Below, piece after piece: positions 1 to 64,000 of a DNA stretch of 64,000 nucleotides (its first letter is position 1; each line of letters opens with the position of its first letter). The notes beneath the pieces are model-generated. The model had not been told where the DNA came from, did no database searches, and saw only the letters and a program-made list of their open reading frames with translations. The DNA lies in assembly GCA_002104905.1 (NCBI GenBank), contig MCFE01000350.1, positions 24,883-88,882 on the forward strand, in the 5' to 3' direction. This DNA comes from Basidiobolus meristosporus CBS 931.73. Its lineage: Eukaryota > Fungi > Basidiobolomycota. The position numbers and the translations under genes are program-made.

Positions 1-1061
1 TTCGGACAATTTCCAAGGATTTAGTGGAGGCTTAGATAAACGAGTCAAAATGTATTTAGCTGAACCATATATTTACTGTGAATACAACCATCCAGAGTTT
101 CTAAACGCTGTACTTTAGGTTCGACTTTACAACTTCGAAGGAAACAATCCTCGGCACACATGAAGATGCAGTGAAATGCACCGAATACACCACAGAGACT
201 AGTAGGATTTCTTCCCTAATGAATATCACTCGGAACCCAACCTAATTACTTCAACCAAATGTAGACATGTTGATCACTGGTAGTTGGGATAAAAGTGTGT
301 GTCTTTGGGACCCTAGAGTCCAGGAGGCACTGGTTGGCCGATACATGCAGCCCTCAAAGGTGTACTCTCTCGATATTACCCAAAACAAGCTGGTGGTAGC
401 TATGGCCGACCGTCACGTGTACATCTATGATATTCGTAACATGAAGGAGACCATGCAAACTCGCGAGAGCTCATTGAAGTACATGACCCGGACTGTACGC
501 TGCATGCCCAATGGAGAAGGTTTGTCCAACTCTGCAGAGAAATCCATGAGCACTTGTTAATCTTATGGTACTTAGGGTATGCTATTGGCTCAATTGAGGG
601 TCGCGTTGCGGTAGAATTCTTTGATCCATCGCCCGAGTCGCAATCACGCAAATACGCGTTCAAATGCCACCGTCAAGCTATTGAAGGCGTAGACTACGTT
701 TATCCGGTGAATGCCCTGGCCTTCCACCCCACGTATGTATACCTGGCCTTTCTATTCTTGGATTTTACCAACCTGTGCTTTCATCTCTAGCCATGGGACG
801 TTCGCCTCTGGAGGAGGTGATGGAGTGATCAACGTATGGGACGGATTCAACAAAAAGAGACTTCGCCAGTTCCCGAGATATCCTACCTCCATCTCCTCAC
901 TAGCGTTTAGCTGCGACGGCACCATGCTGGCGGTCGCTTCGTCCTATACCTATGAAGAAGGAGAGAAAGACCACGCCCCCGACTCGATCTTCATCAGAAC
1001 CATTGCCGACTCCGAGGTCAAGCCCAAGACACTTCCCAACCCTAGCCCCAACCCACAATAG
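1..1061 (+). CDS. BUB3: Mitotic checkpoint WD40 protein Bub3 (5' end outside window; at least 5 exons)
   Basis: Spliced exons read ...GGLDKRVK / [15 protein letters not shown] / [18 protein letters not shown] / [16 protein letters not shown]...KYAFKCHR...[10 protein letters not shown] / [35 protein letters not shown]...SYTYEEGE, the Bub3 signature. GT-AG introns at about 52-118, 202-264, 520-575 and 733-790. Stop TAG at 1059-1061. Confidence 0.93.
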
Positions 1062-1259
1062 ACTTGACGACATGGTTCTATGTGCACTTTATGATAGAAA
1101 TTCGAAAAATCCAACCAATAAATCCACCTAACGCACTACCTACTATAGCCCTTGTTTCGTGGACACTGAGATGGTTAACACATAAAGTAATTGTATTAGG
1201 TGGAGTGAAGACGGATGGACAGATAGATAGACTCGGCCCGTACGCTTTGTTATGTTGTC

Positions 1260-1793
1260 TCAATCGTTCAGCGGGACCATATTCAAGGGCATGATTTTCA
1301 CATCTTCCCAGACCCGACCAACAAGGTACGGATCTTGACTGATCAGCTCCTTGACTTTTTGAATACTGTCAGCCTCGTAAATATGATAGGAGCCAAGCAT
1401 CTTCCCATAATCGCTATCGTCCGATTTAAGCGCCCCTGCTGCTAGCATAAGCTTGTCCTTATAAAGTGTACGGCATCGACTAAGGTGACTATCGCGAGTG
1501 GCCAAACGACGTGAAATGGCCTCTTCGTCGATGAAATCTTTAGCTATCACTAGGTACTGCTTTCGAGCTGTAATGGAGGCTCGATTAATTTCAACACCGC
1601 TAGCTACCAACTGAAACTCAACTGACCTTCGAGAGAGGTAGTGAAGAAACGGGCTACGTGTTCATGAGATGGAAAGACGAATACTTTAGTATCTAGTTGA
1701 CGACTAAGCACGCTCGGAATAAATGGGCTCAGTTGTTGTACCTGAGGATAGTTTTCGACTACTGATAAGTTTACAACGGTTCAGAAGGGACAT
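1260..1793 (-). CDS. YCII-related domain protein, likely mitochondrial (3 exons)
   Basis: Last exon KQYLVIAKD....RRLATRDSHL...LMLAAGAL...KMLGSYHIYEADSIQKVKELISQDPY...VWE fits the YCII family. Putative introns 1568-1626 and 1693-1741 join in frame to an ATG at 1793, giving an Arg/Ser-rich N-terminus (MSLLNRCKLISSRKLSS). The start is less certain than the domain. Confidence 0.72.
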
Positions 1794-2170
1794 CAAGAAA
1801 CGGGACCTTCAAAAAATTAAAGCAAAAGCAGCTCAAGTCCGCCAGCACTGTTAAGTAACAATCGATACACTTGGGTGTGGGAGGTTGGCAAAATCACCGA
1901 TATTTAAGTTTGATGAGTTGGTTTGTAGATGGCCTCTTGACCAATGGCTGTTTCATGTAATAGTCACGACGGTGATCAGCACAACTGATTATATGCATCT
2001 ATCGATTGTGGAATAGGGAAATCCGCCATACTTCCTAGTCAAAGTATTCCATAATGCTTGCCTGTGGGCGCGTTGTTTTGAATTGGTTGAATCGTCAACA
2101 ATTGATCGTTCGAATTGGATTGAAATCCTCTTCAACGCATCCAATGCTTGAACCCTCAGTATTCATAACC

Positions 2171-3884
2171 ATGGTGAATGTTGAATGGAGTTCGCAGGAT
2201 GTCGAGCAAGCCAGAAGGAGCATTCTGAATCGCATCACTGAAAGGATACCGCCGAAAGAGCTGGTTGGACTTGAAGAGCAAGAAGCGTGAGTTCTCCTCG
2301 TTAGTGTACGTTTCATGTAACGCCTGCTCATTCAATTGATTTCAGTAAAATCTATGATCTGTTGGAGCGAACGGTCTCCCAAGGTGAGAGTAACTCAGCC
2401 TTGTTGATAGGGCAGCGAGGAAGTGGCAAGAGCATGGTATGGACAGGAGTGTGGAGTGCATACGAAGCACCGGCTGATTGATTTTCACTTAGCTCGTAAA
2501 CCGAGTTCTCCAGAATTTGACTCAGAAATATCACGTTGACAACAAAAAAGATTTCTACCAAGTTCACTTGAACGGGCTTGTGCAAACGGACGATAGAATT
2601 GCCTTGAAAGAGATTATTCGTCAGTTATCTTTGGAGGAGGAATTCGACTCAACTTTGGTAAGTAGGGGCTTTCAACCTGTTGAGAAGGCCTTGATATACT
2701 TAATCCATCGTCTCGATCATAGAGCTCTTCTTTTGCTGAAACTTTGGCTTTCCTACTGAATCTCTTGAAACAAGGCTCGAAAGATAACGTGTCCATTGTC
2801 TTTATCCTCGACGAATTCGACCTGTTTGCCCAGCATCCAAAGCAAACCTTGCTTTACAACCTGTTCGACGTTGCCCAAAGCAGTCAAAATCCAGTCGCAG
2901 TTCTCGGACTTACTTGTCGCTTGGTAAATAGGGGATTTCGGTGACGAGAATTTCACCCTGGATCTGTTACTAACAACAGTAATGCAGGATTCGCTCGAGC
3001 TATTGGAAAAGAGAGTCAAGTCCAGATTCTCGCATAGACAAGTTCTCCTTTTCCCGCCTGACACGTTCCGCGAATTCATGACTGCTATACGCAATGCATT
3101 AGAATTGGAAGAGGAAGTGACCAATGAAGTCTATAGGGAGAAGTTTAACGAATCTCTCGACGTAAGATAGCCCAACCATGGCTCTACTTTGTCCGGCGAT
3201 ACTAACAACGGTCTCTTAGGTTGTTCTCGCTGACCCCAACATCAGCAAATCCTTCCGAAGGATTTTCGATCTTACCAAAGACATTCGAGCAGTCTTTAGA
3301 ATATGCGTAAGCTTATAGGCACTATAGAATTTCTACCAGGACCCTCTGTTTAACCTGAAGACGCTAGGTTGGTGCCGTAAGCTCACTCTCCTTGAGCCAG
3401 CCATTTCTTGACCTGGGTGAACTGTATGAGGCCGCACTTCAACAACGTGCGGACTCCAAAACCGAGCTTCTCAAAGGTAACCATTTTTTGCAACCATTGA
3501 CTCCAGTCACCACCTAACCCGAACCCAACAGGACTTTCTCTCCTGGAACTCTGTCTGATTATCGCCATCAAGCAACTCCTTGAGCTCGAATTGTACACCT
3601 TCAATTTTGAGATGGCTTACAACGAATACAAGGAATTCATGAATCTAGCTCTAGCGCAGGGCGGTGGCGGCATGAAGCTTTATAAGAAAGCGGTAGCGAT
3701 GAAAGCATTTGAAAATTTGATTTCAATTGAATTGATTCAGCCAGTGGAGAATTACGGGAAGTCCCCGAAAGAGTATCGAATGATGAAGGTCATGCTGGAG
3801 CCTCTTCAGATTGCTGATGCTGTACTCAAGTATCGGGATTGCCCAACATTGGTTAGAAAATGGGGTACGAAATGGCTGGAGTAG
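2171..3884 (+). CDS. ORC4: Origin recognition complex subunit 4 (multi-exon AAA+ ATPase)
   Basis: Walker A in [17 protein letters not shown], Walker B in [23 protein letters not shown], and [17 protein letters not shown]-terminal winged helix [10 protein letters not shown]...[11 protein letters not shown]. Several short GT-AG introns. Confidence 0.93.
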
Positions 3885-4085
3885 GACGTGTATCATATAG
3901 TTGTGTAATAAATATCAATAGGCACTTGGTTTTTTGGGTAAAACTGACTGGTCTTCATCATCATGTGCGAGAATGCTGCCTTTATCTGATGGTGTTGGTG
4001 GGTTCGGGAATTAGCAATTTTGAGATCTGCTGATGTTTTGCTGCTCCTACTTATAATACCGTTGGACTGATTTAACTTGGTGTTT

Positions 4086-4161
4086 CTAAATCTGATAATT
4101 CCTCAATGTTATCAGATTTAGTCATCTCTGATTCGTAATCAGACATGAATATTATCAGATT
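4086..4161. promoter_or_regulatory. Cluster of three exact AATCTGATAA sites (RATCWGATAA, SreA/Sre1-type GATA repressor consensus)
   Basis: AATCTGATAA at 4089-4098 (+), 4109-4118 (-) and 4152-4161 (-). The first two form a 13-bp inverted repeat with a 10-nt spacer. The cluster lies about 550 bp upstream of the LRR gene ATG. Confidence 0.7.
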
Positions 4162-4706
4162 AACCATAGCCAAGTTGCCCCAATCAGGGCAGAAACCCCA
4201 AAAATTAGGACTCGCAGCCCGTTCTCTGAATATAAACCCATCCTACAGTTGCTAAATTAGGATGATTCCTTCGTGTAGCATGAAACACATCAAAGGCTGC
4301 ATCAAGCCCATCCAATGGGAGGTTCACGAGCATCGCTTAATTAGCAGGGAGATGGGAATATTATTTTAATGTTGACTTCAAATTTGGTAAGATAAAAGTT
4401 TTGGTACTTATTGGGAAGAAATAGCCGACGTTAATAAGTGCTTCAGGTGCTTTCTGCGTTTCTTTTGTCTTTCACAAGTAGTCTTCTATTAGTAAAGCGT
4501 ACCTGGTCCTCAGCTGTTAATATATGTATCTACCCGAGCACTAGCATTGTACGTTATCGGAAACTTCGAAGAATCGAGTAGATCTGCCGTAGCATAGGCA
4601 GAGAAATTACTTTTCGTCACTACCCACCACGCACTGAGCCTTTCCAGTTTTGGGACCACTGTTGTCGACGTTTCTATTCAGTACTTCCCCTAATAATATA
4701 TCCCTT

Positions 4707-6551
4707 ATGCATTTGAAACCCTCTGATAAATCGAATGAGAGCTCTCTTGCTGGTCGGAGACCTGTAAAGCCAGCACTCCTAACAAACCCATCCAACACAC
4801 AAAGTGGGCAATTTCCCGAGACCATCAATTGTTCTTGGAACAAAGAAAGCGCCGACCTTCCCGACATCGAGGCCTGCAATGTTGTGTGGGATTCTAAGAA
4901 CCAGCATTCAACACAGTTAGTCAATACTTGTCAGGGAGTGATACATGCAAAGTCGACACAGAACAGTCCACTGTTTGTGTGCGGGGATAACGCAAAGCAA
5001 CACAGCGCTACTTCAACTCAAGCTGCCGAGCAAAACGCCAAAACATCGATTTGTTTGCGCCGAAGACGACTGTCCAACGCCTCTATGGAGCACCACATCC
5101 GTGACCGTTTATTAGCGGAAGCGATGTCTAAGACATCCACACCGATTCACGATTGTGACTATTGGATTGATCGAAGCACGTCATTTATCCACCTGGCGGA
5201 GGTGGATCTATCTCGCAACCGACTAACTCAGTTGCCAGAATGTATTATTAATATTGCAAGTCGGGTGAAGATTTTGAATTTAAGCCATAACAGGCTCACC
5301 ACTTTCCCCAAGCAGTTAAGCCGCTTCTCTAACTTGGAGGTGCTGGATTTGTCACACAACATGATTTCCGGTGAGCTGCCAGAAGAGCTTCCGAGTGCTC
5401 TTACCAGTCTGAGGGTCTTGAGATTGTCCGGTAACCAGATCACCAGACTTCCCGAAACCTTGGGTGAAAGCATTCGCTTGGAAACGTTAGTGTTGGGCTC
5501 GATCTTTGGTGGTAATTTGTTGCAATCCTTCCCTGAAAAATGCATCTCCCGACTCGTAAATCTGAAAGAGCTTGACTTGACTCAAAACCAACTGGCTAGC
5601 CTTCCATCAGACATTGGCCATCCCAAATCGCGATTAGAGAGGCTAGCAGTGGGGGAGAACCGACTCCTTTCACTTCCGTGCTCCATTGGATTGTGTCGGT
5701 CACTTCGTTCACTTGACCTCTCAAGGAATCGTCTTCTGGATCTGCCCATCGAGATTACTGATCTTAGTGGCTTAGAGACATTGGACCTGACCGAAAATAA
5801 GCTTTGCGTTATCCCAGGGGACATTGCCTTGTTTATGAGTAGAACCACAGTGCTACTAAGCGGAAATCCTTTCACAAACGGAGCCCGTAGACATGATCCC
5901 ACTCACGAGGCTGGCGAGTCCACTAGCCAAACCAACCTTTCATTGATGCAGCAGCTCCAATCAACTTCTTCAACAGCCCATTGCATCCGACCTAATTCAA
6001 CCACCTCCCCGCATTCTGGACAGCCATCCGACCACCACACATCTGCATTTCATTCCCACGCCTTGCCCTCATCACATACCAAATCTCCGACAAAACCGCC
6101 AGATCTCTTGCCCTCACTACGTGAATTCGCAGCACGCAAAGTATTGAAATACTCCATCCCCATCCCACCATATCGCATCCCAACCAGTCTGCTGAGATAC
6201 CTTGAGCGCGGTGCACGACCATGTTGCAACTGCCTGGATCCATATGTCCGCGAATGGATCAGCTGTGTAGAGGTCAAAAATTATCTTGGTCATCCGAAAG
6301 TCCCCAGAAGCATACGCTTTTGCTCCACGACGTGTATGGTCCAAACAAACTGTGCTACCAACAAAACCGCCCTACCAAGCGGCAGCTCCATGGAGTTCGC
6401 CCTCACCAGGCTCCCAAACCAACCGACAAAGGCTTCGATCAAGCCGTTCTCCTCCCTCCTGACACAAAGATCCAATCAACCCTCCATCAAATCAAAAAAA
6501 CCCTCCTCCCAACGCCATGCTAAACGCACCGTCGTGACCACCGATTGGTAG
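4707..6551 (+). CDS. Leucine-rich-repeat protein with C-terminal BC-box and Cys-rich tail, LRRC58-like
   Basis: Intronless ORF (first ATG 4707) with about 10 LxxLxLxxN repeats ending in LLSGNPF. The tail LPSLREFAARKV...PY.IP..LLRYL...C..C...Y...G...P....CS..C aligns by eye with the animal LRRC58 C-terminus as I recall it. Confidence 0.75.
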   Translation: MHLKPSDKSNESSLAGRRPVKPALLTNPSNTQSGQFPETINCSWNKESADLPDIEACNVVWDSKNQHSTQLVNTCQGVIHAKSTQNSPLFVCGDNAKQHSATSTQAAEQNAKTSICLRRRRLSNASMEHHIRDRLLAEAMSKTSTPIHDCDYWIDRSTSFIHLAEVDLSRNRLTQLPECIINIASRVKILNLSHNRLTTFPKQLSRFSNLEVLDLSHNMISGELPEELPSALTSLRVLRLSGNQITRLPETLGESIRLETLVLGSIFGGNLLQSFPEKCISRLVNLKELDLTQNQLASLPSDIGHPKSRLERLAVGENRLLSLPCSIGLCRSLRSLDLSRNRLLDLPIEITDLSGLETLDLTENKLCVIPGDIALFMSRTTVLLSGNPFTNGARRHDPTHEAGESTSQTNLSLMQQLQSTSSTAHCIRPNSTTSPHSGQPSDHHTSAFHSHALPSSHTKSPTKPPDLLPSLREFAARKVLKYSIPIPPYRIPTSLLRYLERGARPCCNCLDPYVREWISCVEVKNYLGHPKVPRSIRFCSTTCMVQTNCATNKTALPSGSSMEFALTRLPNQPTKASIKPFSSLLTQRSNQPSIKSKKPSSQRHAKRTVVTTDW

Positions 6552-6687
6552 CATCTCGTGTATCTATAGATTGATTCCCCTAGCATACAAGACATAAACT
6601 ATTTAATGCTGTGCTTTATGTGATAACATCCATGTGTGCAGTAAAGGTTGATGCATGTCTAACAAAATCATGAAAATGACGGGATGA

Positions 6688-7651
6688 CTAGTCGGTTTTA
6701 CGGTTGTTAGAGACCTCTTTAAGGGCATCCAACATCAGGTCACGGGTGTGTTCCATCAGCTCGCCTACTGTTTCAGGGGAATACTTCTTGGTGGAGATGG
6801 CGGGAAGAACTGGTGCAAAAGATTAGAAATCGCGGAAACGCTTTTCTATGATCGTACGAGTGGTACCTTTGATCTTGACTACTCCACCAGGCCATTGCTT
6901 GGCTTGACTATTGTAGACGTGACTGTAGTTGGAGATGACAATGGGAATGATGGGGTAGTTGGCCTGCAAAGCTAGATGGAAGGCCCCCTTCTTGAATGGC
7001 AAGAGGTCCGGTTTCTTGAAGTGGCTGCGGGTGCCCTCGGGATAAATCCATAAGCTGAGCTTGTTGTCCTTGATGAATTCCACTGCGTTCTTGGTGGTCC
7101 GTAGAGCACTCGCATGATTTTTGCGGTCGATAAAAACTGCGGCCGCTAGTCTCACTACGTGGGGAAAGTAATAGTTAGGTATACCGTTGACTGACGTAGA
7201 ACAAGGGCCAAGGGGCTTAGAGATACTTACTGAACATTCCCAAGAACGGAACATATTTGAGTGACTGCTTCGACATAACTACGCAATCCTTAGGGAAAAT
7301 ACGTCCCATTATTAAAACGTCAAGAGAAGTTTGGTGATTGCACAACACAATGCCAGGTGTGCTCTTCAGGTTCTCCTCTCCTTCCAGCTCAAATTTGATG
7401 CCAACACTTGGGGCAGCGCAGTAGGCAAACCCTCTTGCTACGAGCCAATTGGTCATGGCGCGTCTTCCAATAGCAGCGCAAAAGAAGGAGGCAAAGCACC
7501 CATAGGTGCTGATGACCATCAACCAAGTAATGGCGATTACTGCTTTAACATAGAACGTAAAAGCTCGGTAAAGAACTAAGAAAACCAGTAGTGTGACTCC
7601 CAATTGAAGGTAAAGAGTATTATGGTTAGCAACCGGTGCTTCTTCACTCAT
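6688..7651 (-). CDS. SLC1: 1-acyl-sn-glycerol-3-phosphate acyltransferase (3 exons)
   Basis: PlsC motifs NHQTSLD, FIDRKN, IYPEGTRS and LPFKKGAFHLA. N-terminal transmembrane segments. Two GT-AG introns. Stop TAG at 6688-6690. Confidence 0.9.
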
Positions 7652-8674
7652 CTTGAACTGTGAGGGAGGGGGTGAAAGTGGGTTAAGCAAACCAAGAGGT
7701 TACTAGGTAGTGGGAGTACGATGTTCTCTTAATATATTATCTTGAGCCAAGGAACCAGGACCACAATGTGCCGTACTTATCCAAGCGCCGTAAATATCCA
7801 GAAATGGCGAAGATATTAAAAGCTGGACATTTTTATCCAATGAAGTCACTCAATTTGACTTCGTGCGAAACATCTCCAAAGTAAAGCATCGATTTATCTC
7901 GGGATCCAGTGTGCATTTCCAGACCAAATTTACCCAACGCCGACTTTCCAACCCTCTACTGGTAAAGATTGAGCGATGTGGTGCTTCACATGGATTTGGC
8001 TCGGTCGCGAAGAGATATCCATCGCAAATATCCAGAAATGATTGTCCGGTGCTGGCTGAAGCCAGTCGACGAACTAGCTTTCTACCTGTTACATACAACT
8101 CCGACTTGACCAAGTCGTTGCGTAAGTAAAACCCACCCCACGACTTGGTATAAATGGTATTCCTCATATTTCAATTGTCTTTTAACAATTACCATTATTG
8201 ACCAATCACGTTTCTCGAATGGGAACATTTTTTCCGATTGTGATTCAGAAGTGGGATATTGGCTGATATCCTTGAAGCACCTCATGAGAACCGGCATGAT
8301 TCCGACGGTGCCCAAGTAGGGCTTCGTTCATAGAGACGCATCGTTGAGGATGAGCCCAAGTGACACCTACTTCCCGTGCCCTGACAGGAGTGAAGGTTGA
8401 CACAACCTTGCGCAACTTTCTGTTGGCCAATGTCGAGTCACGCGTAATGGTTGTCTGATATTTTTGGGCTTTTGAAGGATCACGTTGATTCGTGGAGTCT
8501 ATTCAATTTTGAAGAATGCCATGAGACCAGGAACGTGTTGGTGCCCTGTATATCCTACAAACGTTATATTTGGACATGATGATGAGGCAGGCCAATCTAA
8601 ATATGGATGTGATTCGGGATGGTTTACCCATCAGCAAGATCCACCATATATAACCCAGCATTCAGAGAGGTGAA

Positions 8675-9718
8675 ATGCCAACTCGATTCCGAAACATGTT
8701 AAGACACTTGGCAGCCAGAGCTTTGAAAACCCCTTTCCATGGCGACTACACCAGCGTACGCCAAATGGCAACGACTAACTGTCACTCCCCGATCATTGTA
8801 CCATTCTTTCATAAGCCATCTTCCACATTCACATACATCATTGTCGATGAGAAAACCTCAGAAAGCGCCATCCTTGATCCCTGTGTGGACTACGACCTCA
8901 TTTCAGGGCGTATCTCCTCGAAACCTCTCGATGAAATCATCGACTTCGTTAAATCCGAGAAATTAAATGTGAAATGGTTGCTTGACACCCACGTTCATGC
9001 CGATCATCTCTCAGGTAAGTCAGAGTCACCTTTCCCCCACAGCTGAGCGACCATCTCATCTACGTCCAACCAACTAGGCTTGGAGCACCTGAAGAAAAAC
9101 CTCCCGAATTCCCAAACCGCCATAGGAGAGAATGTGAAGATGGTTCAAAAGCGAGTGAACAAATTTTTCAACCCCGTGCGGCTGGATCATGATGGCTCCC
9201 AATTTGATTTCCTCTTGGCCGATGGTCAGAAGATTCAAATCGGTGACATCGCCATCAAGGCCATCCACACCCCTGGTCACACGCCAGACTCCATTTCCTA
9301 TCTCGTCAATGATTGTCTGTTTGTTGGTGACACGATTTTCATGCCTGATGTAGGCACCGCCAGATGTGATTTCCCAGGTGGCTCGGCGGAGCAGCTCTAC
9401 CGAACCATCATGGACAAATTCTACACTCTGCCCGACACCACCAAGATGTTCATGTGCCATGACTATCCACCTGAATACCGTGGCAAGGAACCCCCACGGT
9501 ACTTGTCAACTGTCGCTGAGGAAATGGAGAAAAACATCCACATCAAAAAGGACACCACCATGGAGGAGTTCGTGAAGTTCCGCAACGCCCGGGATGATGC
9601 CTTGGACCTCCCGAAACTTCTACTTCCTAGCTTGCAGATCAATGCCATCGCTGGAAAGCTCCCCGAACCGGAGGTGGATGGGAAGAGCTACATCAAGTTC
9701 CCCATCAACTTTTTTTAA
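8675..9718 (+). CDS. MBL-fold persulfide (sulfur) dioxygenase, SdoA/Blh (type II)-like, with probable mitochondrial presequence
   Basis: DTHVHADHLSG metal motif, HTPGHT, GDTIFMPDVGTARCDFPGGSA, CHDY and a C-terminal LPKLLLPSLQIN...LPEPE..GKSYIKFPIN. One intron at 9015-9077. Arg-rich, acid-poor N-terminus. Confidence 0.85.
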
Positions 9719-12277
9719 CCCAGTCCTCATGTAACATACCTCATTCCGAAAAATCTTCAACGACCATACACTGACACTCAACTAATAAACAACCAGATCA
9801 ATTCCATGCCGAATATCCCAGTTACATGTAAACCAATTTACTTTCCGGACCACAAGATGCGGTTAATAATCATAGGTTGGTGTTTGTCAAAACAATAAAT
9901 CACACTATACACCTTTTCTACAGTCGATTCCAAATCCTTGTAAACAATGGGTAAAAGAGTGAATCGAATAGAGAGTAGTCTGAATTGAGTTACAGCAATC
10001 ATATGCTGCCTCGCGTATTGCACTTCATAGCGCTGCCACCGAGGAGTCTTCCCAACGCCATCCTGGTCAACGTCTGCGCAATGAAACGCTTCAACCGCCA
10101 TGCGACCAGGACACCGTGCATTGCTGTTGACTCCAACGCCCATGAATTCATAGGCGGCTCCGCTAGAGCAAGCTGGCTTTTCTCAGACCTTCACCAAGGG
10201 CCGTATGCATATACGAATATGATAGACGAGGCTCTATCCGTTTGTTTACCCCTAAACGCAAGCTTCCACCCGATTCAGTAGTGGGTGACCTACTTTCCCT
10301 CTTAACAACTCCAGATTTAGGCCAGCTCGCACTTGTGGGACGGTGCTATATTTGCATCAAGGCTCGACCAATACTGTATGATCAACGAAATTTGATCAGT
10401 GTGAACAGGGACAAATTTTTCAGCGACTATTTACATGTTCCTTTCTTGGGTGAAACTTCTTCTGGCTAGGTTGGAATTCAACTACCCAAATCACATCCAT
10501 ATTTATGATCACGGTGGAATGATCGAAATCCCTGCCCCCAGCGCAAAAAAAAAACCAGTTTGATGAGGATTCCGGTATTTCCTACTCCCACCCATATATG
10601 GTATGCGAATTTAATGGATGGTTTATGTAGACTACCCATATCCGGAATCCCACCCACAATCAGCATAACCGAATTATGATGTTTAAGGTTGAACTAACGT
10701 TTAGGTTCTATTGTTCACATCTAGCCGACCTGTTTCCGACTGGTTGAGTATGTATTAGCTGATGCACAAAGGTTGATGTTCAATTAATGTGAAGATGAAT
10801 GATACGAGCACGCTCAGCTATCTCGATGCAATCAGGAACTCAAGACCGCACCAAAAGCTTCCATCCCCTAAAGGCTTCAGCTAGTGGTGCAATCAACAAC
10901 GAGACTCCCGCCAGTGGCATCCCGATATCATCAGCGCGTGATATGTATATTAATTGTAATTGCAGTCTTAGGTTATAACTAAGACGTGAGGAAACAAACA
11001 TGAATCGAGCCCATTATTTATGGGATCCATTGTTCTATGGGAAACCTATTGAACGACGGTGGTGCAAAACATTTTCCCTCTCCCAAGATCCCAGCCAGCT
11101 AATCCTCACCCATGTTTAAGAATAATCAAACCTGGCGTAGGTTAACTAGAAAAGACACTGGACTGATTGGAGGAATTCTGGTCTGAATGGTGATCATGTA
11201 ATTTACAGCCATAAACGAATGCGGTGATCAGTGATCAAGTGTGGCGAAGCGGATACGAAATTCGTTCCATCCAACTGATTTCGGGGAACCACCCAATCCA
11301 CATCTTCCCAATCTGGTATCCCTTACCCTAGAATGGTATACATCGCTTAACCATGGAAATGACTATCGATCATGGGTTGAGCATTGCGTGAACAATCGCT
11401 CATTAGTCAAGAGAATCCTTTTCCTTTTTGGGTGGATCTGCCTGCCATAAGGTGAACCCTGAATTCGCTGGAATTCAGTGTTTATCTAATCGATGCCATT
11501 TCAAATCCCATAGCCCTTCATATGGCCGAATCAGGTGGTCGTGACGATGCTCGGGGGATTTCCGTGATGTCACCCGGAGGTTATGGTAATTCCATTGTGG
11601 TATCTCGAGCGAAATTAGGAATTTACACTGTATTACGCTCGCTGTCTTAGAGTGGGAAATTGCCCCTCGACCCAACAATCAATCGGTGGCTGAAATAAGG
11701 GGATTCTAGTGGATTACTTGGTACTGACTAATCCCAAATCGGCTGGATGAATCAAAAGGGAGGCCACTCTCGTCCGCCAATCTAGGCGGCTGGTAGGAGT
11801 TGGGCATTGTGTAGTTGCTTTAGAGATGAGCTTCATTGGGCCAAATAGATCCCTTCGACGACGAATTACTAACTCTCGGTCTTTGATGCTAGCTAAACAT
11901 GGAAGCAGCCAGATGACGTTTCTAGAATTGGATGGTCGCGCTGAATCAAGCCAGTGGGATTGCTCCTGACTAGAGCATCTGAGAAGTGTACCATTTAAGC
12001 TTTATTCAAATCTATTTACACGTGCAAAAGGAGAAGAGCCAAGTGTAGAATAAGTAATACAAGATACCGCTAAAGTGCTAAAGGGCCAAGCTTTCCGGTC
12101 CAAACATGTTGAGGTAAATGTCGAGGGAGGGTTGAGAAACGAAATCAAGCGGGAAAGAAAATTACAAGAAATTGTGCTGAACGAATAGGATCCGCCAAAG
12201 TGGCTCGGATAAACCACCCTGCTAGAGGAGACAGGCCGGATAGTGCTTTCCAAGGTGCATATCTTATCTTCTGTGGA

Positions 12278-13679
12278 TCAGTCCCATGGTCTCCATTTTC
12301 CATTATTGGGCCCCGATTGGGAACACTGACCGTTTTCTTCGACTTTAGCGCACTCTTCAGCTGCAACGCTGGCTAGTATGTCCATCGAGTTGGCTAGATG
12401 CGCGGGCTCGGTCATTTTTGCTGCTCGTTCAGGGGAATGGGCTCCGTTGTCAGAGAAATCCGTAGAGTTGATATTCTGGAACTTCAATGACGAAGACCCG
12501 TTCTCTAGATGCGTTGTGCGTGGCCCCAGGGGTGACATTTGGGTAGGGAAAGCGCTAACCTGTTGGCTGTACGCGGGGTTTGCGGGCGAGTTGCTCGTGT
12601 GAGTTTGTTTGAGTCCCATGACATATGGGTGACCGGGTGAGGGTGGGATTGGATTGGGCTGATACGGTCCATTAGCATTAGCTGAGGATGGAGGTGTCAT
12701 GGTGTGGCCAAATCTATCCGTGGTAGGCGAGGGGACCCACTTGGAAGAGACGGATCCATTGGCAATAGCATTAAGCGGTGAAAGTAGCGATTGCATCGAG
12801 CCGAATGATGGCGATATGGGGGAGAGTCCAGGTGCGGGGGATGGCATAGGGCTTGGTTGCATCGAGTTGTTGTAGGGAGCAACCTTGATGGGAGGAGGGA
12901 CGTTTTGCTTGTAGTTAGGTCGATTATGGCTGGTGATGGTGTTTTGGAAGCGTAACCGTTGTGGCTGAGGATATGGATGGGCGTGGTTAAAGCTGTTGTC
13001 TCTCATCTTTCCAGTGCCGTTCACTGGGATAAATTGATATGTACAATTTCCACCGGAGTTTGTACCATGGCCACCACCTGCTTGATGGCCCATGGGATGG
13101 TGTAGGAAACGGTGTGCATTTTCTGCTTTGGCTCGATTGACTTTAGCACGGCGATTCTGAAACCAAACCTTTTGCCAACCACGGGTTAATCCTGCGGTCT
13201 TTACGGGGATGAATGCTACACAAAGATATGCCTACCTGGATTTCTCTGTTGGTCATGTTTAGTTTTTTGGATAAGCTCTCGCGCACCTCAAAGCTAGGCG
13301 TATCGGTTTGCTCAAACATGGCCAAAAGCTCTTTCAGCTGCTCTGGGGTGATACGCTTTCTCTTTGCCTTCGGTTGACCGGACTGGGGTTTCCCTGCTTC
13401 TAGAGAAAATTCATATGAGTAAGCCGTTGGAAAAAGGGGTGGTGGCAAAGCAAAGTTTTGTTACTCACCAGGCGTTCTACTAGGGTTCGAGGGAGAATCG
13501 GCCTTTCTTGTTTCATTATCGTCTTTAATCTCGTCCTCTGATCTACTAAGGGAATTGGAGGTATCTGCGGAAGGGTTTAATAGCGCGGATAGACTTGCAG
13601 GGGGTGCAACTGAAGAGGTTGCAGGTAAAGGTACAGAGCTTTCTGAAGGGATTCTAGCAGTTTCAGCTACCATCTTCAT
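12278..13679 (-). CDS. Homeodomain transcription factor (3 exons)
   Basis: Splicing gives KAKRKRITPEQLKELLAMFEQTDTPSFEVRESLSKKLNMTNREIQ|VWFQNRRAK. Pro/Ser-rich C-terminus ending KWRPWD. Confidence 0.9.
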
Positions 13680-15229
13680 TTAACAACTTTATCGAGGTAA
13701 GATCCAGATACAACAGTGTATGTTTATCAACTTCTATGGCACAGTAATAGGCGACAGTAGAGGATTAAGAGCCAGCAAAATTAGTGAATACGCCAACCCG
13801 GGAAGTAAGAGCTGTATGGTAAGGTGAAGTGAAGCGAGGTGAAGTTAAAACTCTAACTGAAGTATACAGGTTAGAGGTTAAAAACAACGATGATACAAAA
13901 TTAAAAGACTTGAAATAATTTGACGCTGAATGATGGTTCGATAACAGGTCTTGATCCAGACCATCTCGGACCTTTGATTTGCTATAGCGACTTCCTGGTA
14001 AAAGAATCAAGGAGTCATTAATAGGCTAATCCTCATCCATATGTGTCAGACTTACATTTTTGGGAATTCTGATTTAGTTACAGCAACAACACAGATATTA
14101 ATCAAGATAGCCTGTCACATACTTAGCATACACCCAACCCACCTCAGGTACTACTGTATGTGGGTGGGTGAGCTCAAGCTCGTAAATCATCTCGTACGAA
14201 CGCAGAAACACAGCAAATCCGGGGGTGCGAACAGGTTTTACCTACATAAATCCGAAGAATAGATTGCGCAGGAGCAGAGTGCTAGCTACTATTCTCCGCT
14301 TCTATCACGAGGCTGAAAGACACCACCAATAAAAGTGGAGGGCAATATAAATGAATTAAAAGACTTCCAAATCGAGTAGTGAGTGTGAATCGGTTAGGAT
14401 GAGTCAATTCAACTGAGGCTAAATGGTCCAGGAATGCATTGGGTTCTGTAGTTGAAGACAAGCAGCCAGGCGAAGGTGAGGGTGAAGGGGAATTGAAGGA
14501 GCATCAGCAGTATTCCAGAAGGTCCGTTTCATGCGGTGGCCAAGGGGTGTGGGTTTACGCGATTAAAAGCACGTAATGTTTGTAATGCGAAATCGATGTG
14601 GGATCATTTCCAAAAAGAGGGTGCATTTGGTTAACTAACCAGCATTGGGAATGATTATGACAAGCAATTTCCTCATGAAATCTCCTCGATTACCATATAT
14701 TCATCATTTCTCCTAATAGGAAAGAGGGATGCGATATCCAGACAGACTAGTTATGATCTTGTTCTTGGTGCACCTTGTTGTGGTTGATATTTATATGACC
14801 TTATCGTAATGAATACATTAATATGAAACAAAGCCTTCTGCAATTGTGTGTGGCATCACTAAAAATACGCTCGCATAGGAAGCATCGTTGGGTCACGTGA
14901 TGCACTTTGTTTTCTGATAGTGCCGTGGGTGGCATACCAATGATTTTCGAGATATCATGCTGTTTTCTTCCGTGTATACAATCCGCTGAGTGGTTGGCCC
15001 ACTTTACACACAATAGTCACAAGTACTATTGTAGTGATGTAAGGTGCTTATTTATAACTCGATTTAGAGTTGTGCCGTTGACGGTTATAAAGCAGGTGGT
15101 CGCCGGAAGAGGAATTTAGTCCTACGTTTCCTACCCTCGTCCAACCGTGGTTTGTTGATAGATTGATATTCAAACCAGATCTTGTACATTCCGCCATAGA
15201 TCACTGTAGATACTTTCCAGCCGCCTCTT

Positions 15230-17096
15230 ATGGCTGCTATATTTCAATCTCGCCGCAAAGGGATTCTTCCTGTCCCCAAGAACAAGGCGAGCACTCATGA
15301 GCAGGATAAATTGTCGTTCCAGACTCTGAAAGATCCAAACTACACCACTACTGCCGAGTATGCACCTATTCAAGAATCAGATATTGATTTCAAGGAGAGC
15401 TGGGATGTCAGAGAAAAGCCCCTGCCTATTCTACCACCGCTACTCCGTCCCCACATTTCCACCATCGCCGAGTTCACGTCGCAGTCTGAGTATCAGACTG
15501 TCCCGCCCAACCCAGTCATGACCATCCCTAGCATCGCTGCATCAGAGGATCATCAAATGAAAGTGCTAGTCTCACAGGCAATGCAGGATGCTTGTGAATA
15601 CAAGGTGCTGACAATCAAACAAATGGAGCAGCTACGCCAGGTAAAGAAAGCATGCACAAAACATTCACCACCATACACCCAATTTACCGTGGCTCTGTGC
15701 TTTCTACTAGGAATACGAGGCGCAACGGAACCAAATAGCTTCCCTGAACTCTCTGCTCTCCTACGAAACGAAGTTTCTAGATAGCGCTCACACATTAATC
15801 CGGCTCCATGCATCAAACAAATACCTGCTGAAAAAGACCTCGGAGGAGCTGGCGAATGCCGGACGCAAGGTGGACGAGGTTGCCAACAGCTTATGGAAAG
15901 TAACTCAGCGAGCAAATCAAACCCAGAACCGTATCTTACACCATACGGCGGGAGTCCTAGCGGTGGCATTATTCAAGGTATCGAGTGATCAGCAGTACAA
16001 GCTGGCCAAATCCAGCTTTGCTCAAAGCTTCGGTCCCTCCATGAACGGCAAGCTTCAGCATATCGAGAAAATCGATTCCGGCTACGCGTGCAAAGCCGAG
16101 GATTCCTCTAAGGGAGGCGACATTCAAACCAGTACTCCACATGACAACGCATTCAAGCAACATCCAACATTACACATGCCGGCCCCGCAGAGAGCTCATC
16201 CTCGTACTGGAGGCATTTTCAATCAAAGCAATTTAATATCCATGCGAAAGAATTGGCACCAGGATTTTGACAACGAGCCGATCAACAAAGACAACCCAAA
16301 CTCCATCCACTCCACTGCCACTACAAACTCATCGGCATTGGGCTCGGATTATCGCTCGGACTCGACCGATCCTTCGGTCGATTCTGATTATATAGAGGCA
16401 GGTTGGCATTCCATGCAAACTGCAACTCACTCACCTCACCAACCTCAGCCTCTACCATCAAATCATCAGGACTACCCGTCACTCATGACCAAATTGATCG
16501 CTTTACAAGACGAAGTGGAGGCCTACAGGGCGAAGGCTGAGTCATTGGAGATACAGCTGCAGTCCGGTTCGCTCCCAAACCACCTGTCCACTCTTCCCGG
16601 AAATGATGGAGATGGCGACGAAAGGCGGCACATGGTTCACGCGCTCCTTCAACCCACCTTTCTGGAGAAAGAGAAGTTCCGTATGGAGGCAGAGAGCGAG
16701 GCCAGAAAGCGCCACGAGCTGGAGGAGAAGGTGGAGCGGTTGGAGCGTGAGCTAGAGCTCTGCCACTTGGAGGAAGGGGAAGATATTTATTTGATCAACA
16801 TGGAGCAAGGCAGAGCCATAGAGCGATTGCAAAAGCAGCTTGTCAGCGCTATCCAGGATATCGACCAGTTGCAGCAGCAAGGTGACGATACCAACTACAT
16901 ACTTCGTCAGCTATTCTATCGGATACCCCATACGTCCTTTAGAAACGCAACCGAGGCGCACTATGCAGAGCAGCCAAGCAGGTATACGCTAGATAGGTTT
17001 GTTATGAAGGTGACGGACCTAATCGAAGAGAATCACCAGCTGCTGGATCGAGTATTGGACTTGCAGTCAAGACAAGAGCGTTTCGAGAGGTCGTAG
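15230..17096 (+). CDS. Uds1 (up-regulated during septation)-domain coiled-coil protein (2 exons)
   Basis: QAMQDACEYKVLTIKQMEQLRQ|EY...LSYETKFLDSAHTLIRL...EELANAGRKVDEVANSLWKVTQRANQTQNRILHHTAGVL matches the Uds1 pattern. Intron at about 15641-15710, followed by a long coiled coil. Confidence 0.75.
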
Positions 17097-17374
17097 TGAA
17101 TGCTGTAACATCCCGCGAATAATAAACTGTACCATTCCACCAATGAATTGACATTATTTTATTACTTAATAATCACCACCCATGGGAGAAATGAAGGGGA
17201 AGCTCTAAGGTTCTGATGAAAATCAACCTGCTAAGTGTAAAGTGGTATATTCAAAGGATGCAGGTGAGCTAGTTTCATAGTGATATGATATAGTGGCGGG
17301 TCCGATTCCGTTTCCAAAAAGATTGCGATTAGGAGGGGGGGAGGGCTAGGCTTTAGGGCAGTAAATGATGCGAT

Positions 17375-18985
17375 TTATTCCTGTCGGGATTGGGAAAGAA
17401 ATTGATTCCATTCTACTTCCTCCTGCTCGTGGGTCATCGTTTCAACACGTAGCCCGTCCCTGTTCACCAGGCGCACCGTTTTCCCGAACAGGCGCATGCG
17501 GAAGATTTGTCCGGGGACGGGGGGAAGAAGGCGATCCTTCATAGTGGTGCGTACGAACACGCCAGCGAAAAAGCCGATCACCACGAAGATGAGGATCCAG
17601 TAGACGTTGACGATGTAGGTTTGGGGGTTGCTCTTGGTCAAGCCGCTGGAGAGCATGTTGTTATAGATTGCAGTGAAGACCAAACCACCCCCAACGCCAG
17701 CAATGGACCAGGCAGTGAGAATGATGCCGTGGCAGGCACCGATGTTGGAAGGCCCGAACATATCGGCCAAGAACGCCGGAATCACGCCGAAGCCTCCACC
17801 GTAGCAAGCGGTCAGAGCGAACATGGTTAACAGGAAGGCCCAGTAAGTGTGGGTGGTGGTGATAACGCTGAATGTGGCCATCACTATGATCTGGATGATC
17901 AACATGGACAAGAAGCAGGTCTTTCTGCCAACAAAGTCGGAAATGGTAGAGAAGAAGATACGCCCGAACAGGTTGAACCCACCGTTGATGGAGACAATGG
18001 TGGCGGCAGAGTCCTTGTCATACCCGAACAGGTCGGTGATCATGTTGGCCAATCTGGAGATAACAACAAGTCCGAAGATGGCATTGGCAAAGAACACAAT
18101 GTAGAGTAAGATGAAGTCACGGGAGGTGATCGACTCGATTAAGGTCAGCTTGATGGCTGGTTGCTGGATCACCACTCCACCCTTCTCATTGACCTCTGGC
18201 TCAGCAGCTGGTGTGGCAATTACAGTGTATCCTGGGGGAGGAACTCTGATGATGCAGGCAGCCAGCGCCATGAACACGAAGTAGAAGCTGCCCAATATAA
18301 CAAATGTAAGGGGAAGTCCCACGGCGGCGATTAATGGAAGAATCACTTTGCCTATAGCAATAGAACCGGCGCCAAACCCACACACCGCAAATCCGGCTGC
18401 AAGACCACGGCGATCCGGGAACCACTTTTGAAGCGAGGACACGGGCGAAATGTAACCAAGACCAAGACCAAAGCCACCAATAATACCGAAGCCAATGTAT
18501 AGAAGCCACATCAGTTTCAAATAAACCGCCAGCGCTGAGACCAGGTTGCCAAGGTAGAACAGGGTAGCGGCCAATAGGGCAGCCTTCTTGGGGCCGTTTC
18601 TTTCCAACCATGGACCCATGGTGGCTGCTGAGAGACCGAAAACGCCAACTGCGATGGAGAAAGTGATGGGAGCCATCTTTTCAGTGGAGCCGGGGCGGAT
18701 GGCATTATCAATGGGATCGTTGAAGACACTCCAGGCGTACAACGATCCACAGCAGAACTGAATGACCACTGCAGCAGGCATCAAGTACCATCTATTAAAT
18801 GGAACATTCCCAACGAGGAAACGCTCTCGCTCTATCTGTGCGGGGTCTCTGTTGGAGGTTGTGGTGCCATAGTGCCAGAGGATTTGCCTCATAATTGGGT
18901 TGGAAGATGTTGGAGGAGCGGCCTCAATGGAGGAGTTCAATATCTCTCCATTCTTAGCACTGTCGCTAGAATAGGTGTTGGACAT
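17375..18985 (-). CDS. MFS transporter, oxalate/formate antiporter (OFA)-like family
   Basis: Intronless 536-aa ORF with about 12 hydrophobic segments and the motifs GSLYAWSVFN, GLGLGYISPVSSLQKWFPDRRGLAAGFAVCGFGAG and CYGGGFGVIPAFLADMFG. Confidence 0.88.
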   Translation of the reverse strand: MSNTYSSDSAKNGEILNSSIEAAPPTSSNPIMRQILWHYGTTTSNRDPAQIERERFLVGNVPFNRWYLMPAAVVIQFCCGSLYAWSVFNDPIDNAIRPGSTEKMAPITFSIAVGVFGLSAATMGPWLERNGPKKAALLAATLFYLGNLVSALAVYLKLMWLLYIGFGIIGGFGLGLGYISPVSSLQKWFPDRRGLAAGFAVCGFGAGSIAIGKVILPLIAAVGLPLTFVILGSFYFVFMALAACIIRVPPPGYTVIATPAAEPEVNEKGGVVIQQPAIKLTLIESITSRDFILLYIVFFANAIFGLVVISRLANMITDLFGYDKDSAATIVSINGGFNLFGRIFFSTISDFVGRKTCFLSMLIIQIIVMATFSVITTTHTYWAFLLTMFALTACYGGGFGVIPAFLADMFGPSNIGACHGIILTAWSIAGVGGGLVFTAIYNNMLSSGLTKSNPQTYIVNVYWILIFVVIGFFAGVFVRTTMKDRLLPPVPGQIFRMRLFGKTVRLVNRDGLRVETMTHEQEEVEWNQFLSQSRQE

Positions 18986-19250
18986 GTAGAATCAAAGGAA
19001 CTCAAATGGAGGAAAAGGAAGAAGGAGTCCAAACGATGATGGGACCCAACGCAGGATGTACAGACATTAAATACTAAGCTCACCAACAGGATGCAATGTC
19101 AACTGAACAAAAACTCCAATCAAATGGATTAATTGCCTAACCTCCGAAACAGGAGAAGATCCAACATAATAAAGGACACAGTACATGATATAAGCCCCTC
19201 CAGTCAACGCTGTGTTGATGCCGGAAACAGTATGCCACATAGTTAATTGC

Positions 19251-19309
19251 CTGATTCATGATTGTAGCTTAAATGGCTGATTTATGATTGTAGCTTAATT
19301 ACCTGATTC
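19251..19309. repeat. 26-bp-period tandem repeat (about 2.3 copies) upstream of the MFS gene
   Basis: CTGATTYATGATTGTAGCTTAA at 19251 and 19277, plus a partial CTGATTC at 19303. Confidence 0.7.
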
Positions 19310-20049
19310 CGAACAGTTAGATGTCAGAGACTAATCAAACATCGCCTTATTAAATCCATTTGGGCGGAAGTGGCACTGGGTTTCAATGGAATTTAATTGA
19401 AGCTTGAATTCTAAATTTTGGGTTTTAGACAATGCTCATCCTATGCTCAGTCCTACGCTTAATCCCATGCATTCTAACAAATGGCTGAAACCTGCTGTCC
19501 GAGCCCCTCTGGATACGAGCACCCTACCTCTGTGGTGTTTAAATACAACCGGCCTATTTCAATCCTGATGCACGAGTACAGCTCCTTCAAGGAGTACAGT
19601 CACAGCCTCGGTAGCAAATAGATTGCCAACAGCCTCCCCCCAGTGGCTTATCGTGAGCCACACGGCGAACTGCATATGATATAATGTGATGTCAAGATCA
19701 TGCTGAGGCTCAGCCAGAGAAGGAATAGGCAGTTTCGCCCGGATCGCAACATTACTCCAATACAATCAGTCTCATAGTTTTTGGCAAAGTTTTCATATGT
19801 TTGCAAGACACATATCCCTGACATTTCCACATCGATCTTCGTGTTGATTCGTGCAATCCCAATGGCAAATGCGGTTGGGTGCATTGATGGATTTCCTGCA
19901 TGGAGAATTAGGGTTCGAGGCCGGTTTCCGCCCCATGCTACATTGTGCCTATGCGAGAACACGGACCGCTTTTATTCTATTTTTCACACGTTGAAAATAC
20001 TTGTATACAAACTAGGTGGACTATTAATTAGAAGGTGCTTGGGTGGGAT

Positions 20050-21143
20050 TTAGTTCTTGCCACGGCCAGCTTGGCGCCGGGATTTGCCTAATCTCTTTGG
20101 CTTACCGCCCTTGAATCCCTGCTTCATGCCCTTGGCGCTGAAGCCAGATATATCGTTGGTGCTGTCGGCGGTGTTGCTCTTGCTACCACGCTTGCGGCCA
20201 CCGAATCCAAACTTGGCATCCTTCTTGACCCGCTTGGCGTTCTTGCCCGGCAATTTGGACTTTCTCTTGGTGATGGATGCCTCGTCATCGTCGGAAATGG
20301 CGATATCAAAGTCGTCGTCGTTCATGTCACCATCCTTCAATTCTGCAAGCAATACGCCGTTAGGCTACGGGGACGAAATCTCCTTGTGCGGTGCGCTACT
20401 TACTTCTCTTGGCCATCTTGATCTTCTCGAGCTCTTGGGATTTCTGCATCTGGCGCTCCTTGAGCTTCTCCACCTGCACCTTCTTGCCGAACTTCTTCAA
20501 CTCGCGCTGCTTACGAGCTTCCTCGGAAGCCTTGATGGACTGGGACTCGTCGAGAAGACGTTGTCTGACCTACAATACCAAACATCCTAGGTTTAGCTGA
20601 AGTGCACGGTGGGCCGAGCTACTTGCCGGGGACAATACCTTCTGCATGTGTTCGTCCGATTTCACCATCTCAGCGAAATAGTCGTCGGGGCGGACAAAAG
20701 GAATTCCGGCGGCGGTGATCTTGGCGTGAGCCTCCTTGGCAGCCTCCAATGCTTGGTTGTAGCTGGAATGGGTCGAAGTTTGAGTATGGAAGTTTGCGAG
20801 GCTGTAACCGACAACACACTTACAAGGCCAATTCACGCTTCAAGTCGTTATAAACATCCTCCACAACAAGGGGTTCGGAGGAGGTGATAGCCTGAGTCTC
20901 AATCCAAGGCAGATCGAGCTTGATCTCCTCAAGGGCATCGTTCAGGCCTTGCTATTACCAAAGTGGAAGGTTAGGGTTAGGTTTGGGAAAAGGGGTGGCC
21001 GGATACGAAAGGCTCGCAAGTACCTTGTTGTTCACGGTGAGCTTTTGCTCAGGAATGGTGTCCTCGTCGACGGAGAGATCGGCGTCCGAAAGCTCCTCCA
21101 TAGGGATGGCTTCGGGGATCTCGGAATCGGAAATGTCAGACAT
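20050..21143 (-). CDS. EBP2: rRNA-processing protein Ebp2 (multi-exon)
   Basis: LPWIETQ...DLKRELAF|YNQALEAA...GIPFVRPDDYFAEMVKSDEHMQK...RELKKFGKKVQVEK...KRVKKDAKFGFGGRKRGSKSNTADS. Confidence 0.92.
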
Positions 21144-21572
21144 ATGCTAAAGTGTTGGGTACCAAGGGGAAGGGGTTGGGAGATTGGACGTGGAAGTGGA
21201 AGAGACTTGATATGGGCAATGTGGAAAAAAAGCCTCGCCCGACTAAACGAGTGGATAATCAGATGCTTGAAACTTGGGTGTTTTTTTCTTTCGCACCGCA
21301 CGATCTCCGTGGACACGAGAAATTGTTTTTTCTTTTTTTTCGCCGCCTTCACCAGGACCGGATTTTTTTCACGGGCCTCTGGTGTGAGGTGGATCGATCG
21401 CCAGCCAGCCAAATGGGAGTTATCCCGAGTCCCCTTCCCTCTCCCCCGCCGACCAATCAGACGGCCCGCTTCCGGCATCCTCGGCATCAGTTTGATAAAA
21501 CGGAATTCTGCCACTTGTCGAAATTCCTCTCTTTCCCATCCCTCAGCGGCCGTTAGAAAGCCTCATTCAAAC

Positions 21573-21917
21573 ATGGTACGTATCCTACCACCCCAAATAC
21601 ATCCAACGCCGACCGGCACACTGATTGCTTTGCATCTCTAGACTAAGGGTACCCAAAGTTTTGGTAAGCGTCACACCAAGTCTCACACTCTCTGCCGTCG
21701 TTGCGGCAAGCGTTCCTTCCACAACCAAAAGAAGACCTGCGCTTCCTGCGGTTATCCTGCCGCCAAGATCAGAAGCTTCAACTGGGGCCAGAAGGCCAAG
21801 CGTAGAAAGACCACCGGTACCGGTCGCATGAGATACCTCAAGAACGTCTCCCGCCGCTTCAAGAACGGTTTCCGTGAGGGTACTCAAGCCCAAAAGCAAA
21901 CCACCGCTTCTGCTTAA
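21573..21917 (+). CDS. RPL37: 60S ribosomal protein L37 (not in the ORF track; exon 1 is the ATG alone)
   Basis: ATG at 21573-21575 and an intron at 21576-21641, then [67 protein letters not shown]...GFREGT. Stop TAA at 21915-21917. Confidence 0.97.
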
Positions 21918-22103
21918 GTCCTCCCAGGGAGTTCGGCGCGTACGGTTTATTGCTCTACACTCGAATAAATCAAATAAATTCGTGGCTTTCCCAGTATGTT
22001 TGGCCTTTGGCTGCTCTTTATTTGTTATGCTAAGGGTGGAGGTGGGGTGGTTATATTACATCTCGGCGGTTAACTGAGTGAGCAGCTTCCTGGAAACCAA
22101 GAG

Positions 22104-23329
22104 TTAGTCGAGAGCATGGGTGAAGATCATCAATAGCGGTTTACTCGATGGGTGGTTGTCTGGCCACTGTTTGCTGATACGAAGGCGATGCCCTAGAAAA
22201 CGTGACATGGATGAGCGTTGGGATTTACTACCGACTGGCTGTCCCCTGACTCGAATACCTTCTTCGGAATCAGAGGAGATGTCGGAATCGGTCGCTGAAT
22301 CACTGATATTGTCGTTCAGGTTGTATCGCGCACGTAGCCACTGATGCCGCGGCCCAGCCTCGCTGAGCTCGCTGACCTTGAAGCCGTAGATGCGTGGCTT
22401 GTAGGAGTTGATCTTGAAATGCGAGTAAGTACTGGGGCTGTACGTCATAAGGAATAGATGGGCGAAGGTGGTTCCGAAGAAGGCCCCTAAACGAGAGGGA
22501 TCAACAACCATCCTAGATCACAATGCGTCTACAAACCCGGGTTACCATCAAGGCTGTGGGTCGGCGAGTTCGGCGGCGTGTAGAGATCCAAACAGTTTGG
22601 ACAATACAACTTCACTGGCTCAACATCCAAGGAGTCGGATTTCCCAGTGGGGATCACTAGCGTCCCGTTGCAGTAGTATCGAGGGCAACAACCAAAGTCC
22701 CCACGATCGTATCTGCTCGCCTTGATGCATGGAAGGGTTGGTGAAGGATGTCACAGTAGCAAGGATATGTTGTCACGCACCATTTCATGCATGCCTTGAC
22801 GGGTCAAGATATATCTTTGATGGAGCATACAATAAAGCCTTTCCGCGGATGCTTTGATAGCATTGGTGTCGACATCGGGTCGCGGCCGTTCTACGGGAAA
22901 GTGGTTAGAAGAAAGACGATCTATTTAGATTCAGAGGGGCATACTTGGTTGGATGTCACGAATCATCTCCAAAGCCTCTTGGTAGAACGGCACCTCCGTT
23001 TCTAAGCCGACCGTGTTGAATCCATCTTTCAGAAAACTCTCCGTGGCTCTTAATAAATACTCTTTCCCAGGAAGTGAGCAAAACCATGTGATCCAGTTGG
23101 CCTTCTTCTGTGAGGAGACTGCACTGGGGGCGGGAAAGACTACGAAGGAGGCAAGCGTCACGTCGGTTAGCATGACCACAAAAGGAAAAGAAGGACGCGT
23201 GGAAACCAAGGTTGGCCGGTGTTTGCCTTGCTACCCTCCACACCAGAGTGAACGGAAGATTGGAACATATCGAAGAAACTCACCAGTACACTCTTCAACA
23301 CTGGGCGAGAGGTTTTCGGTCTGCTCCAT
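22104..23329 (-). CDS. Casein kinase II regulatory (beta) subunit, divergent Ckb1-like (about 5 exons)
   Basis: WITWFCSLPGKEY...FN.VGLETEVPFYQEALEMI, LYCMLHQRYILTRQG, zinc ribbon CPRYYC...VKLYCPNC, DGAFFGTTFAHLFLMTY, YKPRIYGFKV and GPRHQWLR. A phase-compatible first intron places the ATG at 23329. Confidence 0.9.
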
Positions 23330-23921
23330 TGGCCTGTGCTAGTTGTAAGGCAGTGTGGTGAACTGGGGTTACTAAAAAGCGTTACAGTGTGGTCGGTGCT
23401 GACATGAAGCAGCTGTTGAATGTACGCCGTATGGATTTATTGGATCATCTCCAAATACTGTTTCCAATTAGCACGCTGATGCAGGCGATAGTCATTTCGG
23501 AGCAGCAATGGTGGTCGACGATCACCTGATCAAGTAGGATTAATCAACATGCTGAGTATTTGGCGTAGTGGCTGTTTAAATCAATTATGGTGGGTGATGC
23601 AGCCATCTAAAAGAAATTGCCGTAAATCAATGTATTCACTGATGTCCTACAGGAAACCATCAATTCCTGGAATACCAACAGGTACTTCAACAGGTACTTG
23701 AAACCGGAGCTACACTACGCTACTGGTAACAAATGAACTTTCGAGTGACCGTTACGTATTATCGCATTTATCTCCTACCCAGGATGGAAGATTTCGACCA
23801 ATATTAGATAGACCTTCAAACCTGGTCAGCCTGTCATATATTTCCCATACAGCCTTCCGGAAATATCTGGTAATGATGTATCTCAAGCATGGAATAACTG
23901 ATTTGATTTCCATCTGATACC

Positions 23922-24580
23922 TGTTGGAAATTTCATACTTGCTCCTAAATACTCGCATTAACTTGGTCACTTCGATCCTGGTTTATGAACTTTCTGATTT
24001 CCTGGTCAGATTTGTTGTTTGGATTTACTCAGAATATTTTCTTCCAAATGTCAGGTGCCTGGAATATGAAGTTGTCAAAACTTTTCAAAAGCCTCCCCTG
24101 CAAGTTTTGCATACTTAATCTAGTGACCTTCCTGAGTATGCACCCTGCAATTTTTTCTGCCCAGACCATGTAGAGGTATAGGTAATATTCTTATACTCAA
24201 GAAACCATTAATGGAAAGGTGAATAAAATGCTAGCTTACCTAATCACTATGCCATATTGTGTAATCTCAGTAAACAACCAACTGGGTGCTGTATTTGTGT
24301 TGTAAATTTTATAATTACACCTAAACACTCACCCAGCTTGGTCACTTGGGTCATTATCTACAAATCTTTGGGAATTCTGGCCAAACTCCTTGTTGGGATA
24401 TACTTGGAATATTTTCACCAATATATTGGGTACCCAGAACATTAGAAATCTGAAAGCTGTTCATGTTGAGAAAACTTGGAATTCCACCTAAATACTCACC
24501 TAACTTAGTCACTTAGATCATCACCTACAAATCATAGAGAATACTGACCAAATTCCTTGTTGGGATTTACTTAGAATCAT
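23922..24580 (+). repeat. Stack of three partial or solo copia family-A LTRs at the gene/TE border
   Basis: LTR starts (TGTTG...TAATTxCACCTAAA.ACTC) at 23922, 24298 and 24464, all homologous to the LTR at 24674. The 24464 copy interrupts the 24298 copy. Confidence 0.7.
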
Positions 24581-24673
24581 ATATACAGAAGGCTCCTGGA
24601 TGAAGAACCAAGAAACCCAAGTGCCAAAAAGAGAAGAAGAAAATGCCATGGCAAGCAGTGCAGACCATCAAAG

Positions 24674-27600
24674 TGTTGAAAAAATTTGTAATTCCACTTA
24701 AATATTCACCTAACTAATCACTTAGATCATTACCTTCCAATCCTAGGGAGTACTGACCAAATTCCTTAATGGGATTTACTTATAATATTTTCACCAAAAT
24801 ACCAGGTACCCAGTACATGAAAATTCTCAAAGCTGTCCAAATAGCCCCAAACTTTGCACATATGTTCTTGGGACTTTCCTTAGCCAATGCTATGTGTTTG
24901 CAATGCTAAGACCATGTAAAAGTATTTATACTACGTTTACATTTAATAAATCATTAAGTGAAAACCACATAATCTACTTGTCCTCCCAAATCACATCCAA
25001 TATCTCCAAGACTGTTACAACAGGCTATGAGCCCTGAGCTGTCACTCTCTGCAATGTCTACTACTGCTATTGTTGGAGTTTTTCCCTCTGCTGAAAAGTT
25101 GGAAGGACTGAACTACCAAGTGTGGAAGGTGAAGATGAAGATGCTGCCACAAGAAAGAGGCCTTTGGGATATTGTCATGGGAGAAGAATGCCCTCCTAAA
25201 AATTTGGGAGAGGAAGCCTTAAAGTACCATAAGAAAGAGCAAAGTGCCTTCAACTGCATATGCCTTAATGTTAAAGACAAACTGCTAATTCAATGCTCAA
25301 GATCAAAAATGGCAAAGAATGCCTGGAAGGCATTAGAAGACACCTACCAGTCATGTTCAGCTGCTAAAAAAATGTATCCAAGACAAAAATTCTTTACTAA
25401 AAAGATGCAGCCAGGAGAAGAAATGAAAAATCTCATTAACAGTAATACCCTGCTGGTGGATGCGATGGAATCTGTGGGTGTACCAACTACTGATGATAAT
25501 TTGATAGTTACCATCCTGAATAGCCCAACAGACAAGTTTCAGGGCCTTCTATCAGCCCTAGAGTCCAGAACTGAAGATTTGACCTTAAATTACATATATG
25601 GAAGGCTCTTGGATGAAGAATTAAGAAAATTAAGTGCCAATAAGAAGGAAGAAGAAAATGCTTTAATAAGCAATGATAGCCAACAAAGAAGATACTCAAG
25701 ACCTTTCAAGGCAATATCAACCTGTTTTGTAACTACTGCAAAAGGTGAGGACACACATCAGACTGGTGCTTCAAAAAGAGAGATAGTCAGTGGAAAAAGC
25801 CTGAATATGGAAATGCTGCCACAACTGAAGATAGACTATTCATATCTGCACTAAATATGACCACAAACAAGGATTCTCAGATGTGGTATATTGACTCTAG
25901 AGCATCTCACACTTTACACACCAAAAAGAACTTTTTACCCAATATCAAGAAATTCCAATTAAGGAGGTTTTCATGGGTGACAATAGAAGACTTGATGCAG
26001 TGGGAGAAGGAACTATCCAAGTAAACCTTGAAAGCAGTGAAGGAAGCCATACACTGACCTTTAAAGAAGTACTCTATGTATCAGATATAGCCAAGAACCT
26101 ACTATCTTTAAGCAAGGCTACAGCAGAAGGACTCAGTTTCAGCTTTGACAATTATGGATCCAAGATCACTGATCAAAATGGTACACATATTGCTTTGGGT
26201 ATCAGAGATCAAACTCCATATAAGTTGACTTATGTTCCATCATATTTGGAAGCCAATATAAGTAACTTAAATGAAAAAACACCAATGCTTTGGCCCAGGA
26301 GATTTGAGCACATTAATTTTGATTATTTGCGCAAAATGATCAAAGATCAGCTAATTTCTGGAGTAAAAATTGATCCCCCAACTAATTTGGAGCACTGTGA
26401 AGCCTGCATATACAGTAAACAAGCCAGACAACTGTTCAAGAGCTCTGGGTCAATCAAAACTAAGAAAAGATCAGATCTAATTTACTCAGATCTATGTGGA
26501 CCTATGCAAAATTTATCCACAGGTGGGATGAAGTACTTAATCACTTTTATTGATGATTGTACAAGATACACATGGGTCTACTTCATGGAGAGAAAGGAAG
26601 AAGCTCTGTCTAAGTTCAGGGAGTTCAAAGCTATGGTGGAGAGAGAAACTGGTGAAAAAATCAAGAAAATACGCTCTGACAATGGTGGAAAATATACCTC
26701 AAAACTCTCATCCACTTCTGCAAAATTCATGGGATAAAGCAAGAGACTATTGTACCATACTCCCCACAGCAAAATGGAGTAGCAGAACAAGCTAACAGAT
26801 CAATAATTGATATGACAAGATCTATGATCCATGATCAAAAATTATCCTATGATTTTTGGGCAAAATCAGTTGCCATAGCTATATACCTTAAAAATAGGAG
26901 TTATAACAGAATACTTTGGGATTCTACTCCATTTGAAGCATGGTATGGATACAGAACAAGTGCAGAACATCTAAGAATATTTGGGTGTACAGCATATGCC
27001 AAGAAACTGCCTGGAAATCAGTCAAAATTTAAGCTAAAAAGAGTAAAATGCATATTATGGGGCTACTGCAATGAGATTCAAGCATACAGATTCTACAATA
27101 CCAATGAAAAGAAGCTAATTAAGTCCAGGGATATGTGTGACAAAAATTCAAGATTTTCACAAAAAATGACATCAGATGATGACAAAAATCTGATCTCAAG
27201 TCCACCAATTGTCAGGATTGGATCAGAGCAAAACAATGAAAATTCTTTCACTCCAGAGGACTCTACAACCATGGTTCAGCCTGAATCAGTGCCTAGGAAT
27301 AGCCCAGAAGTGATCATTCCTGTATTGAATGCCTGGAGATTCAACCAGACCAGATATAGCCCAAATTTCTATATCAATGAGGGTACAACTTAGCCTATGC
27401 CTATTCAGTCCATATTGAAGAAACCCAGACTATAAAAGCGGGCCTATATGGCCCTCAGACAAAGTTTTGGAGATCTGCAAAGACTGAGGAATATCAGGCC
27501 CTAATAGAAAATCAAACTTGCAACTTAGTCACATTACCAATCAACCAAAAATCAATTGGATGCAGATGAGTCTCTAAGACAAAGTACAAGGCTGAGAGTA

Positions 27601-29337
27601 CAATTGAACACACTTGTGGCCAAAGGATACTCTCAAACAAAAAGACTTGACTATACTGAGACCTTTGCATTGGTAGCCAAGTTTAATTCCGTCAGATTGA
27701 TATTTGCTACTGCAGCCAAATAGAAGTTTTTTATTCATCAAATGGATGTGAAAACTGCATTTTTGAATGAAGAACTTGATGAGGACATGTATAAGAACCA
27801 GCCTGATGAGTTTGCTGACTAAGATAACTCCCTTGTGGCCTGCAAGCTTAAGAAATCTTTATACAGTCTCAAATAGTCACCAAGAGCCTGGAATTGCATG
27901 ATAGATTCTTATCTGGAGTCCTTGAGTTCCAAAAGGAGTAATGCTGACTATAGTATACACTAAAAGCCAGATAGAGCAAGTCCAGTTCTATTAGCTCTAT
28001 ATGTGGATGATCTTATTATAGCCACCAATAACCTAGCAACATTGGAAGAGACTAAATCCAGCCTATCTAAAGAGTTCAGGATGTCTTATCTAGGAGAACT
28101 CAGTTACTACTTGGGATAAAGTTGGCCATAGAAAGAAGTACCCTGACTATCACCCTAAGCCAATCCAAGTATATTCAACAAATACTAAAGAAGTACTAAA
28201 TGGAACACTGTAAACCAGCAGCTATCCTAACAGAGTCAAACCTTAACTTGGTCAAAGCTTGACCAAATCAAGTGAGCTTGGTGCCATCAAAAAGCCCTGA
28301 CTTTCCTTATCAGTCATTGGTTAGCAGTCTGCTGTATATCATGCATGGAATACATCCAAACATCTCATATTCAGTAGGAGTTGTCAGCCAGCATAATCAG
28401 AACTATGGATCTGATTGTATTGCAGCAGTTAAGCAGATTTTTAGATATCTGAAAGGAGCTGCAATGTCTGCTTAGGATACTCTTATAAGGATTCAGAACA
28501 GGACCTTGTAGGATACTATGATGCTGATTGGGGACAAAATTTGGAAGACAGAAGATCCACCACAGGATACACTTTTGTTTACTGTCAATGAGTAATTTCA
28601 TGGAATTCAAGGAAGCAACCAACCATAGCACTTTCCACCACAGAAGCAGAGTATATGGCAGCCTGTGAAGCTACAAAAGAAGCAATGTGGTTAAGAAAGC
28701 CTCTTACAGATTTAGGTCTATGTTAAAAAACACCTATTACTTTATTTCAAGACAATCAAGGATGTATACCATTAGGTAGAAATCCAACTTTTTGTGCTAG
28801 AACCAAGTACATAGATATTAGACATGACTTCATATGTGAAGCTATAGAGAATAGCTTAGTTAGCTTAGTTTACTGTCCTTCAGATGAAATGATTGCAGAC
28901 ATATTTACCAAATCATTAGCTAGAGACAAGTCTGAATATCTTAGGTCAAAATTAGGAATAGTCAGTATGAACATTTAGCTGAGTGGGAGTGTAGTAAAAA
29001 TTTGTAATTGCACCTAAATATTCACCTAGCTTAGTCACTTAGATCATTACCTTCCAATCCTAGGGAATACTGACCAAATTCCTTGTTGGGATTTACTTAG
29101 AATATTTTCACCAAAATATCAGGTACCCAGAACATGAAAATTCTCAAAGCTGTCCAAACAGCCCATAACTTTGCACACATGTTCTTGGGACCTTCCGTAA
29201 CCTACACTATGTGCTTGAATGCCAAGACCATGTAAAAATGTATATAGTAATTTGCATTCAATAAATCATTAAGTAAAAACCAGATAATATGTTTGTCCTC
29301 CCAAATCACTTTCAATATCTCCAAGACTCTTATAACA
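24674..29337 (+). mobile_element. Ty1/copia LTR retrotransposon A1, full length but inactivated
   Basis: LTRs at 24674-25022 and 28990-29337 (TG...CA, about 349 bp). PBS GGCTATGAGCCC at 25023 and PPT GAGTGGGAG at 28981. Order is gag (KLEGLNYQVWKVKM), PR, integrase (SDLCGPM...FIDDCTR...IRSDNGG), RT and RNase H, with many stops and frameshifts. Flanks CAAAG/CAATG form a 1-mismatch TSD. Confidence 0.92.
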
Positions 29338-32300
29338 CAATGGAGGTGCTCAGGACCCTTTAAGGGCAACAGCAACTTTGATAGTGTTGCAGTATTCTGA
29401 GGAGTACTGGAAGTGATGTGCTGAACCAGAGAATTTACATGTTATTCACTTGTAGATTCATTGATCAAAGGTATTGTTATTATACTGTTGATGAAGTAGA
29501 GCAAGCAAGTGTGCAGAGTTTGTTAAGGAAGGTCCCAGGAATATGTGTGCAAAGCTTCGGGTGTTTTGGACCACTTTAAGAAAGATCATAATCTGCGTAT
29601 CATATAATTTGGTAAGAATATCTTAAGTAAATCCTGACAAGAAATTTGGTCAGGACAGAATGCTAATCTCAGAGTAAGATATTTGTGACTAAGCTAGCAT
29701 GAGTATTTAGGTGACAACTTAATAATTACAACACTCCCACTTGACAAAACATTCATAAGTACACATATTGGCAGTGTGCAAACTGTAATAAGCATACAAG
29801 AACTCAACTCTGTTGCAAACTGGACTAATATATTATCCAACAGTATATGTATTTGTGCTCAACTTATTTTAACAAGCCACTTTAAGTTCAAGGTGCATAT
29901 GTACTTGATAGTATGCCTAAAAATCAGAATGATCCAATCAAACTACTAATTGTCATCTTTGATCAATAGCACAGGCTTTAATAATGAGCTGAGTCTAATT
30001 GTCATATTGTAATAGTGCTATATAGCCTCAGGGCTATCCAATGCATCTTATCTGAGCAAAATTAACCCTCTTTTGGTTAAGTTAAGGTTTTGTCATTAAT
30101 AGTAGATCTGGAGTCTCCATATTTCCAAGCAACAGTTTATTCATTTAGGCAACTATACTCTGTGTCCATATTAGACTCAGAGACAGTTACTTTCATCATA
30201 TAGACTCTATATGAGGTAAAAAGATAATGACCTATTTTTGGCCAAGTTAAGGTTTTGTCTTCTACACCTGATTTGGGTTATCTTTGTTTCTGTTGTAAGA
30301 GTTTTGGAGATATTGGAAGTGATTGGGAGAACAAGTAGATTATGTAGTTTTTGTTGTAATTATTAAGTTGTCATCAAAATATTCATGCTAACTTAGTCAC
30401 ATAGATCTTATTCTTTGATTAGCATTCTGTCCTGACCAAGTTTCTTGTGGGATTTACTTGGAATATTTTCACCAAATTATCAGGTACCCAGATTATGATC
30501 TTTCTCAAAGTTGTCCAAAAGCCCCCAAACTTTGCACACATACTCTTGGGACCTTCCTTAACAAGATATACATGTATGATTGCTCTACTTTATCAAAAGT
30601 ACAAATACCATACTTTTGATCAATAAATCTACAAGTGGATAACATGTAGATCCTTTAGCTCTCCACATCACTTCCAATACTCCTCAGATTATTGCAGCAG
30701 GCTATGCGCCCCAAGCTTGCTGTCCTCTTTGTGTCTACTTTGCCTTGGATCCATTTCTGCTAGTCTGGAGAAAGAATATCTGCACTATTGCCCTGCCAAA
30801 GTTAAAGATGACTACTGCTGATAAAAGGACTATGTTCATGAGGATATTGCTGTGGAGAAGAAGGCCTTGCCTTCAAAAGACTCATACAGTAACTACTCAA
30901 GCTAGTTATGAAGGAGAGTTTATCAAGTTGACGCAAAAATATGTCAAGAAATAGAGTGTGTTGGTGCTATACTACTACTGAAGACAATTGCATAATTCCA
31001 GCAATTGAGGGTACAGATCTACAATAAAATATATTGCTATATGTATTTGTATAGCCTCAATGAACTGTTAAACAAGCTTTTGGATAAGATACTATCCTGA
31101 ATTTCAAAAAAAAATATAGATCATCATTGCATGACTGCCGGAGGAAGATTTTACAAAATCTGTTGCTACTCAAAATAAGACTGAGAATGCAAGTACTGGA
31201 GCTTTTAACTGCCATTTTAGACTATCTATTTATGGAAAGAGGTCTCAGAAACAAGCTCTCTGAGTTGTAAGGATCCTGATGATATATATTACAAATATAT
31301 CCACCTGGAGTACAGATATGTACTACACAATCCAATGGAAGAATGCTTTATTTTATCAAGTGTTTTTATACTGAAGCTAATGTACCAGAAGCCAAATATG
31401 GAGCTGTTAGATGTGCTATCACTCTGCTTAAGTCCCAAAACAGTGGGAGAAAGTATTATTCAAATTTAGCAAAATTAACTCAAGAAGATTCTATCACTAG
31501 CCAGTGAGAGTGAAGCAAATGATTGCAAGCCTGATTGGAGTATACAACAAAGCAACAGTTGGCCAGTATACAACTGCAGGCCACTCAGAAGATAACATAG
31601 TACTTTATACTTGTTATATATATATCACTTATTACATTGGGAGAAAACACTTTGTGACATTTGATTCTCAGAATCAGATCAGAAGAATTGCAATTGATCC
31701 AGTCACTGCCAAGCTCTGCAACTCAAAGAGCTATATATTGAAGTCTGATATCAAAGCACTGATGAAACTAGCTTGCAAATGCAGCTTATTTAATTAAATT
31801 TGGACAACTCTATCAAAATGCTGATTGATCTAAGTAGATGCTGATTTTGACTATATTACTCTCAAATAGTCAAATATTGTGGACAAATGATGTCATGAGG
31901 TCTTCTGTACTCAAACACACTGTGGTTCCACCTTTAAGACAGTCCAGAACCATCCCACAAAAGGAATTTCCCTTTGATCATCAGCAGAAAGAGAAAAAGA
32001 AGAAAAAATGGGAAAATACTGTCATGATCACATGACAACCATGAACACCCATGCCAAGTTTCAGCTTCCCAGCTCAATTTCTAAGAGATTCCTTCCGGAA
32101 CCTTCTACCACCTTCCAGAAAGTTCCTGACCATTCCAAACCATTGTTACACAATGGAACATTCCATGGAAGCTTTCCATCGTATTTTTTATAGTCCAGTA
32201 CCATATATGGAAATACCAGGTCACATGACTTAGTCACATGATCAGGTGACCCAATCCATTTCCCCATCCTGTCTCAGTACCGTGTCATCTATGTCATTAT

Positions 32301-32413
32301 CCCCAGCACCATTGCTGTGCCTCACCCCACAACCCCATTAGTATTAGCTAACATCTCTCGGCATCAATATAGCCAAAAAGTATATATAGTCCTATCCCCC
32401 CTTAAGTATTCCT

Positions 32414-32554
32414 CAGTCTGATAAACACAGGTCTTGAATAAACAGCCTTGCCTTGAATCCTGCCTTGCCTTGATGGTCCACACCTAAGTCCTTTCCTGCC
32501 GTGCCTAGCTTTTCCTCCTGCCTTGTGTCTATTCATAACAGTTTTATCAGACTG
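32414..32554 (+). promoter_or_regulatory. Self-priming PBS and its complementary R-region 5' end
   Basis: The sequence after the 5' LTR, GTTTTATCAGACTG (32541-32554), has 12 nt perfectly complementary to CAGTCTGATAAA (32414-32425). That site lies about 30 nt downstream of TATATATAG. There is no tRNA-type TGG PBS. Confidence 0.85.
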
Positions 32555-32947
32555 CTCCTGACTTACCTGTGGATCCCTGCCTTCTGCCCAAAGTTTGAAG
32601 AAAACTTGTAAAAGGAATACTCACCGTAAGTATCACCCATCATCTTTCCCTAGTCTTGTCCTATAAAGGCAAAGATACTTTATCTTTGTAAAACTATTGG
32701 TCAAAGCTGCATTCACTTTATTACCCTGCTGGTGGAGTTTACAGTTGTTACAGTATTGGAAGCTTTAGTACAATACTCTATCAAAGGACGTTGAAACCAG
32801 TACCTTCTGAAGTGACGCTAACTTATTTAAGTTGGGGATTGTGGCTCAATAGTTGTATTCTTGACATACTAGTGGCTTTACAAACCCACAATCTAGTTTA
32901 GTATATTCCAGTATTCCTTGCAAGTTCATCCGCCTTCCTCTGCTACC

Positions 32948-33880
32948 ATGTCCAACCTAGAGCTGAACTTTGCCCAGCTCATGGCTGCCTTTACCCAACT
33001 GCAGCAAGACCATGCAGACCTCAGAAACACTCTTGCTCAGTTCCAGAACCAAAGTGTCCAGCAAACTAGCCATGTCCCAGTCTACCAAGAACCCAAGTAT
33101 ACTCCTGCTACCAAGTTCAATGGCTCTCAGAATGAATTCCGTGGCTTCATCAACATGGTGAAGAACAATCTTGCACTCCAGCCCAACCGGTACCCCACTG
33201 ACCAGGCCAAAGTTGGGTTCATCTCCAACCTGCTTACTGGTACAGCTCTCAAGTGGTTCTCCCCATTAGTGGAGACCAACTCTCCCCTACTCAGAGACTA
33301 CCAAGCCTTTCTCACTGAAATGGAGCTAACATTTGGTAACCTTGACCAAGCCAGAACTGCTGCCAACAAGATCAAGACCCTCAAGCAAGGGAACAAGCCA
33401 GCATCAGTCTATGCCTCAGAATTCCGACAACTCTCCAGTGACCTCAGCTCCTGGGGTCAAGCAGCCTTGATTAGCCAATTTCAAGATGGCCTCAATGATG
33501 AAGTCTGTGATCTGCTACTCACACTCCCAGATCCAGATACATTGGTTGAAGCTATGCACCAAGCAATCCGGTGTGATAACAGACTATTCCAGAAGAAGCA
33601 AAAGAACCGTCAAAGACACATTCCTGTTGCAGTCCCAGCCCCTCCTGCTCCCCAAGTCACTCCAGAAGATCCTATGCAGATTGATAGTGCCAAATACAAG
33701 AAACTATCAAAGAGTGAAAAGTCCAGACGTCAACAAGCCAACCTCTGTCTATACTGTGGCCAACCAGGTCACTTTGCCAAGTCCTGCCCCAACAAGAAGT
33801 CCAGCTTCAAGCTGATGCAGTCCTCCAGCAACCAACCTGATCCAGATCTGTCGGGAAACTCCAATGTCCAGTTGCACTGA
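32948..33880 (+). CDS. Gag of the chromovirus (Ty3/PEG10-like capsid with CCHC knuckle)
   Basis: KFNG....FRGF...[15 protein letters not shown] capsid motif, [15 protein letters not shown], and [14 protein letters not shown]. The ORF track opens at an upstream TTG (32918); the first ATG is at 32948. Confidence 0.93.
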
Positions 33881-33897
33881 CAGGCTTGCAACTGGAC
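33853..33897 (+). other. -1 programmed ribosomal frameshift signal
   Basis: G GGA AAC in the gag frame (33853-33859), a 6-nt spacer, then a perfect 11-bp stem GTCCAGTTGCA/TGCAACTGGAC (33866-33876 / 33887-33897). Confidence 0.88.
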
Positions 33898-36800
33898 CCA
33901 CCCATGAAAATCCAGCATATCCAAGAATCTTCCTTTGCCACAAAATCTATCCAGTCCTTGAGAATGCCTGTCAAAATCCAGATCCCTGACTCCAGTCCTG
34001 TCCCAGCCCTAGCCCTGATTGATTCCGGTGCTTCATCCTGTTTCATTGACCAAGCCTTTGTCCAGAAGCACTCTATTCCTGTTACCTTGAAATCCTGTCC
34101 AGTCCAAGTAGAAGTTATTGATGGAAGATCACTCTCCTCTGGTGCCATTACCCATGAAACATGCTTACTCCAGCTGTCCAGTACTGCCCACCAAGAAAGA
34201 ATTGCCTTCAACATCATCAACTCACCACACTATCCTATTGTGCTTGGAAGCTCATGGTTGAGCTACCACAATCCGAGTATTGATTGGAAATCCAAGATCC
34301 TGTCATTCACCAGATCCCACCAAGTCAACTCCATGAAATCTCCAGACCCTGATAACCGTGAAAAGACGGTTGCCAACAGTTCAACAGCCCAAGATACCTT
34401 GCCAGCTGAAGGAGCCCCCTCAGCAACTATACCAGCCAAGTACCAAGAGTTTGCCCATGTCTTTGACAAGAAGAAAGCAGAACTCCTCCCTGACCATTGG
34501 CCTTATGACTGCCCTATTGACCTTGAAGATGGAAAAGTCCCTCCATTTGGCCCAATATATAACCTCTCCCAGCCGGAGTTGAAAGAACTCCATGGTTATA
34601 TTCAAGAAAACCTCCAGAAGGGTTTTATTCAGCACTCCAAATCACCTGCTGGAGCCCCAATCCTCTTTGTCAAGAAGAAGGATGGCACCCTCAGAATGTG
34701 TGTGGACTACCGTGCTTTGAATAAGATCACAGTCAAGAACCGCTACCCCCTGCCCCTGATCAACACACTGTTGGATCAGCTATCTGCTGCCCAAGTCTTC
34801 ACCAAGATAGACTTGAGAGGAGCTTACAATCTTGTCAGAATCAAGCCTGGTGATGAATGGAAAACTGCCTTTCGCACAAGATATGGCCACTTTGAATACA
34901 AAGTAATGCCATTTGGCCTCACCAATGCCCCTGCTGTGTTTCAACACCTCATGAATGACATATTCCGTGAATACCTTGACCATTTTGTGGTAATCTACCT
35001 TGATGATATTCTCATATACTCCAAGAGCCAAGATGAACATGATGAACATGTCAAGAAAGTATTGAGAAAACTAGACTCTGCCGGTCTCTATGCCAAGCTA
35101 GAGAAGTGTGAATTTGACCAGAGAGAAGTGGAATTTCTTGGTTATCTCATCAGCCCTGAGGGAACAAGAATGGACCCAAAGAAAGTTGACTCAGTCCAAT
35201 CCTGGAAAACACCAAGCTCAATCAAGGAAGTACAATCCTTCCTGGGATTTGCCAACTTCTATCGCAGGTTCATAGTCAACTACTCCAAGATAGTCACCCC
35301 TCTGACAAAGCTTACCCAGAAGAACACACCTTTTGCCTGGAATGAGGAGCAATCCAGCTCATTCAACCAACTCAAGAAATCTTTCCTGAAGGCCCCCCTG
35401 CTTGCCCACCCTGACCTTGAGAAGCAATTCATAGTGGAGACTGATGCTTCTGATTTTGCCCTTGGTGCCATACTCTCCCAGTATGATGAGGACAATGTGT
35501 TGCACCCCATTGCATTCTACTCTCGGAAGTTTTCCCCTGCAGAGATCAACTACGATATCTATGATAAGGAGTTGCTTGCCATCATTGTAGCCTTTGAGCA
35601 ATGGAGACACTACCTGGACGGTGCAAAACACAAAATCAAAGTCTTCTGTGACCATAAGAACCTTGAGTACTTTGCAACTTCCAAAGTACTAAACCGGAGA
35701 CAAGCCAGATGGTCACTCTTCCTGTCCAGCTTTGACTTTACTATCACCTATAGACCTGGTGCAAAGCAAGGAAAGCCTGATGCCCTGTCCAGAAAAAAGG
35801 AATATGCCCTGGAAGAGGGAGATGATGCCTGTTGGCAAATGGAACACCCACTGCTGAGCAAGAAACATTTTGAGATTCTTGCCACCCAGTCCTCAAGTCT
35901 TGTCATCCCTTCATTCCTAGTAAGGATATCAGAGTCCCAGGCCTCTGATATGACTTCCAGCAGCATCAAGAAATATCTGGAATCCCCAGTTGGGCCCCCT
36001 CCCAAGTTCCCAAACATCCAGAACCTGCATTTGGTAAACAACCTCATCTACCACAAGCAGCAGCTTTATGTCCCAGATCTTGCCACCCAGCTAGACATCA
36101 TTAAGTCTCGGCATGATTCAATGGCTGCAGGCCACTTTGGTACTGCCAAAACCTTGAATGCTATCAAAAGAGATTTCTGGTGGCCTAGAATGATAACTCT
36201 TATCAAAGAGTACATTCTGACTTGTGATATTTGCAACCGTGCAAAACCAGCCAGACACCAGCCCTATGGACTTCTTCAACCCCTGCCTATCCCAGAACAC
36301 CAATGGAGATCTATATCTATGGACTTCATTACTGACCTCCCTGAGTCATGTGGCTTCAATGCTATACTTGTAGTGGCTGACCGGCTGACCAAGATGGCTC
36401 ACTTCATCCCTTGCTGTAAGAACACTGATGCAAAAGAAACTGCTGCTTTAGTCCTGAAGAATATTTTCCGCCTTCATGGTATCCCCAGTGATATTGTGTC
36501 AGATAGAGGCCCACAGTTTGTGTCCAAGTTTTGGAAACACTTCATGCAATACCTCGGTGTTCAAGTCAAGCTCTCTACTGCCTTCCATCCACAGTCTGAT
36601 GGCCAGACTGAAAGAATCAACCAGATTCTGGAGCAATACCTCCGGTGCTATATCAATTACCAGCAAGACAATTGGGTTGACCTACTCCCTGTTGCTGAGT
36701 TTGCCTACAACAACTCAAGTCATAGTGCAACCGGTTTTACACCATTCTATGCAAACTATGGATTCCACCCTCAGTTTGATATCCAGATTCCAACAAACCC

Positions 36801-37401
36801 AATGAGCCCACATGCGGCTGAACATGCCCAAGCAATCCAGGACATCCAGAGCACCCTCAAGGAAGAGCTATCCTTAGCTCAGGAAAGCTACAAGAAATTT
36901 GCCAATCTAAAACGGCATCCCAGCCCTGATCTTAATGAAGGAGATTCTGTATGGTTGCTCAGAAGAAACATCAGCACCAACCGCCCTTGTGACAAGTTGG
37001 ATTTCAAGAAACTTGGTCCCTTTAAGATCAAGAAGAAGCTTAGCCCTATAGTATATCAGCTACAGTTACCAGCAAGTATGAAAATCCATGATACTTTCCA
37101 TGTGTCCCTCCTGGAGCCGTATTGTAGGAACACATTGCCAAACCGGCTAGAAGCAAAGCCCCAAGCTATCCAGGTTGACCAACATCAAGAATTTGAAGTT
37201 AAACAGATTCTAGACTCCAAGTATATCCGGTCAAAGCTGTACTACTTAGTAGACTGGATTGGTTATGGCCCAAGTGACCAAACATGGGAACCAGCTACAC
37301 ATCTCACTAATTGTCAAGAACTAGTTACCCAGTTCCACCAACAATATCCTGCAAAACCTGCCCCAAAGGGAAACAGAGCTCCGCCTGGAAGAGGAGAATA
37401 G
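33853..37401 (+). CDS. Pol of the chromovirus (PR-RT-RNase H-integrase-chromodomain), reached by -1 frameshift
   Basis: ALIDSGAS protease, [20 protein letters not shown] RNase H, HHCC and DDE integrase (SMDFIT, SDRGPQF, DGQTER), GPF motif, and chromodomain [10 protein letters not shown]...[17 protein letters not shown]. Pol is in the -1 frame relative to gag. Confidence 0.96.
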
Positions 37402-40400
37402 TGTCATGATCACATGACAACCATGAACACCCATGCCAAGTTTCAGCTTCCCAGCTCAATTTCTAAGAGATTCCTTCCGGAACCTTCTACCACCTTCCAG
37501 AAAGTTCCTGACCATTCCAAACCATTGTTACACAATGGAACATTCCATGGAAGCTTTCCATCGTATTTTTTATAGTCCAGTACCATATATGGAAATACCA
37601 GGTCACATGACTTAGTCACATGATCAGGTGACCCAATCCATTTCCCCATCCTGTCTCAGTACCGTGTCATCTATGTCATTATCCCCAGCACCATTGCTGT
37701 GCCTCACCCCACAACCCCATTAGTATTAGCTAACATCTCTCGGCATCAATATAGCCAAAAAGTATATATAGTCCTATCCCCCCTTAAGTATTCCTCAGTC
37801 TGATAAACACAGGTCTTGAATAAACAGCCTTGCCTTGAATCCTGCCTTGCCTTGATGGTCCACACCTAAGTCCTTTCCTGCCGTGCCTAGCTTTTCCTCC
37901 TGCCTTGTGTCTATTCATAACAAATACTACTACCGCAAATCAGGCTACTTTCTAAATGGAGCCAAAGCCTATGTAGGCTCTATTTGGACTATCTGGCAAT
38001 GCAGATATGCTTCATGGAGCCTCTTGTACCAAGTTATCAAGCCAGAAACCACAGAGAGCCTTGAAATTTCAACAGGATCTGTCAGATACTTTAGTATATA
38101 TTAGAGCAGATTATTTAATGCAGAAGTCATGATGTCTGCTGTCTATGGAGCTGAAGGAAAAAGGTGCAAGGATCAACCTAATGGGTTTTATGAAATCTGA
38201 AGTCACTGAAAAGATTGTGAGCTTTGCAAACCAAGCTCAAGGTTAAAAATAACTATCAGGAGAATGTGGATAATCAAAGCCCTTGTCAAGGAGAATCTCA
38301 CTTCTAGAAGTCACCAGTATCTACTCTACAGTATATTATGATAAGACAGACGCAGCTGTATCAGTCCAAATCAGTAGAAGTACTCTAAAAAATAGCTACC
38401 AAATATCCAATGGTACATTCTGATACTAAACTGGGTAAATCAAGAAGCAAGTGGACTTTGAATCTACTGTAAATGAAACAATCAGTCTAAAGAAAGTTAC
38501 TACAACTTAAGGAAAATAAATATGACCATTTTGGATCATTTTTGTGGGTCTGAATCACTAAATCAACATGGTTCAAGTGGGAGCAGGCCATCCCAGCTCA
38601 GAGTTGAGCAAAGCCTCCATTTTGGCCATGTTTGTATGTGCCAGGAAATGAGGATAATCCTGATCAGGCATAAATGACAAAACCTTAACTTGGCCCAATA
38701 TAGGTCAATTCTTTTACCTCATATAGAGTCTATATGATGGAAGCAACTGTTCCTGAGCCAAATATGGACATACAGTGAAGTTGTCTAAATGAATTAGACT
38801 TTTGCCCAGAAATAAGGAAACTGCAGATTTGCTGTAAATGACAAAACCTTAACTTGACCAAAAGTGGGTCAATTTTACTCTAACAAGAAACATTGAATAG
38901 CCCAGAGGCTATATATCATTGTAACAGCCTCAGAACTGATAAAAGCAAATGATTAGTTTTTTGATCAGATCATTCTGAATTTTGGGCATATTATTAAGTG
39001 AATATGCACATTAAGTTCTTGCTCAATTAAGCTGAACACAAATGAATATATTCTTGGAAAATATATTAGTCCAGTATGCAACACATTTAAACTTTATATC
39101 TGTATTACAAACTGAACACTCTCAACATGTATTGATTACTCATGACTATTTTGTTGAGTGGGGGTGTTGTATTCATTAAGTTGTCACCAAGATATTCATG
39201 CTAACTTAGTCACATAGATCTTATTCTTTGATTAGCATTCTCTCCTGACCAAATGTTTTGTTTGGACTTACTTAGAATATTTTCATCAAATTATCAGGTA
39301 CCCAGATTATGATCTTTCTAAAAGTTGTCCAAAAGCCCCCAAGCTTTGCACCAGTATTCTTGGGACCTTCCTTAACAAGTTCTACATGTTTATTTGCTCT
39401 TCTGTATCAGAAGTACAAGTACCATACTTTTAATCAATAAATCTACAAGCAGATAACATGTAAATCGTATAGCTCTCCACATCACTACCAATACTCCTCT
39501 GAATATTGCAACAGTTTTCACTTGATGATTTATTCAATGTATATGTAGTATTTATACTTTTACATGGTCTTGGCATAACTGACATGTAGTATAGGCTAAG
39601 GAAGGTCCCAAGAGCATGTGGTCAAAGCTTGGGGCTGTTGGAACAACTTTGAGAATTTTATGTTCTGGATACCAGATATTTTGGTGATAATATTTTAAGT
39701 AGGTCCTAATAAGGATTTTGGTCAATATTCTCTAGGATTTGGAGGTAATGTACTAAGTGACTAAGTCAGGTGAATATTTAGGTGGAATTACAAATTTTAC
39801 AACAATTTTTTGGCACTGTGGTACATATAACATAGACAAAAAATGTTTTTACACAACTCTGAGCTGGGATGGCCTGCTACCACTTGAATCACTTCTGCTT
39901 GGTGAATTTTGCACTGTCTGGTATCAGACAGTTCCATAGGTTAGTTGGTAGCTACTTCTAGAGTGCCTCTACATATTTGCATTGATACAGCTGCTGTTGT
40001 CTTATTGGAGTATATTTGCAGAATAGAGGTTGTCACTTTTCCAGAAGTGAGATTCTGCTTAATATGGGCTTTGATTATACTTAGTCTCATGGTAGTTATT
40101 TTCAGCCTTAAGCTTGGTTTGCAAGGCTAAGTGATCTTTTCAGTGTCCTCCGAGTCCATAAAAGCCATCTGGCTGATCCTTACACCTTTTCTTTCAACTC
40201 TATATACAGCAGACCTCAATACTTCTGCATTGAATAATCTGCTCCAATAAATACTGCAATATCCAACAGATCCTGTTGAAGTTTAAAGGCTCTTCTAGGG
40301 CTTCTGGCATGAGAGCTTTGTACAAGAGGCTCCATGGAGCACACATACATTGCCAGATAGTCCAAATATGGTCTACCTGAGCTTTTGGTTCCACTTGGGA

Positions 40401-42717
40401 AGTACACTAATTGTAATGGGAGTAATTTCCTGTTTTGCTTCTTTTTCTTTTTCTGCTGATGGCCTAGGGAGTATTCCATCCGTGTGATGGATCTGAACTT
40501 GCTTACATGTGGTACCATGGTGTGTTTGAGCAGAGAAGTCTTCTTGACCTCACTGGCCCAGAATATCTGACTATTTCAAATATTATAGCCAAAATTGGCA
40601 TCTACTCAGATCAATGATGACTTTTGACAGAGTTGGCCAACTTTGATAGAATAAACTGCATTTGAAAGCTTGTTTCATCCATACTTTAGTATTAAACTCC
40701 AATACATCAGTTTTCTGAGTTGCAGAGCTTGCCAGTGACTTGATCAACAACAATATTGGCAGATCTTATCCAGTGAATTGAATATCACCAAGTTTTTTCT
40801 TTCACGGTAATAAGAGATGTATATGAAATGGTATAATATACTATGTTAGCTTCTAAGTGGCCCTTAGCTGTATATTGGCAAGCTGTTGCTTGGTTGCACA
40901 CTCCTATCAGGCTTGCAATCACTTACTTCACTCTTTTTAGCAGGTAGTAAAATCTCCTTGAGCTGATTTTGCTAAATTTGTATAGTACTTTTTCCCACCT
41001 ATGTGAGACTTAAACAGAGTTACAGCTCATCTAACAGCCCCATATTTAGTTCCTGGCTCACTTGATACAATTATACCATTCTTCCAATAAATTGGGTAGT
41101 ATATATCATTACTTCAGGTAAATATATATGTAGCATATATCAATAGGATCCTAACAGTTTAGGGAGCTTGTTTTGGAGATCTTGTTCCAGTAAAAGATTG
41201 TCCAAAATGGCAGTTAACAGCTCAAGTATTTGCATTCTCAGCTGTATTCTGAGTGGCAACAGATTTTGGTAAAATTCACTTCTGACAATCATTCAGTAGT
41301 GATATAGGTTTTCTCTTGCAATACAGAGTAATATCCTATCCAAAAGCTTGTCTAACAGTAAATTGAGGTCATATAAGTACATATAGCAATATATCTCATT
41401 GTAGATTGGGACCCTCAATTGCTGGAATTACACAATTTTCTTTATTAGTGGTAGAGCACCAACAAGCTATATTTCTTGATATATTTACATGCCCATCTGA
41501 TGGACTCTTGTTTATAACTAACTTGAGTAGCTACTGCAAGCTTCTTTCTGAAGATAGAGCCTTCTTCTTCATAGCAATTTCCTCACAAACATAGTCCTTT
41601 AGCAGCAGTAGTCATTGATAACTTTAGCAGAGCTATAGTGTTGAAAGTTCTTTGCCAGACTATGAGAAAAGAGTCCAAAGCAATGTAGACACTAAGAGGA
41701 CAGCAGGCTTGGGGCTCATAATATGCTGCAGTATTCTAAGGAGTATTGGAAGTGTTGTGGAGAACTGGATAATTTACATATTATTCACTTGGAGATTTAT
41801 TGACCAAAAATTTGGTATTTATACTTTTGATAGAGTAGATCAAGCAAACATAACAAGGTTGCTAGGAAAGGTCTCAGGAGTATGTGCGTAAAGTTTGGGG
41901 CCTTTTGGACAACCTTAAGAAAGATTATAATATTGCTACCTGATAATTTGGGGAAAATATTCTAAGCAAATCCTAACAAGAAGGTTGGTTAGAACACAAT
42001 GCTAATCACAAAATAAGATCTATGTGGATAAGTTAGCATGAATATTTAGGGGATAACTAAATAATTGCAGCAGGTAGCAGATACTGCAAAAGGGAAGGGC
42101 ATACATTGGACTAATGATTCAAAAAGTGAGTCAATCAGCAGCAAATGCTTGCAAAGGAGAATTCTAGGCCACAAACAGGGATTCTTGATATTAAATTTTG
42201 ACTCCACTGCACTTATACATCAACAAGAGATTTTATATAATAGTAAGAATTCCATCTTAGAAAGAATTTATGGGAGACAACAGAATGCTGGATGCAGTTA
42301 AATAGTGGACTATATATGTAAACCTTAGCAAGGATGAAGTAAGCTCCGCACTTACCTTCCAAGAAGGACTCTGGTATTTGGGAAGGTCAAGGACCTAATA
42401 TCTATAAAAAAGGCCATAGCAAAAGGACTTGGCTTCAGTCTTGACAATGGTAGATACATGATTGCTGATCAAAATAGTCACATATTGCCTTGGGTATCCG
42501 ATATCAAAATCTATAATGGTTAATTCACCCAGCAGAAACTTACAAAGTTAAAACTTATTGGATTCTTAACCAGAATATTGATGTTGATACTGTTTCAAAT
42601 ATTTGTAATTCCACCTATATTTACCTTACTCAGTCACCTAGATCATTACCCCCAGATCTTAGAGAGTACCAACCAAATTCCTTGTGGTATTTACTTGGAG
42701 TATTCTAACTAAAATAT

Positions 42718-43640
42718 TGTTATAAGAGTCTTGGGGATATTGGAAATGACTGGGAGAACAGCAGATTATGTGGCTTTCATTTAATGTTTCATTGAATGTA
42801 AAGTAATATTTATACTTTTACATGGTCTTACCATAAAAGACACATAGGGTAGGTTTGAGAAGGTACCAAGTGCATGTGTGCAAGGCTTGGGGATGTTTGG
42901 ACAGCTTTGAGAATTTTCTTATTCTGAGTACCTGATAATTTGGTGACAATATTCTAAGTAAACTCCAACAAGGGATTTGGTCAGTATTCTCTCTGGTTTA
43001 CAGGTGATGATACAAGTAACTAAGTCAGGTGAATATTTAGGTGAAATTACAAACTTTGACAACACTCCTACTCAACTCAATAATCATACAGACTAGTTCT
43101 AATTGTGACCTAGGATATTCAAACTTATCTCTAGCTAATGGTTTGGTGAAGATTGCTGCAATGATTTTATCTGTTGGACAGTTAACCAAGTTAACCAAGT
43201 TATTCTGTATAGCTTCATGTATAATATGATGTTTCATATCTCTGTGCTTGGTACTATCATGAAAAGTTGGATTATGACCTAATTGTGTACATTGTCATTT
43301 TTCTTGAAATAAAGTATTAGGCATTTTTTGAAATATGCTTAAATCTTTAAAAGCTTCCTTACCCAAATTGCTTCCTTTGTAACTTTGGTGGCTGCCATAT
43401 ACTCTGCCTATGCAGTAGAAGTTGCTATGGTTGGTTGCTTTCTTGAATTCCATGAAATTGCTCATTTATGGTAAAGATAGGTGTATTCTGTGGTGGATTT
43501 TCTTACTATGCTTTGTCTTTGATCAGCATTAGAATATCCCACAAGATCCTGTTCTGAATCCTTATAGGTGTACCTTAAGCAGATATTAGCAGTTCCTTCT
43601 AGGTATCCAAATATCCATATAACTGCTGCAATATGATAAG
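42718..43640 (-). mobile_element. Copia family-A 3' remnant (A3): RNase H fragment, PPT and 3' LTR
   Basis: LTR 42718-43064 follows PPT GAGTAGGAG. A degenerate RT/RNase H end (HIAAV.WIFGYLEGT, IAAIFTKPLARDKFE) is cut at 43640 by A2. The LTR interrupts the LTR-A copy that starts at 42591. Confidence 0.8.
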
Positions 43641-46600
43641 TGATGTAAGAGTCTTGGAGATATTGGAAGTGATTGGGAGAACAAGTAGAAAATGTGGTTT
43701 TCACTTAATGATTTATTGAATGTAAAAGTAGTATTTATACTTTTACCTGGTCTTGGCATTACAAACACGTAGAATAGGTTAAGGAAGGTCCCAAGAACAT
43801 GTGTGCAAAGTTTGGGGCTGTTTGAACAACTTTGAGAATTTTCATGTTCTGGGTACCTGGTTTTTTGGTGACAATATTCTAAGTAAATCCCAACAAGGAA
43901 TTTAGTCAGTATTCTCTAGGATTTGAGGGTAATGATCTAAGTGACTAAGTTAGGTGAATATTTAGGTGGAACTACAAATTCTTACTACACTCCCACTCAG
44001 CTAAATGTTCATACTGACTAGTCCTAATTTTGACCTAAGATATTCAAACTTGTCTCTAGCTAATGGTTGGAAATATGTCTGCAATCATTTCATCTGTAGG
44101 ACAGTAAACTAAGCTAACTAAGTTATTCTCTATAGCTTCACATATGAAATGATGTCTAATATATATGTGCTGGGTTCTAGCATGAAAAGTTGGATTTCTA
44201 CCAAATTGTATACATCCTTGATTATCTTGAAATATAGTATTAGGCGTTTTTTGACATAGGCTTAAATCTGTAAAAAGTCTTCTTAACCACATTGCTTCTT
44301 TTGTAGCTTCACATGCTGACATATACTCTGCCTCTGTGGTGGAAAGTGCTACGGTTTGTTGCTTTCTTGAATTCCATGAAATTGCTCCTTTACAGTAAAG
44401 AAAGGTGTATCCTGTGGTGGATCTTCTGTCTTCTAAATTTTGTCCCCAATCAGCATCAGAGTATCCCACAAGATCCTGTTCTGAATCCTTATAAGTGTAT
44501 CTTAAGCAGAAATCAGCAGTTCCTTTTAGGTATCTAAAAATCCACTTAACTGCTGCAATATGATTAGATCCACAGTTCTGATTATGTTGGCTGACAACTC
44601 CCACTGAATATGAGATATCTGGACATGTTCCAAGCATAATATACATCCAACTGCCAACCCTATGCTGATAAGGAAAGTCAGGGCTTTCAGATGGCACCAA
44701 GCTCTCTTGATTTGGTTGAGTTTTGACTAAGTTAAGGTTTGTCTCCATTGGGGTAGCTCCTGATTTACAGTCTTCCATTTGGTTCTTCTATAGTATATCT
44801 TAAATATACTTGGATTGACTTAGGGTGATAGTCTGGGTACTTCTGTCTATGGAGAGCTTAATCCCTAAGTAGTAACTAAGTTCTCCTAGATAAGACATCC
44901 TGAACTCCTTAGATAGGCTGGATTTAGTCTCTTCCAATGTTTCTAGGTTATTGGCAGCTATAATAAGATCATCCACATATAGAGCTAATAGAACTGGATT
45001 TGCTCTATCTGGCTTATAGTATATACTATAGTCAGCATTACTTCTTTTGAAACTCAAAGATTCCAAATAAGAATCTATCTTGCAATTCCAGGCTCTTGGT
45101 AATTGTTTGAGACCATATAGTGACTTTTTAAGCTTGCAGACCAAATGGGGGTTATCTTGGTCAACATACCCATCAGGCTGGTCCATATACACGTCCTCAT
45201 CAAGTACTCCACTCAAAAATGCAGTTTTTACATCCATTTGGTGAATAAAAAACTTATATTTGGTTGCATTAGCCAACATAATCTGATGAAATTAAACTTG
45301 GCTACCAGTGCAAAGGTCTCAGTATAGTCAAGTCCTTTTGTTTGAGAGTATCCTGTGGCTACAAGTCTTGCTTTGTATCTTTCAATTGTACCATCAGCCT
45401 TGTATTCTGTCTTGAAGACCCATCTGCATCCAATTGATTTTTGGTTGATTGGTAATTTGACTAAGTCACAAGTTTGATTTTCCATCAGGGCCTGATATTT
45501 CTCAGTCATTGCAGATCTCCAAAACTTTGTCTGAGGGCTATTTAGGGCCTCTTTTACAGTCTGGGGTTCATCAACATGGACTGAATAGGCATAGGCTAAG
45601 TTTGTACCCTATTGATAAGTAATTTTGGCTATTTCTTGTCCAATTGGATCTCTGGGCATTTGATACTGGAATGATCACTTCTGGGATATTCCTGGCACTG
45701 ATTCTGGCTGATCCACAGTTGTAGAGTCCTCTAGATTGAAAGAATTCTCATTGTTTTGCTTTGATTCAATCCTGACAATTGGTGGACTTGAGATCAAATT
45801 TTTGTCATTATCTGATGTCATTTTTTGTGAAAATTTTGAATTTTCATCAAACAACACATCCCTGGACTTGATAAGCTTCTTTGCTTTGGTATTGTAGAGT
45901 CTGTATGCCTTACTCTCATTGCAGTAGCCCAAAAATATGCATTTTACACATTTTGGCTCATATTTTGACTGATTTCCGGCCAGTTTTTGGCATATGCTGT
46001 ACACCCAAATATTCCTAGATGCTCTGCACTTGGTCTGAATCCATACCATGCTTCAAATGGAGTAAAATCACAAAGTATTCTGTTATAACTTCTATTTTTA
46101 AGATATACAGCAGTGGCAACTGATTCCACCCAAAATCATAGGATAATTTTTGACCATGGATCATAGATCTTGCCATATCAATTATTGATCTGTTGGCACA
46201 TTCAGCTACTCCATTTTGCTGTGGGGAGTATGGTACAGTAGTCTCTTGCTTTATCCCATGAATTTTGCAGAAGTGGATGAAGAGTCTTGAGGTATAATCT
46301 TCACCATTGTCAGAGTGTATTTTCCCTTTTTTTTCACCAGTTTCTCTCTCCGCCATGGCCTTAAGCTCCCTGAGCTTAGACAGAGCTTCTTCCTTTCTCT
46401 CCATGAAGTAGACCCATGTGTATCTTGAATAATCATCAATAAAAGTGATTAAACACTTCATCCCGCCTAAGGATAAATTTTGCATAGGTCCACACAGATT
46501 TGAGTAAATTAGATCTAGTTTTTTCTTAGCTTTGATATACCTGGAGCTCTTGAACAGTTGTCTGGCTTGTTTCCCATATATGCAGGCCTCACAGTGGTCC

Positions 46601-47226
46601 AAATTAGCTGGGGTATCAATTTTCACTCCAGAAATTAGCTGATCTTTGATGATTTTACACAAATAATCAGAATTGATGAGTCCAAATCTCCTGTGCCAAA
46701 GCATTGGTGTTTCTTCATTTAAGTTACCAATATTGGCTTCCAAATATGATGGAATATAAGTCAAATTGTATAGATTCTGATCTCTGATGCTCAAAGCAAT
46801 ATGGGCACCATTTTGATCAGTGATCCTGCATCCAGAATTGTTGAAACTGAAGCTGAGTCCTTCTGCTGCCGCCTTGCTTAAAGAGAGTAGGTTCTTGGCT
46901 ATTTCTGGTACATAGAGTACTTCTTTAAAGGTCAGTGTATGGCTTCCTTCACTACTTTTAAGATTTACTTGGATAGTTCCTTCTCCCACAGCAACAAGTG
47001 TTCTATTATCACCCATGAAAACCTTCTGAATTAGAATTTCTTGATATTGGGTAAAAAGTTCTTTTTGGTGTGTAAAGTGTTGAGAAGCTTCAGAGCAATA
47101 TACCATATCTGAGAATCCTCGTTTGTGGTCATATTTAATGCAGATACAAATAGTCTATCTTCAGTTGTTGTGGCATTTCCATATTCAAGCTTCTTTTGCT
47201 GATAATCTCTCCTTTTGAGACACCGG
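43641..47226 (-). mobile_element. Copia family-A copy A2, 5'-truncated and degenerate
   Basis: 3' LTR at 43641-43989 with PPT GAGTGGGAG. RNase H (GYSDADWG...RRSTTGY...STTEAEYM), RT (QMDVKTAFL, YVDDLII) and integrase are present. Homology to A1 stops in the gag Zn-knuckle at 47226, where a gypsy LTR begins. Confidence 0.9.
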
Positions 47227-48735
47227 TGTGGTAGGGTAAACATACCTCCCACAGACAAGTTTATCCATATAGTCATTATGATATACTCATCCATATTTTA
47301 TCTTATCAGTGTTATCCCATTCTTCATTTGCCCATATTATCAGTATTATCCCCATATGATGTTTACCCTGATTAGTTATTAGCATTAGTTACCCCAGATG
47401 TTATTCAGCTTTGTGATCATTATACATATCTACATAAGGCAAGTACCCACATCAGTACCTGTGACACACAACATAGGTCTGTGTTACCATCCATACCATT
47501 TCAATACCATATATAGTATTTCTATGTTGCACAGGTTTCAGACTACTGATTCCTGATTGGTTGGATGTGCTGTGCCCTTTAGAACCTTCCAGGACATTCT
47601 TGGCATATTTTTACCTCATAGTGATGTCACCAAAAATTCCTCTGTTGCCTAGAATCTTCTAGAACCTTGTCATTAGTAATCACTTGGCAATCCGGAAAAG
47701 TATTTAAGGGAAAGCAATCCCCCATCAATAAATCATCCCTTCTGTCAGTAACACTTCTACCTTATTGATTAGCAGTTGATCACTTCACCTGCCTTCAACA
47801 GTACATCTAAGACCTGCTATCAAGGAGCTCTTCAGGGTAGTGCACAAGACACACAGAGGCCTTTGGAGACACTTGGAGCACCTAGGAAGCTAGAGAAGCA
47901 GGAGCTTTTACCATAGTGACATATTGACAAAGACACCAGCAGTTTAGACACAGAGGTTATTGCACCCATTAGACACCTCACATACCTTGAGTTGTGTAGC
48001 TTCTCTGAGGAGTACCTCTACACCACCACACTGGCACCTACTTAGAACATTCATAGGTCATTCTGATGTCATTAAGATTCCTATTGATATGTGTAACCTT
48101 CTGGAACACTATGATTTGTAATCACTTAGCCAGTGAGAAAAGCACATAATGGATGCTATCCCTCAATAATAAATCATAATCCCTGTTATCAATATACCAA
48201 CTTGTTGATTAGTGTGATCACTGCTACCTGCTGCTACCTGAACTTCCAATCCTAGACCACAGGACACTCCCAGGAAACCACACTAATAGCCAACTGACCT
48301 TGGAGGCACTACTTGTGAGGAATACTCAGAGTAGGTATCTTTTGTTATACTTGATTCTTTCCCAAGTTTGTTCTTGTATAGGCAAAGATACTTTTCTGTC
48401 ATTGTAACTATTGATCACAGCTGAATTCTTATCAAGTCCCTGCTGGTGGAGTTTACAGTTGTTTACACTTTGGAAGCTTTAGTACATTGTCATCTCAAAG
48501 GATGCTGAACCCAGCACATACTTTTGTTAAGATGCCAACTAAGTTGGGGATTGTAGCTCAATAGTTATCCCTTGATAAGCTTGTGGCTTTATTCTCCATC
48601 ACATTAGATTAGAGACAGAACTCAAGTATTCCTAGCAAGCTTTTGCTAGAAATTATTGCACCCAGTGATCACCCCACACACAAAACACTTGGAAAGTGTT
48701 GGATGTATCTCTCCCTTGGACTTATACACCACCAC
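47227..48735 (+). mobile_element. Chimeric gypsy LTR/leader remnant related to element G2
   Basis: Begins TGTGGTAGGG. 47440-47600 and 48055-48735 align with the reverse complement of the G2 5' LTR and leader (57570-58440). Confidence 0.72.
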
Positions 48736-48744
48736 AGTGTAGGA

Positions 48745-49800
48745 GGGAGACAATGTGGTGTTTATACCAAAGCCTAAATATCCAAAGACATTGAAGATCT
48801 ATGAAGCCATTGAGTGCAATAATGAAGAGTGGGCTAATATACAAGAGACAGTCAGAAGTCTAGCATGCCATCACCTTAAGGTTGGCATACCATAGGACCA
48901 TCAGGAATTCAAGGCCAAGCCAAATGCACTTGATCTGTTCCATGAGCATCATCCTGAATTTAAACAGGCAAACAGATTTTGGGCCAGCATTGGTATGCTA
49001 AGAATGTGTCTTAAGATTCACAGAAACTATCAAAAGCAGAAGAACAAGGGTGCCATGGTTAAAGACCAGCAGCTTCCTAAAAAGTCTGTTACAAGCAGGA
49101 CCCAAAGCTCCAGACAAGCATCAAAAAGACATCAGGTAGCTGGAAGAGTGCCAATTAGCACCAAGTAGGCAGACATGGATACACCAGCACAACATTTATT
49201 AAGGCAAAAGTGTGGTGCCACTCAAGAAGCACCCAGTCAAAGTTGTAGTGAAAGACCTGGCAGTGATAAAGGAAAAGGTAAAGGGAAAATGTCTGCCCAA
49301 GCATGAGACAAGCAGGCATGCATAAAAACTGCAGTCCTTGCCAATTAACGCCACAAGCCAGGAACAGACTGAATCCCATCATAGCCAAGAAGAATTACCA
49401 ATAAGAAAATAGCTGTTTTCACAAGAGTTGGAAGCTTGGCCAGTTGAGCTACACTCCAGCAAGGTAGATGAGTTTGCAGAAAAAGGCTATTTGTCTACCA
49501 CAGCCTCCACATCCTCCATTGTTGACAGTGTAGAGATTTCACTGACAGACAAGACTACAATGTCAAGAGCTCAAAAGACTACCACAATGCCTTCAGTAGA
49601 ATCTTGGAGCAGCAATAGGCACACCAAGAGGTTGCAGCACTTCTGCAAGTGCAGTGCTCAAGAAAATGCACTGGAATATTGCAAGGATTTATTGCAAAGA
49701 CTGGCAGATGAGATGCTAGACCTTGCAGTGCTAGCTGAAGACCAGGATGTGTGGGAACCAGTGAATGAACAGTAGCATAAAGCCATTGGGCTCCTGCCAA
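48745..49800 (+). pseudogene. Degenerate orphan ORF, copy 1 (probably an accessory ORF of a DNA transposon)
   Basis: The reading DNVVFIPKPKYPKTLKIYEAIE...EWANIQETVRSLACHHL...FHEHHPEF...FWASIGML carries stops. It is colinear with 61780-62682. Confidence 0.5.
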
Positions 49801-50349
49801 AGTTGTGAAACCAGAGCGTCACAGCAGAAATACTTATTGAGTGGTGGATTTTAATGGAGTTACTTGTTGAGTGTGGGGCTGAGCTTAATGTTAGTGTAGG
49901 GTACAGGGACTTGTTTAGGTCAATAAAATTGGCAATTGAGACACAACTGAAGTTTCAATGGCAATAAATCAATTTGTACACATGAAAAGCAAGAGAAATG
50001 GTTGAGTCAGGAAGTAAGGAGTGTGAAAAAGAGGCAATAGCCAATCAATGCACACAAACATAGGAGGCAATAGAGTGTCTGGGATTAGAAAGTGAGTAAA
50101 TTGGCAAGGATCCAATCAAAAGCTACTTATAAATTGTGGTGATGAAAAATTTTGCCAAGTTTTTTGTGAAATCTGGGGTGCAATTATTTCTCAACAGTCT
50201 CTGGATGGTGTCTGTATGGGATCAGTACCTCTTAGTCACAAGACTTTAACTTTGTGATGGCCTTCTGATGGGATCATCTCAATAACTTTTCATAGGGTAA
50301 GCCATTGGCCAGAATATCAAATTAATTGAAAACCAGAGATAATTAGGAT

Positions 50350-50970
50350 AGAGGGTATCTGTGGCAGCAAAAGCTTTCCACTGTGAGTGATGCATTTGCT
50401 TTTCAACAATATCCATATACTGATGACCAAGTTGTTAATGGTGCATCTCAAGCTAAATGTGCCCTTTGAGATACCAGAGAAATTTGGAATAATTGGCAAG
50501 GTATTATAAAGTATCCACTACCCTAAGTACTTCTCACAGGTTCCAATCAACACTCACATGCATATGCAACAATACAAGTGCAAGGACTGGATGAACTGGA
50601 TATGTATTTAATCAAGTGTCCTTCTGAGGCCATTTCTACCAGGAGTGCATTGAAAGCATTGGGAGTCATATGAGGACACTATAGGAACATTTATACAGTA
50701 GTGGATCACTAATGCCAACATGATGCATCTATAGCTTTTGTGCAAAGAGCTTGTAACCAGATTTGAGTGGCTATACTACATACATAAAGTTGAATGTGTA
50801 GATCTCTGCCACTACAGTATCCATTTGCTACTCCTTCTTGCTTGGTGTGTTGAGAATATTGGACCTTGCTTCACCTTTTGGGAGTTTCCTATGAAGTGGA
50901 TGTGTGGGGAGATAGGAAGATGAGTCAAGTTGCAGGTGCTACCATATCCCAGTCTCATAAAGAATATTAC
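50350..50970 (+). pseudogene. CMC/CACTA-like transposase remnant
   Basis: FEWLYYIHKVECVDLCHYSIHLLLLLAWCVENIGPCFTFWEFPMKWMCG resembles the H-LLH...GP...W.FP.ER.CG motif of EnSpm/CACTA-type transposases. Coordinates are approximate and the segment is heavily decayed. Confidence 0.5.
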
Positions 50971-51212
50971 CTTTAATTCTGTCATGGATATGATGAGTTG
51001 ACATGTGGCAGACAGCCAGGAAGAGTTGGATAATACTGAGGACAGATGTACACATGGAGACACCTATGGCTATGACATTAAGAAGCCAAGCAGCCCCAAT
51101 GCATGGGTACTCAGTTAAGTAATGCAAAGTTGGGTTGGGTGCAACAAGCAGCTAATTTTAATTAGGAAAGCTCTAACAAGGTATGCAGGATTTCTCTTGG
51201 TCACAAGCTAAC

Positions 51213-51955
51213 TGTTATGAATAGACACAAGGCAGGAGGAAAAGCTAGGCACAGCAGGGGAAGGACTTAGGTGTGGACCATCAAGGTAAGACAGAATTCA
51301 AGGCAAGGCTGTTTATTCAAGACCTGTGTTTATTAGACTGAGAAATACTTAAGGGGGGATAGGACTATATATACTTTTTGGCTATACTGATGCCAAGAGA
51401 TATTGGCTAATACTAATGGGGTTGTGGGGTGAGGCACAGCAATGTGCTGGGGATAATAATATCAAAGGCAAGGCACTGAGACAGGATGGGGAAATGGATT
51501 GGGTTGCCTGATCATGTGACTATGTCATTTGACCTGGTATTTCCATATATGGTACTGGACTATGAAAAGTACAATGGGAAGCTTCCATGGAATGTTCAAT
51601 TGTGTAACAAGCATTTGGAATGGTCAGGAACTTTCTGGAAGGTGGTAGAAGGTTCCAGAAGGAATCTGTTAGAAATTGAGCTAGGAAGCTGAAACTTGTC
51701 ATGGGTGTTCATGGTTGTCATGTGATCATGACACTATTCTCCTCTCCAGGCAAAGCTCTGTTTCCCTTTGGGGCAGGTTTTGCAGGATATTGCTGGTGGA
51801 ACTGGGTAACTAGTTCTTGACAATTAGTGAGATGGGTAGCTGGATCCCATGTTTGGTCACTTGGACCATAACCAATCCAGTCTACTAAGTAGTACAGCAT
51901 TGACCAGATATACTTAGAATCTAGAATCTGTTTAACTTCAAATTCTTGATGTTGG
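51213..51955 (-). mobile_element. Older 3' fragment of the same chromovirus family (chromodomain, PPT and 521-bp LTR)
   Basis: [37 protein letters not shown] is followed by an LTR at 51213-51733 that aligns end to end with 32020-32540. Confidence 0.93.
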
Positions 51956-54809
51956 AACCCAAAACACCAGCTGAATACTGGCAAAATACCATCAGAATAC
52001 CAACAGAATACCAGCTAAAAATCAGATGAATTCCAAGTTTGGAATTTTTCATAGGGAAAAGGGATGATGATTTATTGTTGAGGGATAGCCTCCCTGACAT
52101 ATGTTTCTCACTGGCTAAGTGATTACTAATCATGGTGTTCCAGAAGGTTCCAGAGATCAATAGAAGTCTTAATGACATCAGAATGAGCTATGAGTAATAT
52201 AAGTAGGTGCCGGAAGGTTCTAAGAGGCACAGCACATCCAACCAATCAGGAATCAGTATTATGAAACCTGTGTAACATAGGGACACCATATATGGTATGA
52301 AAATGGTAGGGATGGTGACACAGGTTGATCATGTGTCACAGATAATTGTGCAGGAGCTTGCCTAATACAGAGGCACTTACAGCAAGTAATCTCACATAAA
52401 GTGAGGGATAACTGATGCAATAAGGTAAGCAGGTGCTATAGTCAACTGGCTTATGGGATAGTACTGATCAGGTTAGACAAATGGGATAAAACTAAAGTAA
52501 GTGTAGTAGATATATAGGGAAGTAGAAAATATGGGAATGAGCGCATCTGTCAGTGGGTGTCACTATGACCCCCACTACATCCACCCCCCTCTCAGCTTTG
52601 TGCTTGGGTCAAATCAAACTAATCTTGATGTGCAAAATTCCTATGCTTGAATAACTTCAGTTGGTTTCCTGCAACTGGTGCTCTCAACTGGGTGTTATCA
52701 AGCTCAGATATGTAGTAGCTTCCATTTTCAATCACCTTGGAAATGAGGTAGGGGCCTGTCCATTTGTTGTCAGACTCCCAACTCCATTGTTTGTCTCAGG
52801 TGGAGTCATAGAGTAGTATTGGGTCTTCTAGTGATAGTGGTTTTGGTCTTGTTGAGTGTGACTTGTCAAAGGGCACTTTGTTCTTTAGTTGCCTATCCTT
52901 AAGTTGTTCAGCAGCTCTGTTGATATTCAAGTCATGGTGATCAAGTTGCTGTATGCAAGTTGCAAGGAGGTCTTCAGTCTGCATATTTGATCTCCAATTC
53001 AATGAGTTCCAAGTGACTGTGTTTAACTCAACTGGTAGTATGCAGTCATGTCCATAGAGTAGCTTGAATGGCAATAATCCAGTTGTTCTCTTTCTAGCAA
53101 TTCTTTCTGCCCAGAGTGCAAGATGTAGTTGCTGTGGCCGCAGGGTTGCATTATTCTCACAAGTCTTGACAAGAAGTTTACCAGTGGTCCATGTCCTCTC
53201 TCTACCATTCCACTGGCTTGAGGATGGTGAGCTGTAGTAACAGCAATGCATATCTTGTACTTTGAGCCCAACTCCTGGATCATTTGGGATGTCATTTCTC
53301 CTTTGTCAGCAACAAACTGTTGGATGCAGCCAAATCTGCAGATAATGTCTTCAAGTAAAAATCTCCATATGGTATGGCTCTTGTTGTTGGGCAAGGCTCA
53401 AGCCTCTGCCCATCCACTATGGTCATCTCTAGCAACAATCAGGTACTTATTTGATCTAGCTGTTGGCATGTGGACAAGGTCAATACCAACATTTTGCCAT
53501 AGATAGATTGTGTAAGTAGGATGCAGTGGTTCTTCATAGTGCTTGCAGGATCTGCTCTGGCAGGCTACATATGACTCAGCAAAGTGTTGGATATCATAGT
53601 ACATGTTTTCCCAGTAGTACCTATGAGCTGTGGTAATGTAGGTGGCTTCTTGACCTCTATGTCCTCCTGGTTCTCCTTGGTGGATACTTGTCATGATGTT
53701 CAGTTGTTCTTATGGGGTAGTGACTACTCTTCTTGGCATAGGTCCAGGCTTCACTCATTTAAAGAGAAGATGATACTTGAGATAGTAGTGGTTTGCCTTC
53801 TTCCTGATTTCCTAAACTCCTGAATTTCCATCCAACTAGGTTTCTTGAGTGTCCTTAGATATTTGTTGATCAGGCTGCAGGTAGTTCTCTCTTGATCTTT
53901 GATGGCAATATGTTGGATCTCTACATCAATCATATCATCAAAGTCAGGGTCCAAGTCTTCAAATTATTGTGGTCCCTTCCTGGAGAGTGCATCAGCTGCA
54001 GCATTTGTTTTGCCAGGGATATGTCTGACCTCAAAGTCAAACATTTTTAGCCATGCCATCCATTGGTTTGTGGCATTGTCAGGTAGGTCAGGCTTGTTGA
54101 TCATTCCTATAAGTGGCTTGGCATCTGCCTCCAGGATGAAATGTGTCATGTAGAGCTGTTACTTCAGCTTCCTCAGCATCTTCACAACTCCTAGCAGCTC
54201 TCTCTTAATCTGTGAGTATCTTTGTTCTCTAGGAGAGAATAGGCAGCTCTCATATCTGCAGGCATAGTGGTTGCCATCTTCATCATTTTGGCCAAGTAGT
54301 GCTCCAGCCCCTATAGGGCTTGCATCCACTGTCAAAATAGGTGGGTATTCAGTGTTCTGAGAGTTAGGAGGTCTTAGAGCTGGTGGAGATACTAAGGCCT
54401 CTTTTAGTAATTGCAAGGCTTCTTCTTGCTCTTCTCCCCAGATAAATGGGGTATTCCTTCTCTGTAGTTGGTAGATTGGTTTTGCAATCTCAGAAAATCT
54501 TGGGATCCAGATCCTAAAGAACCCACAAGCTGCCGCAAAGCCACAAGCTTGTGTTAGATTTGTGGGGGTAGGCCAGTTGCAATATCTTTTGTGTTTTGGA
54601 GTCTCCAGGTGAACAACCAAAGATGTTGCATTTTTGTCCAACAATAGATATCCCTAATTCATCAAAGCTGCTTTTCTCACCACTGATGGTGAGTCCGGCT
54701 CCTTCAATGCCTCCTAATATGGCATCATCTTCTTCTTAAGTTAGGTCATGCACATCAGCTTGGAGCCCTCTGGGCAGTGGGTAAGGCTTAAATGACCAGG
54801 GTGTGTGGG

Positions 54810-54828
54810 GTACTGTATGAATCTTGAT

Positions 54829-54876
<48 letters not shown>

Positions 54877-54903
54877 TGTACTGTATGAATCTTGATAGGT
54901 TTT
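54810..54903 (-). other. Poly(A)-only insertion with a 26-bp target-site duplication (TPRT-like scar)
   Basis: GTACTGTATGAATCTTGATAGGTTTT is duplicated (54810-54835 and 54878-54903) around 40 extra T plus GT. Confidence 0.7.
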
Positions 54904-55999
54904 ACAACCAATGTCTTTAAGAGTCCCATCTCCTTATCATTATATGAGAAGATCTTATCATGCCTTGTCAAGGTTTCTTCAAATAATAGTATCTCCTCTG
55001 GTGTTAGGTTTCCATTTCCAATGATAAGTTGCTTAAGTCTCTCAGGTGTAAGTCACATATCTTCTGGTGCTTCTTCTAGTAGTCTACTGTAATCAGCAGG
55101 TTGAGATCCATCAGTCAGAGGTGTAAGTGATGTCTAATCTTCTGTTCTAGTGTCTGGTATTTGGTTTGAACCATAGCTGTCTGCTCCTGTATACCTAATG
55201 AGCAGCTCCAAATGTTGGGGTGTATATTGTCAGGCTCCTCATCTTCTTCTATAACAAGATGTGTCTTTTGGCAAGCAATATGTGTCCTCTCATTGTTGGG
55301 TGTTATACCACAGAAGGTTGACTGTAGTCCTAGGTTGGATCCTTGTATGGTGTAACATACTGACCCTTCAGAATAGTTGGTAGTTATAGCCTTGGTACTG
55401 GTTTCCCATGGTCTACCTAGCAGAAGGTCAAAGTTTGCCTTCTGGCAGATGAAGAGGGGAAGCCAGACCTTGATTTCTTGGACCTCAATAGGGAACTTGT
55501 GCACTACACCATGGCGTGGACTAGATCCTGAGTTTGCATCAGTCATGTTCCATCCAACATCTCTATCAACAGGCAGTAGCTCCTTGCCTCTAAGTGTCTT
55601 CCAGAAGTCTAGCAGAATAACACAAATCTCTGAGCCACTGTCAATATGGCAGTCAACAGGGTCATCATATACATACCCTTTCACCACAGTGGTTGCAACT
55701 GAGTAAAAGGGCTTATATTCAGTAGTGTTGTCATCCTTTTGGTGGTCTTCATGGCTTGTTTGAATTTTATGGGTGTTCATATGTTCAATGGCTTGTTGTC
55801 ATGTTCTAAGCTGTTCATCAAAGGTCTTCCTGACAGATGGGGATACACTCATGATTTCTCCAACCAACAAAGTGAGGTTCTGCTTCAGCAGCTTCTCAGT
55901 AATTAGATAAGGGCTTGAATAGCTTGCTATCTTTGAAGTCATCTGAAAGTGAGGCAATGGATCTTGGGTGGGCAGCATACTTGGCCTCTTGTCAATAAC

Positions 56000-56368
56000 T
56001 GTTGAAATATTGGACTATTTGGCATCATTCAGCAGCTAAAAATTTACTTAACAATTCTAGGCTAGTCTTAGTCACTGTACAACTAATTTACTGCCTTAAC
56101 TTTGCCACTTTCTCCAGATATATGATCTTATGATTATTCCCTTATAGTCAGGATCAAATTAGCACTATTACCAAACATTATATACTAACCCTGAAACTGT
56201 TACAGAATGCTCCTGAATATTGAGAATCCCTCCCTACTTAGTGTTGCAGCTGTATTACTTCTACAAAGGTATAAATACTGAGCTTCTTTATGAATAAACA
56301 ACAATTCAACTTTTATCACTATTTCTAGATAAGTTCCTTATATCCAAATCACTTCTGAAATTGCAACA
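56000..56368 (+). repeat. Solo LTR of copia family C inside G2 gag
   Basis: 369 bp, TG...CA, with a perfect ATAAC TSD. Highly similar to the LTR at 62683-63051. Confidence 0.93.
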
Positions 56369-59300
56369 ATAACAACTTCAGGTTCTTCAAATTGTGGTCT
56401 TCTAAAGATGGGTTTGGCAGGTTCTTCAGGGAGGTGTCTTTTAGTAGCAAAGGCATCAACTTTGTATTATCTGTTGTCAGGGCTGCTTAGATTCACTGTA
56501 TGAGTCCCAATAGGGGCATCAACAGTAATCTTTCTGGTTGCTGAGTCAGATTTCTAGAGAAGGGCTCTCATCTCTCCTCTTTGGAAATTAGTGGAAATCA
56601 ATCTTCCTTCCTTGTCAGCAAGCATTCCATCAGCATCAAACTGCACTGCTCCTTCTCTGAGTAGCTGACTAAGCTCTGAGCATTCTTGTCTGGCATGCTG
56701 AGTAGAGCCACACCAAATGCAGTGTCTGGGCAAAGGTCTTTGGCCCTCAGTAGCTACCTAAGCTGAACCATTAACCTTGAGGGCTAGCTTTTGTAGCTGT
56801 TCAGCAAGTTGGTCAATTCTGTTGGTAGTATAGGTCTGATTGTCAGCAACAGCACTCCTTGGCTCCTTGGTTGGCTGGTTTGCCAGATTAGATGTCAGGA
56901 GTCTCATAAAGGTGGACATTTGCCTTGCCTCTAGGAGAACATGTTTCATTGCTGCAATGCAAGGAATGCCAGACTTGTCATCCTTGGCTGCATGTAAGTC
57001 AACTTTCCTTGCCAAGTTCTGGGGAAGCCTTTGTGCCAGGTGAAGTGTCATGATAAACTCAGTTATAGTCTGGGACTCTAGGAGTGGCTTGGCCATATCT
57101 TTATACTGTTAAATGAGCTCTTCAAGTGGTAGCTTGGATAGTCCAGTCCTTCCAAAGTGTCTGAGGTCTTCAATTCAATAGTATATCTGGGGTCTACCAT
57201 ACTTGGTCTGTGGGTAGGTCTTCATTAAGGCCCAGTCAGTGAGAATGTCTCCTTGTCTGAGAAGCTTAGTGGTAATATGATTGGTACAGTAGTAGGGGAA
57301 GTCTTCGGCCATTTCTTGTTCAGGTAGGCTGCACCTGTTGCAGAGCTTCTCCCATTTGAATATGAAGCTTTCCACAGTTGCTCCATCAAACTGTGGGGCT
57401 CCATGTGAGAATGGTAATGGCATAGAGTTCATTTTGGCCAGGTAGGTTGGTGTTGTAATCTTGATAATATTGATAGTCTCTTTTCAATAAGTGTATAACA
57501 GCTCAAATCTTCTGGTAAACCCTGTTGGTCCTGGGGAGCTTGTATGAGCCCCTCATGTAGGGTGCCAAATATGTGGTGGTGTAAAAGTCCAAAGGAGAGA
57601 TACATCCAGCACTCTTGAGTGTTTTGTGTATGGGATGCTCACTGGGTGCAATAACCTCTGGCAAATGCTTGCTAGGAATATTTGGGTTCTGTCTCCAATC
57701 TAATGTGATGGAGAATAAAGCCACAAGCTTGTCAAGGGAAGACTATTGAGCTACAATCCCCAACTTAGTTGGTGTCTTAACAAAAGTATGTGCTGGGTAC
57801 AGCACCCTTTGAAATGACAATGTACTAAAGCTTCCAAAGTCAAAACAACTGTAAACTCCACCAGCAGGGGCTTGATAAGAATACAGCTGTGGTCAATAGT
57901 TATAATAACAGAAAAGTATCTTTTCCTGTACATGAACAAACTTGGGAAAGAATCAAATATAATAAAAGATACCTACTCTGAGTATTCCTCACAAGTAGTG
58001 CCTCCAAGGTCAGTTGGCTGTCAGTGCGGTTTCCTGGGAGTGACCTGTGGTTGGAAGTTCAGGTAGCAGCAGGTAGCAGTGATTGCACTAATCAACAAGT
58101 CAGTATATTGATAAAAGGGATGATGTTTTATTGTTGGAGGATTGCCTCCCTTATAAACTTTTCTCACTGGCTAAGTGATTACTAATCATGGTGTTCCAGA
58201 AGGTTCCAGAGATTGATAGAATTCTTAATGACATCAGAATAAGCTAAGAGTAATCTAAGTAGGTGCCAGAAGGTTCTTAGAGTCACAGCACATCCAACCA
58301 ATCAGGAATCTGTATTATGAAACCTGTGTAACATAGGGATACCATATATGGTATGAAAATGATAGGGATGGTGACACAGGTTGATCATATGTCACAGGTA
58401 CTGGTGTGGGTACTTGCCTAATACAGAGTCACTTACAGCAAGTATTCTTACATAAAGTGTGGGATAACTTATGCAATAAGGTAAGCAGGTGTGATAGTCA
58501 ACTGGCTTATGAGATAGTACTGATCAGGTCAGACAAATGGAATAAAACTAAAATAAGTGTAGTAGAGATATAGGGAAGTAGAGAATTTGGGAATGAGCAC
58601 ATCTGTCAGTGGGTGTCACTGTGACCCTACTACACTGGTATTTGGATACATTACTCAATATAAATGGAAGTAAATGCATATCACACTATAAACTACACTA
58701 ATACTTACCGTTTTGGTTACCATCTCTTCAATTGGATGGTATCTCAGTGATTAATAGGTCCAAAAGTATCCTGAAGCTATCAGCCCCCTATTGGCTCTTT
58801 GACCAATACACAAGCTACCTGATTTGCCATCAAATATCCCATTTTACCCATAAAGCAAGTAAATCCCTGAGCCTTGTGATTGGACAAGGTGCCATAGCTA
58901 GAACTCAATCAATTGGATAGGTGCAAAATAGATCCAATGGCTGCATGGGTGTTACAGATGATGCATATATATGCAGGGTGTTCATTTATAGGGGCTTTGT
59001 CTCAAATGTGAGACAACCTTGATATTACATATATCAAAATTTAGTGACCACTGATTTGCAGTGGCTTGATTGATATTGCAAAAAAATGCGGTATATGGAT
59101 GATGACAAATAATAGCAATTCAATGTAAATGCGTCATCTTCTTCAAGGTTTTTTTCTCAAAGGGATTACTACTGAAGCATTTGGTAGTGAGTCACTTTGC
59201 ACACCTAAGCTACTACCTGGTTGCCTATCATCTTGGCTACTTGTGTGTTTATAGTCAGTATTTTACCTCCTAATTGATGAGTACAATGCTGAAACTTGGC

Positions 59301-60749
59301 CACACTTAATTACTCCAGATGATGCTACTGAACTGGCCTGCAGTGCTAAGCACTGATGAGTCCTTTACTTGCCAAAGGCTCTGGTGGTGGAGGCACTTCA
59401 TGTGGGTCATCATGAGTCAGTTCACCAGAAGTAACTTGCTGATGATCAGGTGTATTGGCATGTGCAGGTGGAACTTGATGTGTTGGCATGGCCCTTGGCT
59501 GAGTTTGATGTGATGCTGCTTGTTTACACAGCTTGGCCCACTTCAGTGGACTTGTGTCTAAATGAGCAGTTTGGTGAGTTCCGGTGGTTTTAGTCTGAAG
59601 CATGTGTCTTGACCCAGCACATGTAGAATCAATGCAGGGCACTCTTGTAAAGGGTGTTGGTTTAGTTTGGACTAACATGTGCTGGCATGCTGAAGTTTTA
59701 AGGGATAGTAAGGAATCCAGCAAGGTGTGCTAGTGCAATCTGGATGCTGTTGGTTGCGGTCTGTATTCTTTTTCTTGAAGCTCACCTTCTGATTCCTCAG
59801 GGTATTAACTTACCCTCTGTCTGATACTTTGGCACTGTTGCCTGAATGAGTCCGGTGCATATTGCTCTTGGAAGCCACTTAGCTCTACTAATATATCATG
59901 TGGTTCATTAGTCATTTGAGGCAAAAGCATATTTAAAATCTCTTTGGTTCCCTAAGTTGAAGCACAAACAGACACATATGGCCTGTACTGAGCAAATTGC
60001 GTGCATAATCATTCCTGGGCAGCCTCCTCATCAAATCCCCTAACTCTCAGCTCATTCATCTACTGGCATCTTGATGTAGAAATTGTGCCACAGCTTTCTA
60101 CTTCCATCACTATCAACTCTCTGAGGTATCTAGTTCTGCTATATTGTTGAGTAGTGCCCAAATATCTTTATGAAGGCTCAATATAGACACTTGGGCCATT
60201 CTTAAATTATTTGCAAGAACTTAAGCAGATCCAACATTGACTTTGCCTGTCCGCACTGTGCTTGTTGGCCAGGGGACAGGTTTTGTCTGTGTTGTACTAA
60301 TGATGAGTGGAGACTTGTTATAGGGACAATAGTGACAGATTTGGATACTTACACAGTAGTGTATTGGTATCAACCTGGTCTTGTACAAAATATATATGAA
60401 AACTAATGTGATTGTTGAATTTTCCATATATTGTGCATGATGCATCTTGAATTGCATTGAAACAGATTGGATCACATCAATCAGAGATTTCCTATTTGAT
60501 TAAAGACTTGTGAATAAAGCATCAATAAAAGTACCAAGTCATTGTTTGAGGAGGATTTTTGCAACATAATGATGGGATACATGGTAATTGATGGAGATTT
60601 AGTAATAATGCATGAAAAACAGATAAATAAAGCTGATTGCACCAAATCAATTCAAATCTTCTCAGCCCAATCACCTTTCAATTTGAATATGACCTACTCA
60701 TCTGAATGGTCTTTTCTCATCAACACCATTGCTACCACTGAATTTCCTT

Positions 60750-61540
60750 TTGACACACAATAGGAGATCTATACCAAGTACTGTGGGCCATCTACCCCAA
60801 TCTACTCAAGGAGATCCCTTATAAGGCTTCTCTGCTATTACAGGAATTAATGCCCTACAAGGTTTCATCCCACCATTCATGGCAACAAAAGTCCTAGATG
60901 CTTTCATTCCCAGCTGACAGCAATGGTGAACCACCTTGCAGAAGGTATGAATGAATTAGAGTAAGCTTGGAATACTAGGTTCAGAAGCTCCAATGGACCA
61001 CCATATCCCAGAGTATTCAGTAACAGGCTGAATATAAGGAGTATTTTGGATACCTTCCCAGTGAGGATTAACTGACCTTCTAGAGGGCAGAGGCACTTTT
61101 ATTCTGGCAAGTGCAAGGCACACTGTGTGAAGTTTCAAGCGCTGTCTGACATTGAGGGTAATATCATTTTGGTTTAGTGGGCATTTGCTGGAAGTAGACA
61201 AGACAAAGCGTTCTGGGTAGAGAATCATCCAGAATTCAGTAGAGGGGAGAAATATATGGCAGACTTGGCTTATATAGGAGAGCATTCTCAGAGATTAAGA
61301 CATATTACAGCTTATAGAATTCCAAGGGATGGTGTGCTTAGCAAAAAGCAGCAGCTCTACAATGATATATTTAATCATCTCAGAGTGAGGGTAGAGCATA
61401 CATTTGGATATCTGAAGAGATTCAGCATATTGACTGGTAAATACACAGGAAAGTCATATATAGGAGAAAACAGCAGAATAGGTAAAATAGTTAAGATACT
61501 ATCAATGCACAGTATATTCTCACAAGAAGACATTCACTGA
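60750..61540 (+). pseudogene. PIF/Harbinger-superfamily (DDE_Tnp_4, ISL2/ISL2EU-like) transposase remnant
   Basis: One frame with a few stops reads ILDTFPVRIN*PSRGQRHFYSGKCKAH.VKFQ...AGSRQD...ADLAYIG...YNDIFNHLRVRVEHTFGYLKRFSIL, which has the D, D, E catalytic spacing of IS5-like transposases. Confidence 0.82.
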
Positions 61541-61663
61541 GAGAAATGTGTCTGGAGCACTATGAAGAGTTAGTAAGGGAACAAAAGCACTTTTCTGAGC
61601 AACATAAGTAAGACTGAGTAAAATTACCAGTGAGTATATCCCACCTCTGGCATAAGGGTAAAA

Positions 61664-61736
61664 TATAGTGCCAGATAGTGCCCTAGAGTGGCTGATTTAT
61701 CTGGCACTATAAACAAGCTAGCACTATGTGGCACTC
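61664..61736. repeat. Inverted repeat and TAGTGCC motif cluster, probable DNA-transposon subterminal repeats
   Basis: A perfect 14-bp inverted repeat TATAGTGCCAGATA/TATCTGGCACTATA (61664-61677 / 61698-61711), plus further TAGTGC/GCACTA copies. Confidence 0.55.
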
Positions 61737-61779
61737 CCCAACAGAACAGGTCTAAAGCCCACAGAAATGCCTATCACCA

Positions 61780-62682
61780 CATAGAAGGGGGAAAATGCAG
61801 TGTTCATACCAAAGCCAAAAAAACAAAAGACATTGAAGATCTGTGAAGCTGCTCTGTGCAATAATAAAGAGTGGGTTGATATGCAAGTGGCTGTTAGAAG
61901 TCTAGCATGTCAACACCTTAAGGCAGAATGCACTTTACTTGCTCCATGAGTATTGTCCTAGATTCCAACAAGCAAACTTTTGAGTCAGCATTGGCATGCT
62001 AAGAAAGTATGTCAAGAATTTCACACTCTATCACAGATAGAAGAACAAGGGTGGAATGCCTAAAAACCAGCAGCTTTCTTAAAAGCCTGTTACAAGCCAA
62101 GCAAAAAGGTCCAAACAAGTGTCAAAGAGGCATCAGATAGCTGGAAGGGTGCCAATAAGGGAAAAGCTGGCAGCTACAAATGCACCAGCACAACATTTAC
62201 CAAGGAAAAAGGGTGCTTCTACTCAAGAAGCACTCAGTCATAGTAGCATTGAAGGATCTGGCAGTGATTAAATTAAGTTGAAAACTCAGGAGCCTGTCTC
62301 AGTATGGGCTGAATGCTCAAAACAAGTGTGAAAGAAATGACAGGTTGCCTGCAGAGTGCCAGCAAGGGACCAGCAGGCATAACAAATGCATCAGAGCATC
62401 ATTCATACAGGAGAAAATGTAGTTCAGTACAAGAAGCACTCCGACAAAGTAGCAATGAACAACCTGGCAATGATAGAGGACAAGGTAAAGGGGAGAAAGT
62501 CCACCCAAGCCACAGACAGGTAAGGGTAAGAGAAAAGCTACAGGTCTTGCCAATTGATTCTGTATGCTCAGAACAGACTGAGTCCCATCATAGCCATAAA
62601 GAATTACCAATAGTAAAACTGCTTTTTTGCATGAGTTGGAAGTGTAGTCAGTTGAGCTACACTCCAGTGAGGTAGATGAGTT
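61780..62682 (+). pseudogene. Degenerate orphan ORF, copy 2, interrupted by copia C
   Basis: Colinear with 48745-49475. It breaks after GAGTT, exactly where the copia C LTR begins. Confidence 0.55.
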
Positions 62683-64000
62683 TGTTGCAATTTAAGAAGT
62701 GATTTGGATATAAGGAACTTATCAAGAAATAGTGATAATAGTTGAACTGTTGTTTATTCATAAAGAAGCTCAGTATTTATACCTTTGTAGAAGTAATACA
62801 GCTGTAACACTAAGTAGGGAGGGTTTCTCAATATTTAGGAGCATTCTGTAACAGTTTCAGGGTTAGTACATAATGTTTGGTAATAGTGCTAATTTGATCC
62901 TGACTATAGGGGAATAATCATAAGATCATATATCTGGAGAAAGTGGCAAAGTTAAGGCAGTAAATGAGTCCTACAGTGACTAAGACTATCCTAGAATTGT
63001 TAAGTAAATTTTTAGCTGCTGAATGATACCAAATAGTCCAATATTTCAACACTCCCCCTCAACTAAATAATTTCTTAATCCCAATTTCTCTCTAAGGATC
63101 TCAAACCGTGGCCTAGCTAGTGGTTTTGTCAATATGTCTGCCACCATTTTGTCAGTTGGGCAGTAAACCAGCTCCACTAAGTTATTTTCTACAGCTTCCC
63201 TCACAAAGTGATGCTGTATATCAATGTGCTTAGTTCTGGCATGATTAGTAGGATTTCTAGCTAATGAAATACAACTTTGATTATCCTTGTAAATACATGT
63301 TGGTTCACCTGAATTAAAACCTAAGTCTTTGAATAATTTTTGTAGCCATATAGCCTCCTTAGTTGCTTGACATGCAGCCATATATTTGGCTTCAGTTGTA
63401 GATAGTGCCACAGTTGGTTGTTTCTTGCAATTCCAAGTAATAGCTGCACCAGCATAAAGAAATACATAGCCTGTGGTAGAGCGTCTGTCAATCAAATCCC
63501 TACCCCAATCTGAATCACTATAACCATCAAATTTTCGCCTATTTGCTGCTCCAGAGTATTCCAGTACCATATTTATGGTACCTTGTAGATATCTGAAAAT
63601 CCGCTTAACTGCTGCAATTTGATCTGATCCATAATTCTGCATGAATTGACTGACTATTCCAACTGCTACTGCAATATCTGGACGTGTAGACACCATCAAG
63701 TACATTAGGCTACCAACCATTGATTGATAGGGAAAGTTTTGGTCCATATTTGAGCCGTTTTCATCCATAACTGGCTGAGATTTGCTTAATTTCAGGTTAT
63801 TGTCCATAGGGGTTGCTGCAGGTTTGCAATTTTCCATTTTGAAGCGTCTAAGAATGTCCCTGATGTACTTAGACTGATTCAGCACAATTTTCTGCGTAGG
63901 TATGTCAAATTTGACCTCAATTCCAAGAAATAGCTCAATTTTCCAAGATCTTTCATCTCAAACTTGCTGAAGAGATCTGATTTCGTCTGTTAAGTGCCTC
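62683..64000 (-). mobile_element. Ty1/copia family C, 3' end (RT/RNase H, PPT and LTR), continuing beyond the window
   Basis: Open ORF 63046-63885 (GYSDSDWG.D..DRRSTTGY...STTEAKY...RTKHIDIQHHFVRE...ADILTKPL), PPT GAGGGGGAG, and an LTR at 62683-63051. Confidence 0.93.

Follow-up and report, generated by a model that had tools for sequence, protein, structure and literature searches.

A conserved cluster of iron-repressor-type GATA sites upstream of an LRRC58-family gene in Basidiobolus meristosporus and other early-diverging fungi

The window analyzed here is a 64-kb stretch of DNA from Basidiobolus meristosporus CBS 931.73. In it, the end of ORC4 (stop codon at 3882-3884, AATAAA at 3907-3912) is followed on the same strand by an 822-bp intergenic region and by a gene for a leucine-rich repeat (LRR) protein (Table 1). 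The initial annotation had described three exact copies of a 10-mer within 73 bp, two of them as a perfect inverted pair, with the LRR gene as the only gene starting downstream. All of this was confirmed: the window contains three exact copies of AATCTGATAA, all within 73 bp (4089-4161), boxes 1 and 2 lie within the two arms of a perfect 13-bp inverted repeat, and the next ATG-initiated gene is the LRR open reading frame. When the search was relaxed to ATCWGATAA, a fourth site, ATCAGATAA, was added to the cluster, and the extended consensus is thus matched by four sites at 3982-4161, three of which have an additional 5' A.

Table 1. Features of the ORC4-LRR gene interval (window coordinates)
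Feature	Position	Strand	Remarks
ORC4 last exon, upstream neighbour	3591..3884	+	Pfam ORC4_C, E 1.1e-19; not the target of the cluster
Distal ATCAGATAA box, fourth extended GATA site	3982..3990	-	~100 bp past the ORC4 stop, ~70 bp past AATAAA
Perfect 13-bp inverted repeat containing boxes 1 and 2	4086..4121	.	arms 4086-4098 and 4109-4121; 10-bp spacer
AATCTGATAA box 1, left core of the inverted pair	4089..4098	+	exact word match
AATCTGATAA box 2, right core of the inverted pair	4109..4118	-	exact word match
AATCTGATAA box 3	4152..4161	-	exact word match
CCAAT box and CAGAAACCCC block	4180..4199	+	kept and collinear in B. ranarum promoters
TGCTAAATTAGGA block	4250..4262	+	BLASTN: 13/13 identical to B. 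ranarum L001 5506-5518
Single-exon gene, 614-aa LRRC58-family protein	4707..6551	+	71% identity over 97% of length to B. ranarum P0001 (629 aa)
LRR domain, residues 160-392, ~ten repeats	5184..5882	+	Pfam LRR_8, E 5.6e-25; AF2 pLDDT ~95
C-terminal module, residues 467-546	6105..6344	+	BC box, Cul2 box, four Cys, predicted beta-hairpin

All four ATCWGATAA sites lie downstream of the ORC4 stop codon (ending at 3884) and upstream of the LRR start codon (ATG at 4707). The word is over-represented in this promoter relative to the background, since the remaining ~63 kb of the window has a single site, at 45808, inside transposon-like DNA. In shuffled versions of the window, AATCTGATAA occurred 0.36 times on average, and three or more copies were obtained in 0 of 100 shuffles; likewise, at least four ATCWGATAA sites were reached in none of 2000 dinucleotide shuffles of the intergenic region. 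When this region was compared with B. ranarum by BLASTN, the ORC4 3' UTR and the TGCTAAATTAGGA block were the only alignable parts, and an Rfam search of positions 3800-4800 gave no credible match. We predict that transcription of the LRR gene begins a short way past the CCAAT box at 4180.

The presence of the motif upstream of orthologs had been set beforehand as a test of the proposal. We observed ATCWGATAA upstream of the LRR gene at 12 of the 13 loci examined, in four fungal phyla; these loci include a Basidiobolus ortholog and paralog (L001 and L002 of B. ranarum), four loci of Mortierellomycota, and those of Endogone, Ambispora, Umbelopsis, and Hesseltinella. When the intergenic regions were aligned globally with MAFFT, the boxes did not fall into register, and the sites were mapped directly at each locus instead. 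L001 and L002 have four boxes each, and a plus-strand site followed by a minus-strand site 19-23 bp away is common to the window and to both of these loci; the third, minus-strand site, 43-46 bp after box 2, was also found in L001. Haplosporangium, Mortierella claussenii, Actinomortierella, Dissophora, Endogone, and Ambispora showed one to three sites each, and the site pairs of Mortierellomycota are direct repeats. In a prediction test on three loci that were fetched later, Umbelopsis and Hesseltinella had one exact site each, and Calcarisporiella lacked the exact word, with two one-mismatch sites only.

Pooled over the 12 fetched loci, 24 ATCWGATAA sites were counted in 20.7 kb of DNA upstream of the LRR gene, whereas the remaining intergenic DNA (18.8 kb) had 0 and genic DNA (80.5 kb) had 12; the enrichment was weak in the AT-rich Ambispora locus (L009, P = 0.14). 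Within the clusters of the three Basidiobolus loci, every GATAA (12/12) carries the ATCW extension, which is missing from the GATAA outside the clusters. The DNA that flanks the sites can no longer be aligned when the window is compared with L001, and the same was observed between two Mortierellaceae. Since ATCWGATAA recurs at the orthologs while the surrounding DNA cannot be aligned, the cluster behaves like a cis-element that selection has maintained for the LRR gene. Judged from these comparisons, the promoters of this gene family have kept the fungal iron-repressor word for several hundred million years.

The public gene model of the LRR protein comprises 396 aa and is truncated at the N-terminus. 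In the full-length product, the first 112 residues are predicted to be disordered (AF2), and the LRR domain is followed by a C-terminal module in which we recognized a BC box (SLREFAARKV), a Cul2 box (PYRIPTSLLRYL), and four cysteines, C506, C509, C539, and C543, that are invariant in 69 family members. Two strands are predicted in this module at 518-524 and 532-538 (AF2), with a pLDDT of only 50-75. The family was found in Basidiobolus, Mortierellomycota, Mucoromycota including Mucorales, Glomeromycota, and one aphelid.

The initial annotation had called this protein LRRC58-like, and the profile searches bear this out, given that the BC-box/Cul2-box/zinc-loop module matches human LRRC58. A fungal-only profile of the module retrieved human LRRC58 from the PDB (9T7V_B, E 3.4e-6) and LRR1 with E 0.03; a wider profile gave E 5.5e-12 for 9T7V_B and 4.4e-5 for LRR1. 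The matches span residues 259-336 of 9T7V_B. When 1.84 billion proteins were searched with the fungal profile, the LRRC58 ortholog of an acoel was retrieved (E 3.8e-4). A Foldseek search with the full AF2 model returned generic LRR proteins only, and 9T7V, probably released after the April 2026 cut-off of the library, was absent from it; an ESM Atlas search with the C-terminal module provided no usable match. Orthology to LRR1, the receptor of CRL2-LRR1 in animal replisome (CMG) unloading, had been hinted at by the ORC4 neighbour and by the first PDB match, and a single-sequence search gave a weak match to Xenopus Lrr1 (E 0.005). LRR1 also has LRRs followed by a VHL-type BC/Cul2 box; however, the profile searches put LRRC58 ahead by four to seven orders of magnitude, and this orthology was rejected. 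In addition, the alignment to LRR1 is restricted to the BC/Cul2 box, excluding the Cys loop and the hairpin, and no N-terminal PH domain is predicted in the fungal protein (AF2).

Animal LRRC58 (LRR-2 in C. elegans) is the CRL2/CRL5 receptor for cysteine dioxygenase (CDO1), and its description as an Elongin B/C cullin adaptor in the initial annotation is correct (PMC13156300, PMC12589099). The fungal and animal proteins have in common an LRR solenoid followed by a BC box, a Cul2 box, and a zinc loop with four Cys that flank the cullin-binding region; for the two-stranded sheet of LRRC58, whose loop caps the LRRs (C-cap), the two low-confidence strands of the fungal protein are a possible counterpart. 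Mutation of A267, L282, and L290 of LRRC58 abolishes Cul2 binding (bioRxiv 10.1101/2025.09.23.678073); these residues align with fungal A476, I491, and L499, of which A476 never varies in the family and L499 hardly does. Similarly, fungal C509, C539, and C543 are the counterparts of C301, C331, and C335. From the profile and residue matches, we conclude that the protein belongs to the LRRC58 family and carries an LRRC58-type putative cullin-docking module.

In contrast, the fungal proteins are longer (600-1000 aa), with an extra N-terminal region that contains DIEAC and RRRRL motifs, and have a disordered insert of 75-250 aa between the LRRs and the BC box. Their tail is also different: the -VLLG end of LRRC58 is missing, and the fungal protein ends in -DW, with an invariant Trp. 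The cysteine-sensing residues N298, D317, F318, C319, Y322, and Y329 are aligned with fungal C506, N525, Y526, L527, P530, and R537; the counterparts of N298, C319, Y322, and Y329 are not conserved in fungi, and in this region only P297/P505 and F318/Y526 are similar. LRRC58 was identified only in 2025-26 as the receptor that destroys animal cysteine dioxygenase and has been called conserved across animals (PMC13158863). The present results extend the family to early-diverging fungi, and a literature search for fungal members found no paper. Searches on Cul2 in Mucoromycota and for iron-starvation transcriptomes that mention the LRR gene produced nothing useful.

With regard to the sites, ATCWGATAA is the published motif of the SreA regulon and agrees with the in vivo sites of Urbs1 and Fep1 (PMC2610380), in line with the initial annotation, in which the extended word was assigned to iron-responsive GATA repressors. 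The regulons of SreA, SRE, Urbs1, Fep1, Sre1, and SREB in Dikarya have the identical word, with several copies clustered per promoter, as well as inverted and closely spaced site pairs (PMC2610380). The rfs promoter of Mucor, which is repressed by iron, has been reported to contain the motif (PMC9226013), two SreA homologs, GATA Znf4 and Znf8, are present in Rhizopus microsporus (PMC12638772), and a survey with B. meristosporus among its species described the SreA class as well conserved (PMC5311114). GATA zinc fingers were sought by regex in the window and the twelve loci, and none is encoded there. The present case differs from the SreA-type regulons in that the host is an early-diverging fungus and in that the target is a ubiquitin-ligase substrate receptor instead of an iron-uptake, siderophore, or iron-storage gene.

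Taken with the conservation of the promoter word, its identity with the SreA-regulon motif suggests that iron probably controls the LRRC58-like gene. We infer an iron repressor as the binding factor, as well as the direction of regulation. For the complete proposal, namely that the four boxes in the promoter of an LRRC58-family gene are functional and bound by a two-finger GATA factor of the SreA/Urbs1/Fep1 class and that this receptor gene is iron-repressed, we see a somewhat better than even chance. According to this model, when iron is sufficient the repressor would occupy the boxes and keep the LRR gene down, and the inverted pair, whose members are about two helical turns apart, may bind a dimer; when iron is scarce, the gene would be de-repressed. 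Its product would then act as a substrate receptor, docking through the BC box and the Cul2 box on Elongin B/C and Cul2 or Cul5 and tagging a target protein for destruction by the proteasome. In concept, an E3 substrate receptor that varies in abundance with iron, as proposed here, would resemble FBXL5 of mammals and BTS/HRZ of plants; however, those proteins sense iron through hemerythrin domains, whereas the control proposed for the fungal gene is transcriptional, and there is no homology between them. Animal LRRC58, in turn, is controlled post-translationally by cysteine and not by iron.

Cysteine dioxygenase as the substrate is our guess, by analogy with the animal receptor, and the logic of an iron-sparing degradation of this enzyme is speculative. 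In a broader version, which we consider distinctly unlikely, the link between iron and cysteine catabolism would be ancient: in early-diverging fungi, iron starvation would induce transcription of the CRL2/5-LRRC58 receptor, which would remove the Fe(II) enzyme cysteine dioxygenase or another iron or sulfur enzyme. More cysteine and glutathione would then be available for assembling Fe-S clusters and for sensing iron, and the cysteine-sensing control of the animal receptor would be a later addition to the same protein. If the iron-repressed receptor gene is real, it would be the first known member of a fungal iron regulon to encode a ubiquitin-ligase receptor and would provide a testable bridge between iron and cysteine homeostasis. 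The groups concerned include the agents of mucormycosis and basidiobolomycosis, for which iron acquisition is central to disease.

The conserved sites could instead be read by another GATA factor, either of the AreA/NIT2 type or a lineage-specific paralog, in which case the gene would answer nitrogen, amino-acid, or sulfur status; we regard this as possible, though rather unlikely. Every site also fits the generic HGATAR of nitrogen-type GATA factors, and the close GATA pairs resemble NIT2/AreA binding, for which pairs within ~30 bp are typical. The partial palindrome, however, implies a two-finger factor, which in Dikarya is the iron-repressor class, and the ATCW extension, present on every cluster GATAA of the three Basidiobolus loci but not on those outside, is the part that has been preserved across phyla. 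Early-diverging fungi have an expanded set of GATA factors, and those of Rhizopus all bound similar regions in DAP-seq, with targets enriched for amino-acid biosynthesis and sulfate assimilation (PMC12638772); such targets would be in keeping with LRRC58 as a regulator of cysteine catabolism (PMC12589099). Against this, the extended word, and not HGATAR, marks the SreA regulon of A. fumigatus (PMC2610380).

It is very improbable that the sites serve a neighbouring gene and that their adjacency to the LRR gene is incidental. In Basidiobolus, the candidate would be the 3' end of ORC4, with the cluster beginning about 100-280 bp past its stop codon; in Mortierellomycota and Endogone, it would be a divergent NatB/MDM20 gene that shares the promoter and whose annotated start is closer to the sites (in L005-L008 they are nearer to it than to the LRR ATG). 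However, the LRR gene is the sole gene common to all the site-bearing loci, and MDM20 is not a neighbour in Basidiobolus, Ambispora, Umbelopsis, or Hesseltinella. Furthermore, the cluster tracks the LRR gene and not ORC4, because paralog locus L002, from which ORC4 is absent, has kept its four boxes. The inverted repeat could fold into a strong hairpin (−16.1 kcal/mol, z −7.2 in the window), but this potential is not conserved (z 0.2 at L002), and a role as an RNA hairpin or ORC4 terminator was rejected for this reason.

Finally, although boxes 1 and 2 are part of a perfect inverted repeat with 13-bp arms, as the terminal inverted repeats of a MITE might, we give next to no credence to a chance match or to the dispersed-repeat footprint that the initial annotation had raised as an objection, since no shuffle reached the observed count, the 64-kb window contains neither another AATCTGATAA copy nor dispersed copies with conserved flanks, the other intergenic DNA of the same loci is devoid of sites, and orthologous promoters in four phyla share the 9-bp word but not its surroundings.

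Exact searching of the window located three copies of AATCTGATAA, at 4089 (+), 4109 (-), and 4152 (-), all inside 73 bp, the first two being the cores of a perfect 13-bp inverted repeat. Shuffled sequences contained on average 0.36 copies, and three or more were obtained in 0 of 100 shuffles, which bears out the initial annotation, where three copies within 73 bp, two of them as a perfect inverted pair, had been described. With the 9-mer ATCWGATAA, a fourth box was detected in the cluster at 3982 (-); the sole occurrence elsewhere in the window (45808) falls within transposon-like DNA. The four boxes lie 555-725 bp upstream of the ATG of the leucine-rich-repeat (LRR) gene and, given the positions of the ORC4 stop codon and of the AATAAA that follows it, all of them are past the probable ORC4 3' end. 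This intergenic region can be aligned with that of B. ranarum only in a 24-bp block that holds the AATAAA and in 13 bp at 4250-4262.

Between boxes 2 and 3 (4127-4146) there is a small palindrome, TCTGATT-CGT-AATCAGA, which carries the CTGAT/ATCAG half of the box without GATAA. On the 3' side of the cluster, promoter blocks collinear with the B. ranarum ortholog locus (L001) were observed, namely a CCAAT box with CAGAAACC (4180-4199) and TGCTAAATTAGGA (4250-4262), whose counterparts are at approximately 5410-5440 and 5506-5518. In Aspergillus, the CCAAT-binding complex is the partner of HapX, and the CCAAT box at 4180-4199 could be a putative site for this complex.

The word ATCWGATAA, published as the motif of the SreA regulon, also matches the sites that Urbs1 and Fep1 occupy in vivo (PMC2610380), and its presence in the iron-repressed promoter of the Mucor rhizoferrin synthetase has been pointed out (PMC9226013). 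In a survey of GATA factors across fungi, B. meristosporus among them, the siderophore-regulating class was described as well conserved (PMC5311114); Rhizopus microsporus possesses two SreA homologs, whose DAP-seq targets overlap (PMC12638772). We consider it reasonably probable, from the sequence of the boxes, that an iron repressor would bind them. The main alternative is recognition of the boxes by another GATA factor, which would place the LRR gene under nitrogen, amino-acid, or sulfur control; this deserves some weight, since the Rhizopus DAP-seq regions are shared among GATA factors and the targets include sulfate assimilation (PMC12638772). Keeping the iron repressor as the preferred reader, we infer that the LRR gene may respond to iron. 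The boxes together with this gene would be a new candidate addition to a known kind of regulon, and the well-supported hypothesis of an iron-controlled LRRC58-family gene can be tested cheaply.

Within Basidiobolus, four ATCWGATAA boxes were found at L001 (-785 to -341 from the ATG) and another four at the B. ranarum paralog locus, L002 (-1255 to -790); both loci retain a + site with a - site 19-23 bp after it. The ATCW extension was present on 12 of 12 GATAA cores inside the cluster zones of the window, L001, and L002, and was lacking from the cores outside these zones in the same intergenic regions. Given that the species differ at the W position (the window has T, L001 mostly A) and that the DNA around the boxes cannot be aligned between species, what is conserved is the word ATCWGATAA itself. 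Compared with L001, the YCII-ORC4-LRR block at L002 (B. ranarum JASJQH010007281.1) is a segmental duplicate from which ORC4 has been lost. It retains YCII (80% DNA identity to L001) and, together with its GATA cluster, the LRR gene; this indicates that the cluster travels with the LRR gene.

Beyond this genus, two or three boxes were present upstream of each ortholog from Haplosporangium, Mortierella claussenii, Actinomortierella wolfii, and Dissophora globulifera (as a direct pair spaced by 23-24 bp in two of the four), one in Endogone, whose intergenic region is 182 bp, and one to three in two Ambispora species. Per-locus shuffling gave P <=0.002 for nine of ten loci (the window and L001-L009), the exception being the AT-rich Ambispora leptoticha (P 0.14). 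Among the loci added once the hypothesis was in place, Umbelopsis and Hesseltinella (Mucorales) have one exact box each, at -69 and -169, and the LRR-upstream region of Calcarisporiella showed just two one-mismatch sites and no exact box. Pooling the twelve fetched loci, there were 24 boxes in 20.7 kb of LRR-upstream DNA, 0 in 18.8 kb of the remaining intergenic DNA, and 12 in 80.5 kb of genic DNA. This control and the recurrence upstream of orthologs in related fungi rule out a chance match or a MITE footprint; such a footprint, or a lack of the motif upstream of orthologs, was what the initial annotation had named as refuting its proposal. The one gene that all loci have in common is the LRR gene; in Mortierellomycota and in Endogone, the boxes are in a divergent promoter that it shares with the gene for the NatB subunit MDM20. 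These comparisons suggest that the boxes are very probably a real, conserved cis-element. The head-to-head arrangement with MDM20, present in Endogone and four Mortierellomycota, is itself conserved across phyla.

The full ORF of the LRR gene is uninterrupted (614 aa), and the B. ranarum proteins match it across 97-100% of its length; the public model of 396 aa (P0002) is truncated, beginning at an internal Met. Pfam recognized only LRRs. Residues 467-546, the last folded part and, outside the LRRs, the segment best conserved in the family, gave by themselves two weak chain matches in the PDB: Xenopus Lrr1 (E 0.005, BC/Cul2 box only) and human LRRC58 (9T7V_B, E 0.009, residues 260-342). With a profile of 18 fungal sequences, LRRC58 alone was retained; with one built from the 42 best family members, of which every named one is fungal, human LRRC58 was matched over the full module at 3.4e-6 and LRR1 at just 0.03-0.09, and with 69 sequences the values were 5.5e-12 versus 4.4e-5. 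Against 1.84 billion representatives, the 18-sequence profile matched 117 proteins, the named ones being from Mortierellomycota, Calcarisporiella, Bifiguratus, an aphelid, Mucoromycota (Umbelopsis, Absidia, Hesseltinella, Mycotypha, Cunninghamella, Radiomyces, Spinellus, Zychaea, Apophysomyces, and Dichotomocladium), and one animal protein annotated as LRRC58-like, which has LRRC58 as its best PDB match (3.6e-62) and aligns collinearly with the window protein across the LRRs and the module.

Mutation of A267, L282, and L290 abolishes the association of LRRC58 with Cul2 (bioRxiv 10.1101/2025.09.23.678073); the aligned residues in the window protein are A476, I491, and L499. C506, C509, C539, and C543 are invariant in the family, and the last three correspond in the alignment to C301, C331, and C335 in the zinc loop of LRRC58 (PMC13156300). 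The AF2 model, of low confidence, predicts helices at 471-482 and 493-498 and a two-stranded sheet (518-524, 532-538), in line with the published description of LRRC58. Taken together, the profile matches, cullin-binding residues, and invariant cysteines uphold the LRRC58-like identity proposed in the initial annotation and indicate that the protein very likely belongs to the LRRC58 family, as a putative receptor. This fungal branch of the family is new.

Unlike animal LRRC58, the fungal protein has an additional N-terminal region containing the motifs DIEAC and RRRRL, a long disordered insert ahead of the BC box, and an invariant C-terminal Trp, and most cysteine-sensing residues of human LRRC58 have differing counterparts. 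In the family alignment these motifs read D-I-E-[AS]-C and, before the LRRs, RRRR[LF], with Trp as the final residue; the Mortierellomycota members have an added Cys/Gly-rich tail (CKGGQTYWPV ... CSGGCLGGGVCEW).

In animals, cysteine starvation stabilises LRRC58, which brings about the destruction of CDO1 (PMC13156300, PMC12589099, PMC13158863). Since CDO1 belongs to the non-heme iron enzymes and iron metabolism is affected by cysteine levels (PMC12589099), an iron link is conceivable; "iron sparing" through the removal of one enzyme is a weak rationale. By analogy with the animal protein, CDO might be the substrate, which we regard as doubtful.

Genes around the box cluster in the window
Feature	Position	Strand	Remarks
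WD40 gene	267-1061	+	Pfam WD40 matches below cut-off; probably BUB3
ORF	1260-1610	-	Counterpart of the B. ranarum YCII-domain gene by position and DNA similarity
ORC4	stop 3882-3884; AATAAA 3907-3912	+	
Leucine-rich-repeat gene	4707-6551	+	614-aa ORF
Acyltransferase gene	downstream of the leucine-rich-repeat gene	-	
Metallo-beta-lactamase-fold gene	8675-9718 (L001 counterpart, 10300-11324)	+	Two genes 3' of the LRRC58-like gene

The closest protein matches are from B. ranarum (63-71% identity), and the order WD40/YCII/ORC4/LRR/acyltransferase/metallo-beta-lactamase-fold is identical in L001. Among solved structures, the best relatives of the metallo-beta-lactamase-fold product include 4YSK/4YSL, presumably type II persulfide dioxygenases from bacteria, with ETHE1 (4CHL, 2GCU) more distant. 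This product would act in the catabolism of sulfide and cysteine as a non-heme iron enzyme. Because this neighbourhood is common to B. ranarum only, no functional link with the LRRC58-like gene can be claimed. Farther along, at approximately 24000-48000, the window contains blocks of low GC (35-38%) with long retrotransposon-type ORFs, such as that at 33886-37401 (1171 aa).
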